From positions 1 to 45,021 of IMG/VR virus record IMGVR_UViG_3300005805_003838: DNA of 45,021 nucleotides; one strand, 5' to 3'. Under the pieces are notes generated by a model. The model was not told where the DNA came from. It did not search any database and saw only the letters and a list, made by a program, of their open reading frames with translations. Of the stretch, positions 1 to 45,021 are shown piece after piece (the stretch's first letter is position 1; each line of letters starts with the position of its first letter). The stretch is from a virus (Duplodnaviria > Caudoviricetes). Made by a program: the position numbers and the translations under genes.

Positions 1-271
1 GAATAGCAGCGATTGTATCTTGAAAACGAGTCTTTAGTGAGCCCTCCATCATTTCTTCAGCGAGGAATGATTCTACGACATGATAATTGAAGTTTAGTAG
101 AGCAGAGCCATCTTCGTTTTCTTCATTACCGATCTGTAAGTTTTCGTAGTGATAAACAATACCCTCGAACTCACCATCATCGATCTGGACGCACACGAAA
201 TCTTTTACGTCCAGTCTTTCAATATGCGTATACTTAGGAGCGACTGGATCGTCGATAACTCTTTTACTCAT
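1..271 (-). CDS. Hypothetical protein at the T4 gp40 position (head vertex assembly chaperone-like), runs off the window edge
   Basis: Own translation: ATG at 271 overlaps the uvsX stop and the frame stays open to the edge (MSKRVIDDPVAPKYTHIERLDVKDFVCVQIDDGEFEGIVYHYENLQIG...). gp40 follows uvsX in T4-like phages. Confidence 0.6.
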   Translation of the reverse strand, partial: MSKRVIDDPVAPKYTHIERLDVKDFVCVQIDDGEFEGIVYHYENLQIGNEENEDGSALLNFNYHVVESFLAEEMMEGSLKTRFQDTIAAI

Positions 272-1304
272 CTTCGTCTCCCATAATCGCTCCATGAGAG
301 ATAGAATACTTTTCTGTAACATACTTCACAAAATCAGTTTCCTTAAAGATTGCTTTCCAGAAATCACCATTATCAACGATATCGCCAGCTCGCATACTAG
401 GAACGGATACTTCTCCAGTTTCCTTATCTACCCGAGCATACCAACCATTCTTAGGCTTAATGATATAACCACCATCCAGAGCGACATCCAGTAGACCAGA
501 CCAGCGATTGATACCGCCTTCGAAAGAAACTGTAATCGGGATCTTTGATTTCTCTTTAACATAACGAGACTTCTCTACGTTGATTACGAAATGATATCCA
601 TTGATTCCGTCCGCATCCTTATCTTGCTGACGACCAAGAATCCAGATATTATCCGATCCGTAGTACGATCCTGTTCCTCCACCAACGATAGCTTTCGGGA
701 ACATACCAATTTCCATATAGGTATGATTGATAACAGCCATAGGAATATCCTTAAGAGTCAGATAAGGAGTAACCATACGGAACAGAGACTTGAGTTGCTT
801 TGCACGAGACATATCTGCAACAGACTTCTCATTCAGAGCATCTTCTACTTCCTTCTTCGAAGCTAGATTACCAATAGAGTCGATTACAATCATCACATGC
901 TCGCCGCGCTCGATCTGAGTTAGCTGCTTCATGATATCAAACTTCAACTGCTCAACGTCCGTGATAGGAGTATGAACAACCTTATCAAAGGGAATGTTGA
1001 ATGTATTGAAATATGCTTGCGGAGTACCAAACTCTGAATCATAGAACAAGATGACGCCATCATCATACTTCTTGAGGAAGGCTGACGCAAGCAACAACGC
1101 GAAGCCAGTCTTGAAGTGCTTAGATGGACCAGCCAACATTGTTAGACCGGGAGTCATTCCGCCATCAATAGAACCAGACAACGCGACGTTAATCATAGGA
1201 ACAGAAGTCGGAATAGTATCCTTCTTAGTGAAGATCTTAGAATCTTCGAGAGTAGCAGTAAAGGCGATAGTTGAATTCTTAATTAGTTTTGAAACAAGGG
1301 ACAT
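264..1304 (-). CDS. uvsX: UvsX RecA-like recombinase
   Basis: Walker A variant GPSKHFKT, FYDSEFG, IVIDSIGNLASKKE and KSRYVKEKSKIP, all typical of T4-like UvsX. Confidence 0.97.
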   Translation of the reverse strand: MSLVSKLIKNSTIAFTATLEDSKIFTKKDTIPTSVPMINVALSGSIDGGMTPGLTMLAGPSKHFKTGFALLLASAFLKKYDDGVILFYDSEFGTPQAYFNTFNIPFDKVVHTPITDVEQLKFDIMKQLTQIERGEHVMIVIDSIGNLASKKEVEDALNEKSVADMSRAKQLKSLFRMVTPYLTLKDIPMAVINHTYMEIGMFPKAIVGGGTGSYYGSDNIWILGRQQDKDADGINGYHFVINVEKSRYVKEKSKIPITVSFEGGINRWSGLLDVALDGGYIIKPKNGWYARVDKETGEVSVPSMRAGDIVDNGDFWKAIFKETDFVKYVTEKYSISHGAIMGDEDE

Positions 1305-1322
1305 GTTTAACCTCCATAATGA

Positions 1323-1351
1323 ATAGTATCATATCATGCGTAAGTTGTCAA
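1323..1351 (-). promoter_or_regulatory. Sigma70-type early promoter for uvsX
   Basis: Minus strand TTGACA-17 bp-TACTAT with extended TG, followed by a GGAGG SD. Confidence 0.75.
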
Positions 1352-2155
1352 GTTTTCTTTTTCTACAGTTATGTTTTTCCATATATCACCATCTGTTGAA
1401 ACGGCTGCAACAGTTCTAATATCACGAGATGCTGCGATGATTAACAATACAGCCAACGGATCAATCACAAGCACTAAAAGAATGATCATGAAACGGATTG
1501 CAGATTCTAAATCTTTTTCTGAATCATTACCATATATCAGCTCAGAAACAAATCTAATGGGTCCGACTTCATTGCGGACTTCACGTATAGATTTCATCAA
1601 AGGCGCTTTATCATCAAGAAGTTTTTCTATGTTTGATTGGGCATCGTTCATATCAGCAGCCAACTGATCTCGCTCTTTCTTTTGCTGATTACGTATCTGC
1701 AGTGCAGTTTGTGCGCGATTGTTGCGTTCTATAATAGAATCGATAGCTTTATCTAGCTGAGTTAGTTGCTGTTCCGACTTCGTGATGCGCGAGCGCTCGC
1801 GCGCGAGGGAGCTATCAATGCGTTCGATCTTTGCGGCAACTTCTCCGCTCGGAGCAACTTGATCTAGATGCGCCTTGGACAGAAACCCAAAGATGCCCAT
1901 GCTAGTTATGAGCATAAGAATAAGCAACGCAGAAATAAAGTATGACTTCATCAGGAAAGGAATGTATTTCCAATTCCTGTAGAGCCATGAAGCGAGTACA
2001 ATCTTACCAAACTCTAATGTTCCGCCTAGAATGATAATAGCCCAAAATGCTCCAGCAAAGATAGCTGTCAATCCTGTGACTGAATACCATGCGGAAACGA
2101 CGGAGAGTGCTATCCCCGTCGTCATGATTAACCAGCGATCTGCATTAAAGGTCAA
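1334..2155 (-). CDS. Membrane protein with three N-terminal TM helices, a coiled coil and a C-terminal TM helix
   Basis: Hydrophobic segments and a heptad-rich central region; 273 aa. Confidence 0.75.
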   Translation of the reverse strand: MTFNADRWLIMTTGIALSVVSAWYSVTGLTAIFAGAFWAIIILGGTLEFGKIVLASWLYRNWKYIPFLMKSYFISALLILMLITSMGIFGFLSKAHLDQVAPSGEVAAKIERIDSSLARERSRITKSEQQLTQLDKAIDSIIERNNRAQTALQIRNQQKKERDQLAADMNDAQSNIEKLLDDKAPLMKSIREVRNEVGPIRFVSELIYGNDSEKDLESAIRFMIILLVLVIDPLAVLLIIAASRDIRTVAAVSTDGDIWKNITVEKENLTTYA

Positions 2156-2357
2156 TAGAACTCACTTTCGTACGCCCTATGGTTTGATTTATTCTTGCTC
2201 GGATTTGAGAATTTTCCCATGTCCAACACTCGCCAGTATCATCCTGAAACACGACCCACATCAAATCGTTTTCCATACCATAGTCAATAATAAAGTGAGC
2301 CATCCCTTTTCCTTTTGGCGTGGTTAAAGGAATAGGAGGGTCAATCCTAGTCATCAT
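2145..2357 (-). CDS. Small hypothetical protein
   Basis: 70 aa ORF packed tightly between co-oriented genes. Confidence 0.65.
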   Translation of the reverse strand: MMTRIDPPIPLTTPKGKGMAHFIIDYGMENDLMWVVFQDDTGECWTWENSQIRARINQTIGRTKVSSIDL

Positions 2358-2358
2358 A

Positions 2359-2724
2359 TTATCCTCTTGATATTTTCAGCACAGCATCCAATTGACGCTG
2401 ACATATTTCTCTTCTGTTTGGCCAATGAATCCATTCTTTGTCTGCTGTCTTTAGTAGATTATTCAGCAGAGGAACTACGATAGCTTCTAGCTGTCGTATC
2501 TTTTCACGCATCTCGTCTTCTGTTGCTGATGCTGCAACGTTGTTGTGCATTCTACCAAACTCAATAAGAATACGATCTAATTTTTCGTCCATCGAATCAA
2601 ATCGATCGTCTAGGTCAATGTTTAAAGTAGATTGTTCTACTTGTGTAGGCTTTGCGAAATCTGGTTCGTCGACTGCGGAGAATCCGTAATCTGTGCCAAG
2701 ATATTCGGCTGGGACGTTAGTCAT
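2359..2724 (-). CDS. Hypothetical protein (conserved-type ORF downstream of gp43)
   Basis: ATGA overlap with the polymerase stop; DYGFSAVDE and PLLNNLLK..IHWPNR motifs. Confidence 0.75.
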   Translation of the reverse strand: MTNVPAEYLGTDYGFSAVDEPDFAKPTQVEQSTLNIDLDDRFDSMDEKLDRILIEFGRMHNNVAASATEDEMREKIRQLEAIVVPLLNNLLKTADKEWIHWPNRREICQRQLDAVLKISRG

Positions 2725-5222
2725 GAAAAGAAATCCTCCAATGTACTTTGCTTTTCTTCATGCCAGTTAATCACTTCAAGGATTGCACGAAGTGGTGACA
2801 TGAACGCTTTATCGAACTGTGTGTCATAGTCTATGTACGCATCAAGATCAAACTCTTGAGGTAGCTGAGAGAATGCGCAGATAACATTATCTCTAAGCGG
2901 ATTTGGCATCTTAAGATAGGAGAATCGTATCTTTTCTCCATCCTTGATTAGCTCATATTTCTTCTGCAGCTTGAGCTTCTTGATCTTATCATTATAAGAC
3001 ATAGCGCCCCGAACATGAATCGGAATGCTCTTAGTTTCATTCTTGTATTTAGTTAGATCTTGAACGGATCGAGGAAACGAGACTTCTTCGAACGACAACT
3101 TATAAAACTTAGACTTGAAGTCGGCGATGAACTTATGCAGTTCTTCTTCTGGCTGGGTCATGATGATCGTAAGAGCATCCTTAATCGCCTGACGACACAC
3201 AGAAGGCGTCGACGACTTGACAGCTTCGATACCCATGATCTTTAGTTTAGGTTTCGCATAGCGAACGCCTTCGGAGTCGTGAACATTGAGAATATATCGC
3301 TTCTTCGCAGTCCAGATACCACGATCAGCAATGACTTCTCGAGTCATATTCATCTTTTGTTGGAAGGCTCCCATCCGAACAGCAAGATCCTGGTAAATCC
3401 TGTCAAGCACTGGTTCAATTTTCTCTGAACCCACTTTATCCAGAAAGTTAACGACTTTCTGTTTAGAATCGGCAGAAGGATCGAGTATTTTATTTCTTTC
3501 TGTAAAGACCATATGTACCAGCTTGTCAAAGCTAATGTATAGCGAATCCGTATCTGATGCAATGACATAATCTTCATCCTCAGTCTTCAGTAGCTTATTG
3601 AGATACTTATTGATTTCATTTTCAGCCCAGCGAATCGACAACTGACCACCAAGAGTAATAGCAGTAGCCTGTTCGATATCGAAGAATCTGAAGTGTGGGT
3701 TACCGATAGCGCCGTATGCTGAGTTGAGTTGTACCTTCTTTGCAAGCTGCATGTTCTTATATCTAGAAATATCTTTAACAGCTTGTTTAGACTTAGTCTT
3801 CTCGTACTCTTTTTGAGCAGCGATCATCTTTTCTTTATAGACGACACGATCGTTGTACATACGTTCCATGATCTCAGGCAAGAATCCTTGCTTGTCCTTC
3901 TTGAAGAAACATCCGTTAGCTGCTAGACCATATCCTTCCGGCACTTCAGGAAAGATACCTTCCAACAATTCATCAACGCTCGTTTGTGCTTTGTTTCCTC
4001 GTAGCAATGTTTCAGGACTGATATTATATTGCATAATAAGATGAGGATACAGCGAGTTTAAGTCGAACGACATAACCCAATCATATCCACCTGGCTTAGG
4101 TTCTTTAACGAATGCTCCGACATACGCTTCGTCTTTTCTTCCGCCGCCAATCAAAGGAACAGCAACCCTTTGCTTCCATAGATGATTATGCGTGATAACA
4201 TCCCACATACGAACTTGAGTGAAGATATCAAGGAGAGTGACCTTAGCATCGTACGCGAGCGCGAGAGCCATGTCAATCAGCTTCATCTTATCGTCGAGCT
4301 TATCAACAAGCTCAACGTCTCGAATGTTATAGTCGATGAACTTCTGGAAGTCGTTGATATAAAACTCGTGGAGAGTTTCATATTCAGAGTAATCTAGCTT
4401 TCTTTCACCTAGCTCAACGAAACCAATGTGATCCAGCTTATATGATTCTTGCTGAGTATACGTGAACTTCTGATACATCTCAAGATAATCAAGAGTAGCA
4501 ATCCCTGCGATGTTGTATACGTTTTCTTCTTTTCCAAACTTCGTACGGACACGACGATCCTTAAACATACGCCAAGGACTGAAAGACTTAGTATGAGATT
4601 CGCCTAGAACTTGATTCATGCGACGAATCAGATACGGAATATCAAAGAACGTGACGTTCCATCCCGTTACGATATCTGGATATCCGTTGCTCCACTCGCT
4701 GAGGAACTTAGTGAGTAGCTCTTTCTCGTTATTGCATTGATAGTATCGAACATCCGCACGAGTATTAACATACTCATAGAATCCCCACACATGAAAGATA
4801 TTATCTTTCTTCAAAGTGATAGCGGTGATCTCTTGTGCCGCTACATCTGCGCTAGGAAATCCATTCTCGGAACTCACCTCGATGTCGATATTAGCAGCAT
4901 TGATTAGATCGCGATCATATACTATTTCATTGTTATATTCTTCGTTGAGATACGCATAAAGAAATCGAGACATACCATAGATGCTGAAATTAGAAACATC
5001 TTCATAGCTCTTGATGAATTCTTTAGCGTCCCGTATAGATTCGAATCCCATAGGATCAAGCGAAAGCCCACGAATGTCTTTCCACTCTGCGTTGTCGCGC
5101 TTTGAGTTAAGAAACATCGTAGGCTTATATGGAATCTTCTCTTCGAAGTATCGTCCGTGATCGTAACCACGGACGAAGATATTATTACCATACTCAAGAA
5201 CATTCGTATAAAATTTGCTCAT
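2721..5222 (-). CDS. 43: Family B DNA polymerase (gp43)
   Basis: Exonuclease motifs DIEV, GWNVTFFDIPY and DYNIRDV; polymerase motifs SFDLNSLYP, KVQLNSAYG, ASDTDS and KKRY. Confidence 0.98.
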   Translation of the reverse strand: MSKFYTNVLEYGNNIFVRGYDHGRYFEEKIPYKPTMFLNSKRDNAEWKDIRGLSLDPMGFESIRDAKEFIKSYEDVSNFSIYGMSRFLYAYLNEEYNNEIVYDRDLINAANIDIEVSSENGFPSADVAAQEITAITLKKDNIFHVWGFYEYVNTRADVRYYQCNNEKELLTKFLSEWSNGYPDIVTGWNVTFFDIPYLIRRMNQVLGESHTKSFSPWRMFKDRRVRTKFGKEENVYNIAGIATLDYLEMYQKFTYTQQESYKLDHIGFVELGERKLDYSEYETLHEFYINDFQKFIDYNIRDVELVDKLDDKMKLIDMALALAYDAKVTLLDIFTQVRMWDVITHNHLWKQRVAVPLIGGGRKDEAYVGAFVKEPKPGGYDWVMSFDLNSLYPHLIMQYNISPETLLRGNKAQTSVDELLEGIFPEVPEGYGLAANGCFFKKDKQGFLPEIMERMYNDRVVYKEKMIAAQKEYEKTKSKQAVKDISRYKNMQLAKKVQLNSAYGAIGNPHFRFFDIEQATAITLGGQLSIRWAENEINKYLNKLLKTEDEDYVIASDTDSLYISFDKLVHMVFTERNKILDPSADSKQKVVNFLDKVGSEKIEPVLDRIYQDLAVRMGAFQQKMNMTREVIADRGIWTAKKRYILNVHDSEGVRYAKPKLKIMGIEAVKSSTPSVCRQAIKDALTIIMTQPEEELHKFIADFKSKFYKLSFEEVSFPRSVQDLTKYKNETKSIPIHVRGAMSYNDKIKKLKLQKKYELIKDGEKIRFSYLKMPNPLRDNVICAFSQLPQEFDLDAYIDYDTQFDKAFMSPLRAILEVINWHEEKQSTLEDFFS

Positions 5223-5227
5223 GAACT

Positions 5228-5256
5228 ATAGTACCAGGTTAGGACTAAGTTGTCAA
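5228..5256 (-). promoter_or_regulatory. Sigma70-type promoter for gp43 (probably gives a leaderless mRNA)
   Basis: TTGACA-17 bp-TACTAT with extended TG; only 5 nt separate the -10 box from the ATG. Confidence 0.75.
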
Positions 5257-5586
5257 GATCCCCTTTGGTGGAACTACCAGCCCAGATCCAAAGTTTTGAT
5301 TGTACGCATTTTCTACCTGATTGTCAGGATCATACGTGAACAAAATATTGCGAGGATCTAGGATGATTTCCTTAGTCCTAGCCATTGGAATAAAGTCTAC
5401 CAGAGCCATCTGAGTCTTGCCAGTAGCAGTAGGTTGGATAATCACTGCTGCTGGTTTCAGAACCCTAATCATATTACCAATAGGACCAACTTTACCAATG
5501 ATCTCATCACCATTAAGAAGGCGCAACATCACGATAGCTGTATTGCGATTCTCATCATTCATATTCATAGCATTCACATTAGTCAT
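5245..5586 (-). CDS. Hypothetical protein, Sm-like beta-rich phage protein
   Basis: LRLLNGDEIIG...YNQNFGSGLVVP pattern common in T4-like phages; AAGGA SD. Confidence 0.7.
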   Translation of the reverse strand: MTNVNAMNMNDENRNTAIVMLRLLNGDEIIGKVGPIGNMIRVLKPAAVIIQPTATGKTQMALVDFIPMARTKEIILDPRNILFTYDPDNQVENAYNQNFGSGLVVPPKGILTT

Positions 5587-5595
5587 TTCATTTCC

Positions 5596-6072
5596 TTACT
5601 TCGTTACACCTTGTATCTTCTCTTGTCCTCTTGACCAAGCAGCGATACCAAGAACTGCGCCCATTGCTAGATGGAAAAGACCAGCGCCCTGAAGCGTCAG
5701 AGGAACCCATTGAGTGAGAGGCGATTTTGTTATGACTTGAACTACTGACCATAGAATAGGAAAAATAGCCATATCTAAGCAGCAGATAACCATATAACAC
5801 CAACCCATTGCTGGGCGCCATTTCTTAACCATCCAGTCTTCGTTCTGTTTATTGTTTTCTGCTTCCCATTGTTTAGTTTCTAGTTCGACCCTAGCTAATT
5901 GAGCTGCTTCAGAAAGCTGTGGAGCTGCTGGAGCATACGATCGCGAAAACGAACTATCGTTATATGTAGTCGGGATTGAAGCTGCCGCTCCCTTTGTAGC
6001 AGCAGGCAACTGATCCATAGCAGGTTTCGCGACGATTGGCTCGTCGTCTATTGTTTTTCCGAACTTTGGCAT
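5596..6072 (-). CDS. Putative holin (3TM / GTA-holin-like)
   Basis: WRPAMGW motif followed by two hydrophobic helices and RGQEK; close to the endolysin. Confidence 0.65.
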   Translation of the reverse strand: MPKFGKTIDDEPIVAKPAMDQLPAATKGAAASIPTTYNDSSFSRSYAPAAPQLSEAAQLARVELETKQWEAENNKQNEDWMVKKWRPAMGWCYMVICCLDMAIFPILWSVVQVITKSPLTQWVPLTLQGAGLFHLAMGAVLGIAAWSRGQEKIQGVTK

Positions 6073-6103
6073 CGTGGTTTCCTTTAAGTGAAACTATTAT
6101 TTT

Positions 6104-6811
6104 TTAGTGTATCATCTTCCACGCCGCTTGATTAATAACAGATTTAGTTGATACGATATCACGAGGTTCTTTCTTGAATCCTACAGCAATGTATCCAATC
6201 ATATTTCCAGCCTCTGGAGGTATTGATCCACGACAGGTATAAGTTACTCCACGAGACATTATCCAATCTCCAACAGCAGACGTAGCCTCAAAAGGTTCGC
6301 AAAGTATTTCGCCATTGAGTATAGAAGTAGAAGCTCTATTACGCGCAGCAGCACTGCTAAAGAACGATCCTCTTACTCCTTCTAGCGGAGCATATCTACC
6401 ATCAAGCGACTGAGCGATTCTTGTTAAACGCAGATTTTGCGGAAGATCGATCTGATGAATGATTACAGTCTCGCCCCCAGAATCACGAAGCAAATCGCGG
6501 CTCAAAGAAGATAACTTGTCATCTTCAATCAACTGCTTAGATACCTTTTCTTTAGTTGTTAAGTTTCCGATGATTAAGTCCTGCTGTTTATATGCAACAT
6601 ATCCACCCAACCCACTTAGCCCTAGAATGATTACGGTGACAAGTTTGAAAGGAGTATCGACCCACTTAACAAGATCAAACGCTTTATCCATCCATCCTGA
6701 TGGAGCTTTAGGAACAACAACAACTTCAATTGGCTTTTCAGCAACTTTGGTTTTTGGTGTCGCTTTTCTAACAGTAGGTTTTTTAATAACTTTTTTTGTA
6801 GTTGTTGCCAT
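6104..6811 (-). CDS. Single-TM membrane protein with a basic N-terminus and a GAF-like C-terminal domain (lysis cassette)
   Basis: Lys-rich N-terminus, TM at FKLVTVIILGLSGLGGYVAY, C-terminal 'GNMIGYIAVGF' GAF-type strand. Confidence 0.6.
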   Translation of the reverse strand: MATTTKKVIKKPTVRKATPKTKVAEKPIEVVVVPKAPSGWMDKAFDLVKWVDTPFKLVTVIILGLSGLGGYVAYKQQDLIIGNLTTKEKVSKQLIEDDKLSSLSRDLLRDSGGETVIIHQIDLPQNLRLTRIAQSLDGRYAPLEGVRGSFFSSAAARNRASTSILNGEILCEPFEATSAVGDWIMSRGVTYTCRGSIPPEAGNMIGYIAVGFKKEPRDIVSTKSVINQAAWKMIH

Positions 6812-6822
6812 CGTTAATTCCT

Positions 6823-7440
6823 TTATACGAATATATGTAAAGCTTCCGCATAATGAGATTTACGATCTTCGAGACCGATTGTACCACCATTGATTTTCTT
6901 TGTGACTGTAAGCACGTCACCCTTGTCAGCCCAATCGTTCAGCTCGCGCGAATCCCAGAACCAAGCAGCAGACCAAGCTGCGCCTTCAGCTGTTTCTAAC
7001 CATCTAGCTGCGTCTTCTAATTGCATTTCCATATCAGACGCAAATGCTTGATAGTTGCTTTTACCCGTGAGCTGTATCAATCCTCGACCACAATAACGAT
7101 ATCCGTCCCCAGATTCAGGAGGACCGTTGCCCATGCGACTAGCGTAAACTAGATTCGCAATCTTTTCTGGATTCTTAGCATAATCGTTAGGATTCTTACC
7201 CCTGAAGTATTTCGGAAAGACCTTAGTTAAGGTTTCAGCTCTGTAATTCAGATTTTCTTTTCGAGCGCGCAATCCGCCCGATTCGTGACCTACTTGAGCC
7301 AGAAACATAGAAATTCGCTGAGGAGTATTGATCTCATAGAATTCCATGACTTCATTGAGAGGGTCGATGAATTCCTGGATGATATCCTCAGACGTGTCTT
7401 CAAAAAACTCGTTTAATTGGTCAAATGTAATAAGGGCCAT
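6823..7440 (-). CDS. Glycoside hydrolase family 19 endolysin
   Basis: FLAQVGHESGG, ENLNY, GRGLIQLTGKSNY and KKINGGTIGLEDR motifs. Confidence 0.92.
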   Translation of the reverse strand: MALITFDQLNEFFEDTSEDIIQEFIDPLNEVMEFYEINTPQRISMFLAQVGHESGGLRARKENLNYRAETLTKVFPKYFRGKNPNDYAKNPEKIANLVYASRMGNGPPESGDGYRYCGRGLIQLTGKSNYQAFASDMEMQLEDAARWLETAEGAAWSAAWFWDSRELNDWADKGDVLTVTKKINGGTIGLEDRKSHYAEALHIFV

Positions 7441-7459
7441 AGGATTCTCCTTTCAGCAG

Positions 7460-7466
7460 TATTTAG
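7460..7466 (-). promoter_or_regulatory. T4-type late promoter variant (CTAAATA) upstream of the endolysin
   Basis: CTAAATA about 20 nt upstream of the ATG, followed by an AAAGGAG SD. Confidence 0.5.
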
Positions 7467-7505
7467 CCGTAAGGACGAGATCCCATCATTTTTTGCAGTA
7501 GGCTT

Positions 7506-7691
7506 TTAGTCTCTATGATTATTGAAATAATTTTCTGCATAAGATCTCCAGAAAGTTGTATGAACCGTAGAAATGATTTCGTCGCGACTCATAGATAATT
7601 CTTCGAGTTCACTATCGGACAATTCGTTGAGTCGAATAATCGCGCTATTGTATTGGGTCCATGGTTGGATCCAGGTAAGTATATTCATCAT
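7506..7691 (-). CDS. DUF1127-family small protein
   Basis: RLNELSDSELEELSMSRDEI resembles the DUF1127 consensus (xLxxLsDreLxDiGlsRxdI); GGAG SD before the ATG at 7691. Confidence 0.65.
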   Translation of the reverse strand: MMNILTWIQPWTQYNSAIIRLNELSDSELEELSMSRDEIISTVHTTFWRSYAENYFNNHRD

Positions 7692-7698
7692 AGTCTCC

Positions 7699-7731
7699 AA
7701 AAAAATACTGGGTGACAACAGTGCCACCCAG
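7699..7731 (-). terminator. Rho-independent terminator after hsp20
   Basis: CTGGGTGGCA-ctgt-TGTCACCCAG stem followed by TATTTTTTT. Confidence 0.8.
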
Positions 7732-7759
7732 TTCATAACGAATAACTCAATCAGATTGA

Positions 7760-8218
7760 TTATCCCTTGATATCAATCTTTCTAGGCTTCTGACTTTCAG
7801 GAATGAAGTTTTCCAGCCAAACCTTAAGAATGCCATTCATAAGTTCAGCGTTGTTTACAACTACAGTATCAGCCAGAGTGAACGTGCGATTGAATGCGCG
7901 TTCTGCGATACCCTTGTAGAAGTAATACTCGGTAGCCTTATCCATATCGCTGGCATCTTTAGTCTTACCAGCAATTGTTAGCTTACCGCCTTCGAGAGTC
8001 AGCTCGATGTCTGTCTTTGCAAATCCCGCGACAGCCATTTCGATAACATATTTGTTATCATCTACCTTCTTGATATTGTATGGGGGATACCCAGGAAGGT
8101 TCTTACCGATCCCATCCAACTGCGAAGAAAGCAGCTTGAATGTCTTGTCGAAACCGACAGAGAAAGGATCGAAAGAAGCAAACGGTGATGGGATTTGTGC
8201 GTAGTCGTTCTTAGTCAT
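7760..8218 (-). CDS. hsp20: Small heat shock protein (Hsp20/IbpA family)
   Basis: GYPPYNI, IEMAVAGF, KGIAERAFNRTFTLA and NGIL motifs; start placed at ATG 8218 after AGGAGG. Confidence 0.95.
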   Translation of the reverse strand: MTKNDYAQIPSPFASFDPFSVGFDKTFKLLSSQLDGIGKNLPGYPPYNIKKVDDNKYVIEMAVAGFAKTDIELTLEGGKLTIAGKTKDASDMDKATEYYFYKGIAERAFNRTFTLADTVVVNNAELMNGILKVWLENFIPESQKPRKIDIKG

Positions 8219-8270
8219 TTTATAGCCTCCTATTGGCAAGGTTGTATTATGTGACCCCGAAGGCGTCACG
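8219..8270 (-). promoter_or_regulatory. Structured hsp20 5' UTR, candidate ROSE-like RNA thermometer
   Basis: GUGACGCC-UUCG-GGGUCAC hairpin, then CCUUGCC-AAUA-GGAGG pairing over the SD with a bulged G. Confidence 0.5.
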
Positions 8271-8274
8271 GTTT

Positions 8275-8282
8275 TATTTATA
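8275..8282 (-). promoter_or_regulatory. T4-type late promoter TATAAATA upstream of hsp20
   Basis: Exact TATAAATA on the minus strand in the intergenic gap. Confidence 0.7.
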
Positions 8283-8287
8283 CACGA

Positions 8288-8695
8288 CTATTCTATCGTG
8301 CGCTTTTTTCCAATGTTATATTTGGCTTCCAGCTTCCATTCGTCCTTTTCTTTATGAGCCAGTATCTTAATCTGATTCAGAGGAGCGATAGGATCTTTAG
8401 TACTCTCCATACTCACAATATCAATTAGTCCCCATTCGGCTAAAAGATTGGTGATTGTATTCCGACGACCCATATCTTCTTCCGAGAAGTTCGTGGGTTT
8501 ACCGTCCAGAGCGAATAGTTCTTTGAAATGGACAATATAATATCGTCCCTGTTTATGCAGAATATGACAAGACTGAAACAGAACCCTATCGCGTCGAGAA
8601 GCGACTCCGATACGAGTTAGTGTCTCACGAATTTTTAAAAAATCTTCTGCCGAGTGAAGCTTAACTTCAACCATTGAATCGACCGATGCATTCAT
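8288..8695 (-). CDS. regA: RegA translational repressor
   Basis: DFLKIRETLTRIGVAS and SCHILHKQGRYYIVHFKELFALDG. Confidence 0.97.
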   Translation of the reverse strand: MNASVDSMVEVKLHSAEDFLKIRETLTRIGVASRRDRVLFQSCHILHKQGRYYIVHFKELFALDGKPTNFSEEDMGRRNTITNLLAEWGLIDIVSMESTKDPIAPLNQIKILAHKEKDEWKLEAKYNIGKKRTIE

Positions 8696-9087
8696 CCTTT
8701 TCCACCTCTATCGAGAAACTTCTCGATCATGGTAAGCTGTTCATCGGTTAAGATACGCAACGCCTGTTCCGCCTTAGCACGACCATAGCCAAAATATTCC
8801 ATGACCATCTCAACGGTAGCGTCGGGCTCTTGCTTTTTCCATTTGGCAAACCTTTTACGCTTCCGCAGAGTATTTAGTAAGTAGGAATATTGAGGCTTAT
8901 TGCCGAGGTGGGAACGGAGATTCATCTCATTAGCGTGTAGGATAGCATCCTGAAAGTAGGACATCGAACGATTGGTTAGATATGGTTTATACCCCTTCTC
9001 AGCAAGCTCATCGTTCGATGTCCCTTTCATGAGATCTTTTTTACTGTGACTCACGCTATCGACATATACGAAGGGGTTGTTGCTCAT
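8692..9087 (-). CDS. 62: Clamp loader small subunit (gp62)
   Basis: YKPYLTNRSMS, ANEMN, LRKRKRFAKW and EYFGY..KA motifs; lies upstream of regA. Confidence 0.92.
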   Translation of the reverse strand: MSNNPFVYVDSVSHSKKDLMKGTSNDELAEKGYKPYLTNRSMSYFQDAILHANEMNLRSHLGNKPQYSYLLNTLRKRKRFAKWKKQEPDATVEMVMEYFGYGRAKAEQALRILTDEQLTMIEKFLDRGGKG

Positions 9088-9097
9088 GATATAAATC

Positions 9098-9409
9098 TCA
9101 CTTCAATCGTTTCACATTAGGACCAAAGATATATAGCGTCTTCTCGTGGAGTTCTTCTATAGAAACATCCTTGAAGAACTCCGTCCCACCATCACCATAG
9201 CGTTGACTTTCGAACACAGAATGTAGACGATTATCAGCCTTTCGCTTTATACTACCTATATCCCAGAGCCCGTAAATTTCCACAGGCTCTGGGTGCGATG
9301 TTTGGAAAGCGCGTTTCCGGCTTTCCAATTGCTTCTTCCCATCAGCTTCACCGATCTTGTATATACCGACGTTGAACTGAGAAGGAACAGCCATCACATA
9401 GATAAGCAT
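9098..9409 (-). CDS. T5orf172/GIY-YIG-like nuclease domain protein
   Basis: IYVM...YKIG...R..AFQTSHP...LH..F...GTEFF pattern; TAATG overlap with the upstream gene. Confidence 0.7.
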   Translation of the reverse strand: MLIYVMAVPSQFNVGIYKIGEADGKKQLESRKRAFQTSHPEPVEIYGLWDIGSIKRKADNRLHSVFESQRYGDGGTEFFKDVSIEELHEKTLYIFGPNVKRLK

Positions 9410-10341
9410 TATGCCGCGTCTTCCGCCTTCCACTCAAGGAATTCGTATGTCAAGTTCACTGAAGAAGTTTGCATGAACTTGGATATACGTTCTTGAGTCT
9501 TAGACTGGAGCTTTTTCACATCCTCATAGTTCTTAAAGTGAAAGATGATATGAGCCTTGGTGCAGCTACGTTCGATCATATTACCAATAGCTTTACCGAG
9601 AGTCTCGTAAATCTTATCCGTTGTCACGACGGCCCAAGTCACTTCAGTTTCATTAGTTTCGCGATCAACCTTGTGACCGTTCAGCTCGGCAACGGTATAC
9701 TGCTTGAAATGAAACTTCTTGTTCTGCATCGAAACGATAGAGTCCTGCTTCACTTTAGTCACAAGCTCACGGATCGTAGCCTTTTCCATCTGTGCAGCTT
9801 CGACCATCACTTCTTGATAATCATCATGATCAATATCTTTACCGTCGATCATGTCATTCATGATGAGATGTTTGATATCACCTTTAGTCATTCCGCGCAC
9901 AATCTTTTCTACGCGATTCATGATAGTACCAACGAGCTTCAGTACCTCAAGACGCTCTGCAGCTTCTGAGGGTAAAAGATCTTCTGAGATGATAGCGATA
10001 GGTGCAGTCTTAAGACCAGGAACGATCTTGCCGTTACGGATAACTTGCTCAAGAGCATGAGCAGTATGATTTCCGTTGATTAGGAAATAACCTTCGTCAT
10101 CTTCAATGACCAAGATAGGATCAGCGAAGTTGATATGCTTGAATACTTTAATCTTGTTCACAATCTCAGAAACGACTTCAACATGAACTTCGTTCTGCTT
10201 AACCTGAAGACGACGACCACTCTTGGTAATAAAGACCACGAGCTGATCACGATCAACCTGTTCATTCTTGAGCGATCCGCTACGATACAGCTTCACGATT
10301 TGCTCAGCCATAGCCAAGCACTTCTTATGCGAAATAGTCAT
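9409..10341 (-). CDS. ParB/Srx-like N-terminal domain protein
   Basis: DPILVIEDDEGYFLINGNHT resembles the ParB-N LIDGxHR motif; start placed at ATG 10341 by GGAG spacing. Confidence 0.55.
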   Translation of the reverse strand: MTISHKKCLAMAEQIVKLYRSGSLKNEQVDRDQLVVFITKSGRRLQVKQNEVHVEVVSEIVNKIKVFKHINFADPILVIEDDEGYFLINGNHTAHALEQVIRNGKIVPGLKTAPIAIISEDLLPSEAAERLEVLKLVGTIMNRVEKIVRGMTKGDIKHLIMNDMIDGKDIDHDDYQEVMVEAAQMEKATIRELVTKVKQDSIVSMQNKKFHFKQYTVAELNGHKVDRETNETEVTWAVVTTDKIYETLGKAIGNMIERSCTKAHIIFHFKNYEDVKKLQSKTQERISKFMQTSSVNLTYEFLEWKAEDAA

Positions 10342-10434
10342 TTTCATACTCCGAGTTTGGCAGACCCAAGGCTTCTGGCGCCTTTTCAAGTTTCTGCCGA
10401 TTAAGTGAGTCGAACCACTCGACTCACTATGATT

Positions 10435-10463
10435 ATATTAGCGGGTAGGTGTTCAAATGTCAA
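10435..10463 (-). promoter_or_regulatory. Sigma70-type promoter for the ParB-like/T5orf172 insertion
   Basis: TTGACA-17 bp-TAATAT. Confidence 0.65.
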
Positions 10464-10466
10464 GAA

Positions 10467-11408
10467 CTATTTGAACTCACAATCGATCATGATTTGGGTC
10501 ATACACGCAGCCAAGTTGATTTCCTGGTCTACGACGAACGCAGCCTTGTATTGATAGTCGGCTAGGGCTAGCACGAGCGGCGGAATGGAGTCTGGCTTCA
10601 TAATCTCCGAAGCAGCGTCATATAGCTTCCTGAACAGCACATTGACATCCATACTGGAGTTCTGGGCTACCCACTTCCGCATATTCTCGAATTCCCGAGC
10701 TTTTAGATACTTTACCAGCTCCCTGATCTCTACATTGTCGACCTGGGCTAGGATACCAGCATCAATCGTGCCGCGAGCAGAATACCGCTGCAACTCATTG
10801 AGAACTCGCCGCCAATCCGGAAAATGCTTCGTGATAATCTGGGCTAGAGCTTTCTTATCGTAGCCTACGCTTTCTGTATCCAGAATACCACACACACGCT
10901 TCATGAACTGAGAAGCTAAGTCAGCCCGTTCCTTCGAGCCAATCTTAAACTCTACGACAGAACAACGAGAGTGGAGAGGATCAATGATACGATTAATAAA
11001 ATTACAAGTAAGAATGAATCCACAATTCGAGGAATACTCTTCCATAAAATTGCGGAGAGCAGGCTGAGTGCTATTCGCGTTGAGATAGTCAGCCTCGTCA
11101 AGGATGACATACTTCCGTCCTCCGGTGAATGAAACAGTCGCAGCAAAATTGCGAATGTCGTTTCTCAGTGTATCAATGTTTCCGTTCATAGATCCATTGA
11201 TGATAATGTAGTCGGCATTGATTTCATCGAGCATCGCTCGCGCGACGGTAGTCTTACCAACGCCTGCTGTTCCAGACAATAAAAGATTAGGGATATTACC
11301 ATCATCTACGAACTTCTGGAATGTTTCCTTCAGATCTTCAGGCAGAATACAATCTGCAATCTTATGGGGTCGATATCGCTCGACCCAGAGGAATTCTTCA
11401 CGCATCAC
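10467..11408 (-). CDS. 44: Clamp loader large subunit (gp44)
   Basis: WVERYRP, GTAGVGKTT, ILDEAD and LHSRC motifs. Confidence 0.97.
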   Translation of the reverse strand: MMREEFLWVERYRPHKIADCILPEDLKETFQKFVDDGNIPNLLLSGTAGVGKTTVARAMLDEINADYIIINGSMNGNIDTLRNDIRNFAATVSFTGGRKYVILDEADYLNANSTQPALRNFMEEYSSNCGFILTCNFINRIIDPLHSRCSVVEFKIGSKERADLASQFMKRVCGILDTESVGYDKKALAQIITKHFPDWRRVLNELQRYSARGTIDAGILAQVDNVEIRELVKYLKAREFENMRKWVAQNSSMDVNVLFRKLYDAASEIMKPDSIPPLVLALADYQYKAAFVVDQEINLAACMTQIMIDCEFK

Positions 11409-11956
11409 GCATTCTCCATGAACTGGACGAGACTTGCTCCGCTATATCCATAGCGAGCATAGGTTGAACCATTGAATTTTGATTTAAGTATACGAGCTAC
11501 ATTTTCATCGAGAAGCTTGAGATCTGTATATGAATTTAGATTATCCGACATACGCCAGATATCATCCCAAGATATGAATTTTACCTTATATGAATGCGAA
11601 TCAATCGTGTATCCGTTTTGTCTAGCTCTTCGAGCGCCAGCATGTTCTTCTTCTGGATGAGAACAATTAGCCAACTCCAGAAAAAATTTCCTCACTCGAG
11701 AATTCGTGCAAAAATGTGATTCGCCAACATAAACGCAATCGGTTTGATTATCGTCCGAAGCATATATAGCGTAAAGACCCGTCGAATGAATAGGCATTCC
11801 GCCTATAATACTCATACTCACAGAAGCATTAATGCTGTCGTTCTTGAAAATAAGTTTCACATCTATCGGATAGAACGGTTGTTCAAGCCCATGCTTTATG
11901 ATTTGATTAACAAGCATGTGTTTTTCATAGCTGATATTATGAACCAGTCGTCTCAT
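11405..11956 (-). CDS. GIY-YIG-like endonuclease (putative homing endonuclease)
   Basis: GLYAIY...CVYVGES...R motif; inserted between genes 45 and 44; start uncertain. Confidence 0.55.
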   Translation of the reverse strand: MRRLVHNISYEKHMLVNQIIKHGLEQPFYPIDVKLIFKNDSINASVSMSIIGGMPIHSTGLYAIYASDDNQTDCVYVGESHFCTNSRVRKFFLELANCSHPEEEHAGARRARQNGYTIDSHSYKVKFISWDDIWRMSDNLNSYTDLKLLDENVARILKSKFNGSTYARYGYSGASLVQFMENA

Positions 11957-11975
11957 ATTAGGTTCCCATACTGTA

Positions 11976-12001
11976 AAGAAGAAGGGGAGCCGAAGCTCCC
12001 C
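11976..12001 (-). terminator. Rho-independent terminator after gene 45
   Basis: GGGGAGC-TTCG-GCTCCCC hairpin (C-UUCG-G tetraloop) followed by TTCTTCTTT. Confidence 0.75.
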
Positions 12002-12009
12002 GTGGTTAC

Positions 12010-12678
12010 TCAAGTATTGTAAGCAGATGATTGCTCGGTCGCAATCCAGTATTCAACATCTCCAGCCTTCGACTTGAAGTGAGAAATACCTTTCGCAGAA
12101 ACGGTAACATCATATTCACGATTCAAGACCTTAAGATTATCAATCTTAAAAATCATACGATAGTTTACGCTAGATTCACCAACTTGGTAATCAAACGTAT
12201 TAGAACCATCGTTCCGAGAATCAATCGCAGAAAGATACGCTCGCCCTTCCTTACCAACAAGAGCTAACTCTGGAAGACCCAGAACTCCCGCTGCACGCAA
12301 AGCCGATTGAAGCGCATCCGCGTCTAGCGTGAAATTAATCTCCGTAGATGGTAGATTAATTTCCTTAGACGAGGGCGATTGAATCAAATCACTCTTGGCA
12401 TAACGCAAGATAGTCCTAGCTTTGCCATTAGAGATTGTGAGCGATTCTTTACCAAGATCAATATCCGGATCTTCGAACATTGTCACAGTACTGATGAACT
12501 GAGACAAATCGTAGATAGCGAACTCCGTATCGAACGATTCGGATATGTTAGCCTTAGCCAATACAGTTTTCTGTGGACTCACAGTCTTCTGCACTGATCC
12601 AGACTGAAAAAGCAGTGACGGATTGATAGCCGCAAAGTTCTTCAGGATTTCAGTGGTTTCTTTAGAAAGCTTCATCAT
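12010..12678 (-). CDS. 45: Sliding clamp (gp45)
   Basis: MKLSKETTEILKNFAAIN, FAIYDLSQF and YWIATE motifs. Confidence 0.96.
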   Translation of the reverse strand: MMKLSKETTEILKNFAAINPSLLFQSGSVQKTVSPQKTVLAKANISESFDTEFAIYDLSQFISTVTMFEDPDIDLGKESLTISNGKARTILRYAKSDLIQSPSSKEINLPSTEINFTLDADALQSALRAAGVLGLPELALVGKEGRAYLSAIDSRNDGSNTFDYQVGESSVNYRMIFKIDNLKVLNREYDVTVSAKGISHFKSKAGDVEYWIATEQSSAYNT

Positions 12679-12695
12679 TTATTCCTCCAAGCATT

Positions 12696-12724
12696 ACTAT
12701 ATCAGTATACATGCTATATGTCAA
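12696..12724 (-). promoter_or_regulatory. Sigma70-type promoter for gene 45
   Basis: TTGACA-17 bp-TATAGT with extended TG; GGAGG SD. Confidence 0.75.
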
Positions 12725-12725
12725 A

Positions 12726-13616
12726 TCATTTCCTCTTCTTGAGCTTCTGCTTCTGCTTCAACTTAGTCATATTTGGCATAGACGATTCATCAGCAGTAGC
12801 ACCAGCTCCGATTTGAGCAAGATCCATAAGAGATCCGCCAAACACATACGAACCAGTATGCTGCAACTTCATCCACGGACACAGCCAAACCTTAAGACCA
12901 ATCTCCTGAGCCTTTTGGCAGAACCAATAGTCTTCAGAAAGATATCGCTTTGACACAGGATCAACTTCAGCTTGGAAAGCCATCAAGATTTCGCGCGAAC
13001 CATCGAAGTGTTCCGTGCGAACGTGATCGGGCTTGTAGTAATATTGAGGGAACGAAGAAGCAAACTTCTCGAGTGAATCGCGACGGATCATCATGAATCC
13101 AGTGCCACCCTCAAGAACTTCTACTGGCTCATCGAGAGCAATAGATCCAGATCCTTCCTTCGGATTGAACACATAGTCGCCGACATACTTCTCTAGATTA
13201 GAAGGATCTTTATCAGCGAATCCCTTATCGACTGCACGCTTGATCTTTTCCCAAGCAATACATTTCTTAGGATAAGGTCCGCAAACAATATCCTTGTCTG
13301 TGTTTTCCTTAGCGATAACCGAAAGCGCGATAACATCGTTGGCATCAAATCCGATATCAGAATCGATGAACATCAGATGCGTGCAATCAGAACGCAGAAA
13401 CTCGTCTACGAGATAGTTTCGCGCACGAGTGATTAGTGATTCGTTGAACAGATAGAAGAATCTAACGTCCATTCCGTACTGAGCAGCCATTGCAGAAAGA
13501 TCTGCTGTAGACTTACAATACTGTCCGCCGCAGATTCCGCCGTACATAGGTGTCGCGATAAAAATCTTATTCTTACGCAAGTCTTCGATAGATACTGAAA
13601 TTTCAATAGAGGCCAT
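12726..13616 (-). CDS. GT-A fold glycosyltransferase-like protein
   Basis: IFIATPMYGG, NESLITRARN, FIDSDI (DxD), GTGFMMI and YLSEDYWFC motifs. Confidence 0.7.
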   Translation of the reverse strand: MASIEISVSIEDLRKNKIFIATPMYGGICGGQYCKSTADLSAMAAQYGMDVRFFYLFNESLITRARNYLVDEFLRSDCTHLMFIDSDIGFDANDVIALSVIAKENTDKDIVCGPYPKKCIAWEKIKRAVDKGFADKDPSNLEKYVGDYVFNPKEGSGSIALDEPVEVLEGGTGFMMIRRDSLEKFASSFPQYYYKPDHVRTEHFDGSREILMAFQAEVDPVSKRYLSEDYWFCQKAQEIGLKVWLCPWMKLQHTGSYVFGGSLMDLAQIGAGATADESSMPNMTKLKQKQKLKKRK

Positions 13617-13655
13617 AACTACTCCAATCCTTAGATACTATTATATATGCTCGCA

Positions 13656-13895
13656 TCAGAGCATTTCTTTGATTTCAGCTTGCTTTTTTTTCCAACGAAG
13701 AACTGCTTGCTGATGATTCAGTCGACGCTTGATTGATGGCTTCGTATAATGCTCACGATCAGCCAAGTCTCGCAAAAGATTTTCTCGCTGGATTTTCTTC
13801 TTCAATACACGAAGAGCACCATTGACGTCATTGTTTCGAACAGTAACATAAATGCCCTTGAGAGATTCCCAGGGCTCACGATTATCGATAGACAA
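13656..13895 (-). CDS. rpsU: 30S ribosomal protein bS21 homolog
   Basis: VTVRNNDVNGALRVLKKKIQRE..L..L..REHYTKPSIKRR matches the S21 signature; TTG start after GGAG. Confidence 0.88.
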   Translation of the reverse strand: MSIDNREPWESLKGIYVTVRNNDVNGALRVLKKKIQRENLLRDLADREHYTKPSIKRRLNHQQAVLRWKKKQAEIKEML

Positions 13896-13910
13896 TTATT
13901 TAAACTCCAT

Positions 13911-13941
13911 AAAAATGTGGGAGGGGAATTGATCCCCTCCC
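13911..13941 (-). terminator. Rho-independent terminator
   Basis: GGGAGGGGA-tcaat-TCCCCTCCC stem followed by ACATTTTT. Confidence 0.65.
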
Positions 13942-13950
13942 TTATATAGC

Positions 13951-14214
13951 TTACGCAGCGTGCGTGAACGCCGCAGTACCGATGGTAGCGTACGCAGCAG
14001 CAACCATTGCACGAGAAGGCGTGCCGAGACGATACTTCAGAGTGACTTCACCCTTCGAGTTGGTATGCTCATTGAGATAGACCGCATAGCCCTTCTCGCG
14101 AAGAGAACGAACAACCTCATGAGGATTACCTACACTGTAGCGAGAACGAATCTGAGCAGCGGTAAGTTGCTCACCAGAACGAAGAGCAGCGAGAACAGAA
14201 TCAGTCTTAGTCAT
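13951..14214 (-). CDS. Small winged-helix DNA-binding protein
   Basis: VLAALRSGEQLTAAQI...VRSLREKGYAVY...YRLG wHTH pattern. Confidence 0.7.
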   Translation of the reverse strand: MTKTDSVLAALRSGEQLTAAQIRSRYSVGNPHEVVRSLREKGYAVYLNEHTNSKGEVTLKYRLGTPSRAMVAAAYATIGTAAFTHAA

Positions 14215-14252
14215 AAAATATACTCCATAGTCAGTTTGGTGGTTAGAATAAC

Positions 14253-15476
14253 TCAGAAATTGATTTCCCGAGTTTTCTCTGCTCCGTCGGTCGGATCGGT
14301 AGCAAGAGATTCAGTTACAGGATTGATCGTAGGATCAACCTTGGTATACAAGTCGAGGAACGCAGTCTTAGTTTCCTCATCGAAGCGATTGATACAGAAA
14401 CGGATAGCCTTGGTACGATCGCCAATCATACGATACGTATGAGCGATATGAACGAGACGACGAGTTGAAATAAGTTCGTCGATCGCGCCTTCAACGAAGG
14501 TCTTACGAATAATCTCAGACCATACGGTCAAGTGATCAATGAATGATTTATCATCTTCAGTCATTGTACCATCATTGAGATAGTTTGTCAAGATCTTTTT
14601 CTCGACACTGGGAGCGGGATATTCTTGCTCGATGGTGATAGGGAAACGCTCCAGCCAAGCGTCGTCGAGCATAGTAGCAGCAACATAGCGACCATCATCA
14701 GAACCACGACCCTTCGTGTTGGCTGTAACAATTATGTTGAAGCCTGGAGCAGGATATACGATCTCACCAGTCTTCTTCATGAAGTATGGCTTGCCTTCGA
14801 GGATGCCCTGAAGACACATAGCTTTACCGGGATCAGCACGATCCGCTTCGTCGATCAGCAGAAGAGCGCCAAGCTCCATAGCCTGAAGGACTGGGCCCTT
14901 GAGGAACTTAGTCTCGCCTTGAATGAGACGGAAGCCACCGATCAAATCATCTTCGTCGGTCTCGCGCGACATCTGCACGCGAATCATCGGGCGCTGGGTC
15001 TTAGCGCAAACCTGCTCGACCATGAAGGTCTTACCATTGCCCGAGTGACCCGAGATGAACACAGGGAAGAATTTGCCAGAAGCAACGATCTTCTCGATCA
15101 TCCTGAACTCACCGAACGGCACATAGTTAGAATCTTTCTTGGGAACATGAGCATAATCATGTTCTGAAATGGCGTTAGGATTGAACTTATTATCCACAGG
15201 CTTCTCGCGACGAATAGGCACAATATCTGCAGCCATTGCTGCAATCGATTCCTTCTCAACAACAGGAGCCTTGGGAGCTGACTGCATATTCATAGCAGGA
15301 AGCTTGTACGTACCGCGCCCGACGCGATACGCTGGCTTATACAGCCAATGATGATCGCTGCCGCTGATAGCATTCTTCTCTGCAAGAGAAACAAGATCTG
15401 CCACAGCTACAACAGCTTCAACGCCAAACTTCTCGGTAGCCATCTCAAGAAACTTGATTTGATTCGCCTTAACCAT
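14253..15476 (-). CDS. MoxR/CobS-like AAA+ ATPase
   Basis: GHSGNGKT Walker A, LLIDEAD Walker B, TANTKGRG and LERF. Confidence 0.9.
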   Translation of the reverse strand: MVKANQIKFLEMATEKFGVEAVVAVADLVSLAEKNAISGSDHHWLYKPAYRVGRGTYKLPAMNMQSAPKAPVVEKESIAAMAADIVPIRREKPVDNKFNPNAISEHDYAHVPKKDSNYVPFGEFRMIEKIVASGKFFPVFISGHSGNGKTFMVEQVCAKTQRPMIRVQMSRETDEDDLIGGFRLIQGETKFLKGPVLQAMELGALLLIDEADRADPGKAMCLQGILEGKPYFMKKTGEIVYPAPGFNIIVTANTKGRGSDDGRYVAATMLDDAWLERFPITIEQEYPAPSVEKKILTNYLNDGTMTEDDKSFIDHLTVWSEIIRKTFVEGAIDELISTRRLVHIAHTYRMIGDRTKAIRFCINRFDEETKTAFLDLYTKVDPTINPVTESLATDPTDGAEKTREINF

Positions 15477-15505
15477 TAGATTCACCTTTCTTCATCATAT
15501 AGTTT

Positions 15506-15534
15506 ATTATATCATAGGGTAGAGCGGTTGTCAA
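15506..15534 (-). promoter_or_regulatory. Consensus sigma70 early promoter
   Basis: TTGACA-17 bp-TATAAT with extended TG. Confidence 0.85.
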
Positions 15535-15537
15535 GAA

Positions 15538-15693
15538 CTAAATTCGTTCGATCATGGGCTTGCCTACGAGCTTTGCGCCCAACATAAGCAGTTCCCTCAT
15601 AAAGACAAAGGCGTCCTTAAGATAGCGAAACGTAGCGAACTCATCGCTGAGCAACTTATCTTCGTTCTTGAGCGTATAAGAAACCTTGAACAT
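15538..15693 (-). CDS. Small early protein, 51 aa (below the ORF track cutoff)
   Basis: MFKVSYTLKNEDKLLSDEFATFRYLKDAFVFMRELLMLGAKLVGKPMIERI; GAGGAG SD and its own promoter. Confidence 0.7.
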   Translation of the reverse strand: MFKVSYTLKNEDKLLSDEFATFRYLKDAFVFMRELLMLGAKLVGKPMIERI

Positions 15694-15721
15694 CGACTTC
15701 TCCTCTTTTCATCCTAAGACT

Positions 15722-15750
15722 ATTATATAGTATCGACGAACAGCTGTCAA
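15722..15750 (-). promoter_or_regulatory. Consensus sigma70 early promoter
   Basis: TTGACA-17 bp-TATAAT. Confidence 0.85.
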
Positions 15751-15768
15751 GCCCTATTTAAACCGCTG

Positions 15769-18090
15769 CTACACAGCGATTTTTTCGATGAATCTTGACA
15801 GAACGACTCTTGAAGCGCCACGTTTATTCTGAGCGCCAATGAATGCTTTGGCTAACTGATTCTTCGTAAGTTCATGAGAAGAACCTAAATTAGTTTGCTG
15901 GGCTTGCAATTTCTTTCCGCCTTGTATCATATAGAACTCGCTGAAGTTCAGCATATTGGGCACAATGACAGAACCTTCTTTTCTAAACTTCGTGATAAAA
16001 GTATCGTAAGTATACGAGGCTGAAGCATATCTATAGAGCGCGCTGCGAACTTCATGCGTCGAAGAAGTGATATAGAAGCCTATGAAGTTGATATCTTGCG
16101 ACTCTCGAATGATACGAGCATACATTCCCGTAATATCAAAGGCTCCTCCGAACGCGACGGTAGTCTGCATACGAGATTCTTCATCGACGAAGATATTCGA
16201 TACGTTAGAAGATCTTCCCACATTGTAGGGAAAAGCCTTTACGAATGATTTAATCTGTCCAGAATTAATAACAGTAGGAGAAACATAAGTGGCTGGATCA
16301 GATTCTCCATCCGTGATACAAACGAAGTTCAAGATCTGAATATTCTTTTCCTTGCGGAACTTTCTCAGCAGGTCGCGCGAAACAAGCAAAGCACTGTTCA
16401 GCGGAGTAGAGCCTAGCTCGAAGCACCGCATACGATTGGTATAACCTAACATATCACTGGCATAAGACCTCGCGCTATCATATCCCTTTCCTGACGTATA
16501 GTCGTCCGGAACCCCATAATCATGATACGTTGCTGCATACAACAATGCGCCCGTCATGGTGTTGAACTCTTTCAGGCTCATCTTTTCGTGGAACATTTCC
16601 ACGAGATCAAATTCTGCATCGGGATAAACGAACGGCTTGTTGTTGAGGCGTCGCATGATTCGATCGCTATCAGCGTTCTTTATGTCACTTAGACTGGCCG
16701 CTGGTTTACCTGCAATATAATGCGCGGTCTGACCCATCACATTGGTGAATCCATAGAATCTATGCGGTATACCCACACGGCGACAGAACATAGCCAAGCA
16801 AATGAGCTGATCCACAGCTCCTCGGAAATTCTGAGTCATAGATCCAGACATATCCAGATAACATACGATTCCGTGATTCTTGCCAGAAGGCTCGATTGTC
16901 AATCTACGAAAGATATCATCGTTGAACTTGTATGAATGGATCTTGTTTGTGTCTATCGTTCCCGTACGAGCTTGCTTAGAACGCGAATATGAAATAGCCG
17001 CTTTCTTCATCTCGAATTCTTTGACCATATAATTGATCGCGCTATTATTCTGAATCCTAAACTTAGTCAGGAGCAGATTGCGATAGGCTAAAGCTTCCTT
17101 AGGCCTGGCTGCTCCGGAAAAAGACGTCTGGATTATTTCCAGGACAGCACGATAGTCGTATAGGAAATTCTCATATGAAATATCCTTCGGGAAGATGATA
17201 TATTTGAATTCGCGATTAGACAAAGAAGGATCCAGGAGTTCTTCCATGCGATCATTCATAGCAGAGTCGGTCTTAGCTTCATCGATATTAACTGATTTAT
17301 CAATAGCCGGATTAGAATCGCTAGCCTCTACATCGGAGTCTTCACCATTCTCCTCCGGATCAGAATCTCCATCATCGCCGTCAGACTCATAATCGTCGGT
17401 TTCTTCGCCGTCTTCAGATTCCAACTCTGCAAGCATATTTTTGGCTTGCTCGTTCATATCATCTTGCTTCTTATCCTTGACGTAAGCAAAGAGATCGCGC
17501 GAGAGAGCGACTACGTCATCGAACGTGATAGTTGTTTCGGCTCTAGTGACAAACGCTCGCTCTTCTTCCGTGAACTTAATACGGACTTTCGTGCCAATCT
17601 TGAAGTAGAGATTGATACGATCGATCAGCGAAAGATTGTCGATGTTATCGTTCTTGATCTGGAAGAAATCGTTATTGTGCAACCAATCGTAGCCATCAAC
17701 GAAATCTCGACGAGATCCAGGAAACTTGATCTTTACCTTACGCTCGATACGAGCGTCTTCAACGACGTTCATATAGCCCTGAAAGATCTTGGACACTCGC
17801 GCAGGATTGCTAGAGTCGTCTTCCTTCTCAGTATTATCCAGGGCTTCTTTCCAAGCATCAAGAGGCGTTTCCAGCGCATGACCGATCTCGTGCAGCACAA
17901 GCATATGATACAGAGACTCGGTCATTTCCTGCCACATAGGGAGAGCAAGAATACGATTCTTCATATCAAAGTGAGCCGTCTTGATAGGGCGATGCTCGAT
18001 CATAATATTCTCGGAAGCTAGAAGCTTCGCGAGTTTATCGAGCGATCCGGGCTTAACCATTGCTACAGCCATAACGTTCTCCTTCACCAT
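15769..18090 (-). CDS. CobT-like metallopeptidase/VWA domain protein (partner of the MoxR ATPase)
   Basis: HEIGH (HExxH) and NVVEDARIE at the N-terminus, an acidic linker, MIDAS DMSGSM, GSTPL and ITDGE; may start at 18072. Confidence 0.85.
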   Translation of the reverse strand: MVKENVMAVAMVKPGSLDKLAKLLASENIMIEHRPIKTAHFDMKNRILALPMWQEMTESLYHMLVLHEIGHALETPLDAWKEALDNTEKEDDSSNPARVSKIFQGYMNVVEDARIERKVKIKFPGSRRDFVDGYDWLHNNDFFQIKNDNIDNLSLIDRINLYFKIGTKVRIKFTEEERAFVTRAETTITFDDVVALSRDLFAYVKDKKQDDMNEQAKNMLAELESEDGEETDDYESDGDDGDSDPEENGEDSDVEASDSNPAIDKSVNIDEAKTDSAMNDRMEELLDPSLSNREFKYIIFPKDISYENFLYDYRAVLEIIQTSFSGAARPKEALAYRNLLLTKFRIQNNSAINYMVKEFEMKKAAISYSRSKQARTGTIDTNKIHSYKFNDDIFRRLTIEPSGKNHGIVCYLDMSGSMTQNFRGAVDQLICLAMFCRRVGIPHRFYGFTNVMGQTAHYIAGKPAASLSDIKNADSDRIMRRLNNKPFVYPDAEFDLVEMFHEKMSLKEFNTMTGALLYAATYHDYGVPDDYTSGKGYDSARSYASDMLGYTNRMRCFELGSTPLNSALLVSRDLLRKFRKEKNIQILNFVCITDGESDPATYVSPTVINSGQIKSFVKAFPYNVGRSSNVSNIFVDEESRMQTTVAFGGAFDITGMYARIIRESQDINFIGFYITSSTHEVRSALYRYASASYTYDTFITKFRKEGSVIVPNMLNFSEFYMIQGGKKLQAQQTNLGSSHELTKNQLAKAFIGAQNKRGASRVVLSRFIEKIAV

Positions 18091-18096
18091 TTACTA

Positions 18097-18125
18097 ATGA
18101 TAGCACAATGGCGTCTAATTGTCAA
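18097..18125 (-). promoter_or_regulatory. Sigma70-type early promoter
   Basis: TTGACA-17 bp-TATCAT with extended TG. Confidence 0.75.
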
Positions 18126-18135
18126 GGGTGGTTTC

Positions 18136-18468
18136 TCAATGAACGCCAGTCCATCTAGCCTTATATCGCCCTTCCAGGACATTCCCGCGAGCGAAATTAG
18201 TCGCTGGAGCTTTCCAGCTGGAAGCCATCAAAATGTCACCAGCTTTAAACTTACCATGATCTTCTTTGACGATGAATGAGTGTACGGAACGATTTCCGCC
18301 AGCATAAGAAGTCACTACCTTGATATATTTCCGCCCTTCGTCGAAGGAAACCTCAAAGGAATCCACCATGTTCTTGACCCAAGAATCTTTGGTGATATCT
18401 TTGCCTTGAGCGTAGTCAGCCCGGATTTCGTCGGCGTATTCCAGGACGTCGAGGTAAAGCTGATTCAT
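18136..18468 (-). CDS. Hypothetical early phage protein
   Basis: GRKYIKV...VHSFI...GDIL.A.SWKAPA...RGNV, a motif familiar from large phages. Confidence 0.75.
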   Translation of the reverse strand: MNQLYLDVLEYADEIRADYAQGKDITKDSWVKNMVDSFEVSFDEGRKYIKVVTSYAGGNRSVHSFIVKEDHGKFKAGDILMASSWKAPATNFARGNVLEGRYKARWTGVH

Positions 18469-18469
18469 T

Positions 18470-18691
18470 TTATTTCCCCTGAGGATGAGCGAGATGATGG
18501 ATCATCGAGGCGTAGAATTGGGCGGTGGATTCGGACTCCAGCCCTTCGGTGATAAGCTGATCGAAGGAAATGCCAATGAGGCGGCTATAAGCTTCTAGGA
18601 AGCAAATGAGGTCATACCCTGGAACGGTGGGATAGCGGGTAACGAATTGGGTTACTTTGGACATTTGGGCTCTTGGGTTAGAGGTTATCAT
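18470..18691 (-). CDS. Hypothetical early protein
   Basis: Downstream part of the 18470..18802 ORF, starting just after the promoter at 18698-18726. Confidence 0.55.
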   Translation of the reverse strand: MITSNPRAQMSKVTQFVTRYPTVPGYDLICFLEAYSRLIGISFDQLITEGLESESTAQFYASMIHHLAHPQGK

Positions 18692-19008
18692 ATATTGATT
18701 GTAGCGGGTGATTCGGTGATTGTCAAGGGCTTTATCCGCGTCCCTTAGCAACGCCCGAGTTACGCAACGTGCATGCTTTAGCTCCACGGCCCCAAGCCCC
18801 AAACGAAGAACGAAAAGTCTTAGGCTTGACTTTACGAGTCGGACAAACTGTTATAGTCAAGCCCGAGTTAATGAACGCTTGAACGTAAGCATTAAGCTCG
18901 ATACGCTTTTCGGCTTTAGCTTGAGCATTAACAACGCTGGTATACATAAAAGCTCCTCTTTTCATCCTATATTGATTGTAACGGGTAATTTGGTGATTGT
19001 CAAGGGCT
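18691..19008 (-). repeat. 41-bp direct repeat (18691-18731 and 18968-19008), each copy an early promoter
   Basis: tatattgattgtaRcgggtRattYggtgattgtcaagggct with 3 mismatches; each copy reads TTGACA-17-TACAAT on the minus strand. Confidence 0.9.
18732..18947 (-). CDS. Small basic early protein
   Basis: MYTSVVNAQAKAEKRIELNAYVQAFINSGLTITVCP...; GAGGAG SD; lies between the two promoter repeats. Confidence 0.7.
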   Translation of the reverse strand: MYTSVVNAQAKAEKRIELNAYVQAFINSGLTITVCPTRKVKPKTFRSSFGAWGRGAKACTLRNSGVAKGRG

Positions 19009-19087
19009 GCAAACGAAAATAACCCCCTGTAAAAACAGAGGGTTATCACTAAATCGTTGAAATTTAACGCGAAACTTTTTTTGTAAT

Positions 19088-19327
19088 TTATTCGTTACGA
19101 ACGAAAGCTGAATCGCTAAGTTCGTAAACGGTTAGGTAAAGTTCGTAGTGATATTCGTAAAAATCTTCGTCGGTTAACCAAGCCCTAAGTAACTCAAGCT
19201 GAAGCATGAGTATTAGCTTAGTAATGGTGGACCGAAATGGTAAGTATTTGGTAGTAATAGCCAGTATAGAAGCGCCGCTTACTTTGTCGAATAAGTATAA
19301 ACGGGTTTCGGTGGAAAGCTTAAACAT
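19088..19327 (-). CDS. Hypothetical early protein
   Basis: 79 aa ORF downstream of the promoter at 19357-19385. Confidence 0.55.
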   Translation of the reverse strand: MFKLSTETRLYLFDKVSGASILAITTKYLPFRSTITKLILMLQLELLRAWLTDEDFYEYHYELYLTVYELSDSAFVRNE

Positions 19328-19356
19328 TTACTACCCCTTTTTGACCATTACTCCCT

Positions 19357-19385
19357 ATAATACGCCATAACCTACTAATTGTCAA
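19357..19385 (-). promoter_or_regulatory. Sigma70-type early promoter
   Basis: TTGACA-17 bp-TATTAT. Confidence 0.7.
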
Positions 19386-19398
19386 GGGCTATAATTGA

Positions 19399-20091
19399 TT
19401 ACGATCGTAACGTACCCTTTAACGCAATGAATCCAGTAAAGGCATGATTCTGCCAGAACGAATCGACGGCTACGAATCCAGCTTCCTCGCACATATCTAT
19501 GATTTCTGTTCTTGTGCTAGGCTTGGTCATGTGGCGTAATTGTTTTTCCTTATCCATGATGTCGTCAGTCGTAAATGACCCGCGCTTGAAATCGTAATAG
19601 GTGAATGTGCGCATTTCGTGTATACGAACATTCTCGGGCATTGTTTTTTCAGCGAAGACGAATGCGCCCCCAGGAGTCAAACCTCTATACACATTCTTGA
19701 TGACTTCTTGACGATCAGCATGAGACATGAACTGCAACGTGAAAATGCTCGTGACATACGAACAGTTGTAGAAACAATAGTTTAGGACGCTGCCCTTTTG
19801 ATATGTTAGTTGAGAAAAGTTGCTCTCGTCGTTTTCATATTCTCCCCAGAAATCTTCTTCGATCTCAATGCCTACGTAGTCGGCGTGAGGGGCAAACGTG
19901 TTCTGTGCAATCATACTCTTGAGCATCTTACCCGTGGAGCAACCAATGTCAGCAACAGTCGTATTATTTTCAACAAAATATTGACTGTAATCAACAACAT
20001 CTTGCCACAAATCACTGTATCCACGGATAGATGTATCAATGTGATTGTCGAATCCTTCTTCGCGTGTAGCGAACGTGAACTTACCTGTCAT
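19399..20091 (-). CDS. cmoA: CmoA-like carboxy-S-adenosylmethionine synthase
   Basis: FDNHIDTSIRGY, DIGCSTG, IFTLQF, GLTPGGAFVFAEK, YDFKR and AGF..FWQ..F..FIALK align with CmoA motifs (FPDMIQRSVPGY, DLGCSLG, NFTLQF, GLNPGGALVLSEK, HDFKR). Confidence 0.8.
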   Translation of the reverse strand: MTGKFTFATREEGFDNHIDTSIRGYSDLWQDVVDYSQYFVENNTTVADIGCSTGKMLKSMIAQNTFAPHADYVGIEIEEDFWGEYENDESNFSQLTYQKGSVLNYCFYNCSYVTSIFTLQFMSHADRQEVIKNVYRGLTPGGAFVFAEKTMPENVRIHEMRTFTYYDFKRGSFTTDDIMDKEKQLRHMTKPSTRTEIIDMCEEAGFVAVDSFWQNHAFTGFIALKGTLRS

Positions 20092-21229
20092 TCTGTAATT
20101 CCTTATATGGCTTCAATATGTTTTCGTAGATCGAAGTAGCAAGAGCGCACATCATCTTTGGCGCAACCATACGACCAATACGTTCAGCCTGCTGATCAAA
20201 CGTTCCAGTCAATTCATAATCATCAGGAAGACTCATTATACGCTTCATTTCTTTAATTGTCAATTTCCTATTTGCAGCATAGTGCATTACACCAGATGCA
20301 GAACGTTGCTGACCCATCTGCGTAAGAGTAGGGCATGGCTTATTGGGTGCAGGACGCTTCATGTTGAAGCAAGACAACTTTCCGTTGACTAGTCCTGGCT
20401 TCAGCGTCTTCGTAGGATTAAACGCCATAGTCTCTACGAATTTCTTTTGGAAACTGTTTTCGCACGAGTCTAGCAACATCTGAACTTCTTCAGGATCGTT
20501 ATCGATCCCTTCGATCGCGCTCGCGATACTTACTCCCTGAGATGTGCTCATCATAGGATAGATCTTTCCAGCAAGTTGATACTCCTCGAATCCCAAAGCA
20601 TCGAACACATCATTCCTCACCCCCACGAAAAATGTTCTCATGCGACTCTGAGGAACTCCGAACTTAGAAGCGTTCAGGACTTGGTATACCATCTTATATC
20701 CTGGAGTAACACGTTCAAAACCTGTTACGAAATCACGGAGCTTCTCGATAGCTGAGCGAGATGTAATCCCTTCTACGTTTTCTGCGATGATGATCTTTGG
20801 TTGAATGTCTTCAGCAATACGAATATACTCAAGGAATAGGTCCTCGATATTCTTTACTGTCTTGCCGTCAGAATATTTCTTTTCTCGATTCCATCCCTTC
20901 TTACCTTTACCAGAAGAAGAAAAAGCAGAACACGGAGGAGATCCATCAAGGATATCAAGATCTCTCCGAACAAGATTACCAGCAATCAACAAATCTTTAC
21001 CAGTGATAGCCTTGATATCTCCCAGGATTACTTTCGTATCTGGGAAGTTGCGTGAATATGTTGCGACTGCTTCCTCAACGAACTCGTTGATCGCAACAAC
21101 TTTTCCTCCAGCCAACCTATATCCAGTTGAAGAACCGCCACCACCAGCAAATGTCGATACAACCGTGAACAACTCACGAGCAGAAGAACGCTTAACATCT
21201 TCAACAGTATATGGTTGATAACTATTCAT
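20081..21229 (-). CDS. C5 DNA cytosine methyltransferase-family enzyme, predicted carboxymethyltransferase
   Basis: Motif I FAGGGG, IV GSPPC, VI ENV, VIII PQSRMR and IX RKLT..E..RIMSLPD; motif X reads GRMV instead of GNxV. Confidence 0.9.
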   Translation of the reverse strand: MNSYQPYTVEDVKRSSARELFTVVSTFAGGGGSSTGYRLAGGKVVAINEFVEEAVATYSRNFPDTKVILGDIKAITGKDLLIAGNLVRRDLDILDGSPPCSAFSSSGKGKKGWNREKKYSDGKTVKNIEDLFLEYIRIAEDIQPKIIIAENVEGITSRSAIEKLRDFVTGFERVTPGYKMVYQVLNASKFGVPQSRMRTFFVGVRNDVFDALGFEEYQLAGKIYPMMSTSQGVSIASAIEGIDNDPEEVQMLLDSCENSFQKKFVETMAFNPTKTLKPGLVNGKLSCFNMKRPAPNKPCPTLTQMGQQRSASGVMHYAANRKLTIKEMKRIMSLPDDYELTGTFDQQAERIGRMVAPKMMCALATSIYENILKPYKELQNDR

Positions 21230-21756
21230 GCAACATTTTGCTTTCTTTTAAAGTTCGTCAAAAATTTCTGAGCTTTTTCCAGATGATATCTACTAGCGCG
21301 TTGCTGGAATGTAATACCATTTAGATGATCGTATTCATGCTGAAACACTCGCGCGGTGAATCCTTCGTATCTCGTGGAACCAGTATCACCATCCCATCCA
21401 GTGTATCTAACTTTAATTCCTCGCGCCCTCTTGATCTTAATGAACATACCAGGAAATGATACACATCCTTCTTCATATACGACCTTTTCTTCATCATAGT
21501 CGACGATGATAGGATTGAATACGCCTATGATAGATTTACGATCGCTGAAGTTACCAATGACAAAAGCTCTTGTCATAATGCCCAGCTGAGAAGCAGACAA
21601 CCCAACTGCTTTTGATTCGATCATCTTTTCACGAAGAAGTTCGTAAAGTTCTTTGGCTGCGTAGTGTTGTCCATCAGGAGTAGTGTATCCTTCGGAAAAG
21701 TTAAACTCTGGACATATCTGCTCAAGGCGTGGATCATTGCTGTCAATCAATTGCAT
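21226..21756 (-). CDS. def: Peptide deformylase
   Basis: GLSASQ, EGCVS and QHEYDHLNG motifs. Confidence 0.93.
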   Translation of the reverse strand: MQLIDSNDPRLEQICPEFNFSEGYTTPDGQHYAAKELYELLREKMIESKAVGLSASQLGIMTRAFVIGNFSDRKSIIGVFNPIIVDYDEEKVVYEEGCVSFPGMFIKIKRARGIKVRYTGWDGDTGSTRYEGFTARVFQHEYDHLNGITFQQRASRYHLEKAQKFLTNFKRKQNVA

Positions 21757-23459
21757 TACACTATCCTACTAAAGTTTTTATGTTTTGTAAAGCGAATAAT
21801 ATTCGCGAACTTGTCATGCAATACGTCGCCCTTATGAGATATCACAAAGATATTGGTTTCTTCCAAATTGTGAATCAGCTTTAAGAACTCATCACAACCA
21901 TTTGCATCAAGAGAAGCGTCGAATACTTCATCTAAGATCAGAAGATTCGTATTGGCACTATTTTTCATACGAGCGATCGAACGCCAAGTGAATAGAAGAG
22001 CCAGATCGATACGCATCTTCTCGCCTTCGCTGAAAGAGTCGTAAGTAAAGTCATCGCGATGGCGCGAAAGAATCTTTTCTTCGAACTGCTCGTTCAGCTC
22101 GAACTTCACAAAGAAGTCCATAGCGGCAAGGTATTTATTCACTAGAGTATTGATGACTGGGACATACTGCTTAATGATACGCGACTTAATACCACTATCG
22201 CGAAGTATGACGCCAGCAAGATCATACATTTCTTTTTCACAGAGAATTCTATTTTTCTCTGTTAGGAAAACTTCATAGTCTTCCTTGAGTTTAGTTATGT
22301 TAGATTCTGTGAACGACGTTTGATTTTTTTGAAGATCACTAATTTCCTTAGTCCAAAGAGCAACTTCTTTCTGACTAGTTTTAATAAACGCATGACAATC
22401 ACGTAGGCTCGTTTGCTTTTCATTAATTGTTCGCTGAATCTTCGCTATCTCATTAAGACGAGTTTCAGCAGTCGTTAGATTACTCTGTAGATCTACGAGA
22501 GCCGTATCAAGATCGGTGATAGTTTTGTTTTTTTCTTCAATTTTTTCGCATTTGATATACGAATCAATTTCTTGCGTGCAGGTTGGGCATTCATTATTGT
22601 CTTCGTAGAACTTGATCGACTTACGAGCAGAGAGCTTCTTATTCTCAAGCGATTTCTCCAACGTGAGGATTTTTTGAATCCTATTACTGATACTGTCTCG
22701 ATCATCTACTTCGTCGAGAAGATCAGATACTTCAGTTTCGATAGCAGCAGCTTTCGTCTCGTGCTGCACGACGAGTTTACGAGATTCTTCAATACGCCTA
22801 TTATACTCATCAATCTTTTCACTCTTAACTTGGGCAAGATCTTCGCGCAAATTCTCTTGAAGTTTTATGTTGTTAATTGTGTTCGATATATCATTATCAT
22901 TTATTTTATATTGTTCACGATTAGCTGTTACTCTATCCTTTAACAATACAGCCATAGAAGAAAATACTTTGATATCCAAAAGATCTTCGATAACTTCTCG
23001 ACGGACTGCAGTCGTTAGCTGCATGAAAGGCACAAACGAAGAAGAACCTAATATCACAATCTGAGTGAATGACTTCATACTCAGCTTCAGTATATTCTTC
23101 TCGAGCATTTCTTGATAATCGCGGACGGCTGCATCCTGATCGATCAGCGCACCGTTTTCATAGATCTCGAATATATTAGGCTTGATTCCTCGCTTGATGA
23201 GATATGATGATTCGTGTGTGTTGAACTCAATCTCAACAACAACATCACGCCCATTAACAGAGTTGATGAGTTGATCTTTCTTAACTCTACGAAACGGTTT
23301 ACCATACAAACCAAAGCATAGCGCATCAAGCATAGTAGATTTGCCTGCGCCATTCTCACCAACAATTAGAGTAGACTCGTTCTTGTTGATTTGAATCTCA
23401 GTGAATGCGTTACCTGTCGAAAGAAAGTTTTTCCAGCGCACCTTAGTAAAGTTAATCAT
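21756..23459 (-). CDS. 46: Recombination endonuclease subunit gp46 (Rad50/SbcC-like)
   Basis: GENGAGKS, coiled coil with CPTC zinc hook, SFSEGE, LILDE and ISH. Confidence 0.97.
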   Translation of the reverse strand: MINFTKVRWKNFLSTGNAFTEIQINKNESTLIVGENGAGKSTMLDALCFGLYGKPFRRVKKDQLINSVNGRDVVVEIEFNTHESSYLIKRGIKPNIFEIYENGALIDQDAAVRDYQEMLEKNILKLSMKSFTQIVILGSSSFVPFMQLTTAVRREVIEDLLDIKVFSSMAVLLKDRVTANREQYKINDNDISNTINNIKLQENLREDLAQVKSEKIDEYNRRIEESRKLVVQHETKAAAIETEVSDLLDEVDDRDSISNRIQKILTLEKSLENKKLSARKSIKFYEDNNECPTCTQEIDSYIKCEKIEEKNKTITDLDTALVDLQSNLTTAETRLNEIAKIQRTINEKQTSLRDCHAFIKTSQKEVALWTKEISDLQKNQTSFTESNITKLKEDYEVFLTEKNRILCEKEMYDLAGVILRDSGIKSRIIKQYVPVINTLVNKYLAAMDFFVKFELNEQFEEKILSRHRDDFTYDSFSEGEKMRIDLALLFTWRSIARMKNSANTNLLILDEVFDASLDANGCDEFLKLIHNLEETNIFVISHKGDVLHDKFANIIRFTKHKNFSRIV

Positions 23460-23647
23460 ACTTTCCCAACAATATCAATAGAAGTATCTAGATCATCCCA
23501 CCTAAAACGACCAACACTATTTCGGATTGCACGTTCATTGGTTGTTAAATTCATGAATACAGTAACGCCACCGCGTCGTTCAATATATCGATATTGAGTA
23601 TTATCACGATCTACATAGATTTCGCCTACAATGAATTCCATAATCAC
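23456..23647 (-). CDS. Small hypothetical protein between genes 47 and 46
   Basis: 63 aa ORF overlapping both neighbours by 4 nt. Confidence 0.6.
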   Translation of the reverse strand: MIMEFIVGEIYVDRDNTQYRYIERRGGVTVFMNLTTNERAIRNSVGRFRWDDLDTSIDIVGKV

Positions 23648-24702
23648 GTTTCCATATGAAGAGCTTCAGTATATAACGAACGCATCAATTTGTCAAGATC
23701 ATTATTATCAACATTAGACTCAATCGTGCTGATGTAGCGCGATAAGATCGTTAGTGTATCTTCTGTTTCATCCAAAAGTTCAGCCTCGTCAATTATATCC
23801 ATGTTACGATGATCCTCGACAATGATCACTTCAATAGGCAAAGCTTCGTAAAGTTTGCTTGTGAACAAATCGAAATTAAAAGGATTATCCTTGTTCGACA
23901 CAATGAGCTTCACATAAGATCCTGTGTATTTATCCCAGTCTCTATCAAGAAGTTCTTCTGTCGTCGTATCTTTATCATTATACCACATCTTACGAAACAT
24001 ACGATATGGATTTTCTATGAACGAAAGCTCACGAGTTTCCGTATCCAAGATATGGAATCCTTTAGGGTCATCGTAGTCGCTCCAAGTAAACTCAGCATGG
24101 CTACCAAGATAATGAATGTTGCCACTAGTAGAGCGGTGATGATAGTGACCAGAGCAAACCAAATCGAACCGATTAAATAAACTGCGATCGTCTCCATGAC
24201 TGATCGGACTACCGCGATACATTTCGAAGCCTGCAAGTTCAAGGTGACCCATACAGATTTGAGCATTGGTATTCCTTATTGATTCTAAAGCATGTTCACG
24301 ATTGTCGTCACATATCCACGGCATGAATAGAATAGGTGTATGATCAAAGGTTACTGTTGTTGCTTCTTCATGAATGATGAAATCGTTTTCATAAAACTCA
24401 CGAATAGAATTCACAGAGTTAGTGTTCTTGTAGTACGTATCATGATTACCGATGATCAGATGGGCGCAGATACCTCTTTCATGAAGAGGTTTAATAAAAT
24501 CACTTCTAAGACGTTTAGCTGTATTGATATTAAGATACTTACGACGATCAACCAAATCGCCAAGATGAACAACAGTATTAATGCTATTAGTATCAAGATA
24601 TCTAAAGAAAACTTCATCTAGAAACTTCTTGTTGTTATCAAGAAAAGCAACTTGATCATTGCGAACGCCCCAATGTGTATCTGTAATCAATGCAATTTTC
24701 AT
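23644..24702 (-). CDS. 47: Recombination endonuclease subunit gp47 (Mre11/SbcD-like)
   Basis: TDTHWG, LGDLVD, GNHD, GHLE and SGHYH metallophosphoesterase motifs. Confidence 0.97.
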   Translation of the reverse strand: MKIALITDTHWGVRNDQVAFLDNNKKFLDEVFFRYLDTNSINTVVHLGDLVDRRKYLNINTAKRLRSDFIKPLHERGICAHLIIGNHDTYYKNTNSVNSIREFYENDFIIHEEATTVTFDHTPILFMPWICDDNREHALESIRNTNAQICMGHLELAGFEMYRGSPISHGDDRSLFNRFDLVCSGHYHHRSTSGNIHYLGSHAEFTWSDYDDPKGFHILDTETRELSFIENPYRMFRKMWYNDKDTTTEELLDRDWDKYTGSYVKLIVSNKDNPFNFDLFTSKLYEALPIEVIIVEDHRNMDIIDEAELLDETEDTLTILSRYISTIESNVDNNDLDKLMRSLYTEALHMET

Positions 24703-25301
24703 TTATTATCAATCTCGTCAGTAATGATAGCTTCGACAGCAGCTACAATGATCTCACCCGGTTCTACCTTTTCTTTCTTACCGCGCTTGATGTTCTTGCT
24801 GGTCTCAAAGTCTAGCATGAACTTCTCCATCTGCTCCTTAGACCATTCGCCATACTTGATGTCTGTATTGTGTCTAGTATCACCAGCTTGATTATCTGAA
24901 GTTTCGCCCATAATGTTAGCATATTCAATAGCGGCATACTTGGTATATAGGTGTTTCTTTTCTTTTTGAATTCGACGGATGAATGCAAAGTAGATAATCT
25001 GAGTAAAGTATGCGAATGGATTTGTAGATTTAGCAGGATCAAAATTATTAATATACAACAAGACGTTTTCGATACCATCTGAGATCATCTCGTCGCGAAA
25101 AGTATAGTTAGCAAAATTCGGACGATATGCTAGATGGGTAGCAATCTTCATGATACACTCACCAATATAATTGGGGATGCGCGGAGACTGCTTGTTTTCA
25201 TCCGCAGCTTGCTTAACAAGATTTTTATATTCTACCATCGCAGCATATAAATCTTTATTGTTAACGTAATGAACTTTCTTTTTAGGCTTGATAATAGTCA
25301 T
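24699..25301 (-). CDS. 55: Late sigma factor gp55
   Basis: HYVNNK, YIGECIMKIA, NFANYTFRDEMISDG and NPFAYFTQI..AFIRRI motifs. Confidence 0.96.
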   Translation of the reverse strand: MTIIKPKKKVHYVNNKDLYAAMVEYKNLVKQAADENKQSPRIPNYIGECIMKIATHLAYRPNFANYTFRDEMISDGIENVLLYINNFDPAKSTNPFAYFTQIIYFAFIRRIQKEKKHLYTKYAAIEYANIMGETSDNQAGDTRHNTDIKYGEWSKEQMEKFMLDFETSKNIKRGKKEKVEPGEIIVAAVEAIITDEIDNK

Positions 25302-25675
25302 TAGTGTATGGACCCCGAAGATGTGTTCGCAATATTGGCGGCTGTTACGATTTCTGCAACAATTCGATCTCGCCAGTCTTTATTACGTTCTCTGGCTATA
25401 GAATTAGCGTATTTGATTGAAACTTCTTCATCTACTAAAATATAAGCCATTACGTGTCTTTTGTCAAGACGAATCTTCTCGCTCATCAAGGATGAAAATG
25501 GCAACCATCTAATTATGGAAGTTGTTATAGTCATATCCGGACCTGGCATAAGCTCTATCCTATATGGCTGCGTAACATACAAACATTCCTGACTATCATC
25601 ATGAACAATACAGAGTAAGTCTTCTCCGTTATTCATCTTCAGAAAATAAACTTCGCCGTCCTGTATCATCATCAC
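25301..25675 (-). CDS. Hypothetical protein (Sm-like, typical between uvsW and 55)
   Basis: LKMNNGEDLL...WLPFS motif; synteny. Confidence 0.7.
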   Translation of the reverse strand: MMMIQDGEVYFLKMNNGEDLLCIVHDDSQECLYVTQPYRIELMPGPDMTITTSIIRWLPFSSLMSEKIRLDKRHVMAYILVDEEVSIKYANSIARERNKDWRDRIVAEIVTAANIANTSSGSIH

Positions 25676-27119
25676 TCCTTAACTTAATAGCGTGCAAATC
25701 GTAAGGAAATCCCTCACTGCTATACATTTTCACACGTTCTATAAGATGATTTAATGTGTAGTTCTTTTTATTCTTGTTAGATAAGTTGTCAGCAATATCA
25801 AATAGCGTCATGCTATCTTTCGTATCTGAGATTCGAAGTCCTCGTCCGATAGACTGCATCGTGCGCACGCGACTTTTAGTTGGGCTTGCGAATATAATGT
25901 TATGTAGGTTTTTGATATTGATTCCCGTAGAAAACGTGCCATAAGATGCTACGATGATAGCATCAGTTTCTTTTTCAACAATAGCACGGATAGCTTCACG
26001 TTCTTCGCCATCTACTCCACCATGAACGAAAAATACTTTACGATCATCAGCTTTATCATTAATCAGATTATATAATATCTCTCCGTGCTTTTCTACATAG
26101 GCGTATAGAATCAGAGTGTTGCCTTTAAGAGAAAGAGCTAGATTGCGAATGAACTTATTGCGCGGAGGAAACGATATGATGTGCTGGATTTCATCCTGAT
26201 ACGTGCCTCCTGTGAGTTTCTTGCATTCTTCTAGAGGATGGGTGAGAGTTAATACCTTCACCTTGATAGCTGCAAGTTTTCCGCTGTCGATAAGATCTTT
26301 GGTGTCGATGATCTTATGCGAAGGACCAAACAATCCAGTAAGAACTAATTCATTGACTAAGCTACCATCCAAAGTTCCTGTTAGACCAAATCGATATTTT
26401 GTATTGACTAGATTAGTCATAATCTTAACAAGAGATTGCGATTTAAATAGATGAGCTTCGTCACCAACAATCACGTCGAACGAATCGAAATAAGATTTAG
26501 GTAAGTCATAAACTGATTGCCACGTCGAGATGACGATAGGCTTATCTGTTTGCTTGCTCTCTCCTCCAAAGATAACATGCACATTATTATCTACATCGAA
26601 TCCGTAATCAGAAAAGTCTGAGCGAAGCTGATGCACAAGAGAAATGGTAGGAACGAGGATAAGGATACTGCCTGCATAATACTGCGAGATCAAATATATG
26701 ATTAATGATTTGCCACTAGCAGTAGGAGAAACAAGAACGCCCCTATTGTTGCGAACAGCGAGAGCAAACGCTCTGATCTGATGTTCGTGAGCTTCGAATG
26801 GGAGATTAAGCGATCTTGCGAATTCTTCAGCCTCTGCAAGAGAATATTCCTCTGTTATATTAAAGTTACACTCGATGGTGTAATCGCGTTCTTCAGCGAA
26901 CCGAATTATCTCTTGAGCAAGCCCAATATACGTCTGCATGTTGCGAGAATTGAGCAAGCGGATTTTTCCATCCCAAACTCTAGCTTTGAACTTAGGAGAA
27001 AACTTAGCGCCAGGAACTTCGAATGTTAAATGATCTGATAGCTCTCGCGCGAGACCAGGATCTGCGTCTACTTGCATCCATGCTTCATTTATCTTGCGCA
27101 GGAGTATATCAGAAGCCAT
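25629..27119 (-). CDS. uvsW: UvsW SF2 helicase
   Basis: SPTASGKS, GDEAH, GLTGT, STGINI and QSIGRGLR motifs. Confidence 0.96.
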   Translation of the reverse strand: MASDILLRKINEAWMQVDADPGLARELSDHLTFEVPGAKFSPKFKARVWDGKIRLLNSRNMQTYIGLAQEIIRFAEERDYTIECNFNITEEYSLAEAEEFARSLNLPFEAHEHQIRAFALAVRNNRGVLVSPTASGKSLIIYLISQYYAGSILILVPTISLVHQLRSDFSDYGFDVDNNVHVIFGGESKQTDKPIVISTWQSVYDLPKSYFDSFDVIVGDEAHLFKSQSLVKIMTNLVNTKYRFGLTGTLDGSLVNELVLTGLFGPSHKIIDTKDLIDSGKLAAIKVKVLTLTHPLEECKKLTGGTYQDEIQHIISFPPRNKFIRNLALSLKGNTLILYAYVEKHGEILYNLINDKADDRKVFFVHGGVDGEEREAIRAIVEKETDAIIVASYGTFSTGINIKNLHNIIFASPTKSRVRTMQSIGRGLRISDTKDSMTLFDIADNLSNKNKKNYTLNHLIERVKMYSSEGFPYDLHAIKLRSDDDTGRRSLFSEDE

Positions 27120-27546
27120 TCGTAAATTTCCGCCACTCTATTGCGCTTTTGATATCATAACCTCTCTTATGAATACACTTCATGATTTCCATAATCACTT
27201 CTACTTTTTCTTCTAGAATGGCTATTCTAGTGTCAATCTTAAGAAGATGTTCATCTGCATCGATATATCCCTGCACCTCATTCTTCAATACCTTTTGAAG
27301 AAAGGGAGGACGATCGAGCTTTTCGAGATCTTCTGGATTGTTAAGATGACCTAGATAATAGTCCCGAAGATTATTGTATCGTGACTTTTTCTGGATCATA
27401 ATAAGCCTGAGCTGGCTTCTCGTTTCCGACAACAAACGATTATATTTGGCGTGAAGAGACGATATCGCTAAGGAGTTAGTGTCCAACGCAAGATCGTCGT
27501 ACTTGGCGTCGTTTTCCCACATTTCGTAGATTTCTTCAAGTTTCAT
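27109..27546 (-). CDS. uvsY: UvsY recombination mediator
   Basis: LHAKY, YIDAD and RGYDIKSAIEWRKF motifs. Confidence 0.93.
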   Translation of the reverse strand: MKLEEIYEMWENDAKYDDLALDTNSLAISSLHAKYNRLLSETRSQLRLIMIQKKSRYNNLRDYYLGHLNNPEDLEKLDRPPFLQKVLKNEVQGYIDADEHLLKIDTRIAILEEKVEVIMEIMKCIHKRGYDIKSAIEWRKFTNGF

Positions 27547-27552
27547 TTTATA

Positions 27553-27581
27553 ATGATACCACGAATTAATTAGATTGTCAA
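27553..27581 (-). promoter_or_regulatory. Sigma70-type promoter for uvsY (leaderless)
   Basis: TTGACA-17 bp-TATCAT with extended TG; 6 nt between the -10 box and the ATG. Confidence 0.75.
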
Positions 27582-27595
27582 GATCAATATTAGCC

Positions 27596-27624
27596 TTGAC
27601 AACTCAGAGTTTGAGTGATATAAT
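27596..27624 (+). promoter_or_regulatory. Perfect sigma70 promoter divergent from uvsY and antisense to genes 3/23
   Basis: TTGACA-actcagagtttgagtga-TATAAT (17 bp spacer, extended TG); no substantial plus-strand ORF follows. Confidence 0.7.
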
Positions 27625-27646
27625 AGAGATGTGATAAACGGTAATA

Positions 27647-28192
27647 CTACGTTTCGAGAACATACTTACGATAGCGGAACGTAACAGATGCTTCCAAATA
27701 CTCCAGCGTAGTATTCGTAGAATCAAAGTTCAATTCTGTTAATCCAATCGGAAATAGATCATAAAAGAATATATTCTTATTCACGTTCTTATTACTGGAT
27801 AAGATCGATAGAACTGCGTCGGATACGAATGTAGCCGCAGCGCCTGCAGGGCGATAGAGTGGCATATCTTTACGAATTTGATTTGCAAGATCCGTAGTTT
27901 GTTTAAGGCTTTCGGGATGTCCCATACCTTCAATCCAAGACTGAATCTCAAAATAGTTCACTAGATCTTCGTCCACTTTAAATCTAATCACTAGTGGATC
28001 GTATGTAATTCTATCACCAACACGAGGAATAAAGGCTAATGGCGTAGGAACTTCAATCACTCCGATTGATACCGAAGGAATAGCTACAGCCTGACAAAAG
28101 TAATTAACATTAGGCATTCTTTTCACAGAAAAACGAAATCCGTTCTGTGCAAGAAAATTGATATTCGTAGGTTGATTATCTAATGCGCTCAT
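27647..28192 (-). CDS. 3: Tail completion/tube terminator protein gp3-like
   Basis: NFLAQNGFRF..NYFCQ...GDRITYDPL..F.VDED..NY; sits between gene 23 and uvsY as in T4-like marine/soil phages. Confidence 0.8.
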   Translation of the reverse strand: MSALDNQPTNINFLAQNGFRFSVKRMPNVNYFCQAVAIPSVSIGVIEVPTPLAFIPRVGDRITYDPLVIRFKVDEDLVNYFEIQSWIEGMGHPESLKQTTDLANQIRKDMPLYRPAGAAATFVSDAVLSILSSNKNVNKNIFFYDLFPIGLTELNFDSTNTTLEYLEASVTFRYRKYVLET

Positions 28193-28197
28193 ATCAC

Positions 28198-28204
28198 TAT
28201 TTAG
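28198..28204 (-). promoter_or_regulatory. Late promoter variant CTAAATA just upstream of gene 3
   Basis: CTAAATA with 5 nt to the ATG, directly after the gp23 terminator. Confidence 0.55.
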
Positions 28205-28206
28205 TC

Positions 28207-28234
28207 AATAAAAAGGGGAGCATTTCTGCTCCCC
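28207..28234 (-). terminator. Rho-independent terminator after gene 23
   Basis: GGGGAGCA-gaaaa-TGCTCCCC followed by TTTTTATT. Confidence 0.85.
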
Positions 28235-28291
28235 AGTTTGCGGCTTGAAACCGTCTTGTATTGCCCCGCGTTTGAATCAGCGGGGTTTTGA

Positions 28292-29692
28292 TTACATCAA
28301 GTTGGTTACTGCTACGAAGCGGTAATACGTGTTGTAACCCTTGGTGTTCGGATTACCGATAGCACCATCAGCTGAAGACGTTGCGAATGGGTTGGCTACC
28401 ATGCCGTAACGTGTCTTGAAGCCGATCTTTGGCTGGAACGAATCCTGACCGATAGCGCGAACCATCTGGAGAGGAACGTATGGGCAATAGAACAGACCAG
28501 CATCAAAAGCTGAAGCGCCTTTGTAGCCGAGTGTGAAATACTGCTTTCCTGTTGCTGAAGTGAAGTATGGGTCGATGTAGACCTTGATACGACCATTCAG
28601 AACACCAGCGAAAGTGTTACCCGTGTCATCAACATTCAAGTTGTTGGCCAGAGCAGGAGTGTAGTCGAGAACGCCAGCCATTTGAAGAGCTGAAGCAACA
28701 TCGGATCCGCAGATCAGGATGTTACCCTTGCCGCGACGAGTTGCCTTAGCAATTTGGTTAGATTCGCGCTCGATCTGGAAAAGCAGACCTTTGAACTTCT
28801 CAACCATCCAACGACCATTTGAGTCAACGTCCAGATTGAACGTTCCTGCGGTTGTTGTATTTTCCGTGGCACCTGCTGTAGCAGTGTAGTTGATTGTACG
28901 AACAACTTCACGATTGATTTCCGCGAGGATTTCAGCAGCGAGGATGTTTGACAGTTCCGTCTCAGCGTCCAGACCATGAATGGCCTTAAGATCCTGAGCG
29001 AGTTCCATCGTGTACTCAGCCTTCAGAGCACGAGAAACAGCTGTAACAGCTACCTTCTCGATCGAGAAAGCCATTTCCTGGAAGTTGTTAGTGCCAGTCG
29101 AATCACCGAGGCGTTCAGCCTGGTTACGAGTCATACCAGTCGAAACGGTATACGAAGAAGTCGCAGCATCACCCGTACGAGCCGTAGGATCGTTCGATGA
29201 CTGTGTGCGACCAGTCGTAGAGTTACCTACAACGAGACGTGAAGCAGTGTTACCTGCAGCCGAACCAGAGAATGTGGTGTTGGCTTCGTTGAAGAGAGCT
29301 TCCGTTCCGCTCTGTGAAGTGAAACGCGAACGCATTGCGAAGATAAGTCCGGTAGGACCAGTCATTGGCTGAACGCCGCAGATATCGTAAGCAATGAGGT
29401 TAGGCATTGAACGACGAACCAGCGAAATAAGAACTGGATCGAAAGTATCTACAGAACCGTCACCAGCTGTTGAACTCGAAGAGTTCATTGCGTTGGTTGG
29501 AGCAGCTTCGCCGAGCAGACCAGGAGCGCGATAGCCGCCTGAACCGAATCCGTCTTCACGAGCAGCTCTCTCCTGGTTTTCCAGAAGCTGTGCAACTACG
29601 CTACGCTTGTGTGTATCCTTAATGGGAGCCAGATCAGGATGTTCCAGGACTGGCTGCCACTTCTTCTGAACAGTTTCATTCAGAGATTGCAT
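28292..29692 (-). CDS. 23: Major capsid protein gp23
   Basis: LLENQE, DPVLISLVRRSMPNLIAYDICGVQPMTGPTG, SRALKAEYTMELAQDLKAIHGLDAE and FQPKIGFKTRYG. Confidence 0.99.
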   Translation of the reverse strand: MQSLNETVQKKWQPVLEHPDLAPIKDTHKRSVVAQLLENQERAAREDGFGSGGYRAPGLLGEAAPTNAMNSSSSTAGDGSVDTFDPVLISLVRRSMPNLIAYDICGVQPMTGPTGLIFAMRSRFTSQSGTEALFNEANTTFSGSAAGNTASRLVVGNSTTGRTQSSNDPTARTGDAATSSYTVSTGMTRNQAERLGDSTGTNNFQEMAFSIEKVAVTAVSRALKAEYTMELAQDLKAIHGLDAETELSNILAAEILAEINREVVRTINYTATAGATENTTTAGTFNLDVDSNGRWMVEKFKGLLFQIERESNQIAKATRRGKGNILICGSDVASALQMAGVLDYTPALANNLNVDDTGNTFAGVLNGRIKVYIDPYFTSATGKQYFTLGYKGASAFDAGLFYCPYVPLQMVRAIGQDSFQPKIGFKTRYGMVANPFATSSADGAIGNPNTKGYNTYYRFVAVTNLM

Positions 29693-29718
29693 GTTAATTT
29701 CTCCTATTACGTTTTAAA

Positions 29719-30804
29719 TTACTTTTTGATACCGCGAGTAATCGCAGACATGTAAGCAGCCATTTCAACTGGGACCTGTTTTTCGACGAAATCATCGCCC
29801 ACTGGTTCCTCATCGAGAGTTACGCTTTCGGTCAAAGACCCGGCCGAAGTCTTTGAAGGGAAGTAGCTCTCACGAAGGGTAGCAATCTTCTTCTTGTATG
29901 TATCAACATCTTCGAAGTCGACTGCTTCAGAAAGAGATGACAGCTTTGCTACTTGCGTATCCGCCAGGCCTTCTGAAACTTCTGCAAACGCAAACTCGCG
30001 TTCGAATTCTTTAATCTGAGCAGTAAGCTCAACATTCTTCTCGATCTCTTCGTTGATTGCACTCTCAAGCACTTCTACCTTAGAAGCAAGCTCTTCTGCA
30101 ACATCAACAGCCTCATCGGGAATATCGATGTAATGCTCTTGGAATAGATCCTTGAGACCTGACATGAACGATTCTACGATTTCAGCCTTAAGACCGCGCT
30201 CAATAGCGACGCTATTGTTTTCCATCCACTGCTCAACAACATAATCGAGATACGTATCAACGCGCTCTACGAGCTCTTCGTTCATAGAAGCGGTCTCTTC
30301 GGAAATCGTTGAGTTGACTTGCTCGTCAAGAGCATCAATCTGCTCGTTTACTTTTGCAAGTACAGCTGTTTCAAAAATTTCTGTTGCTTTTGTGAGGAAT
30401 TCTTCAGATACTTCTGTACCAGAAAAAATTGCTTTGATGTCATCAGACACATCAATATCTTCTTTTGTGATCTTTGACATTTTTGCGTTCTTTCCTGAGT
30501 CGTGAGATACTTCAGCGACTGGCTTACTCTTTCTACCATGCATTGAATCATACGCAGAAGAAACGTCCATTTTCTTCATTGATCCAAGTGACTGAACCAT
30601 TGCGTTGATCATACCTACTTTAGTGTAGGGCTTGATGCCTGAACCCTGAGTAGCAGACCCAGACTTATCGCCTGCTTGTGGAGCAGTACCCGGTGATGTT
30701 GCGTTTACTCCGGTAGCATCAGGAACCTCAGCGTTAACGCCGTAGCTCGACTTCTTTGCTTCTTGCACGTCGAGCTTTTCGACGTTAGTGTCCTGAACTG
30801 ACAT
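29719..30804 (-). CDS. 22: Prohead core scaffold protein gp22
   Basis: Acidic coiled coil, IFETAV, YLDYVVEQW.EN and LF.EHYI..P motifs; upstream of gene 23. Confidence 0.92.
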   Translation of the reverse strand: MSVQDTNVEKLDVQEAKKSSYGVNAEVPDATGVNATSPGTAPQAGDKSGSATQGSGIKPYTKVGMINAMVQSLGSMKKMDVSSAYDSMHGRKSKPVAEVSHDSGKNAKMSKITKEDIDVSDDIKAIFSGTEVSEEFLTKATEIFETAVLAKVNEQIDALDEQVNSTISEETASMNEELVERVDTYLDYVVEQWMENNSVAIERGLKAEIVESFMSGLKDLFQEHYIDIPDEAVDVAEELASKVEVLESAINEEIEKNVELTAQIKEFEREFAFAEVSEGLADTQVAKLSSLSEAVDFEDVDTYKKKIATLRESYFPSKTSAGSLTESVTLDEEPVGDDFVEKQVPVEMAAYMSAITRGIKK

Positions 30805-30845
30805 ATTAATATTCTCCCTCAGAGTTATAGAAGATTCTTCTAGTT

Positions 30846-30853
30846 TATTTATA
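30846..30853 (-). promoter_or_regulatory. T4-type late promoter TATAAATA upstream of gene 22
   Basis: Exact motif in the 21-22 intergenic gap. Confidence 0.75.
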
Positions 30854-30866
30854 AAAATGTGTATTA

Positions 30867-31520
30867 TTAAAGTTTATTTAGAAACTTATTAAACGCATTA
30901 AGAAATACTTCTTCTTGATCTTTCTTAGTAGCGAATCCTTCATTAATTTCAAATTTGATCTGAGCAACTTCCTTTTCAACAAGGATGCCATTATCCCAGA
31001 TCCACTCACGACCTTCCATGATTCCATTAGCTAGTGCTTGAGGAGCAGAAGGATCAGCTACGATATCAGCGGCTGTAGCCAAATAGAAGTCCTTTTGAAC
31101 TTCCATGAGTTCGCCTTTTTTAACAAGAGAACCCATACCGCGTGAAGAAAAGCCTAACTTTGCGCCTTCTTTCATCAAATTCTTTACGATATTTCCATAA
31201 GGCGTATCCATGATCTTAACGCGGCCGATGAAGTTATCACCTTCCTGACGCAATGACTTAATCATGTGAGATACGCGCTCGAGATTGATGGTTGGTCCCT
31301 GTGGATGACCAAGCTCACCATAAGCACGATTTTGTTCAACGAATTCACGATTGTAGCGTTTTACTTCGTTTGATAGAGTATCTGTTGGGTACATACGACC
31401 GTTCTTATTCTTAAGATTACCCTGCATGAGGATACCTTCGAGGAAGAACTGCTTTTCGCCTGCTTCATTAGATTCTGTGATGATCTTAAGATCTTCGTTT
31501 ACTTCGCAGATGAGTTTCAT
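30867..31520 (-). CDS. 21: Prohead protease gp21
   Basis: KNKNGRMYP, GELGHP, GFSSRGMGSL and DIVADPSAP motifs. Confidence 0.97.
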   Translation of the reverse strand: MKLICEVNEDLKIITESNEAGEKQFFLEGILMQGNLKNKNGRMYPTDTLSNEVKRYNREFVEQNRAYGELGHPQGPTINLERVSHMIKSLRQEGDNFIGRVKIMDTPYGNIVKNLMKEGAKLGFSSRGMGSLVKKGELMEVQKDFYLATAADIVADPSAPQALANGIMEGREWIWDNGILVEKEVAQIKFEINEGFATKKDQEEVFLNAFNKFLNKL

Positions 31521-31912
31521 TAGTATTCCGAGCCTCCTGCGATTGTAACAGTCTTATGCAGCTTAAGAATGAGAGTTGATGGACCCGATCCAGTCTTAAT
31601 CACGGATACATTAGAAGTCGCTTCCGCGGTTCCGTTATCAACAAGACGAGAATCTGAAAGATCAAAAACATGTTGACCATCAGAAAGAACTAGAATAGTA
31701 TTAGAACCGCGCTTTATTGTCCAGTATGCGTTGTTTCCGATTGACCATTCTGCAGAAATGATATTCAGGCGAGTAACGGTTTCGCCAATAGAATTGGCTC
31801 CCCAGATGTTAACAGTGTCTGTTGCATTGAGCTTAATACCACCGCTGGCATTAAACTTAGCAATAACCCATCCGCCTTTATTTTGTTTGTTTACAACGCC
31901 TTCTGCAGCCAT
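31520..31912 (-). CDS. Hypothetical structural protein
   Basis: Beta-rich 130 aa ORF coupled to its neighbours in the head operon. Confidence 0.7.
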   Translation of the reverse strand: MAAEGVVNKQNKGGWVIAKFNASGGIKLNATDTVNIWGANSIGETVTRLNIISAEWSIGNNAYWTIKRGSNTILVLSDGQHVFDLSDSRLVDNGTAEATSNVSVIKTGSGPSTLILKLHKTVTIAGGSEY

Positions 31913-32490
31913 TACTCATCTCCAGTGGTTTGTTCAACAAAATCCAACATCTTTAAGAATGATTCCGAACTTTCGTTAACGGCTGAGCGGAATATGTGTC
32001 GATTACCAGTATTCAGATTAGCAAATACTTCTTGCATTGCAGTCCAAATCTCTTCGTTTATTTCAATGACGTCACCATTTAGAAGCTCGATCGAAATTGT
32101 ATCATCTTCTGATTCATTTATCACTGGAGCATTAACAAACAACGATTCTCTGAATGGCTTAACGGATGATGCGCCACGAACTGGCTTAAAATCGCCCTGT
32201 GTCTTATCGGCCCGAGTGAGGGGAGTCTTGCCGCCTTTAAATCCAGACTTATCAGCAAGATTCGAAGTTCCTTGCTTGACTGTAGTGCGATCGCCATTTT
32301 CTGGATGGTGATCACCAGTACCCATTTCGCGAGCATTTACAGTGTCGTCTGAACCCTTCTCGGGATATTCTTTATCGCTCTTAGTATGAGCGTCCATGAA
32401 ATCAATCTCTCCTTGAGCGCGGGGCTTCAGCTCCGCAGCTTCAGGATTAGCTTTATCGATAGCCTCACGCAGTTGCTTGAACGTCTTCAT
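31912..32490 (-). CDS. Putative prohead core / internal head protein
   Basis: MKTFKQLRE N-terminus typical of T4-like head-targeted proteins; upstream of gene 21. Confidence 0.65.
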   Translation of the reverse strand: MKTFKQLREAIDKANPEAAELKPRAQGEIDFMDAHTKSDKEYPEKGSDDTVNAREMGTGDHHPENGDRTTVKQGTSNLADKSGFKGGKTPLTRADKTQGDFKPVRGASSVKPFRESLFVNAPVINESEDDTISIELLNGDVIEINEEIWTAMQEVFANLNTGNRHIFRSAVNESSESFLKMLDFVEQTTGDE

Positions 32491-32668
32491 CCGATTCGGT
32501 CTCCTGTTCTGCGGGCTCTTCAGAGCTAAACATATTAGCAGCGATCTCTACACGCTTCAATTCTAGAGCGTCTTGAATTTTAGCAGCCATCGCCGAGTTG
32601 ATAGCATCACGAAACTCGTGTGCGTTTTGATTCGCAGCCGCTTGAATAGCAGTATAAATTTGTTCCAT
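32465..32668 (-). CDS. Small acidic prohead core protein (gp67-like position)
   Basis: F..AI...MA.KI.DALE..R.EIA..MF followed by an acidic tail; GAGGAG SD. Confidence 0.65.
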   Translation of the reverse strand: MEQIYTAIQAAANQNAHEFRDAINSAMAAKIQDALELKRVEIAANMFSSEEPAEQETESDEDVQATA

Positions 32669-32690
32669 AATCACTCCTCTTTTGCGAATC

Positions 32691-32732
32691 TATTTATAAA
32701 ATTCACTATAAAATGTCAGCTGTATATTTATA
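32691..32732 (-). promoter_or_regulatory. Two T4-type late promoters TATAAATA (32691-32698 and 32725-32732)
   Basis: Two exact motifs upstream of the head operon. Confidence 0.7.
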
Positions 32733-32771
32733 GACTACATATTAACGTATAACATGCGGAGTAATTAAGTT

Positions 32772-33929
32772 ATGAATATTGGATTGATTGGTGATCATAT
32801 ATCTGATATATATGTGTACGGAAAAGTTGAAAGAATTTCTCCAGAATCTCCAGCTCCTATTTTTACACATATTCGAACAGAATTGCGTCCAGGCGGGGCA
32901 GGAAACGTCAGAGAAAATTTAAAATCTCTGGGGGCTGAAGTAACATATTATCGTGATCACGTTTCAAGTTTAAAAACTAGATACGTTTGTGATAATCATA
33001 TTATCTTTCGCTCAGATGAAGATGAATTCGTAAACAATGAAAAGACCGTTTACGAATTCGACGATTCAGTCGAATATGTTATACTCAGTGACTATAACAA
33101 AGGATATATTTCAAACCCTTTTAAAACTATACAACAATTAATTGTTGATGGTAAAACTGTAATTGTAGATCCTAAGAAACATTTAAGTAATTATGCTGGA
33201 TCTTCAATCATCAAACTTAACGAAAAAGAATACGCCAGTTATGCGGACGATTTAGAATACACATTAGCAGCCAAAAAATATGTCACTCGCGCGCTCGTGA
33301 TCACGCGAGCGAACAAGAGTACGATAATCGCAACTTCCGAAACAGTAACAGAAATAGAAACACAAGAACATCAAGTCGCGGATGTAACTGGTGCTGGTGA
33401 TGTATTTATAGCAGCTATGACTTACTATCTAGCCAGCGGTGATTCTTTAGAATCAGCGGTTAAGAAAGCTAACAAGTTAGCCTCAATATCGGTAACTAAA
33501 TTCGGAACCTATGTGCTAACTAAAAACGACATCGAATCCATTAATTGCTCCGTTGTATTCACGAACGGGTGCTTCGATATAATCCACAGAGGACATATCG
33601 AGTATCTTAAGAGATCAAGAGCGTTAGGGAATAGGTTAGTCGTTGGGATCAATTCGGACGCAAGCATTCGAAGATTAAAAGGTTTGTGTAGACCTTTCAC
33701 CAAGCAAGAAGATCGTAAGGCTATATTAGAATCGATGAGTTTCGTTGATGAAGTCATTATATTTAACGAAGATACTCCATATGAACTCATAAAACAAGTA
33801 CAGCCAAACATAATAACTAAAGGCGGAGATTATCTCGCAGAGAATGTTGTAGGAAAAGATTTAGCTGAAGTCGTAATAATTCCTTACATCAATGGGTATT
33901 CAACCACAAAAATTATGGGAAACACATGA
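32772..33929 (+). CDS. hldE: Bifunctional heptose 7-phosphate kinase / heptose 1-phosphate adenylyltransferase
   Basis: RISPESPAP, GGAGNV, LSDYNKG and DVTGAGD (PfkB kinase) plus FTNGCFDIIHRGH, KGGDY and GYSTT (nucleotidyltransferase). Confidence 0.93.
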   Translation: MNIGLIGDHISDIYVYGKVERISPESPAPIFTHIRTELRPGGAGNVRENLKSLGAEVTYYRDHVSSLKTRYVCDNHIIFRSDEDEFVNNEKTVYEFDDSVEYVILSDYNKGYISNPFKTIQQLIVDGKTVIVDPKKHLSNYAGSSIIKLNEKEYASYADDLEYTLAAKKYVTRALVITRANKSTIIATSETVTEIETQEHQVADVTGAGDVFIAAMTYYLASGDSLESAVKKANKLASISVTKFGTYVLTKNDIESINCSVVFTNGCFDIIHRGHIEYLKRSRALGNRLVVGINSDASIRRLKGLCRPFTKQEDRKAILESMSFVDEVIIFNEDTPYELIKQVQPNIITKGGDYLAENVVGKDLAEVVIIPYINGYSTTKIMGNT

Positions 33930-34282
33930 ATAATATTGTTGAGAAAGGTTGGGGTCGCGAAATCATATTCGTCAATAACGATATGTACTGCGGCAAGCTT
34001 CTTTGTTTTGATAAAGCTGGTTCAAAAGGTAGTATGCACTTTCACGGCAAAAAGACTGAAACGTGGTACGTTCAGTCTGGTAGATTTTGCGTATGGTATA
34101 TCAATCCCAGCGACGCATCTAGATGTTTCGAAATACTGAACATTGGTGATATATGGACTAATGAAGTTTGTGAACCTCATCAACTAGAAGCATTAGAAGA
34201 CGATTCTGTGATATTTGAAGTATCTACACCAGACGATCCTAAAGATAGCTATCGTATAGAAAAAGGAGATAGCCAATCATGA
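33926..34282 (+). CDS. Cupin-domain sugar isomerase-like protein
   Basis: KGWGRE, SMHFH.KK.ETW, PHQL and EVST..D..DSYR motifs. Confidence 0.8.
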   Translation: MNNIVEKGWGREIIFVNNDMYCGKLLCFDKAGSKGSMHFHGKKTETWYVQSGRFCVWYINPSDASRCFEILNIGDIWTNEVCEPHQLEALEDDSVIFEVSTPDDPKDSYRIEKGDSQS

Positions 34283-34593
34283 AATATATGATTGATATTG
34301 ATGGTACGATATGCACGACAACAATCAACGGTAATTATGAATATGCAGAGCCATTCACTAACAGAATAAAACATTTCAATTCTTTATATGATCAGGGGCA
34401 TGAAATTAATTACTGGACTGCTCGTGGAGGAACCACCAATAAAGATTGGTCCGAATTAACCAAAAAACAATTAGAAAAATGGAAAGTTAAATATACAAGC
34501 GTCAGTTTTAAAAAGCCATCATATGATATTTGGATTGATGATAAAGCGCATAATGTAGAGAGTTATTTTAATGATATTATTAACAGGGTCTAA
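34279..34593 (+). CDS. HAD-family phosphatase (possible heptose bisphosphate phosphatase role)
   Basis: DIDGTI, WTARG and KP..D.WIDDKA motifs. Confidence 0.8.
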   Translation: MKYMIDIDGTICTTTINGNYEYAEPFTNRIKHFNSLYDQGHEINYWTARGGTTNKDWSELTKKQLEKWKVKYTSVSFKKPSYDIWIDDKAHNVESYFNDIINRV

Positions 34594-35353
34594 AGGGTTT
34601 ATTGGGTCTCAATTGATCGATCATTTTTATGACATAGAAATCGATATCTATGAGATTGAACAAGAACAATGCTTCTTTTATTTAAATGCTACACCTTGGG
34701 AAAGAGTGACTAAAATTTATCATCTAGGAGCCATCTCTTCTACCACTGAAACCAATATTGATTTGATATATCGTCACAATATAGACTTCTCGATTAAGCT
34801 ATTTGAAAAAGCTATTGAATATAAAATACCAGTTGTATACGCTTCTTCTGCATCTGTTTATGGTAATAGTACTGAAGCTTCTATACAACCGCTCAATTAC
34901 TATTCTATGTCAAAAGCCACAGTTGATATATTTGTGTCGGATAATATGCACAGATTTGCAAATATTGTTGGGTGCAGATTTTTTAATGTATATGGAAAAG
35001 GTGAAGATCATAAAGGTAGTCAGGCAAGCCCAATTCATCAATTTACTAAACAGGCAAAAGAGACTGGTGTCATTAAGATATTTACAGGATCAGAACATTA
35101 TTATAGAGATTTTGTTTGGGTAGAAGACTGTATTAATTTTATGCTAAAAGAAAGAACTAGCGGGATCTATGATGTTGGTACTGGATTGCCTGTATCATTT
35201 AGAGAAGTGGCTGAATGTGTTGCTAAAAAATATAACGCAAGTATAGAAGAGATACCTTTCCCTAAACATCTGATGGAAAAATATCAATACTATACTTGCG
35301 CTAATAGTTTTAGAGAAGATTTTATTTCAGTCCGAGACTATCTCGAATCTTAG
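34571..35353 (+). CDS. hldD: ADP-L-glycero-D-manno-heptose 6-epimerase
   Basis: TGSKGFIG, HLGAISSTTE, YASSASVYG, Y..SK, RFFNVYG.GE.HKG, RDFV.V.D and YQYYTCA motifs. Confidence 0.9.
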   Translation: MILLTGSKGFIGSQLIDHFYDIEIDIYEIEQEQCFFYLNATPWERVTKIYHLGAISSTTETNIDLIYRHNIDFSIKLFEKAIEYKIPVVYASSASVYGNSTEASIQPLNYYSMSKATVDIFVSDNMHRFANIVGCRFFNVYGKGEDHKGSQASPIHQFTKQAKETGVIKIFTGSEHYYRDFVWVEDCINFMLKERTSGIYDVGTGLPVSFREVAECVAKKYNASIEEIPFPKHLMEKYQYYTCANSFREDFISVRDYLES

Positions 35354-36125
35354 TGGCTGAGATATTATGGATAACTTCATCAAACACTTCCTGTTCAATC
35401 TTGTATCCAACGTCACGTCCGTAAGTAATATTCACGATGTTAGGTACAACTTGAACAGTATACTTTCCGTAGAACTTTGGACCAAGAGCCTTATGAATTC
35501 GCTCTTCTACATCAGCAATATCAAACGGATTACTGTTGTTCCAGTCCTGACAATCACGAATCATAATACATACCTGCCCCGTCTTGGCTAATGCTCGTTC
35601 AAATAATGCTTGATGTCCATCGTGCCACGGTTGCCAACGTCCAAGCATCTGAACAGTAGGCTTACGAGGATCAAATTGTTCTGGCTTTTCTATATTAATA
35701 ATATCATCAACAATGCGTTTAGCCCATTCTTTTGCATTGAAGCTTGTGATACGATAATCATATTTTGAAGGAGCTTCAAACATTTTATTTGTGTCTTCGT
35801 ATCGTCCCTTCTTAATAGTATCCATCCAGATAATATAATCTGCTGTACCACCTTCCGAAAAGATATTTCTTAGCTTTTCTGTAGGACAAATGAACTCGCA
35901 GATAGAAAAGATTCCCAGATTCTTATCTTCGTTGCCGTACTTACCCATACGTTCAGCCTGACGTATGCGACCGGCTTCTGAAAAATCCCAATCATCAAAA
36001 AGCTTACGTACCGAATCGGCATTGTGCCAATTCACAGCTTGATTTCTTGACATGAACTCATCATACATTTCTTGAGCAAGTGTTGTCTTGCCTGAACCCG
36101 GTAATCCCATAATCAAGATTTTCAT
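35322..36125 (-). CDS. cysC: Adenylylsulfate kinase fused to a cytidylyltransferase-like domain
   Basis: MGLPGSGKTT, DWDFS..GRIRQA and FEAP (APS kinase) plus GRWQPWHDGH and ISATKIR (HIGH-type NTase). Confidence 0.8.
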   Translation of the reverse strand: MKILIMGLPGSGKTTLAQEMYDEFMSRNQAVNWHNADSVRKLFDDWDFSEAGRIRQAERMGKYGNEDKNLGIFSICEFICPTEKLRNIFSEGGTADYIIWMDTIKKGRYEDTNKMFEAPSKYDYRITSFNAKEWAKRIVDDIINIEKPEQFDPRKPTVQMLGRWQPWHDGHQALFERALAKTGQVCIMIRDCQDWNNSNPFDIADVEERIHKALGPKFYGKYTVQVVPNIVNITYGRDVGYKIEQEVFDEVIHNISATKIRDSLGLK

Positions 36126-36707
36126 TTATTTCTCCATAGGTATATTAAAAGCAATAGAAATGCGTGTTGAGCTAGTCATGTTCCTATGCACCATATGATC
36201 AACAAAGGAGGGAAACAAAATCATTCTTCCTGTCTTTGGTTGATATCGATGAGGTGATTTTAATTGTGTATTTAATCCTTGCCACATATCTTTTTGTTTG
36301 GCTGGTTCATTGAATTGAATATCCCCAGAATTAGGCATAGCCTGAACATAATATACTCCAGATATAAAATTACCAAAGTGGTTATGTTCAGCTTCATAGT
36401 TGCCTGGCTGAAAATAATTAATCCATGAATCTACTCTCATGAATTCTAACTTGCGCCCATACAAGTTAGCATACTGTTTTACTACAGAATAGATTTCTTC
36501 ACGCAGTAAATTGAGTTTAATCTCAGTCAAAATATCATGATATGTATGATAAGACGTATTGAGGTTTTCTCCGTTACTATACTCCACATACTTCTTATAG
36601 CCATCCGTCGTTTCCCATTGTCGAACTGACATAATAGTCTTTTCTACTATGCTATGATCGACATCGTGTACGCCAAATAGAGTAGGAAATAGTGAATCAA
36701 CTTGCAT
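36126..36707 (-). CDS. 2OG-Fe(II) oxygenase (TIGR02466-like)
   Basis: SWIN, HNH..ISGVYYV, LFPSFVDHMV and RISIAFN motifs. Confidence 0.85.
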   Translation of the reverse strand: MQVDSLFPTLFGVHDVDHSIVEKTIMSVRQWETTDGYKKYVEYSNGENLNTSYHTYHDILTEIKLNLLREEIYSVVKQYANLYGRKLEFMRVDSWINYFQPGNYEAEHNHFGNFISGVYYVQAMPNSGDIQFNEPAKQKDMWQGLNTQLKSPHRYQPKTGRMILFPSFVDHMVHRNMTSSTRISIAFNIPMEK

Positions 36708-38052
36708 TCATTTGCTCCATAATCAATTCTCGCGCTCGCGTGAGAGGTTCTTTCCAACTACGTAACTTTGACTGTTTTAGCACACTCAGATTGTCACCGT
36801 ACCAAGGTGTCGTTTCGTTTGTCCTTGTAGAAGTCCAGATATAGTATTCTGCAATAGGAACACATACGATTGCTCGTTTCCCCATTGCTCCAGCAACATG
36901 TACTAGACTTGTGCATGAAGAAACAATTATATCCATCTGGTCTACAAAGTCAAGAGTATCTTCCCAACTCTTTATTCTGTTCTTGAGTGATATGCTACCA
37001 TCATATTCTTTTTCTGTGTCGATATAATACACAGAAGCATTCTCAGGTATAATATCCATCACCTGATCATATGGTATTCTACGATAGACATCCTGTTCAA
37101 AGTGAGGATTGCCATTTACCTTGATACCAATCTTGAACTTCTTGTCGTCTAGTTTGTTCTTTTCTTGACGCAAAGGTTTCAGATATGGTCCATTCCACAA
37201 TTGATTTTCTTTTAGACCCAGATATCCCGGCAAACTCATCATGTGTGTCCACAGAGCATCTTTTGGAAAGAACAAATAATTAGTCGTTACTTCATATCCA
37301 TGTCTTCTGAACAGCCCAACTAAATCTGGACGATACATATGCCAAGAAGAATACAGGATAGGATTCATTCCCAGTGCTTTTAGATTATCCAAGAATCGAA
37401 GATTGATAAGTTCATCACCAATCCCGCCTTCGCCATTTATGATAATAGTCTTACCCGGATATGCTCCACCATCCCAAAACTTTAGTTTCAGAACATCCTC
37501 AAACAAAGAATTCTTTTTCTTAAAGGTATTAATAAAACGATCAATACCCTTTGATGTATGTCCTTGTCTTAGATACTTACCACACAATGCAAAGTCGAGT
37601 GATTGTTCCTCTGATGCTCTTTTACCCTCTGCAATCAGCTTCTCGATAATTTCTTCTGCTTCTTGCTTCTTGCCCATCAAAGAAAGATTAAATGCTTTTT
37701 GTGATAGTGTGTCTACATCATCAGGGTTAATCAAAAGATTAAGATTGATGTAATGCAATGCTTTTTCTGGATAGTTATTTAAGTTATAAGCCTTGTATAG
37801 ATTTTCTCTGGCAATGTACAACTGCTCTGATGTACGCATCATTGAATAACATATCTCTGCACACTTGAGATACAGTTCTGCATACTTAACTTCGAGTGCT
37901 GCTCGCCCCACAGATTCATATTCTTGCATTGTCTTAGCAAGCGAGAACACTTCATCCAATAGAATAAGCGCAGTTTTCCTGCGCTCATCTGAAGTCAGTT
38001 TCTTTATTACGAAAAGTAAAGGATCAGTTTCCTTTTGAACCACCTCAGTCAT
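36697..38052 (-). CDS. TPR-repeat protein fused to a GT9-like (heptosyltransferase-type) glycosyltransferase
   Basis: Helical TPR N-terminus; WDG...GEGGIGDEL..LRF, MSLP and DIIVSSCTSLVHVAGAMGK motifs. Confidence 0.8.
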   Translation of the reverse strand: MTEVVQKETDPLLFVIKKLTSDERRKTALILLDEVFSLAKTMQEYESVGRAALEVKYAELYLKCAEICYSMMRTSEQLYIARENLYKAYNLNNYPEKALHYINLNLLINPDDVDTLSQKAFNLSLMGKKQEAEEIIEKLIAEGKRASEEQSLDFALCGKYLRQGHTSKGIDRFINTFKKKNSLFEDVLKLKFWDGGAYPGKTIIINGEGGIGDELINLRFLDNLKALGMNPILYSSWHMYRPDLVGLFRRHGYEVTTNYLFFPKDALWTHMMSLPGYLGLKENQLWNGPYLKPLRQEKNKLDDKKFKIGIKVNGNPHFEQDVYRRIPYDQVMDIIPENASVYYIDTEKEYDGSISLKNRIKSWEDTLDFVDQMDIIVSSCTSLVHVAGAMGKRAIVCVPIAEYYIWTSTRTNETTPWYGDNLSVLKQSKLRSWKEPLTRARELIMEQMNAS

Positions 38053-38611
38053 TTTTAATAGCCACCATACGGATATGATATTCCATTACAATGTTATTAT
38101 GTTCATGGATATATCTTTTAGCCTGTTCCATTTGCATTCCCTCAAATGCTTTCATATACATTGGATCAGGAATTTCATTAACGTCAACAACCTCAAAGTC
38201 AACTTTAAAATAATATCCCAATCGTGATGCAGCTGCGTTCTGCTCCCTACATGCATCATTGTACTTACGACTAAACAACGCTAATCCATCAGGAGTGATT
38301 GGACGACGATGAGTAGGATCGTTTAGATAGTAATCATGTCTTGGATGAGGAACACGAATATCGATCAATGCTCCATGCTTACATACACGATACACTTCTT
38401 GCAAGCAATGAAAGTATCCTTCACCCATATGTTCGAATACGTGATGAGCGATAACTTGCTCTACCGTATTATCTTCAAAAGGAAACTTATCCTTTTCCAT
38501 ATCAAAGATATGCTCTGCGCCTGTTCTTGCGTCATAATCGCAGTTAACAAATCCATCAAATCGTGTATCACCAGCACCTAAATTAATCTTCATGTTGTAC
38601 TCACTTTTCAA
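38045..38611 (-). CDS. Class I SAM-dependent methyltransferase
   Basis: INLGAG..GFVNCD, HVFEH, EVYRVCK.G and DPTH motifs. Confidence 0.85.
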   Translation of the reverse strand: MKSEYNMKINLGAGDTRFDGFVNCDYDARTGAEHIFDMEKDKFPFEDNTVEQVIAHHVFEHMGEGYFHCLQEVYRVCKHGALIDIRVPHPRHDYYLNDPTHRRPITPDGLALFSRKYNDACREQNAAASRLGYYFKVDFEVVDVNEIPDPMYMKAFEGMQMEQAKRYIHEHNNIVMEYHIRMVAIKND

Positions 38612-38948
38612 ATTGATTTTCTATTTTAGGATGATGCCCCTTACGACAATCGAACTGCCTACAGGCTAAAGGACGATCATTATAAATCTTGCATCGTTTA
38701 TCTGCACCAAAGTATATGCAACCCGTCTCGATACGAGGGATAGCTATCACAGGCACATTTGGATTTGCTGGATTTTCCATAAAAGTAAATATGTACTTAC
38801 CAGATTTCATTTCTCGCTCAGTGAGATACGGAGAAAGAATTTCACAACAAAGAGTGCATCCTATCTTAGTACAAGGAACATCGGACTCTTCGATATCACG
38901 CTCAATGGTGATAGCCTTGATATCATGTGTAACAAATTTCATTACCAA
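38601..38948 (-). CDS. YkgJ-family Cys-cluster (Zn/Fe-chelating) protein
   Basis: C...GC.LCC, CIYF...CKIYNDRPLACRQFDC. Confidence 0.85.
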   Translation of the reverse strand: MVMKFVTHDIKAITIERDIEESDVPCTKIGCTLCCEILSPYLTEREMKSGKYIFTFMENPANPNVPVIAIPRIETGCIYFGADKRCKIYNDRPLACRQFDCRKGHHPKIENQFEK

Positions 38949-39712
38949 ACCTTAAGATTATCAAACTCCGCCCAAAGATCAGGAGGCATTATTGGCTCAC
39001 GTTCTATATATTGTACTTCTTTTCTTATCTTGTGTAAACCATTAATTCCAGCTTCTGCATCATATTCGTCCCACGAAGCCTCTACGTTATTGAAATCGTG
39101 ATCAAAATAGGGTTCTCCAATAAAATTATAGAGGGCTCGCATTGTTTGTTCTGGATGTTTGGCTAATTGCTCATAATCCAGAAGCATAATGCTTTTCTTT
39201 TGTGGTCCGGTCATAGCTTCTTTTAATGAGTCATATGCAAATCTGACTGTACTACCGGGAGACATAAGAGAATATGTTCGTGTGTATACTGACTGAGCTT
39301 CTTCTTCACCATACAATTGTGACATAGTAAATGGATTTTTTCGAAAAAGAACTTCAAACGAATCTAGCACCCAACGGATATCACGAACGCAACAGATGAT
39401 TTTTGCATCTGGATTTGTGCGTTCTAATATGGGGAGTAGACCTGTCCATCCACGATTTGTATTGAAACATACTTGTTGTGGGATGTGCGAGTGATATGTT
39501 TCTATAAGATTTTGAATAAGCTCAAAACGCTTGTCTTCAGGGCATTGTAAATGATATCCCGGTCCCGCATGAGATTCGGTTACAATTCTTCTAACAAATC
39601 TAGCCAAAGGATTAGAGATGTTAGAATAGAATTCAGGATTCTGATTAAGAATTGATGTAAGAAGAGTTGACCCTGAACGGGGCAACCCAGAAATAAAATG
39701 ATATTTTTTCAT
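38942..39712 (-). CDS. Sulfotransferase
   Basis: SGLPRSGSTLL (5'-PSB), VRD...LDS (3'-PB) and YEQL..HP...LYNFIG. Confidence 0.88.
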   Translation of the reverse strand: MKKYHFISGLPRSGSTLLTSILNQNPEFYSNISNPLARFVRRIVTESHAGPGYHLQCPEDKRFELIQNLIETYHSHIPQQVCFNTNRGWTGLLPILERTNPDAKIICCVRDIRWVLDSFEVLFRKNPFTMSQLYGEEEAQSVYTRTYSLMSPGSTVRFAYDSLKEAMTGPQKKSIMLLDYEQLAKHPEQTMRALYNFIGEPYFDHDFNNVEASWDEYDAEAGINGLHKIRKEVQYIEREPIMPPDLWAEFDNLKVW

Positions 39713-39736
39713 GTGACCTCATAATGAATTACACTA

Positions 39737-40963
39737 TTATATAGTCAGATCAGTAATAGCAAACAGAGTGAGGCGATTAATATCCGATACCCCTTCTGCA
39801 ACACTTTTGAAACTAGTTCCTGCAAAGCCAACAGGCGTTACGGGGCTTGCTGTGCTTGTAGAATTACCAACACCTAAATTTCCATTTGTGTTTCGTCCCC
39901 ATGTCCATAACGTTCCATCAGTTTTGACAGCAGCCATGAAATTGGTCCTAGAACTAACTTGTTTCCAATTAGTCCCGCCACCAGCGATCCCTTCAGGACT
40001 TAATTTAGATGTTGTTGTGTATCCATCTCCTAACTGCCCATTGGAACGACTTCCCCATGTCCACAGCGTGCCGTCAAATTTAATAGCTGCCGTCGAAGAA
40101 TATCCACAACTAACCTGTTTCCAATTGGTTCCTCCACCAGAAGTTGTACCAGGACTTGATCTATCCGCATATTGATCATTACCTAATCTACCAGCACCAC
40201 CTAATCCCCACATCCACAAAGTTCCGTCAGTTTTAACTGCTCCCATATATTGTCGTCCACAACTAACTTGTGACCAATTAGTTCCTCCACCAGCAACTGT
40301 ACCGGGAGACGATCTTGATGTAGCGGCGTCAGATGTACCTGCTCCTAATGATCTGCTATTATTACTTCCCCATGTCCAAAGAGTGCCATCGGTTTTGACT
40401 GCAGCCATGTTGCTAGAAACAGCACCATGGACACCAACACTTACTTGTTTCCAATTAGTTCCGCCACCGACAGTTGTTCCGGGACTTGATCTAGATGTTG
40501 TATTACCTGTTCCTAATTGTCCTCTAGTATTATTTCCCCATGTCCATAGAGTACCATCAGTTTTAACAGCTGCCGCCTGCCCTATACCATAGTATTGATC
40601 ACTACCCATACTAACTTGTTTCCAATCAACACCACCGCCAGCAGTTGTTCCCGGCGATGATCTATTTGTTTGATTCCCAGTTCCTAAATGACCTGAACCA
40701 TTATATCCCCATGTCCACAATGTACCATCAGATTTAATAGCAGCGACTGCGCTTCCACCTGAAACTTGTTTCCAATTCAATCCTGCTCCCGCAGCGGTAG
40801 AAACGAAACTTGATCTATTTGTTGTTGTTCCGTCACCTACTGCGCCTGAAACATTATATCCACAAGCAAACAATCCACCGTCACCAAAAAACTCTCTCTT
40901 AATCAAGAGATCATCTATTTCGGTTTCTCTACCGTTATATGTGGCTTTAAATCCTACGGGCAT
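39737..40963 (-). CDS. RCC1-repeat beta-propeller protein (putative virion/receptor-binding)
   Basis: About seven repeats of ~55 aa: KTDGTLWTWG.N..G.LG.G..T.RSSPGTTAGGGTNWKQV. Confidence 0.88.
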   Translation of the reverse strand: MPVGFKATYNGRETEIDDLLIKREFFGDGGLFACGYNVSGAVGDGTTTNRSSFVSTAAGAGLNWKQVSGGSAVAAIKSDGTLWTWGYNGSGHLGTGNQTNRSSPGTTAGGGVDWKQVSMGSDQYYGIGQAAAVKTDGTLWTWGNNTRGQLGTGNTTSRSSPGTTVGGGTNWKQVSVGVHGAVSSNMAAVKTDGTLWTWGSNNSRSLGAGTSDAATSRSSPGTVAGGGTNWSQVSCGRQYMGAVKTDGTLWMWGLGGAGRLGNDQYADRSSPGTTSGGGTNWKQVSCGYSSTAAIKFDGTLWTWGSRSNGQLGDGYTTTSKLSPEGIAGGGTNWKQVSSRTNFMAAVKTDGTLWTWGRNTNGNLGVGNSTSTASPVTPVGFAGTSFKSVAEGVSDINRLTLFAITDLTI

Positions 40964-41019
40964 TATGTGTCTCTCAATCTAAAAATCTGAACTAGGTTTC
41001 CTGTGAACGAATAAAACAT
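40963..41019 (-). CDS. 18-aa mini-ORF, a remnant of the 3' end of the 42231..42728 gene
   Basis: MFYSFTGNLVQIFRLRDT; starts directly after the upstream TAA and ends in a TAATG overlap with the next ATG. Confidence 0.4.
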   Translation of the reverse strand: MFYSFTGNLVQIFRLRDT

Positions 41020-42240
41020 TTATATGGTTAGATCTGTAAGACCCCCCATCCCGTTTCCTGATTGTCTAAGAATTACTTGTTTCCAATTAGTTATACCACC
41101 AACAGTTGTTCCGGGGGACGATCTATCTGTTGTTGTTCCATCCCCCAATTGATTGTTGTTGTTTCTTCCCCATGTCCACAGCGTGCCATCAGTTTTTATG
41201 GCGCAAGCATTTCCTCCTGAAACTCCCGGCGCTCCCGGAGTACCAATCTGTTTCCAATTAGTACCACCACCAGCAGTGGTTCCGGGCGATGATCTATCTG
41301 TTGTTGTTCCATCACCCAATTGTCCATTATTACCATACCCCCATGTCCATAGTGTACCATCATTTTTAATCGCTCCTACCATTCCACTTGCAGTAGATGA
41401 AACAGCTACTTGTTTCCAATTAGTACCCCCACCAGCGGTTGTTGCTGGTGAATAGTGATCATCAGTATTTCCAGTACCTAAACGCCCTCCAATATTATAT
41501 CCCCATGTCCAAAGAGTTCCGTCAGTTTTCACTGCCGCCATCATATAATACCCACATGATACTTGTTTCCAATTAGTCCCTCCACCCGATGTTGTTCCGG
41601 GGGAAGACCTTGAATTTCCAGCGTTTGATCCAGTGCCCAATGTTCCTCTAACATCCTGACCCCATGTCCATAGCGTACCATCAGTTTTAACACCGGCTCC
41701 ACTGCCAGAAAATCCACCTATAGATACATCTTTCCAATTATTTCCACCACCAGCGGTTGTACCGGGAGATGATCTATTTGTTGTTGTTCCGTCTCCCAAT
41801 CTACCTTTAGTATTATCGCCCCATGTCCACAATGTACCATCAGTTTTAATAGCTGCCGTTGTGTTATCCCCGCAGTCTACCATTTTCCAATTAGTACCAC
41901 CGCCAGCGGTTGTTCCGGGTGAATATTTCTCTGTTGCGGCAGTCCCATCACCTAATGCTCCAGTGGCAGTTAGATTGGCACCCCATGTCCATAACGTACC
42001 ATCAGTTTTTACTCCTGCTGCATGATAACTATACCCGTAAGAAAGTTGTTTCCAGTTAGTTCCTCCGTATGCATACGATGTAGGCGAGGTATTCCAATAA
42101 TATGTTGAAAGAGCACCAGTTTGACCACCGCCAAATCCCCAAGAATAAAAGTTTCCATCGTTAAAAAACTCTCTCTTAATCAAGAGATCATCTATTTCAG
42201 TTTCTCTACCGTTATATGTGGCTTTAAATCCTATGGGCAT
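41020..42240 (-). CDS. RCC1-repeat beta-propeller protein (paralog of 39737..40963)
   Basis: Same repeat, near-identical N-terminus MP(I/V)GFKATYNGRETEIDDLLIKREFF and C-terminus TDLTI. Confidence 0.88.
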   Translation of the reverse strand: MPIGFKATYNGRETEIDDLLIKREFFNDGNFYSWGFGGGQTGALSTYYWNTSPTSYAYGGTNWKQLSYGYSYHAAGVKTDGTLWTWGANLTATGALGDGTAATEKYSPGTTAGGGTNWKMVDCGDNTTAAIKTDGTLWTWGDNTKGRLGDGTTTNRSSPGTTAGGGNNWKDVSIGGFSGSGAGVKTDGTLWTWGQDVRGTLGTGSNAGNSRSSPGTTSGGGTNWKQVSCGYYMMAAVKTDGTLWTWGYNIGGRLGTGNTDDHYSPATTAGGGTNWKQVAVSSTASGMVGAIKNDGTLWTWGYGNNGQLGDGTTTDRSSPGTTAGGGTNWKQIGTPGAPGVSGGNACAIKTDGTLWTWGRNNNNQLGDGTTTDRSSPGTTVGGITNWKQVILRQSGNGMGGLTDLTI

Positions 42241-42728
42241 ATGTCTCTCAATCTAAAAATCTGAACTAGGTTTCCTGTGAACGAATGAAACAACCATGGT
42301 CTGAAGAATACAGCCTGACCCGGTTCTAATTCGTAATTTACTTTCACATTCCATTGAAACAAATCTCTGTAAGGAAACTCATATCCCTCCAAAGCATTTC
42401 TTGCACCATCTTTATGTTCATAGATATTAAAATATGTATGGTCTAATGCAACTACAAGTATCCAATCTTTTTCTGATTCAAAATCTTCAAAGTGAACAAA
42501 TACCTCTGGAAGACGGAATACACCAGAACGATCCATATCAACTTCTACTTTTCTTGCAATAGTATTTGATATGATCTCAGATATATCATCAGGCACATGA
42601 TTAAAGTTTTCTAGTTCTCTTCCAAGTTCTTTTTGAACAAAGGATAAACTTTTTGCAACCAAAGAAAGATTGTATGCTCCTTCGGGTGTATAGAAATCAT
42701 CAATGGTTAATGTTTTAATGAATGCCAT
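42231..42728 (-). CDS. 2OG-Fe(II) oxygenase-like protein
   Basis: IDDFY, FR..., H.ED and VFFRPWLFHS double-stranded beta-helix motifs. Confidence 0.55.
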   Translation of the reverse strand: MAFIKTLTIDDFYTPEGAYNLSLVAKSLSFVQKELGRELENFNHVPDDISEIISNTIARKVEVDMDRSGVFRLPEVFVHFEDFESEKDWILVVALDHTYFNIYEHKDGARNALEGYEFPYRDLFQWNVKVNYELEPGQAVFFRPWLFHSFTGNLVQIFRLRDICP

Positions 42729-42729
42729 A

Positions 42730-43152
42730 TTAAAAATCTATTTCTCTTATTGCAGCAAGATTTTTCCCTGCTGTACTACCTTCGACTTGTTTCCAAGTAG
42801 TTCCACCACCAGCAGTTGTGACGGGAGATGTTCTATTTGATGCTGTTCCGTCGCCCAACATACCAAGTGAATTGCTTCCCCATGTCCACAAAGTTCCGTC
42901 AGTTTTAACAGCGCCCATCGTAGAAGAACCACTAGACACCTGTTTCCAGTTTCTTGTGCCGCCAGCCGTTGTTCCGGGTGACGACCTAGATACTACGTTA
43001 TCACCCAAGGCGGTCGCAGAGCCACACGTAAACAATTCTCCAGAAGCAAATCCCGGAACCAAATCTGGATATGCATCCATCACATATTCTTTGGTGACAT
43101 ACTTGTTACCAATATCTACGCCATCATTATCTTTAAAATTAAATGTAGGCAT
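42730..43152 (-). CDS. Short RCC1-repeat protein (~2 blades), paralog of 43153..44349
   Basis: First 44 aa identical to the adjacent paralog; only about two repeats. Confidence 0.8.
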   Translation of the reverse strand: MPTFNFKDNDGVDIGNKYVTKEYVMDAYPDLVPGFASGELFTCGSATALGDNVVSRSSPGTTAGGTRNWKQVSSGSSTMGAVKTDGTLWTWGSNSLGMLGDGTASNRTSPVTTAGGGTTWKQVEGSTAGKNLAAIREIDF

Positions 43153-44349
43153 TTATAATTCACCTTGATCCGATATTATCAAAAGATTATACATTGAGAT
43201 TGATACATCTTTCCAATTAGTGCCTCCTCCAGAAGTTGTTCCGGGAGATGATCTATCTGTTGTGTTTCCGCTGCCTAATGTTCCGTAGCCACCCTCACCC
43301 CATGTCCAAAGAGTACCATCTGTTTTAATAGCAGCCATATTATACCATCTTGCGTTTACTTGTTTCCAATTAGTTCCTCCACCAGCAGTTGAACCAAAAC
43401 TTGATCTAGTTGTTGTTGTTCCGTCGCCTAATAAACCTTTATAACCATATCCACATGTCCACAAAGTACCATCAGTTTTAACAGCAGCTGTGTTAGTAGT
43501 GCCACAACTTACTTGTTTCCAATTAGTACCACCGCCAGCAGTTGTACCGGGACTTGTTCTAGATGTTGTGTTATTCGTTCCTAATGTCCCAAAACCATTA
43601 CTTCCCCATGTCCATAAAGTCCCATCAGCTTTAACAGCAGCAGCGTGAAAAGACGAACACGATACCTGTTTCCAGTCAGTTCCGCCACCAACAGTTGTAC
43701 CCGGACTTGATCTATTTGTTGTGTCGCCTGTGCCTAATGCTTTACCAGCATTATATCCGCATGTCCATAGAGTACCATCAGACTTGATTGCTGCTAAAAC
43801 ATTGGAAGCCATTGCGACTTGTTTCCAATTAGTACCTCCACCAGCAGTTGTACCGGGAGATGATCTATCTGTTGTATTACCAGTCCCTAAAGGTCCTGAA
43901 GTATTAACTCCCCATGTCCACAAAGTCCCATCAGTTTTAACTGCGGCTGCATTACTGCCGCCAACTGCGACTTGTTTCCAATTAGTTCCTCCACCAGCCG
44001 TTGTGCCGGGACTTGATCTGGATGTTGTTGTTCCATCACCCATTCCACCACTTTGCGCCCCTCCCCACGTCCACAATGTACCATCAGTTTTAATTCCAGC
44101 GGCTACATGTTGTAATCCAGCACTAACTTGTTTCCAAGTAGTCACACCACTAACAGTTGTACCGGGAGATGATCTACCTGTTGTTGTTCCATTACCTAAT
44201 CGACCATATTGACCATACCCACAGGTAAACAATTCTCCAGAAGCAAACCCCGGAACTAAATCAGGATAAGCATCCATAACATATTCTTTAGTGACATACT
44301 TGTTGCCAATATCTACGCCATCATTATCTTTAAAATTAAATGTAGGCAT
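43021..44349. repeat. 132-bp direct repeat (43021-43152 and 44218-44349) encoding an identical 44-aa N-terminus
   Basis: The DNA copies differ only at synonymous third positions. Confidence 0.9.
43153..44349 (-). CDS. RCC1-repeat beta-propeller protein
   Basis: About seven KTDGTLWT(W/C)G...RSSPGTT.GGGTNWKQV repeats. Confidence 0.88.
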   Translation of the reverse strand: MPTFNFKDNDGVDIGNKYVTKEYVMDAYPDLVPGFASGELFTCGYGQYGRLGNGTTTGRSSPGTTVSGVTTWKQVSAGLQHVAAGIKTDGTLWTWGGAQSGGMGDGTTTSRSSPGTTAGGGTNWKQVAVGGSNAAAVKTDGTLWTWGVNTSGPLGTGNTTDRSSPGTTAGGGTNWKQVAMASNVLAAIKSDGTLWTCGYNAGKALGTGDTTNRSSPGTTVGGGTDWKQVSCSSFHAAAVKADGTLWTWGSNGFGTLGTNNTTSRTSPGTTAGGGTNWKQVSCGTTNTAAVKTDGTLWTCGYGYKGLLGDGTTTTRSSFGSTAGGGTNWKQVNARWYNMAAIKTDGTLWTWGEGGYGTLGSGNTTDRSSPGTTSGGGTNWKDVSISMYNLLIISDQGEL

Positions 44350-44359
44350 TAATTATTCC

Positions 44360-45013
44360 TCATGGTCCCATTAACGACACAGGATTTCCAAGATCAACTG
44401 CATCTAATTCTGTTGCAGTTGCACATGCGTCGATTTCAGTATTCTTATTTACTTCCCATACGAACTGATCCTGAACATGATTAGCGCCCGCAGTAACAAC
44501 CGCACCCAGATCAGACTGAGTAAGAGTTAGCCATCCTTCAGGAAACTTCCATTGTACTGTATCAGCACTATCCATCAATAGATATTTCTGTACGAAGATA
44601 TCACGAGATTGTCTGGCTGTGTCTACTGTTACTTCTGTTCCTTGAACAGTAACCTTTACACCAGCAACTTCTTTCTTCCAACGATTTTCAGCAACCACTT
44701 GCTTCAATGTTGATTTGATATTATCGATAGGAGTTGGTAATACCTGAAATGTGCCGATAGCCTTACCCGTTGAGAAATCCCAAAAAGGACCGTGCGGATA
44801 TTCAATCTTAGCATTGTAAGATGGATATACCAGTTCCGAAGCATAAATCTTCGTGTTCTCATCAATCGTGATGATTTCTTCATCAGACTTACTCATTGGA
44901 AGTTTAAGTTCAATTTCACAATCTTCCTCAAGAGAAGATTCGAACGAACGATAATTCCATGCTCGTGGACCGTTAATTACGTGTCCGTTGTGTACTAAAA
45001 CATATGCAGTCAT
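44360..45013 (-). CDS. Tail fibre assembly/chaperone-like protein (DUF4376-like C-terminus)
   Basis: RWKKEVAGV, TVQWKF..GW..LT..L..V...A.HVQ..F.WE and I.A..T..EL pattern. Confidence 0.65.
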   Translation of the reverse strand: MTAYVLVHNGHVINGPRAWNYRSFESSLEEDCEIELKLPMSKSDEEIITIDENTKIYASELVYPSYNAKIEYPHGPFWDFSTGKAIGTFQVLPTPIDNIKSTLKQVVAENRWKKEVAGVKVTVQGTEVTVDTARQSRDIFVQKYLLMDSADTVQWKFPEGWLTLTQSDLGAVVTAGANHVQDQFVWEVNKNTEIDACATATELDAVDLGNPVSLMGP

Positions 45014-45021
45014 ATTTCTTT

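What the first reader, a model, noticed from the sequence alone, without database searches (positions are those of the whole stretch)
19399..21229. CmoA-like carboxy-SAM synthase coupled to a C5 DNA methyltransferase with Asn-to-Arg in motif X: predicted 5-carboxymethylcytosine DNA modification
Seen: two overlapping genes. The first has all C5-MTase catalytic motifs (FAGGGG, PPC, ENV, QxRxR), but motif X reads IGRMV (Arg codon at 20171-20173) where canonical enzymes have GN(A/S)V. The second matches CmoA along its length, and no cmoB-like tRNA enzyme is present in the window. Established: CmoA converts SAM plus prephenate to carboxy-SAM, and replacing this motif-X Asn with Lys in M.MpeI (N374K) or Dcm (N436K) turns them into Cx-SAM-using DNA carboxymethyltransferases. 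Inference: the phage makes its own Cx-SAM and writes 5-carboxymethylcytosine into its DNA, likely as anti-restriction or as a handle for hypermodification. Caveats: the CmoA catalytic Arg region (QKRSML in E. coli) reads DKEKQLR here, so an Arg is shifted. I also recall a comparable pair reported from a cyanophage, so the chemistry may not be wholly new, though target site and host here are unknown.
Basis: partly seen in the sequence, partly recalled or inferred. Interest (0 to 1): 0.92.

Follow-up and report, generated by a model that had tools for sequence, protein, structure and literature searches.

The report
Phage CmoX-CmoA DNA carboxymethylation cassette
Two overlapping genes of an uncultured T4-like phage are clear relatives of enzymes shown in 2025 to make carboxy-SAM and attach carboxymethyl groups to DNA cytosines, so they very likely do the same here, which makes this one more example of a published system and not a discovery.

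Summary
Observation confirmed; the chemistry was deduced correctly but is published. The 382-aa gene (20081-21229, minus) is 48.8% identical to CmoX of Synechococcus phage S-B43 (PDB 8YF3; Yang et al., Nat Commun 2025, PMC12783734). All nine residues that paper names map unchanged, and Arg353 (codon 20171-20173) equals the Cx-SAM-binding Arg350. One proposed test is likely wrong: S-B43 R350N was inactive with both cofactors. New details only: the glycine ligase CmoY is absent from this 45-kb fragment and from the slot behind DNA polymerase where 2 of 3 mapped close relatives carry it; the cassette occupies a swappable slot (11 of 18 informative relatives have cmoX); cmoA likely has its own early promoter inside cmoX. 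The target may not be GC, because GC is not depleted here (1.19 versus 0.38 in S-B43). My CC-target idea failed its control. This scan has already noted the same system on other phage DNA.

The parts
20081..21229 (-). cmoX: C5-cytosine carboxymethyltransferase ortholog, 382 aa
   Evidence: 48.8% (177/363) to S-B43 CmoX; F27, E49, F50, D71, S97-P98-P99-C100 and R353 map onto F25, E47, F48, D69, S95-C98 and R350; phmmer to 8YF3 E 1.4e-98; AlphaFold model pLDDT 86, best Foldseek hit 8YF3, E 1.7e-37, TM 0.81/0.93
20171..20173 (-). Motif X Arg353 codon (CGT), equivalent to the carboxylate-binding Arg350 of SpCmoX and Asn304 of M.HhaI
20291..20332 (-). PTL motif and following segment, likely a DNA-recognition loop (role recalled from C5-MTase anatomy, not tested); about 7 residues longer than in SpCmoX
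   Evidence: alignment; coordinates
19399..20091 (-). cmoA: carboxy-SAM synthase ortholog, 230 aa, start overlapping the end of cmoX by 11 bases
   Evidence: 51.1% (115/225) to S-B43 CmoA, 56.0% to S-CRM01; K181, E182 and R186 in 120 of 120 listed homologs
20235..20263 (-). Perfect sigma-70 consensus (TTGACA-17-TATAAT) inside cmoX, 144 bases upstream of the cmoA start; likely an early promoter for cmoA
   Evidence: 12/12 match; -35 box 6/6 and -10 box 5-6/6 in 9 of 9 close-allele relatives while spacer codons vary; same pattern as 16 other TTGACA-N17-TANNNT sites in the window; no transcript evidence
23668..23696 (-). 11/12 sigma-70 consensus at the end of gp47; likely promoter reading through gp46, peptide deformylase, cmoX and cmoA
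   Evidence: inference only
2721..2724 (-). Empty cmoY slot: DNA polymerase (gp43) stop overlaps the start of the next gene; close relatives G002 and G005 carry cmoY exactly here

Best explanation
The two genes are orthologs of the published phage CmoX and CmoA and very likely write 5-carboxymethylcytosine into the phage's own DNA, probably as a shield against host restriction enzymes. Shown here: the sequence anatomy, the orthology, the fold match and the gene linkage. Inferred from the S-B43 enzymes: CmoA converts host SAM plus prephenate to carboxy-SAM; CmoX attacks C6 of a target cytosine with Cys100, holds the cofactor's carboxylate with Arg353 and transfers the carboxymethyl group to C5, releasing SAH. 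Inferred from promoter-like sites: cmoA is likely expressed early from its own promoter inside cmoX, building the cofactor pool. With CmoY missing from its usual slot in this lineage, the mark more likely stays as bare 5cxmC than becomes the glycine amide. The target motif is unknown and may differ from the GC of S-B43.
For: All 9 residues named in PMC12783734 map unchanged. The paper's own membership rule (SPPC plus R350) is met. 8YF3 is the top hit by sequence (E 1.4e-98 against 3.6e-19 for the next) and by structure. CmoA is 51% identical to the enzyme with measured kcat 2.33/s. Linkage: of 31 IMG/VR loci with a relative of this protein, 30 show GRMV (1 is cut before the motif) and 29 have cmoA beside it (2 end at the contig border). 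Negative control: the Melnitz phage methyltransferase is 46% identical but has Leu at this position, and Methylophilales phages are not among the named organism groups of the 68 phage records with a cmoA match. In 7 relatives without cmoX, the same slot holds other genes: a DruA-family pair in 6 (Pfam run on 2 of them) and a TET-associated glycosyltransferase plus methyltransferase in 1. The glycosyltransferase case fits a slot for interchangeable DNA-modification modules.
Against: No activity was measured for these two proteins. The variable region is only 35% identical to SpCmoX (37/105). The CmoA score is below the NCBIfam equivalog cut-offs. Several E. coli cofactor contacts differ: D89 to E76, N90 to I77, D117 to S101, N132 to I116, R199 to E182, though SpCmoA has the same or a similar change at each (E76, L77, N107, L122, E188). 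Engineered K/R mutants of M.CviPI still use SAM, so some 5mC is possible. The genome is about three quarters missing if it resembles its 140-160 kb relatives. Protection from restriction was shown only in vitro for HhaI with SpCmoX.
Confidence: 0.9

Rival explanations
1. Same first two steps, but the mark is further converted (glycine amide or another adduct) by a ligase in the unsequenced part of this genome. This differs from the best explanation only in the end product.
For: Native S-B43 DNA held only the glycine amide, not bare 5cxmC. CmoY lies about 16 kb from cmoX in relatives G002 and G005 (53% and 51% to SpCmoY), so distant ligases occur. 17 of 31 related loci have cmoY within the stretch fetched. 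The window is a fragment.
Against: The CmoY slot between gp43 and the next gene is empty in the window. The closest relative G001 (CmoX 90% identical, 139 kb, 78% complete) has no PF00733 or SpCmoY match and no amide ligase among 86 further ORFs scanned. The complete S-CRM01 genome has no SpCmoY match (PF00733 itself was not run on it).
Confidence: 0.25
2. The enzyme is mainly or partly an ordinary 5-methylcytosine methyltransferase that tolerates Arg, and 5mC feeds a TET-type oxygenase.
For: Engineered Lys/Arg variants keep SAM activity. Relatives G001 and G002 carry a TET/JBP oxygenase, G001 with a TET-associated glycosyltransferase nearby, and CmoX is the only C5-methyltransferase found on either contig.
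Against: Wild-type SpCmoX accepted only Cx-SAM. Tight linkage to cmoA (29 of 31 loci) makes little sense for a plain methylase. Phage TET/JBP enzymes that oxidise thymine and travel with glycosyltransferases are described (PMC13229309, passages), which would explain the oxygenase without 5mC.
Confidence: 0.06
3. CmoA serves another purpose (draining host SAM to blunt SAM-dependent defence, or feeding host tRNA modification), and the neighbouring transferase is incidental or inactive.
For: cmoA likely has its own perfect promoter. PMC12783734 raises SAM depletion as an open possibility.
Against: cmoX is intact, with its catalytic motifs invariant across 14 aligned homologs. In the fully read slots the two genes come and go together, and 0 of 5 cmoX-less relatives searched have cmoA elsewhere on their contigs (one 93% complete, four 14-31%; no positive control).
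Confidence: 0.04

Closest known systems
CmoA-CmoX-CmoY system of Synechococcus phage S-B43 (Yang et al., Nat Commun 2025, PMC12783734; PDB 8YF3)
   Same: CmoX 48.8% and CmoA 51.1% identical; all named cofactor and catalytic residues, including Arg350, and the same Arg position in CmoA; T4-like phage; no CmoB seen
   Different: Gene order is cmoX then cmoA, with no cmoY between or in the window; longer loop after the PTL motif and 35% identity in the variable region; no GC depletion in the genome; nothing points to a cyanobacterial host
cmoA-cmoX pair of Synechococcus phage S-CRM01 (NC_015569)
   Same: Overlapping pair, GRMV motif, no SpCmoY match in the genome
   Different: Opposite gene order; different genomic slot; GC depleted (0.53); not biochemically tested in the paper read
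E. coli CmoA (PDB 4GEK/4IWN; PMC3663124)
   Same: Same family; Y39, D62, G64, S66, F137, E164, K165 and K198 kept
   Different: About 29% identical; Arg199/Glu203 appear as Glu182/Arg186, one helical turn apart; its partner is the tRNA enzyme CmoB, not a DNA enzyme
Engineered carboxymethyltransferases M.MpeI N374K and M.CviPI Y205K/R (PMC13288465)
   Same: A cationic residue at the motif X position admits Cx-SAM
   Different: Man-made; the M.CviPI variants still use SAM; CpG or GpC targets

Membership tests
CmoX (phage DNA cytosine C5-carboxymethyltransferase) | SPPC catalytic motif (S95-C98 of SpCmoX) | tested here: met
   S97-P98-P99-C100
CmoX (phage DNA cytosine C5-carboxymethyltransferase) | Arg at the position of SpCmoX R350 | tested here: met
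   R353 by alignment; model matches 8YF3 at TM 0.81/0.93, side-chain position not inspected
CmoX (phage DNA cytosine C5-carboxymethyltransferase) | Cofactor contacts F25, E47, F48, D69 | tested here: met
   F27, E49, F50, D71
CmoX (phage DNA cytosine C5-carboxymethyltransferase) | cmoA in the gene neighbourhood | tested here: met
   overlapping gene
CmoX (phage DNA cytosine C5-carboxymethyltransferase) | Forms 5cxm-dC from Cx-SAM and not 5mC from SAM | not testable with these tools
   needs LC-MS
CmoX (phage DNA cytosine C5-carboxymethyltransferase) | GC target motif (property of SpCmoX, not shown for the whole family) | tested here: inconclusive
   GC at codon junctions is 1.19 of expected here against 0.38 in S-B43, but the cassette is mobile, so no footprint need exist
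CmoA (Cx-SAM synthase), bacterial equivalog | Score above NCBIfam TIGR00740 / NF011995 cut-offs | tested here: not met
   89.3 of 193.3 and 76.8 of 285 bits, still the two best models
CmoA (Cx-SAM synthase), bacterial equivalog | Arg199 salt bridge to the carboxymethyl group | tested here: not met
   Aligned residue is E182; an invariant R186 lies four residues on, in the same predicted helix 175-186 (low confidence, pLDDT about 60)
Phage CmoA of the SpCmoA type (activity proven) | Full-length orthology and the K-E-x-x-L-R motif of SpCmoA | tested here: met
   51.1% over 225 positions; DKEKQLR versus DKEKELR; K181, E182 and R186 in 120 of 120 listed homologs
Phage CmoA of the SpCmoA type (activity proven) | Makes Cx-SAM from SAM and prephenate | not testable with these tools
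   needs enzyme assay
Full CmoA-CmoX-CmoY glycyl-carboxymethylcytosine pathway | CmoY / asparagine-synthetase-like amide ligase in the genome | tested here: inconclusive
   No match in the 45-kb window, syntenic slot empty; rest of the genome not available
Canonical 5mC DNA methyltransferase (Dcm/HhaI type) | Asn in motif X | tested here: not met
   Arg353

The most novel reading that the evidence does not exclude
This lineage makes bare 5-carboxymethylcytosine as the final base in its virion DNA, which the S-B43 paper did not find in native DNA, and does so at a motif other than GC. The cmoX slot would then be a natural library of carboxymethyltransferases with different targets: beside the window's allele, relatives carry alleles only 54-61% identical at the same slot, and other phages carry tandem paralogs.
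Probability: 0.35. Interest if true: 0.4.

Novelty: new member of a known kind. Interest (0 to 1): 0.14.

Why it matters
The chemistry is real and striking but was published in December 2025, with 5,615 candidate CmoX sequences already counted. The value left is modest. Natural carboxymethyltransferases with targets other than GC or CpG would be useful for base-resolution sequencing and footprinting, where engineered ones are in use. A ligase-less phage would test whether bare 5cxmC is itself a final natural base. The swappable slot shows phages exchanging whole modules at one locus, at least some of them DNA-modifying.

Tried and rejected
(1) Reading the target motif from composition. CC and GG are depleted at codon junctions in the window (0.56, 0.74) and relatives G001, G002, G005 (CC 0.49-0.54) while GC is not, which suggested a CC target. 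Rejected: 6 of 7 close relatives without cmoX show nearly the same CC depletion (0.58-0.67; the seventh 0.97), against 0.45-0.59 in 7 with the window's allele and 0.60-0.90 in 4 with other alleles. It tracks lineage, not cassette. GC depletion is also not specific to CmoX: Melnitz, with a Leu-type enzyme, shows 0.58 on 9 kb. (2) A phage enzyme supplying prephenate: the DAHP-synthase-family gene in G001 is KdsA (349 bits, above cut-off), so rejected. (3) The 326-aa ORF at 9409-10389 as a substitute modifier: it is ParB-like, 10 kb away, with no link shown. (4) Host from the phage rpS21 gene: no relative found in genome contigs. The capsid protein is at most 66% identical to cultured phages. Host unknown. 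(5) Whether close relatives are in the paper's candidate list: six IMG sample numbers were not found in its four supplementary files; those files may not list contig names, so this says nothing. (6) Locating CmoA Arg186 against the ligand: the model gave only helix limits at low confidence; I ran no fold search on it. (7) No tRNA genes in the window.

Full report
OBSERVATION. The window is a 45,021-base virus record with no more genome held. It carries T4-like core genes: gp43, gp44, gp45, gp46, gp47, gp55, UvsW, gp23 and others. Two minus-strand ORFs lie behind gp46 and a peptide deformylase: 20081-21229 (382 aa) and 19399-20091 (230 aa), overlapping by 11 bases. The first matches PF00145 (E 8e-53) and has FAGGGG, SPPC, ENV, QSRMR and IGRMV; codon 20171-20173 is CGT, Arg353. 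The second has CmoA models as its two best NCBIfam hits, below their cut-offs, and aligns to E. coli CmoA 4GEK over residues 3-226.

IT IS A PUBLISHED SYSTEM. A literature search gave Yang et al., Nat Commun 2025, PMC12783734. I read parts 1-4 of 8 of the text (abstract, results, discussion, part of methods), further passages and part 1 of 2 of supplement 1. It shows for Synechococcus phage S-B43 that CmoA makes Cx-SAM (kcat 2.33/s against 0.23/s for E. coli), that CmoX carboxymethylates cytosine in GC, accepts only Cx-SAM and protects DNA from HhaI, and that Arg350 contacts the carboxylate. R350N is inactive with both cofactors. CmoY ligates glycine, and native phage DNA holds the glycine amide but not bare 5cxmC. 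The authors count 5,615 CmoX candidates (rule: SPPC plus R350), 4,257 CmoA and 2,251 ligases, and leave the targets of other members open. A whole-word search for CmoX from 2024 on gave 4 papers, of which only this one is on topic.

ORTHOLOGY. The window protein hits 8YF3 (SpCmoX) at E 1.4e-98, against 3.6e-19 for the next structure. Against the S-B43 genes it is 48.8% identical (177/363), and all nine named residues map unchanged, including R350 to R353. Identity is 54% in motifs I-VIII, 55% in IX-X and 35% in the variable region. An AlphaFold model (pLDDT 86) has 8YF3 as top Foldseek hit (E 1.7e-37, TM 0.81/0.93). The CmoA is 51.1% identical to SpCmoA and 56.0% to that of S-CRM01.

THE CMOA CAVEAT. 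E. coli Arg199 salt-bridges the carboxymethyl group (PMC3663124, passages). It aligns with E182 here, and E. coli E203 aligns with R186. Proven SpCmoA has the same arrangement (E188, R192). K181, E182 and R186 are present in 120 of 120 listed homologs, the best 120 of 1,431 found, all 59% or more identical. CmoA of a Staphylococcus phage and a Jeotgalibacillus plasmid also have the Arg four residues on, while Pseudomonas phage PaBG and Ensifer keep the E. coli register. A model puts 175-186 in one helix, at low confidence. That R186 replaces R199 is an inference; that this arrangement is compatible with high activity is shown by SpCmoA.

LINKAGE. Of 31 IMG/VR loci with a relative, 30 show GRMV (one is cut short) and 29 have cmoA adjacent (two end at the contig border). 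These loci are partly redundant and related, so they are not 31 independent cases. Melnitz phage methyltransferase, 46% identical with Leu at the key position, has no cmoA annotated near it, and its genus is not among the named groups of the 68 cmoA-bearing phage records.

END PRODUCT. SpCmoY has no tblastn match in the window. Among close relatives (CmoX 87-90% identical), G002 and G005 carry cmoY (53% and 51% to SpCmoY) about 16 kb downstream, between gp43 and a small conserved gene. In the window and in G001 these two genes abut, and in the window the gp43 stop overlaps the next start. G001 (139 kb, 78% complete) has no PF00733 or SpCmoY match. A Pfam scan of 86 of its ORFs of 120 aa or more showed no amide ligase; the first 29.7 kb, two ORFs over 1,200 aa and ORFs crossing the 20-kb piece borders were left out. 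S-CRM01 also lacks a SpCmoY match. So bare 5cxmC is the likelier product here, but most of this genome is unseen.

A SWAPPABLE SLOT. A search with gp47 returned 80 loci (best 80 of 178), 36 at 75% identity or more. Eighteen of these extend over the slot behind the deformylase. Of those, 7 have the window's cmoX allele, 4 have other alleles (54-61% identical; one cut by the contig end), and 7 have no cmoX. In those 7 the slot holds a YunG-like plus DruA-family pair (6, by similar N-termini; Pfam on 2) or a TET-associated glycosyltransferase plus methyltransferase (1). Five of these contigs searched whole have neither cmoA nor a C5-methyltransferase; one is 93% complete, four are 14-31%.

EXPRESSION. 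A 12/12 sigma-70 consensus sits inside cmoX at 20263-20235, 144 bases before the cmoA start, and an 11/12 site precedes gp46. The internal site keeps TTGACA and 5-6 of 6 in the -10 box in 9 of 9 close-allele relatives, and is perfect in L018, L019 and L033. It is weaker in most other alleles and absent in S-B43 and S-CRM01. The coding sequence constrains part of it, and there are no transcript data, so an early cmoA promoter is likely but not shown.

TARGET MOTIF. With synonymous shuffling, GC at codon junctions is 0.38 of expected in 70 kb of S-B43 and 0.53 in 65 kb of S-CRM01, but 1.19-1.25 in the window and three relatives. CC and GG are low in this lineage, but relatives without cmoX show nearly the same, so a CC target is not supported. 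The lack of GC depletion and the longer loop after the PTL motif fit a different target, but a recently swapped cassette would leave no footprint either. The target is unknown.

SIDE ISSUE. G001 and G002 carry a TET/JBP oxygenase although CmoX is their only detected C5-methyltransferase. PMC13229309 (passages only) describes phage thymine dioxygenases that travel with glycosyltransferases, which is the simplest reading. PMC13288465 (passages) confirms M.MpeI N374K and shows that engineered M.CviPI K/R variants keep SAM activity, the basis for a small chance of mixed 5mC. PMC7496830 (passages) confirms that CmoA uses SAM and prephenate.

EARLIER NOTES. After reaching this reading I queried the scan's own notes: look-alike stretches lie in 14 windows of 10 genomes, and the 8 notes shown reach the same conclusion. 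They are not independent evidence and did not change the reading.

VERDICT. A real, intact CmoX-CmoA cassette, about 90% likely to make 5-carboxymethylcytosine in phage DNA; a new member of a system published in 2025. Remaining interest lies in the unknown target motif, the likely lack of the glycine step and the swappable slot. Interest 0.14.

Noticed in passing
L028-L032 (e.g. L029:10001-12980; G006:148650-150859): Two cmoX paralogs in tandem, both GRMV, with different loop sequences, between cmoY and cmoA.
   Followed up: partly
slot after peptide deformylase, window 19399-21229; L063, L064, L068, L073, L080, L084, L092, L077, L081, L086, L025: The slot is interchangeable among close relatives: window-type cmoX-cmoA (7), other cmoX alleles at 54-61% identity (4), a YunG-like plus DruA (PF14236) pair (6; Pfam run on L063 and L092), or a TET-associated glycosyltransferase plus methyltransferase (1). 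This hints that the phage DruA-family protein may itself be a DNA-modifying enzyme; untested.
   Followed up: partly
G001:118376-119776 (L055:18373-19776) and G002:116545-117924: Both near-complete relatives carry a TET/JBP oxygenase (in G001 with a nucleotidyltransferase, phosphatase and TAGT glycosyltransferase), although CmoX is their only detected C5-methyltransferase. It is most likely a thymine-oxidising type (PMC13229309), giving a second, parallel DNA modification; action on 5cxmC is not excluded.
   Followed up: partly
window 9409-10389 (-) and 9098-9433 (-): ParB-like 326-aa ORF plus a MUG113-domain ORF between gp44 and gp62; present in G001 (about 30% identity), not detected in G002 or G005, the two that have cmoY. 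Four genomes are too few to call this a pattern.
   Followed up: partly
window 32772-35353 (+) and 35322-39712 (-): Cluster of sugar and sulfate tailoring genes (PfkB kinase/cytidylyltransferase, epimerase, APS kinase, sulfotransferase, 2OG oxygenase, methyltransferase) followed by RCC1-repeat proteins; not detected in G001 or G002 apart from a weak 2OG match in G001.
   Followed up: no
window 13656-13895 (-): Phage-encoded ribosomal protein S21, conserved at 76-81% in relatives; no bacterial match found.
   Followed up: partly
window 12726-13616 (-): Conserved 296-aa protein (phrog_1574, unknown function) with a DxD motif that looks like a GT-A glycosyltransferase (recalled resemblance, not tested); 82-87% identical in relatives.
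   Followed up: no
L003:4010-5227 (Methylophilales phage Melnitz): CmoX-clade methyltransferase with Leu (GLMV) at the Arg position, no cmoA nearby, and GC depletion; neither the Asn nor the Arg type.
   Followed up: partly
L052:13097-18377 (G001): Curli-type CsgF/CsgG genes, FecR and a CHASE2-cyclase gene, and elsewhere kdsA, in the closest relative; suggests a Gram-negative host (inference).
   Followed up: no
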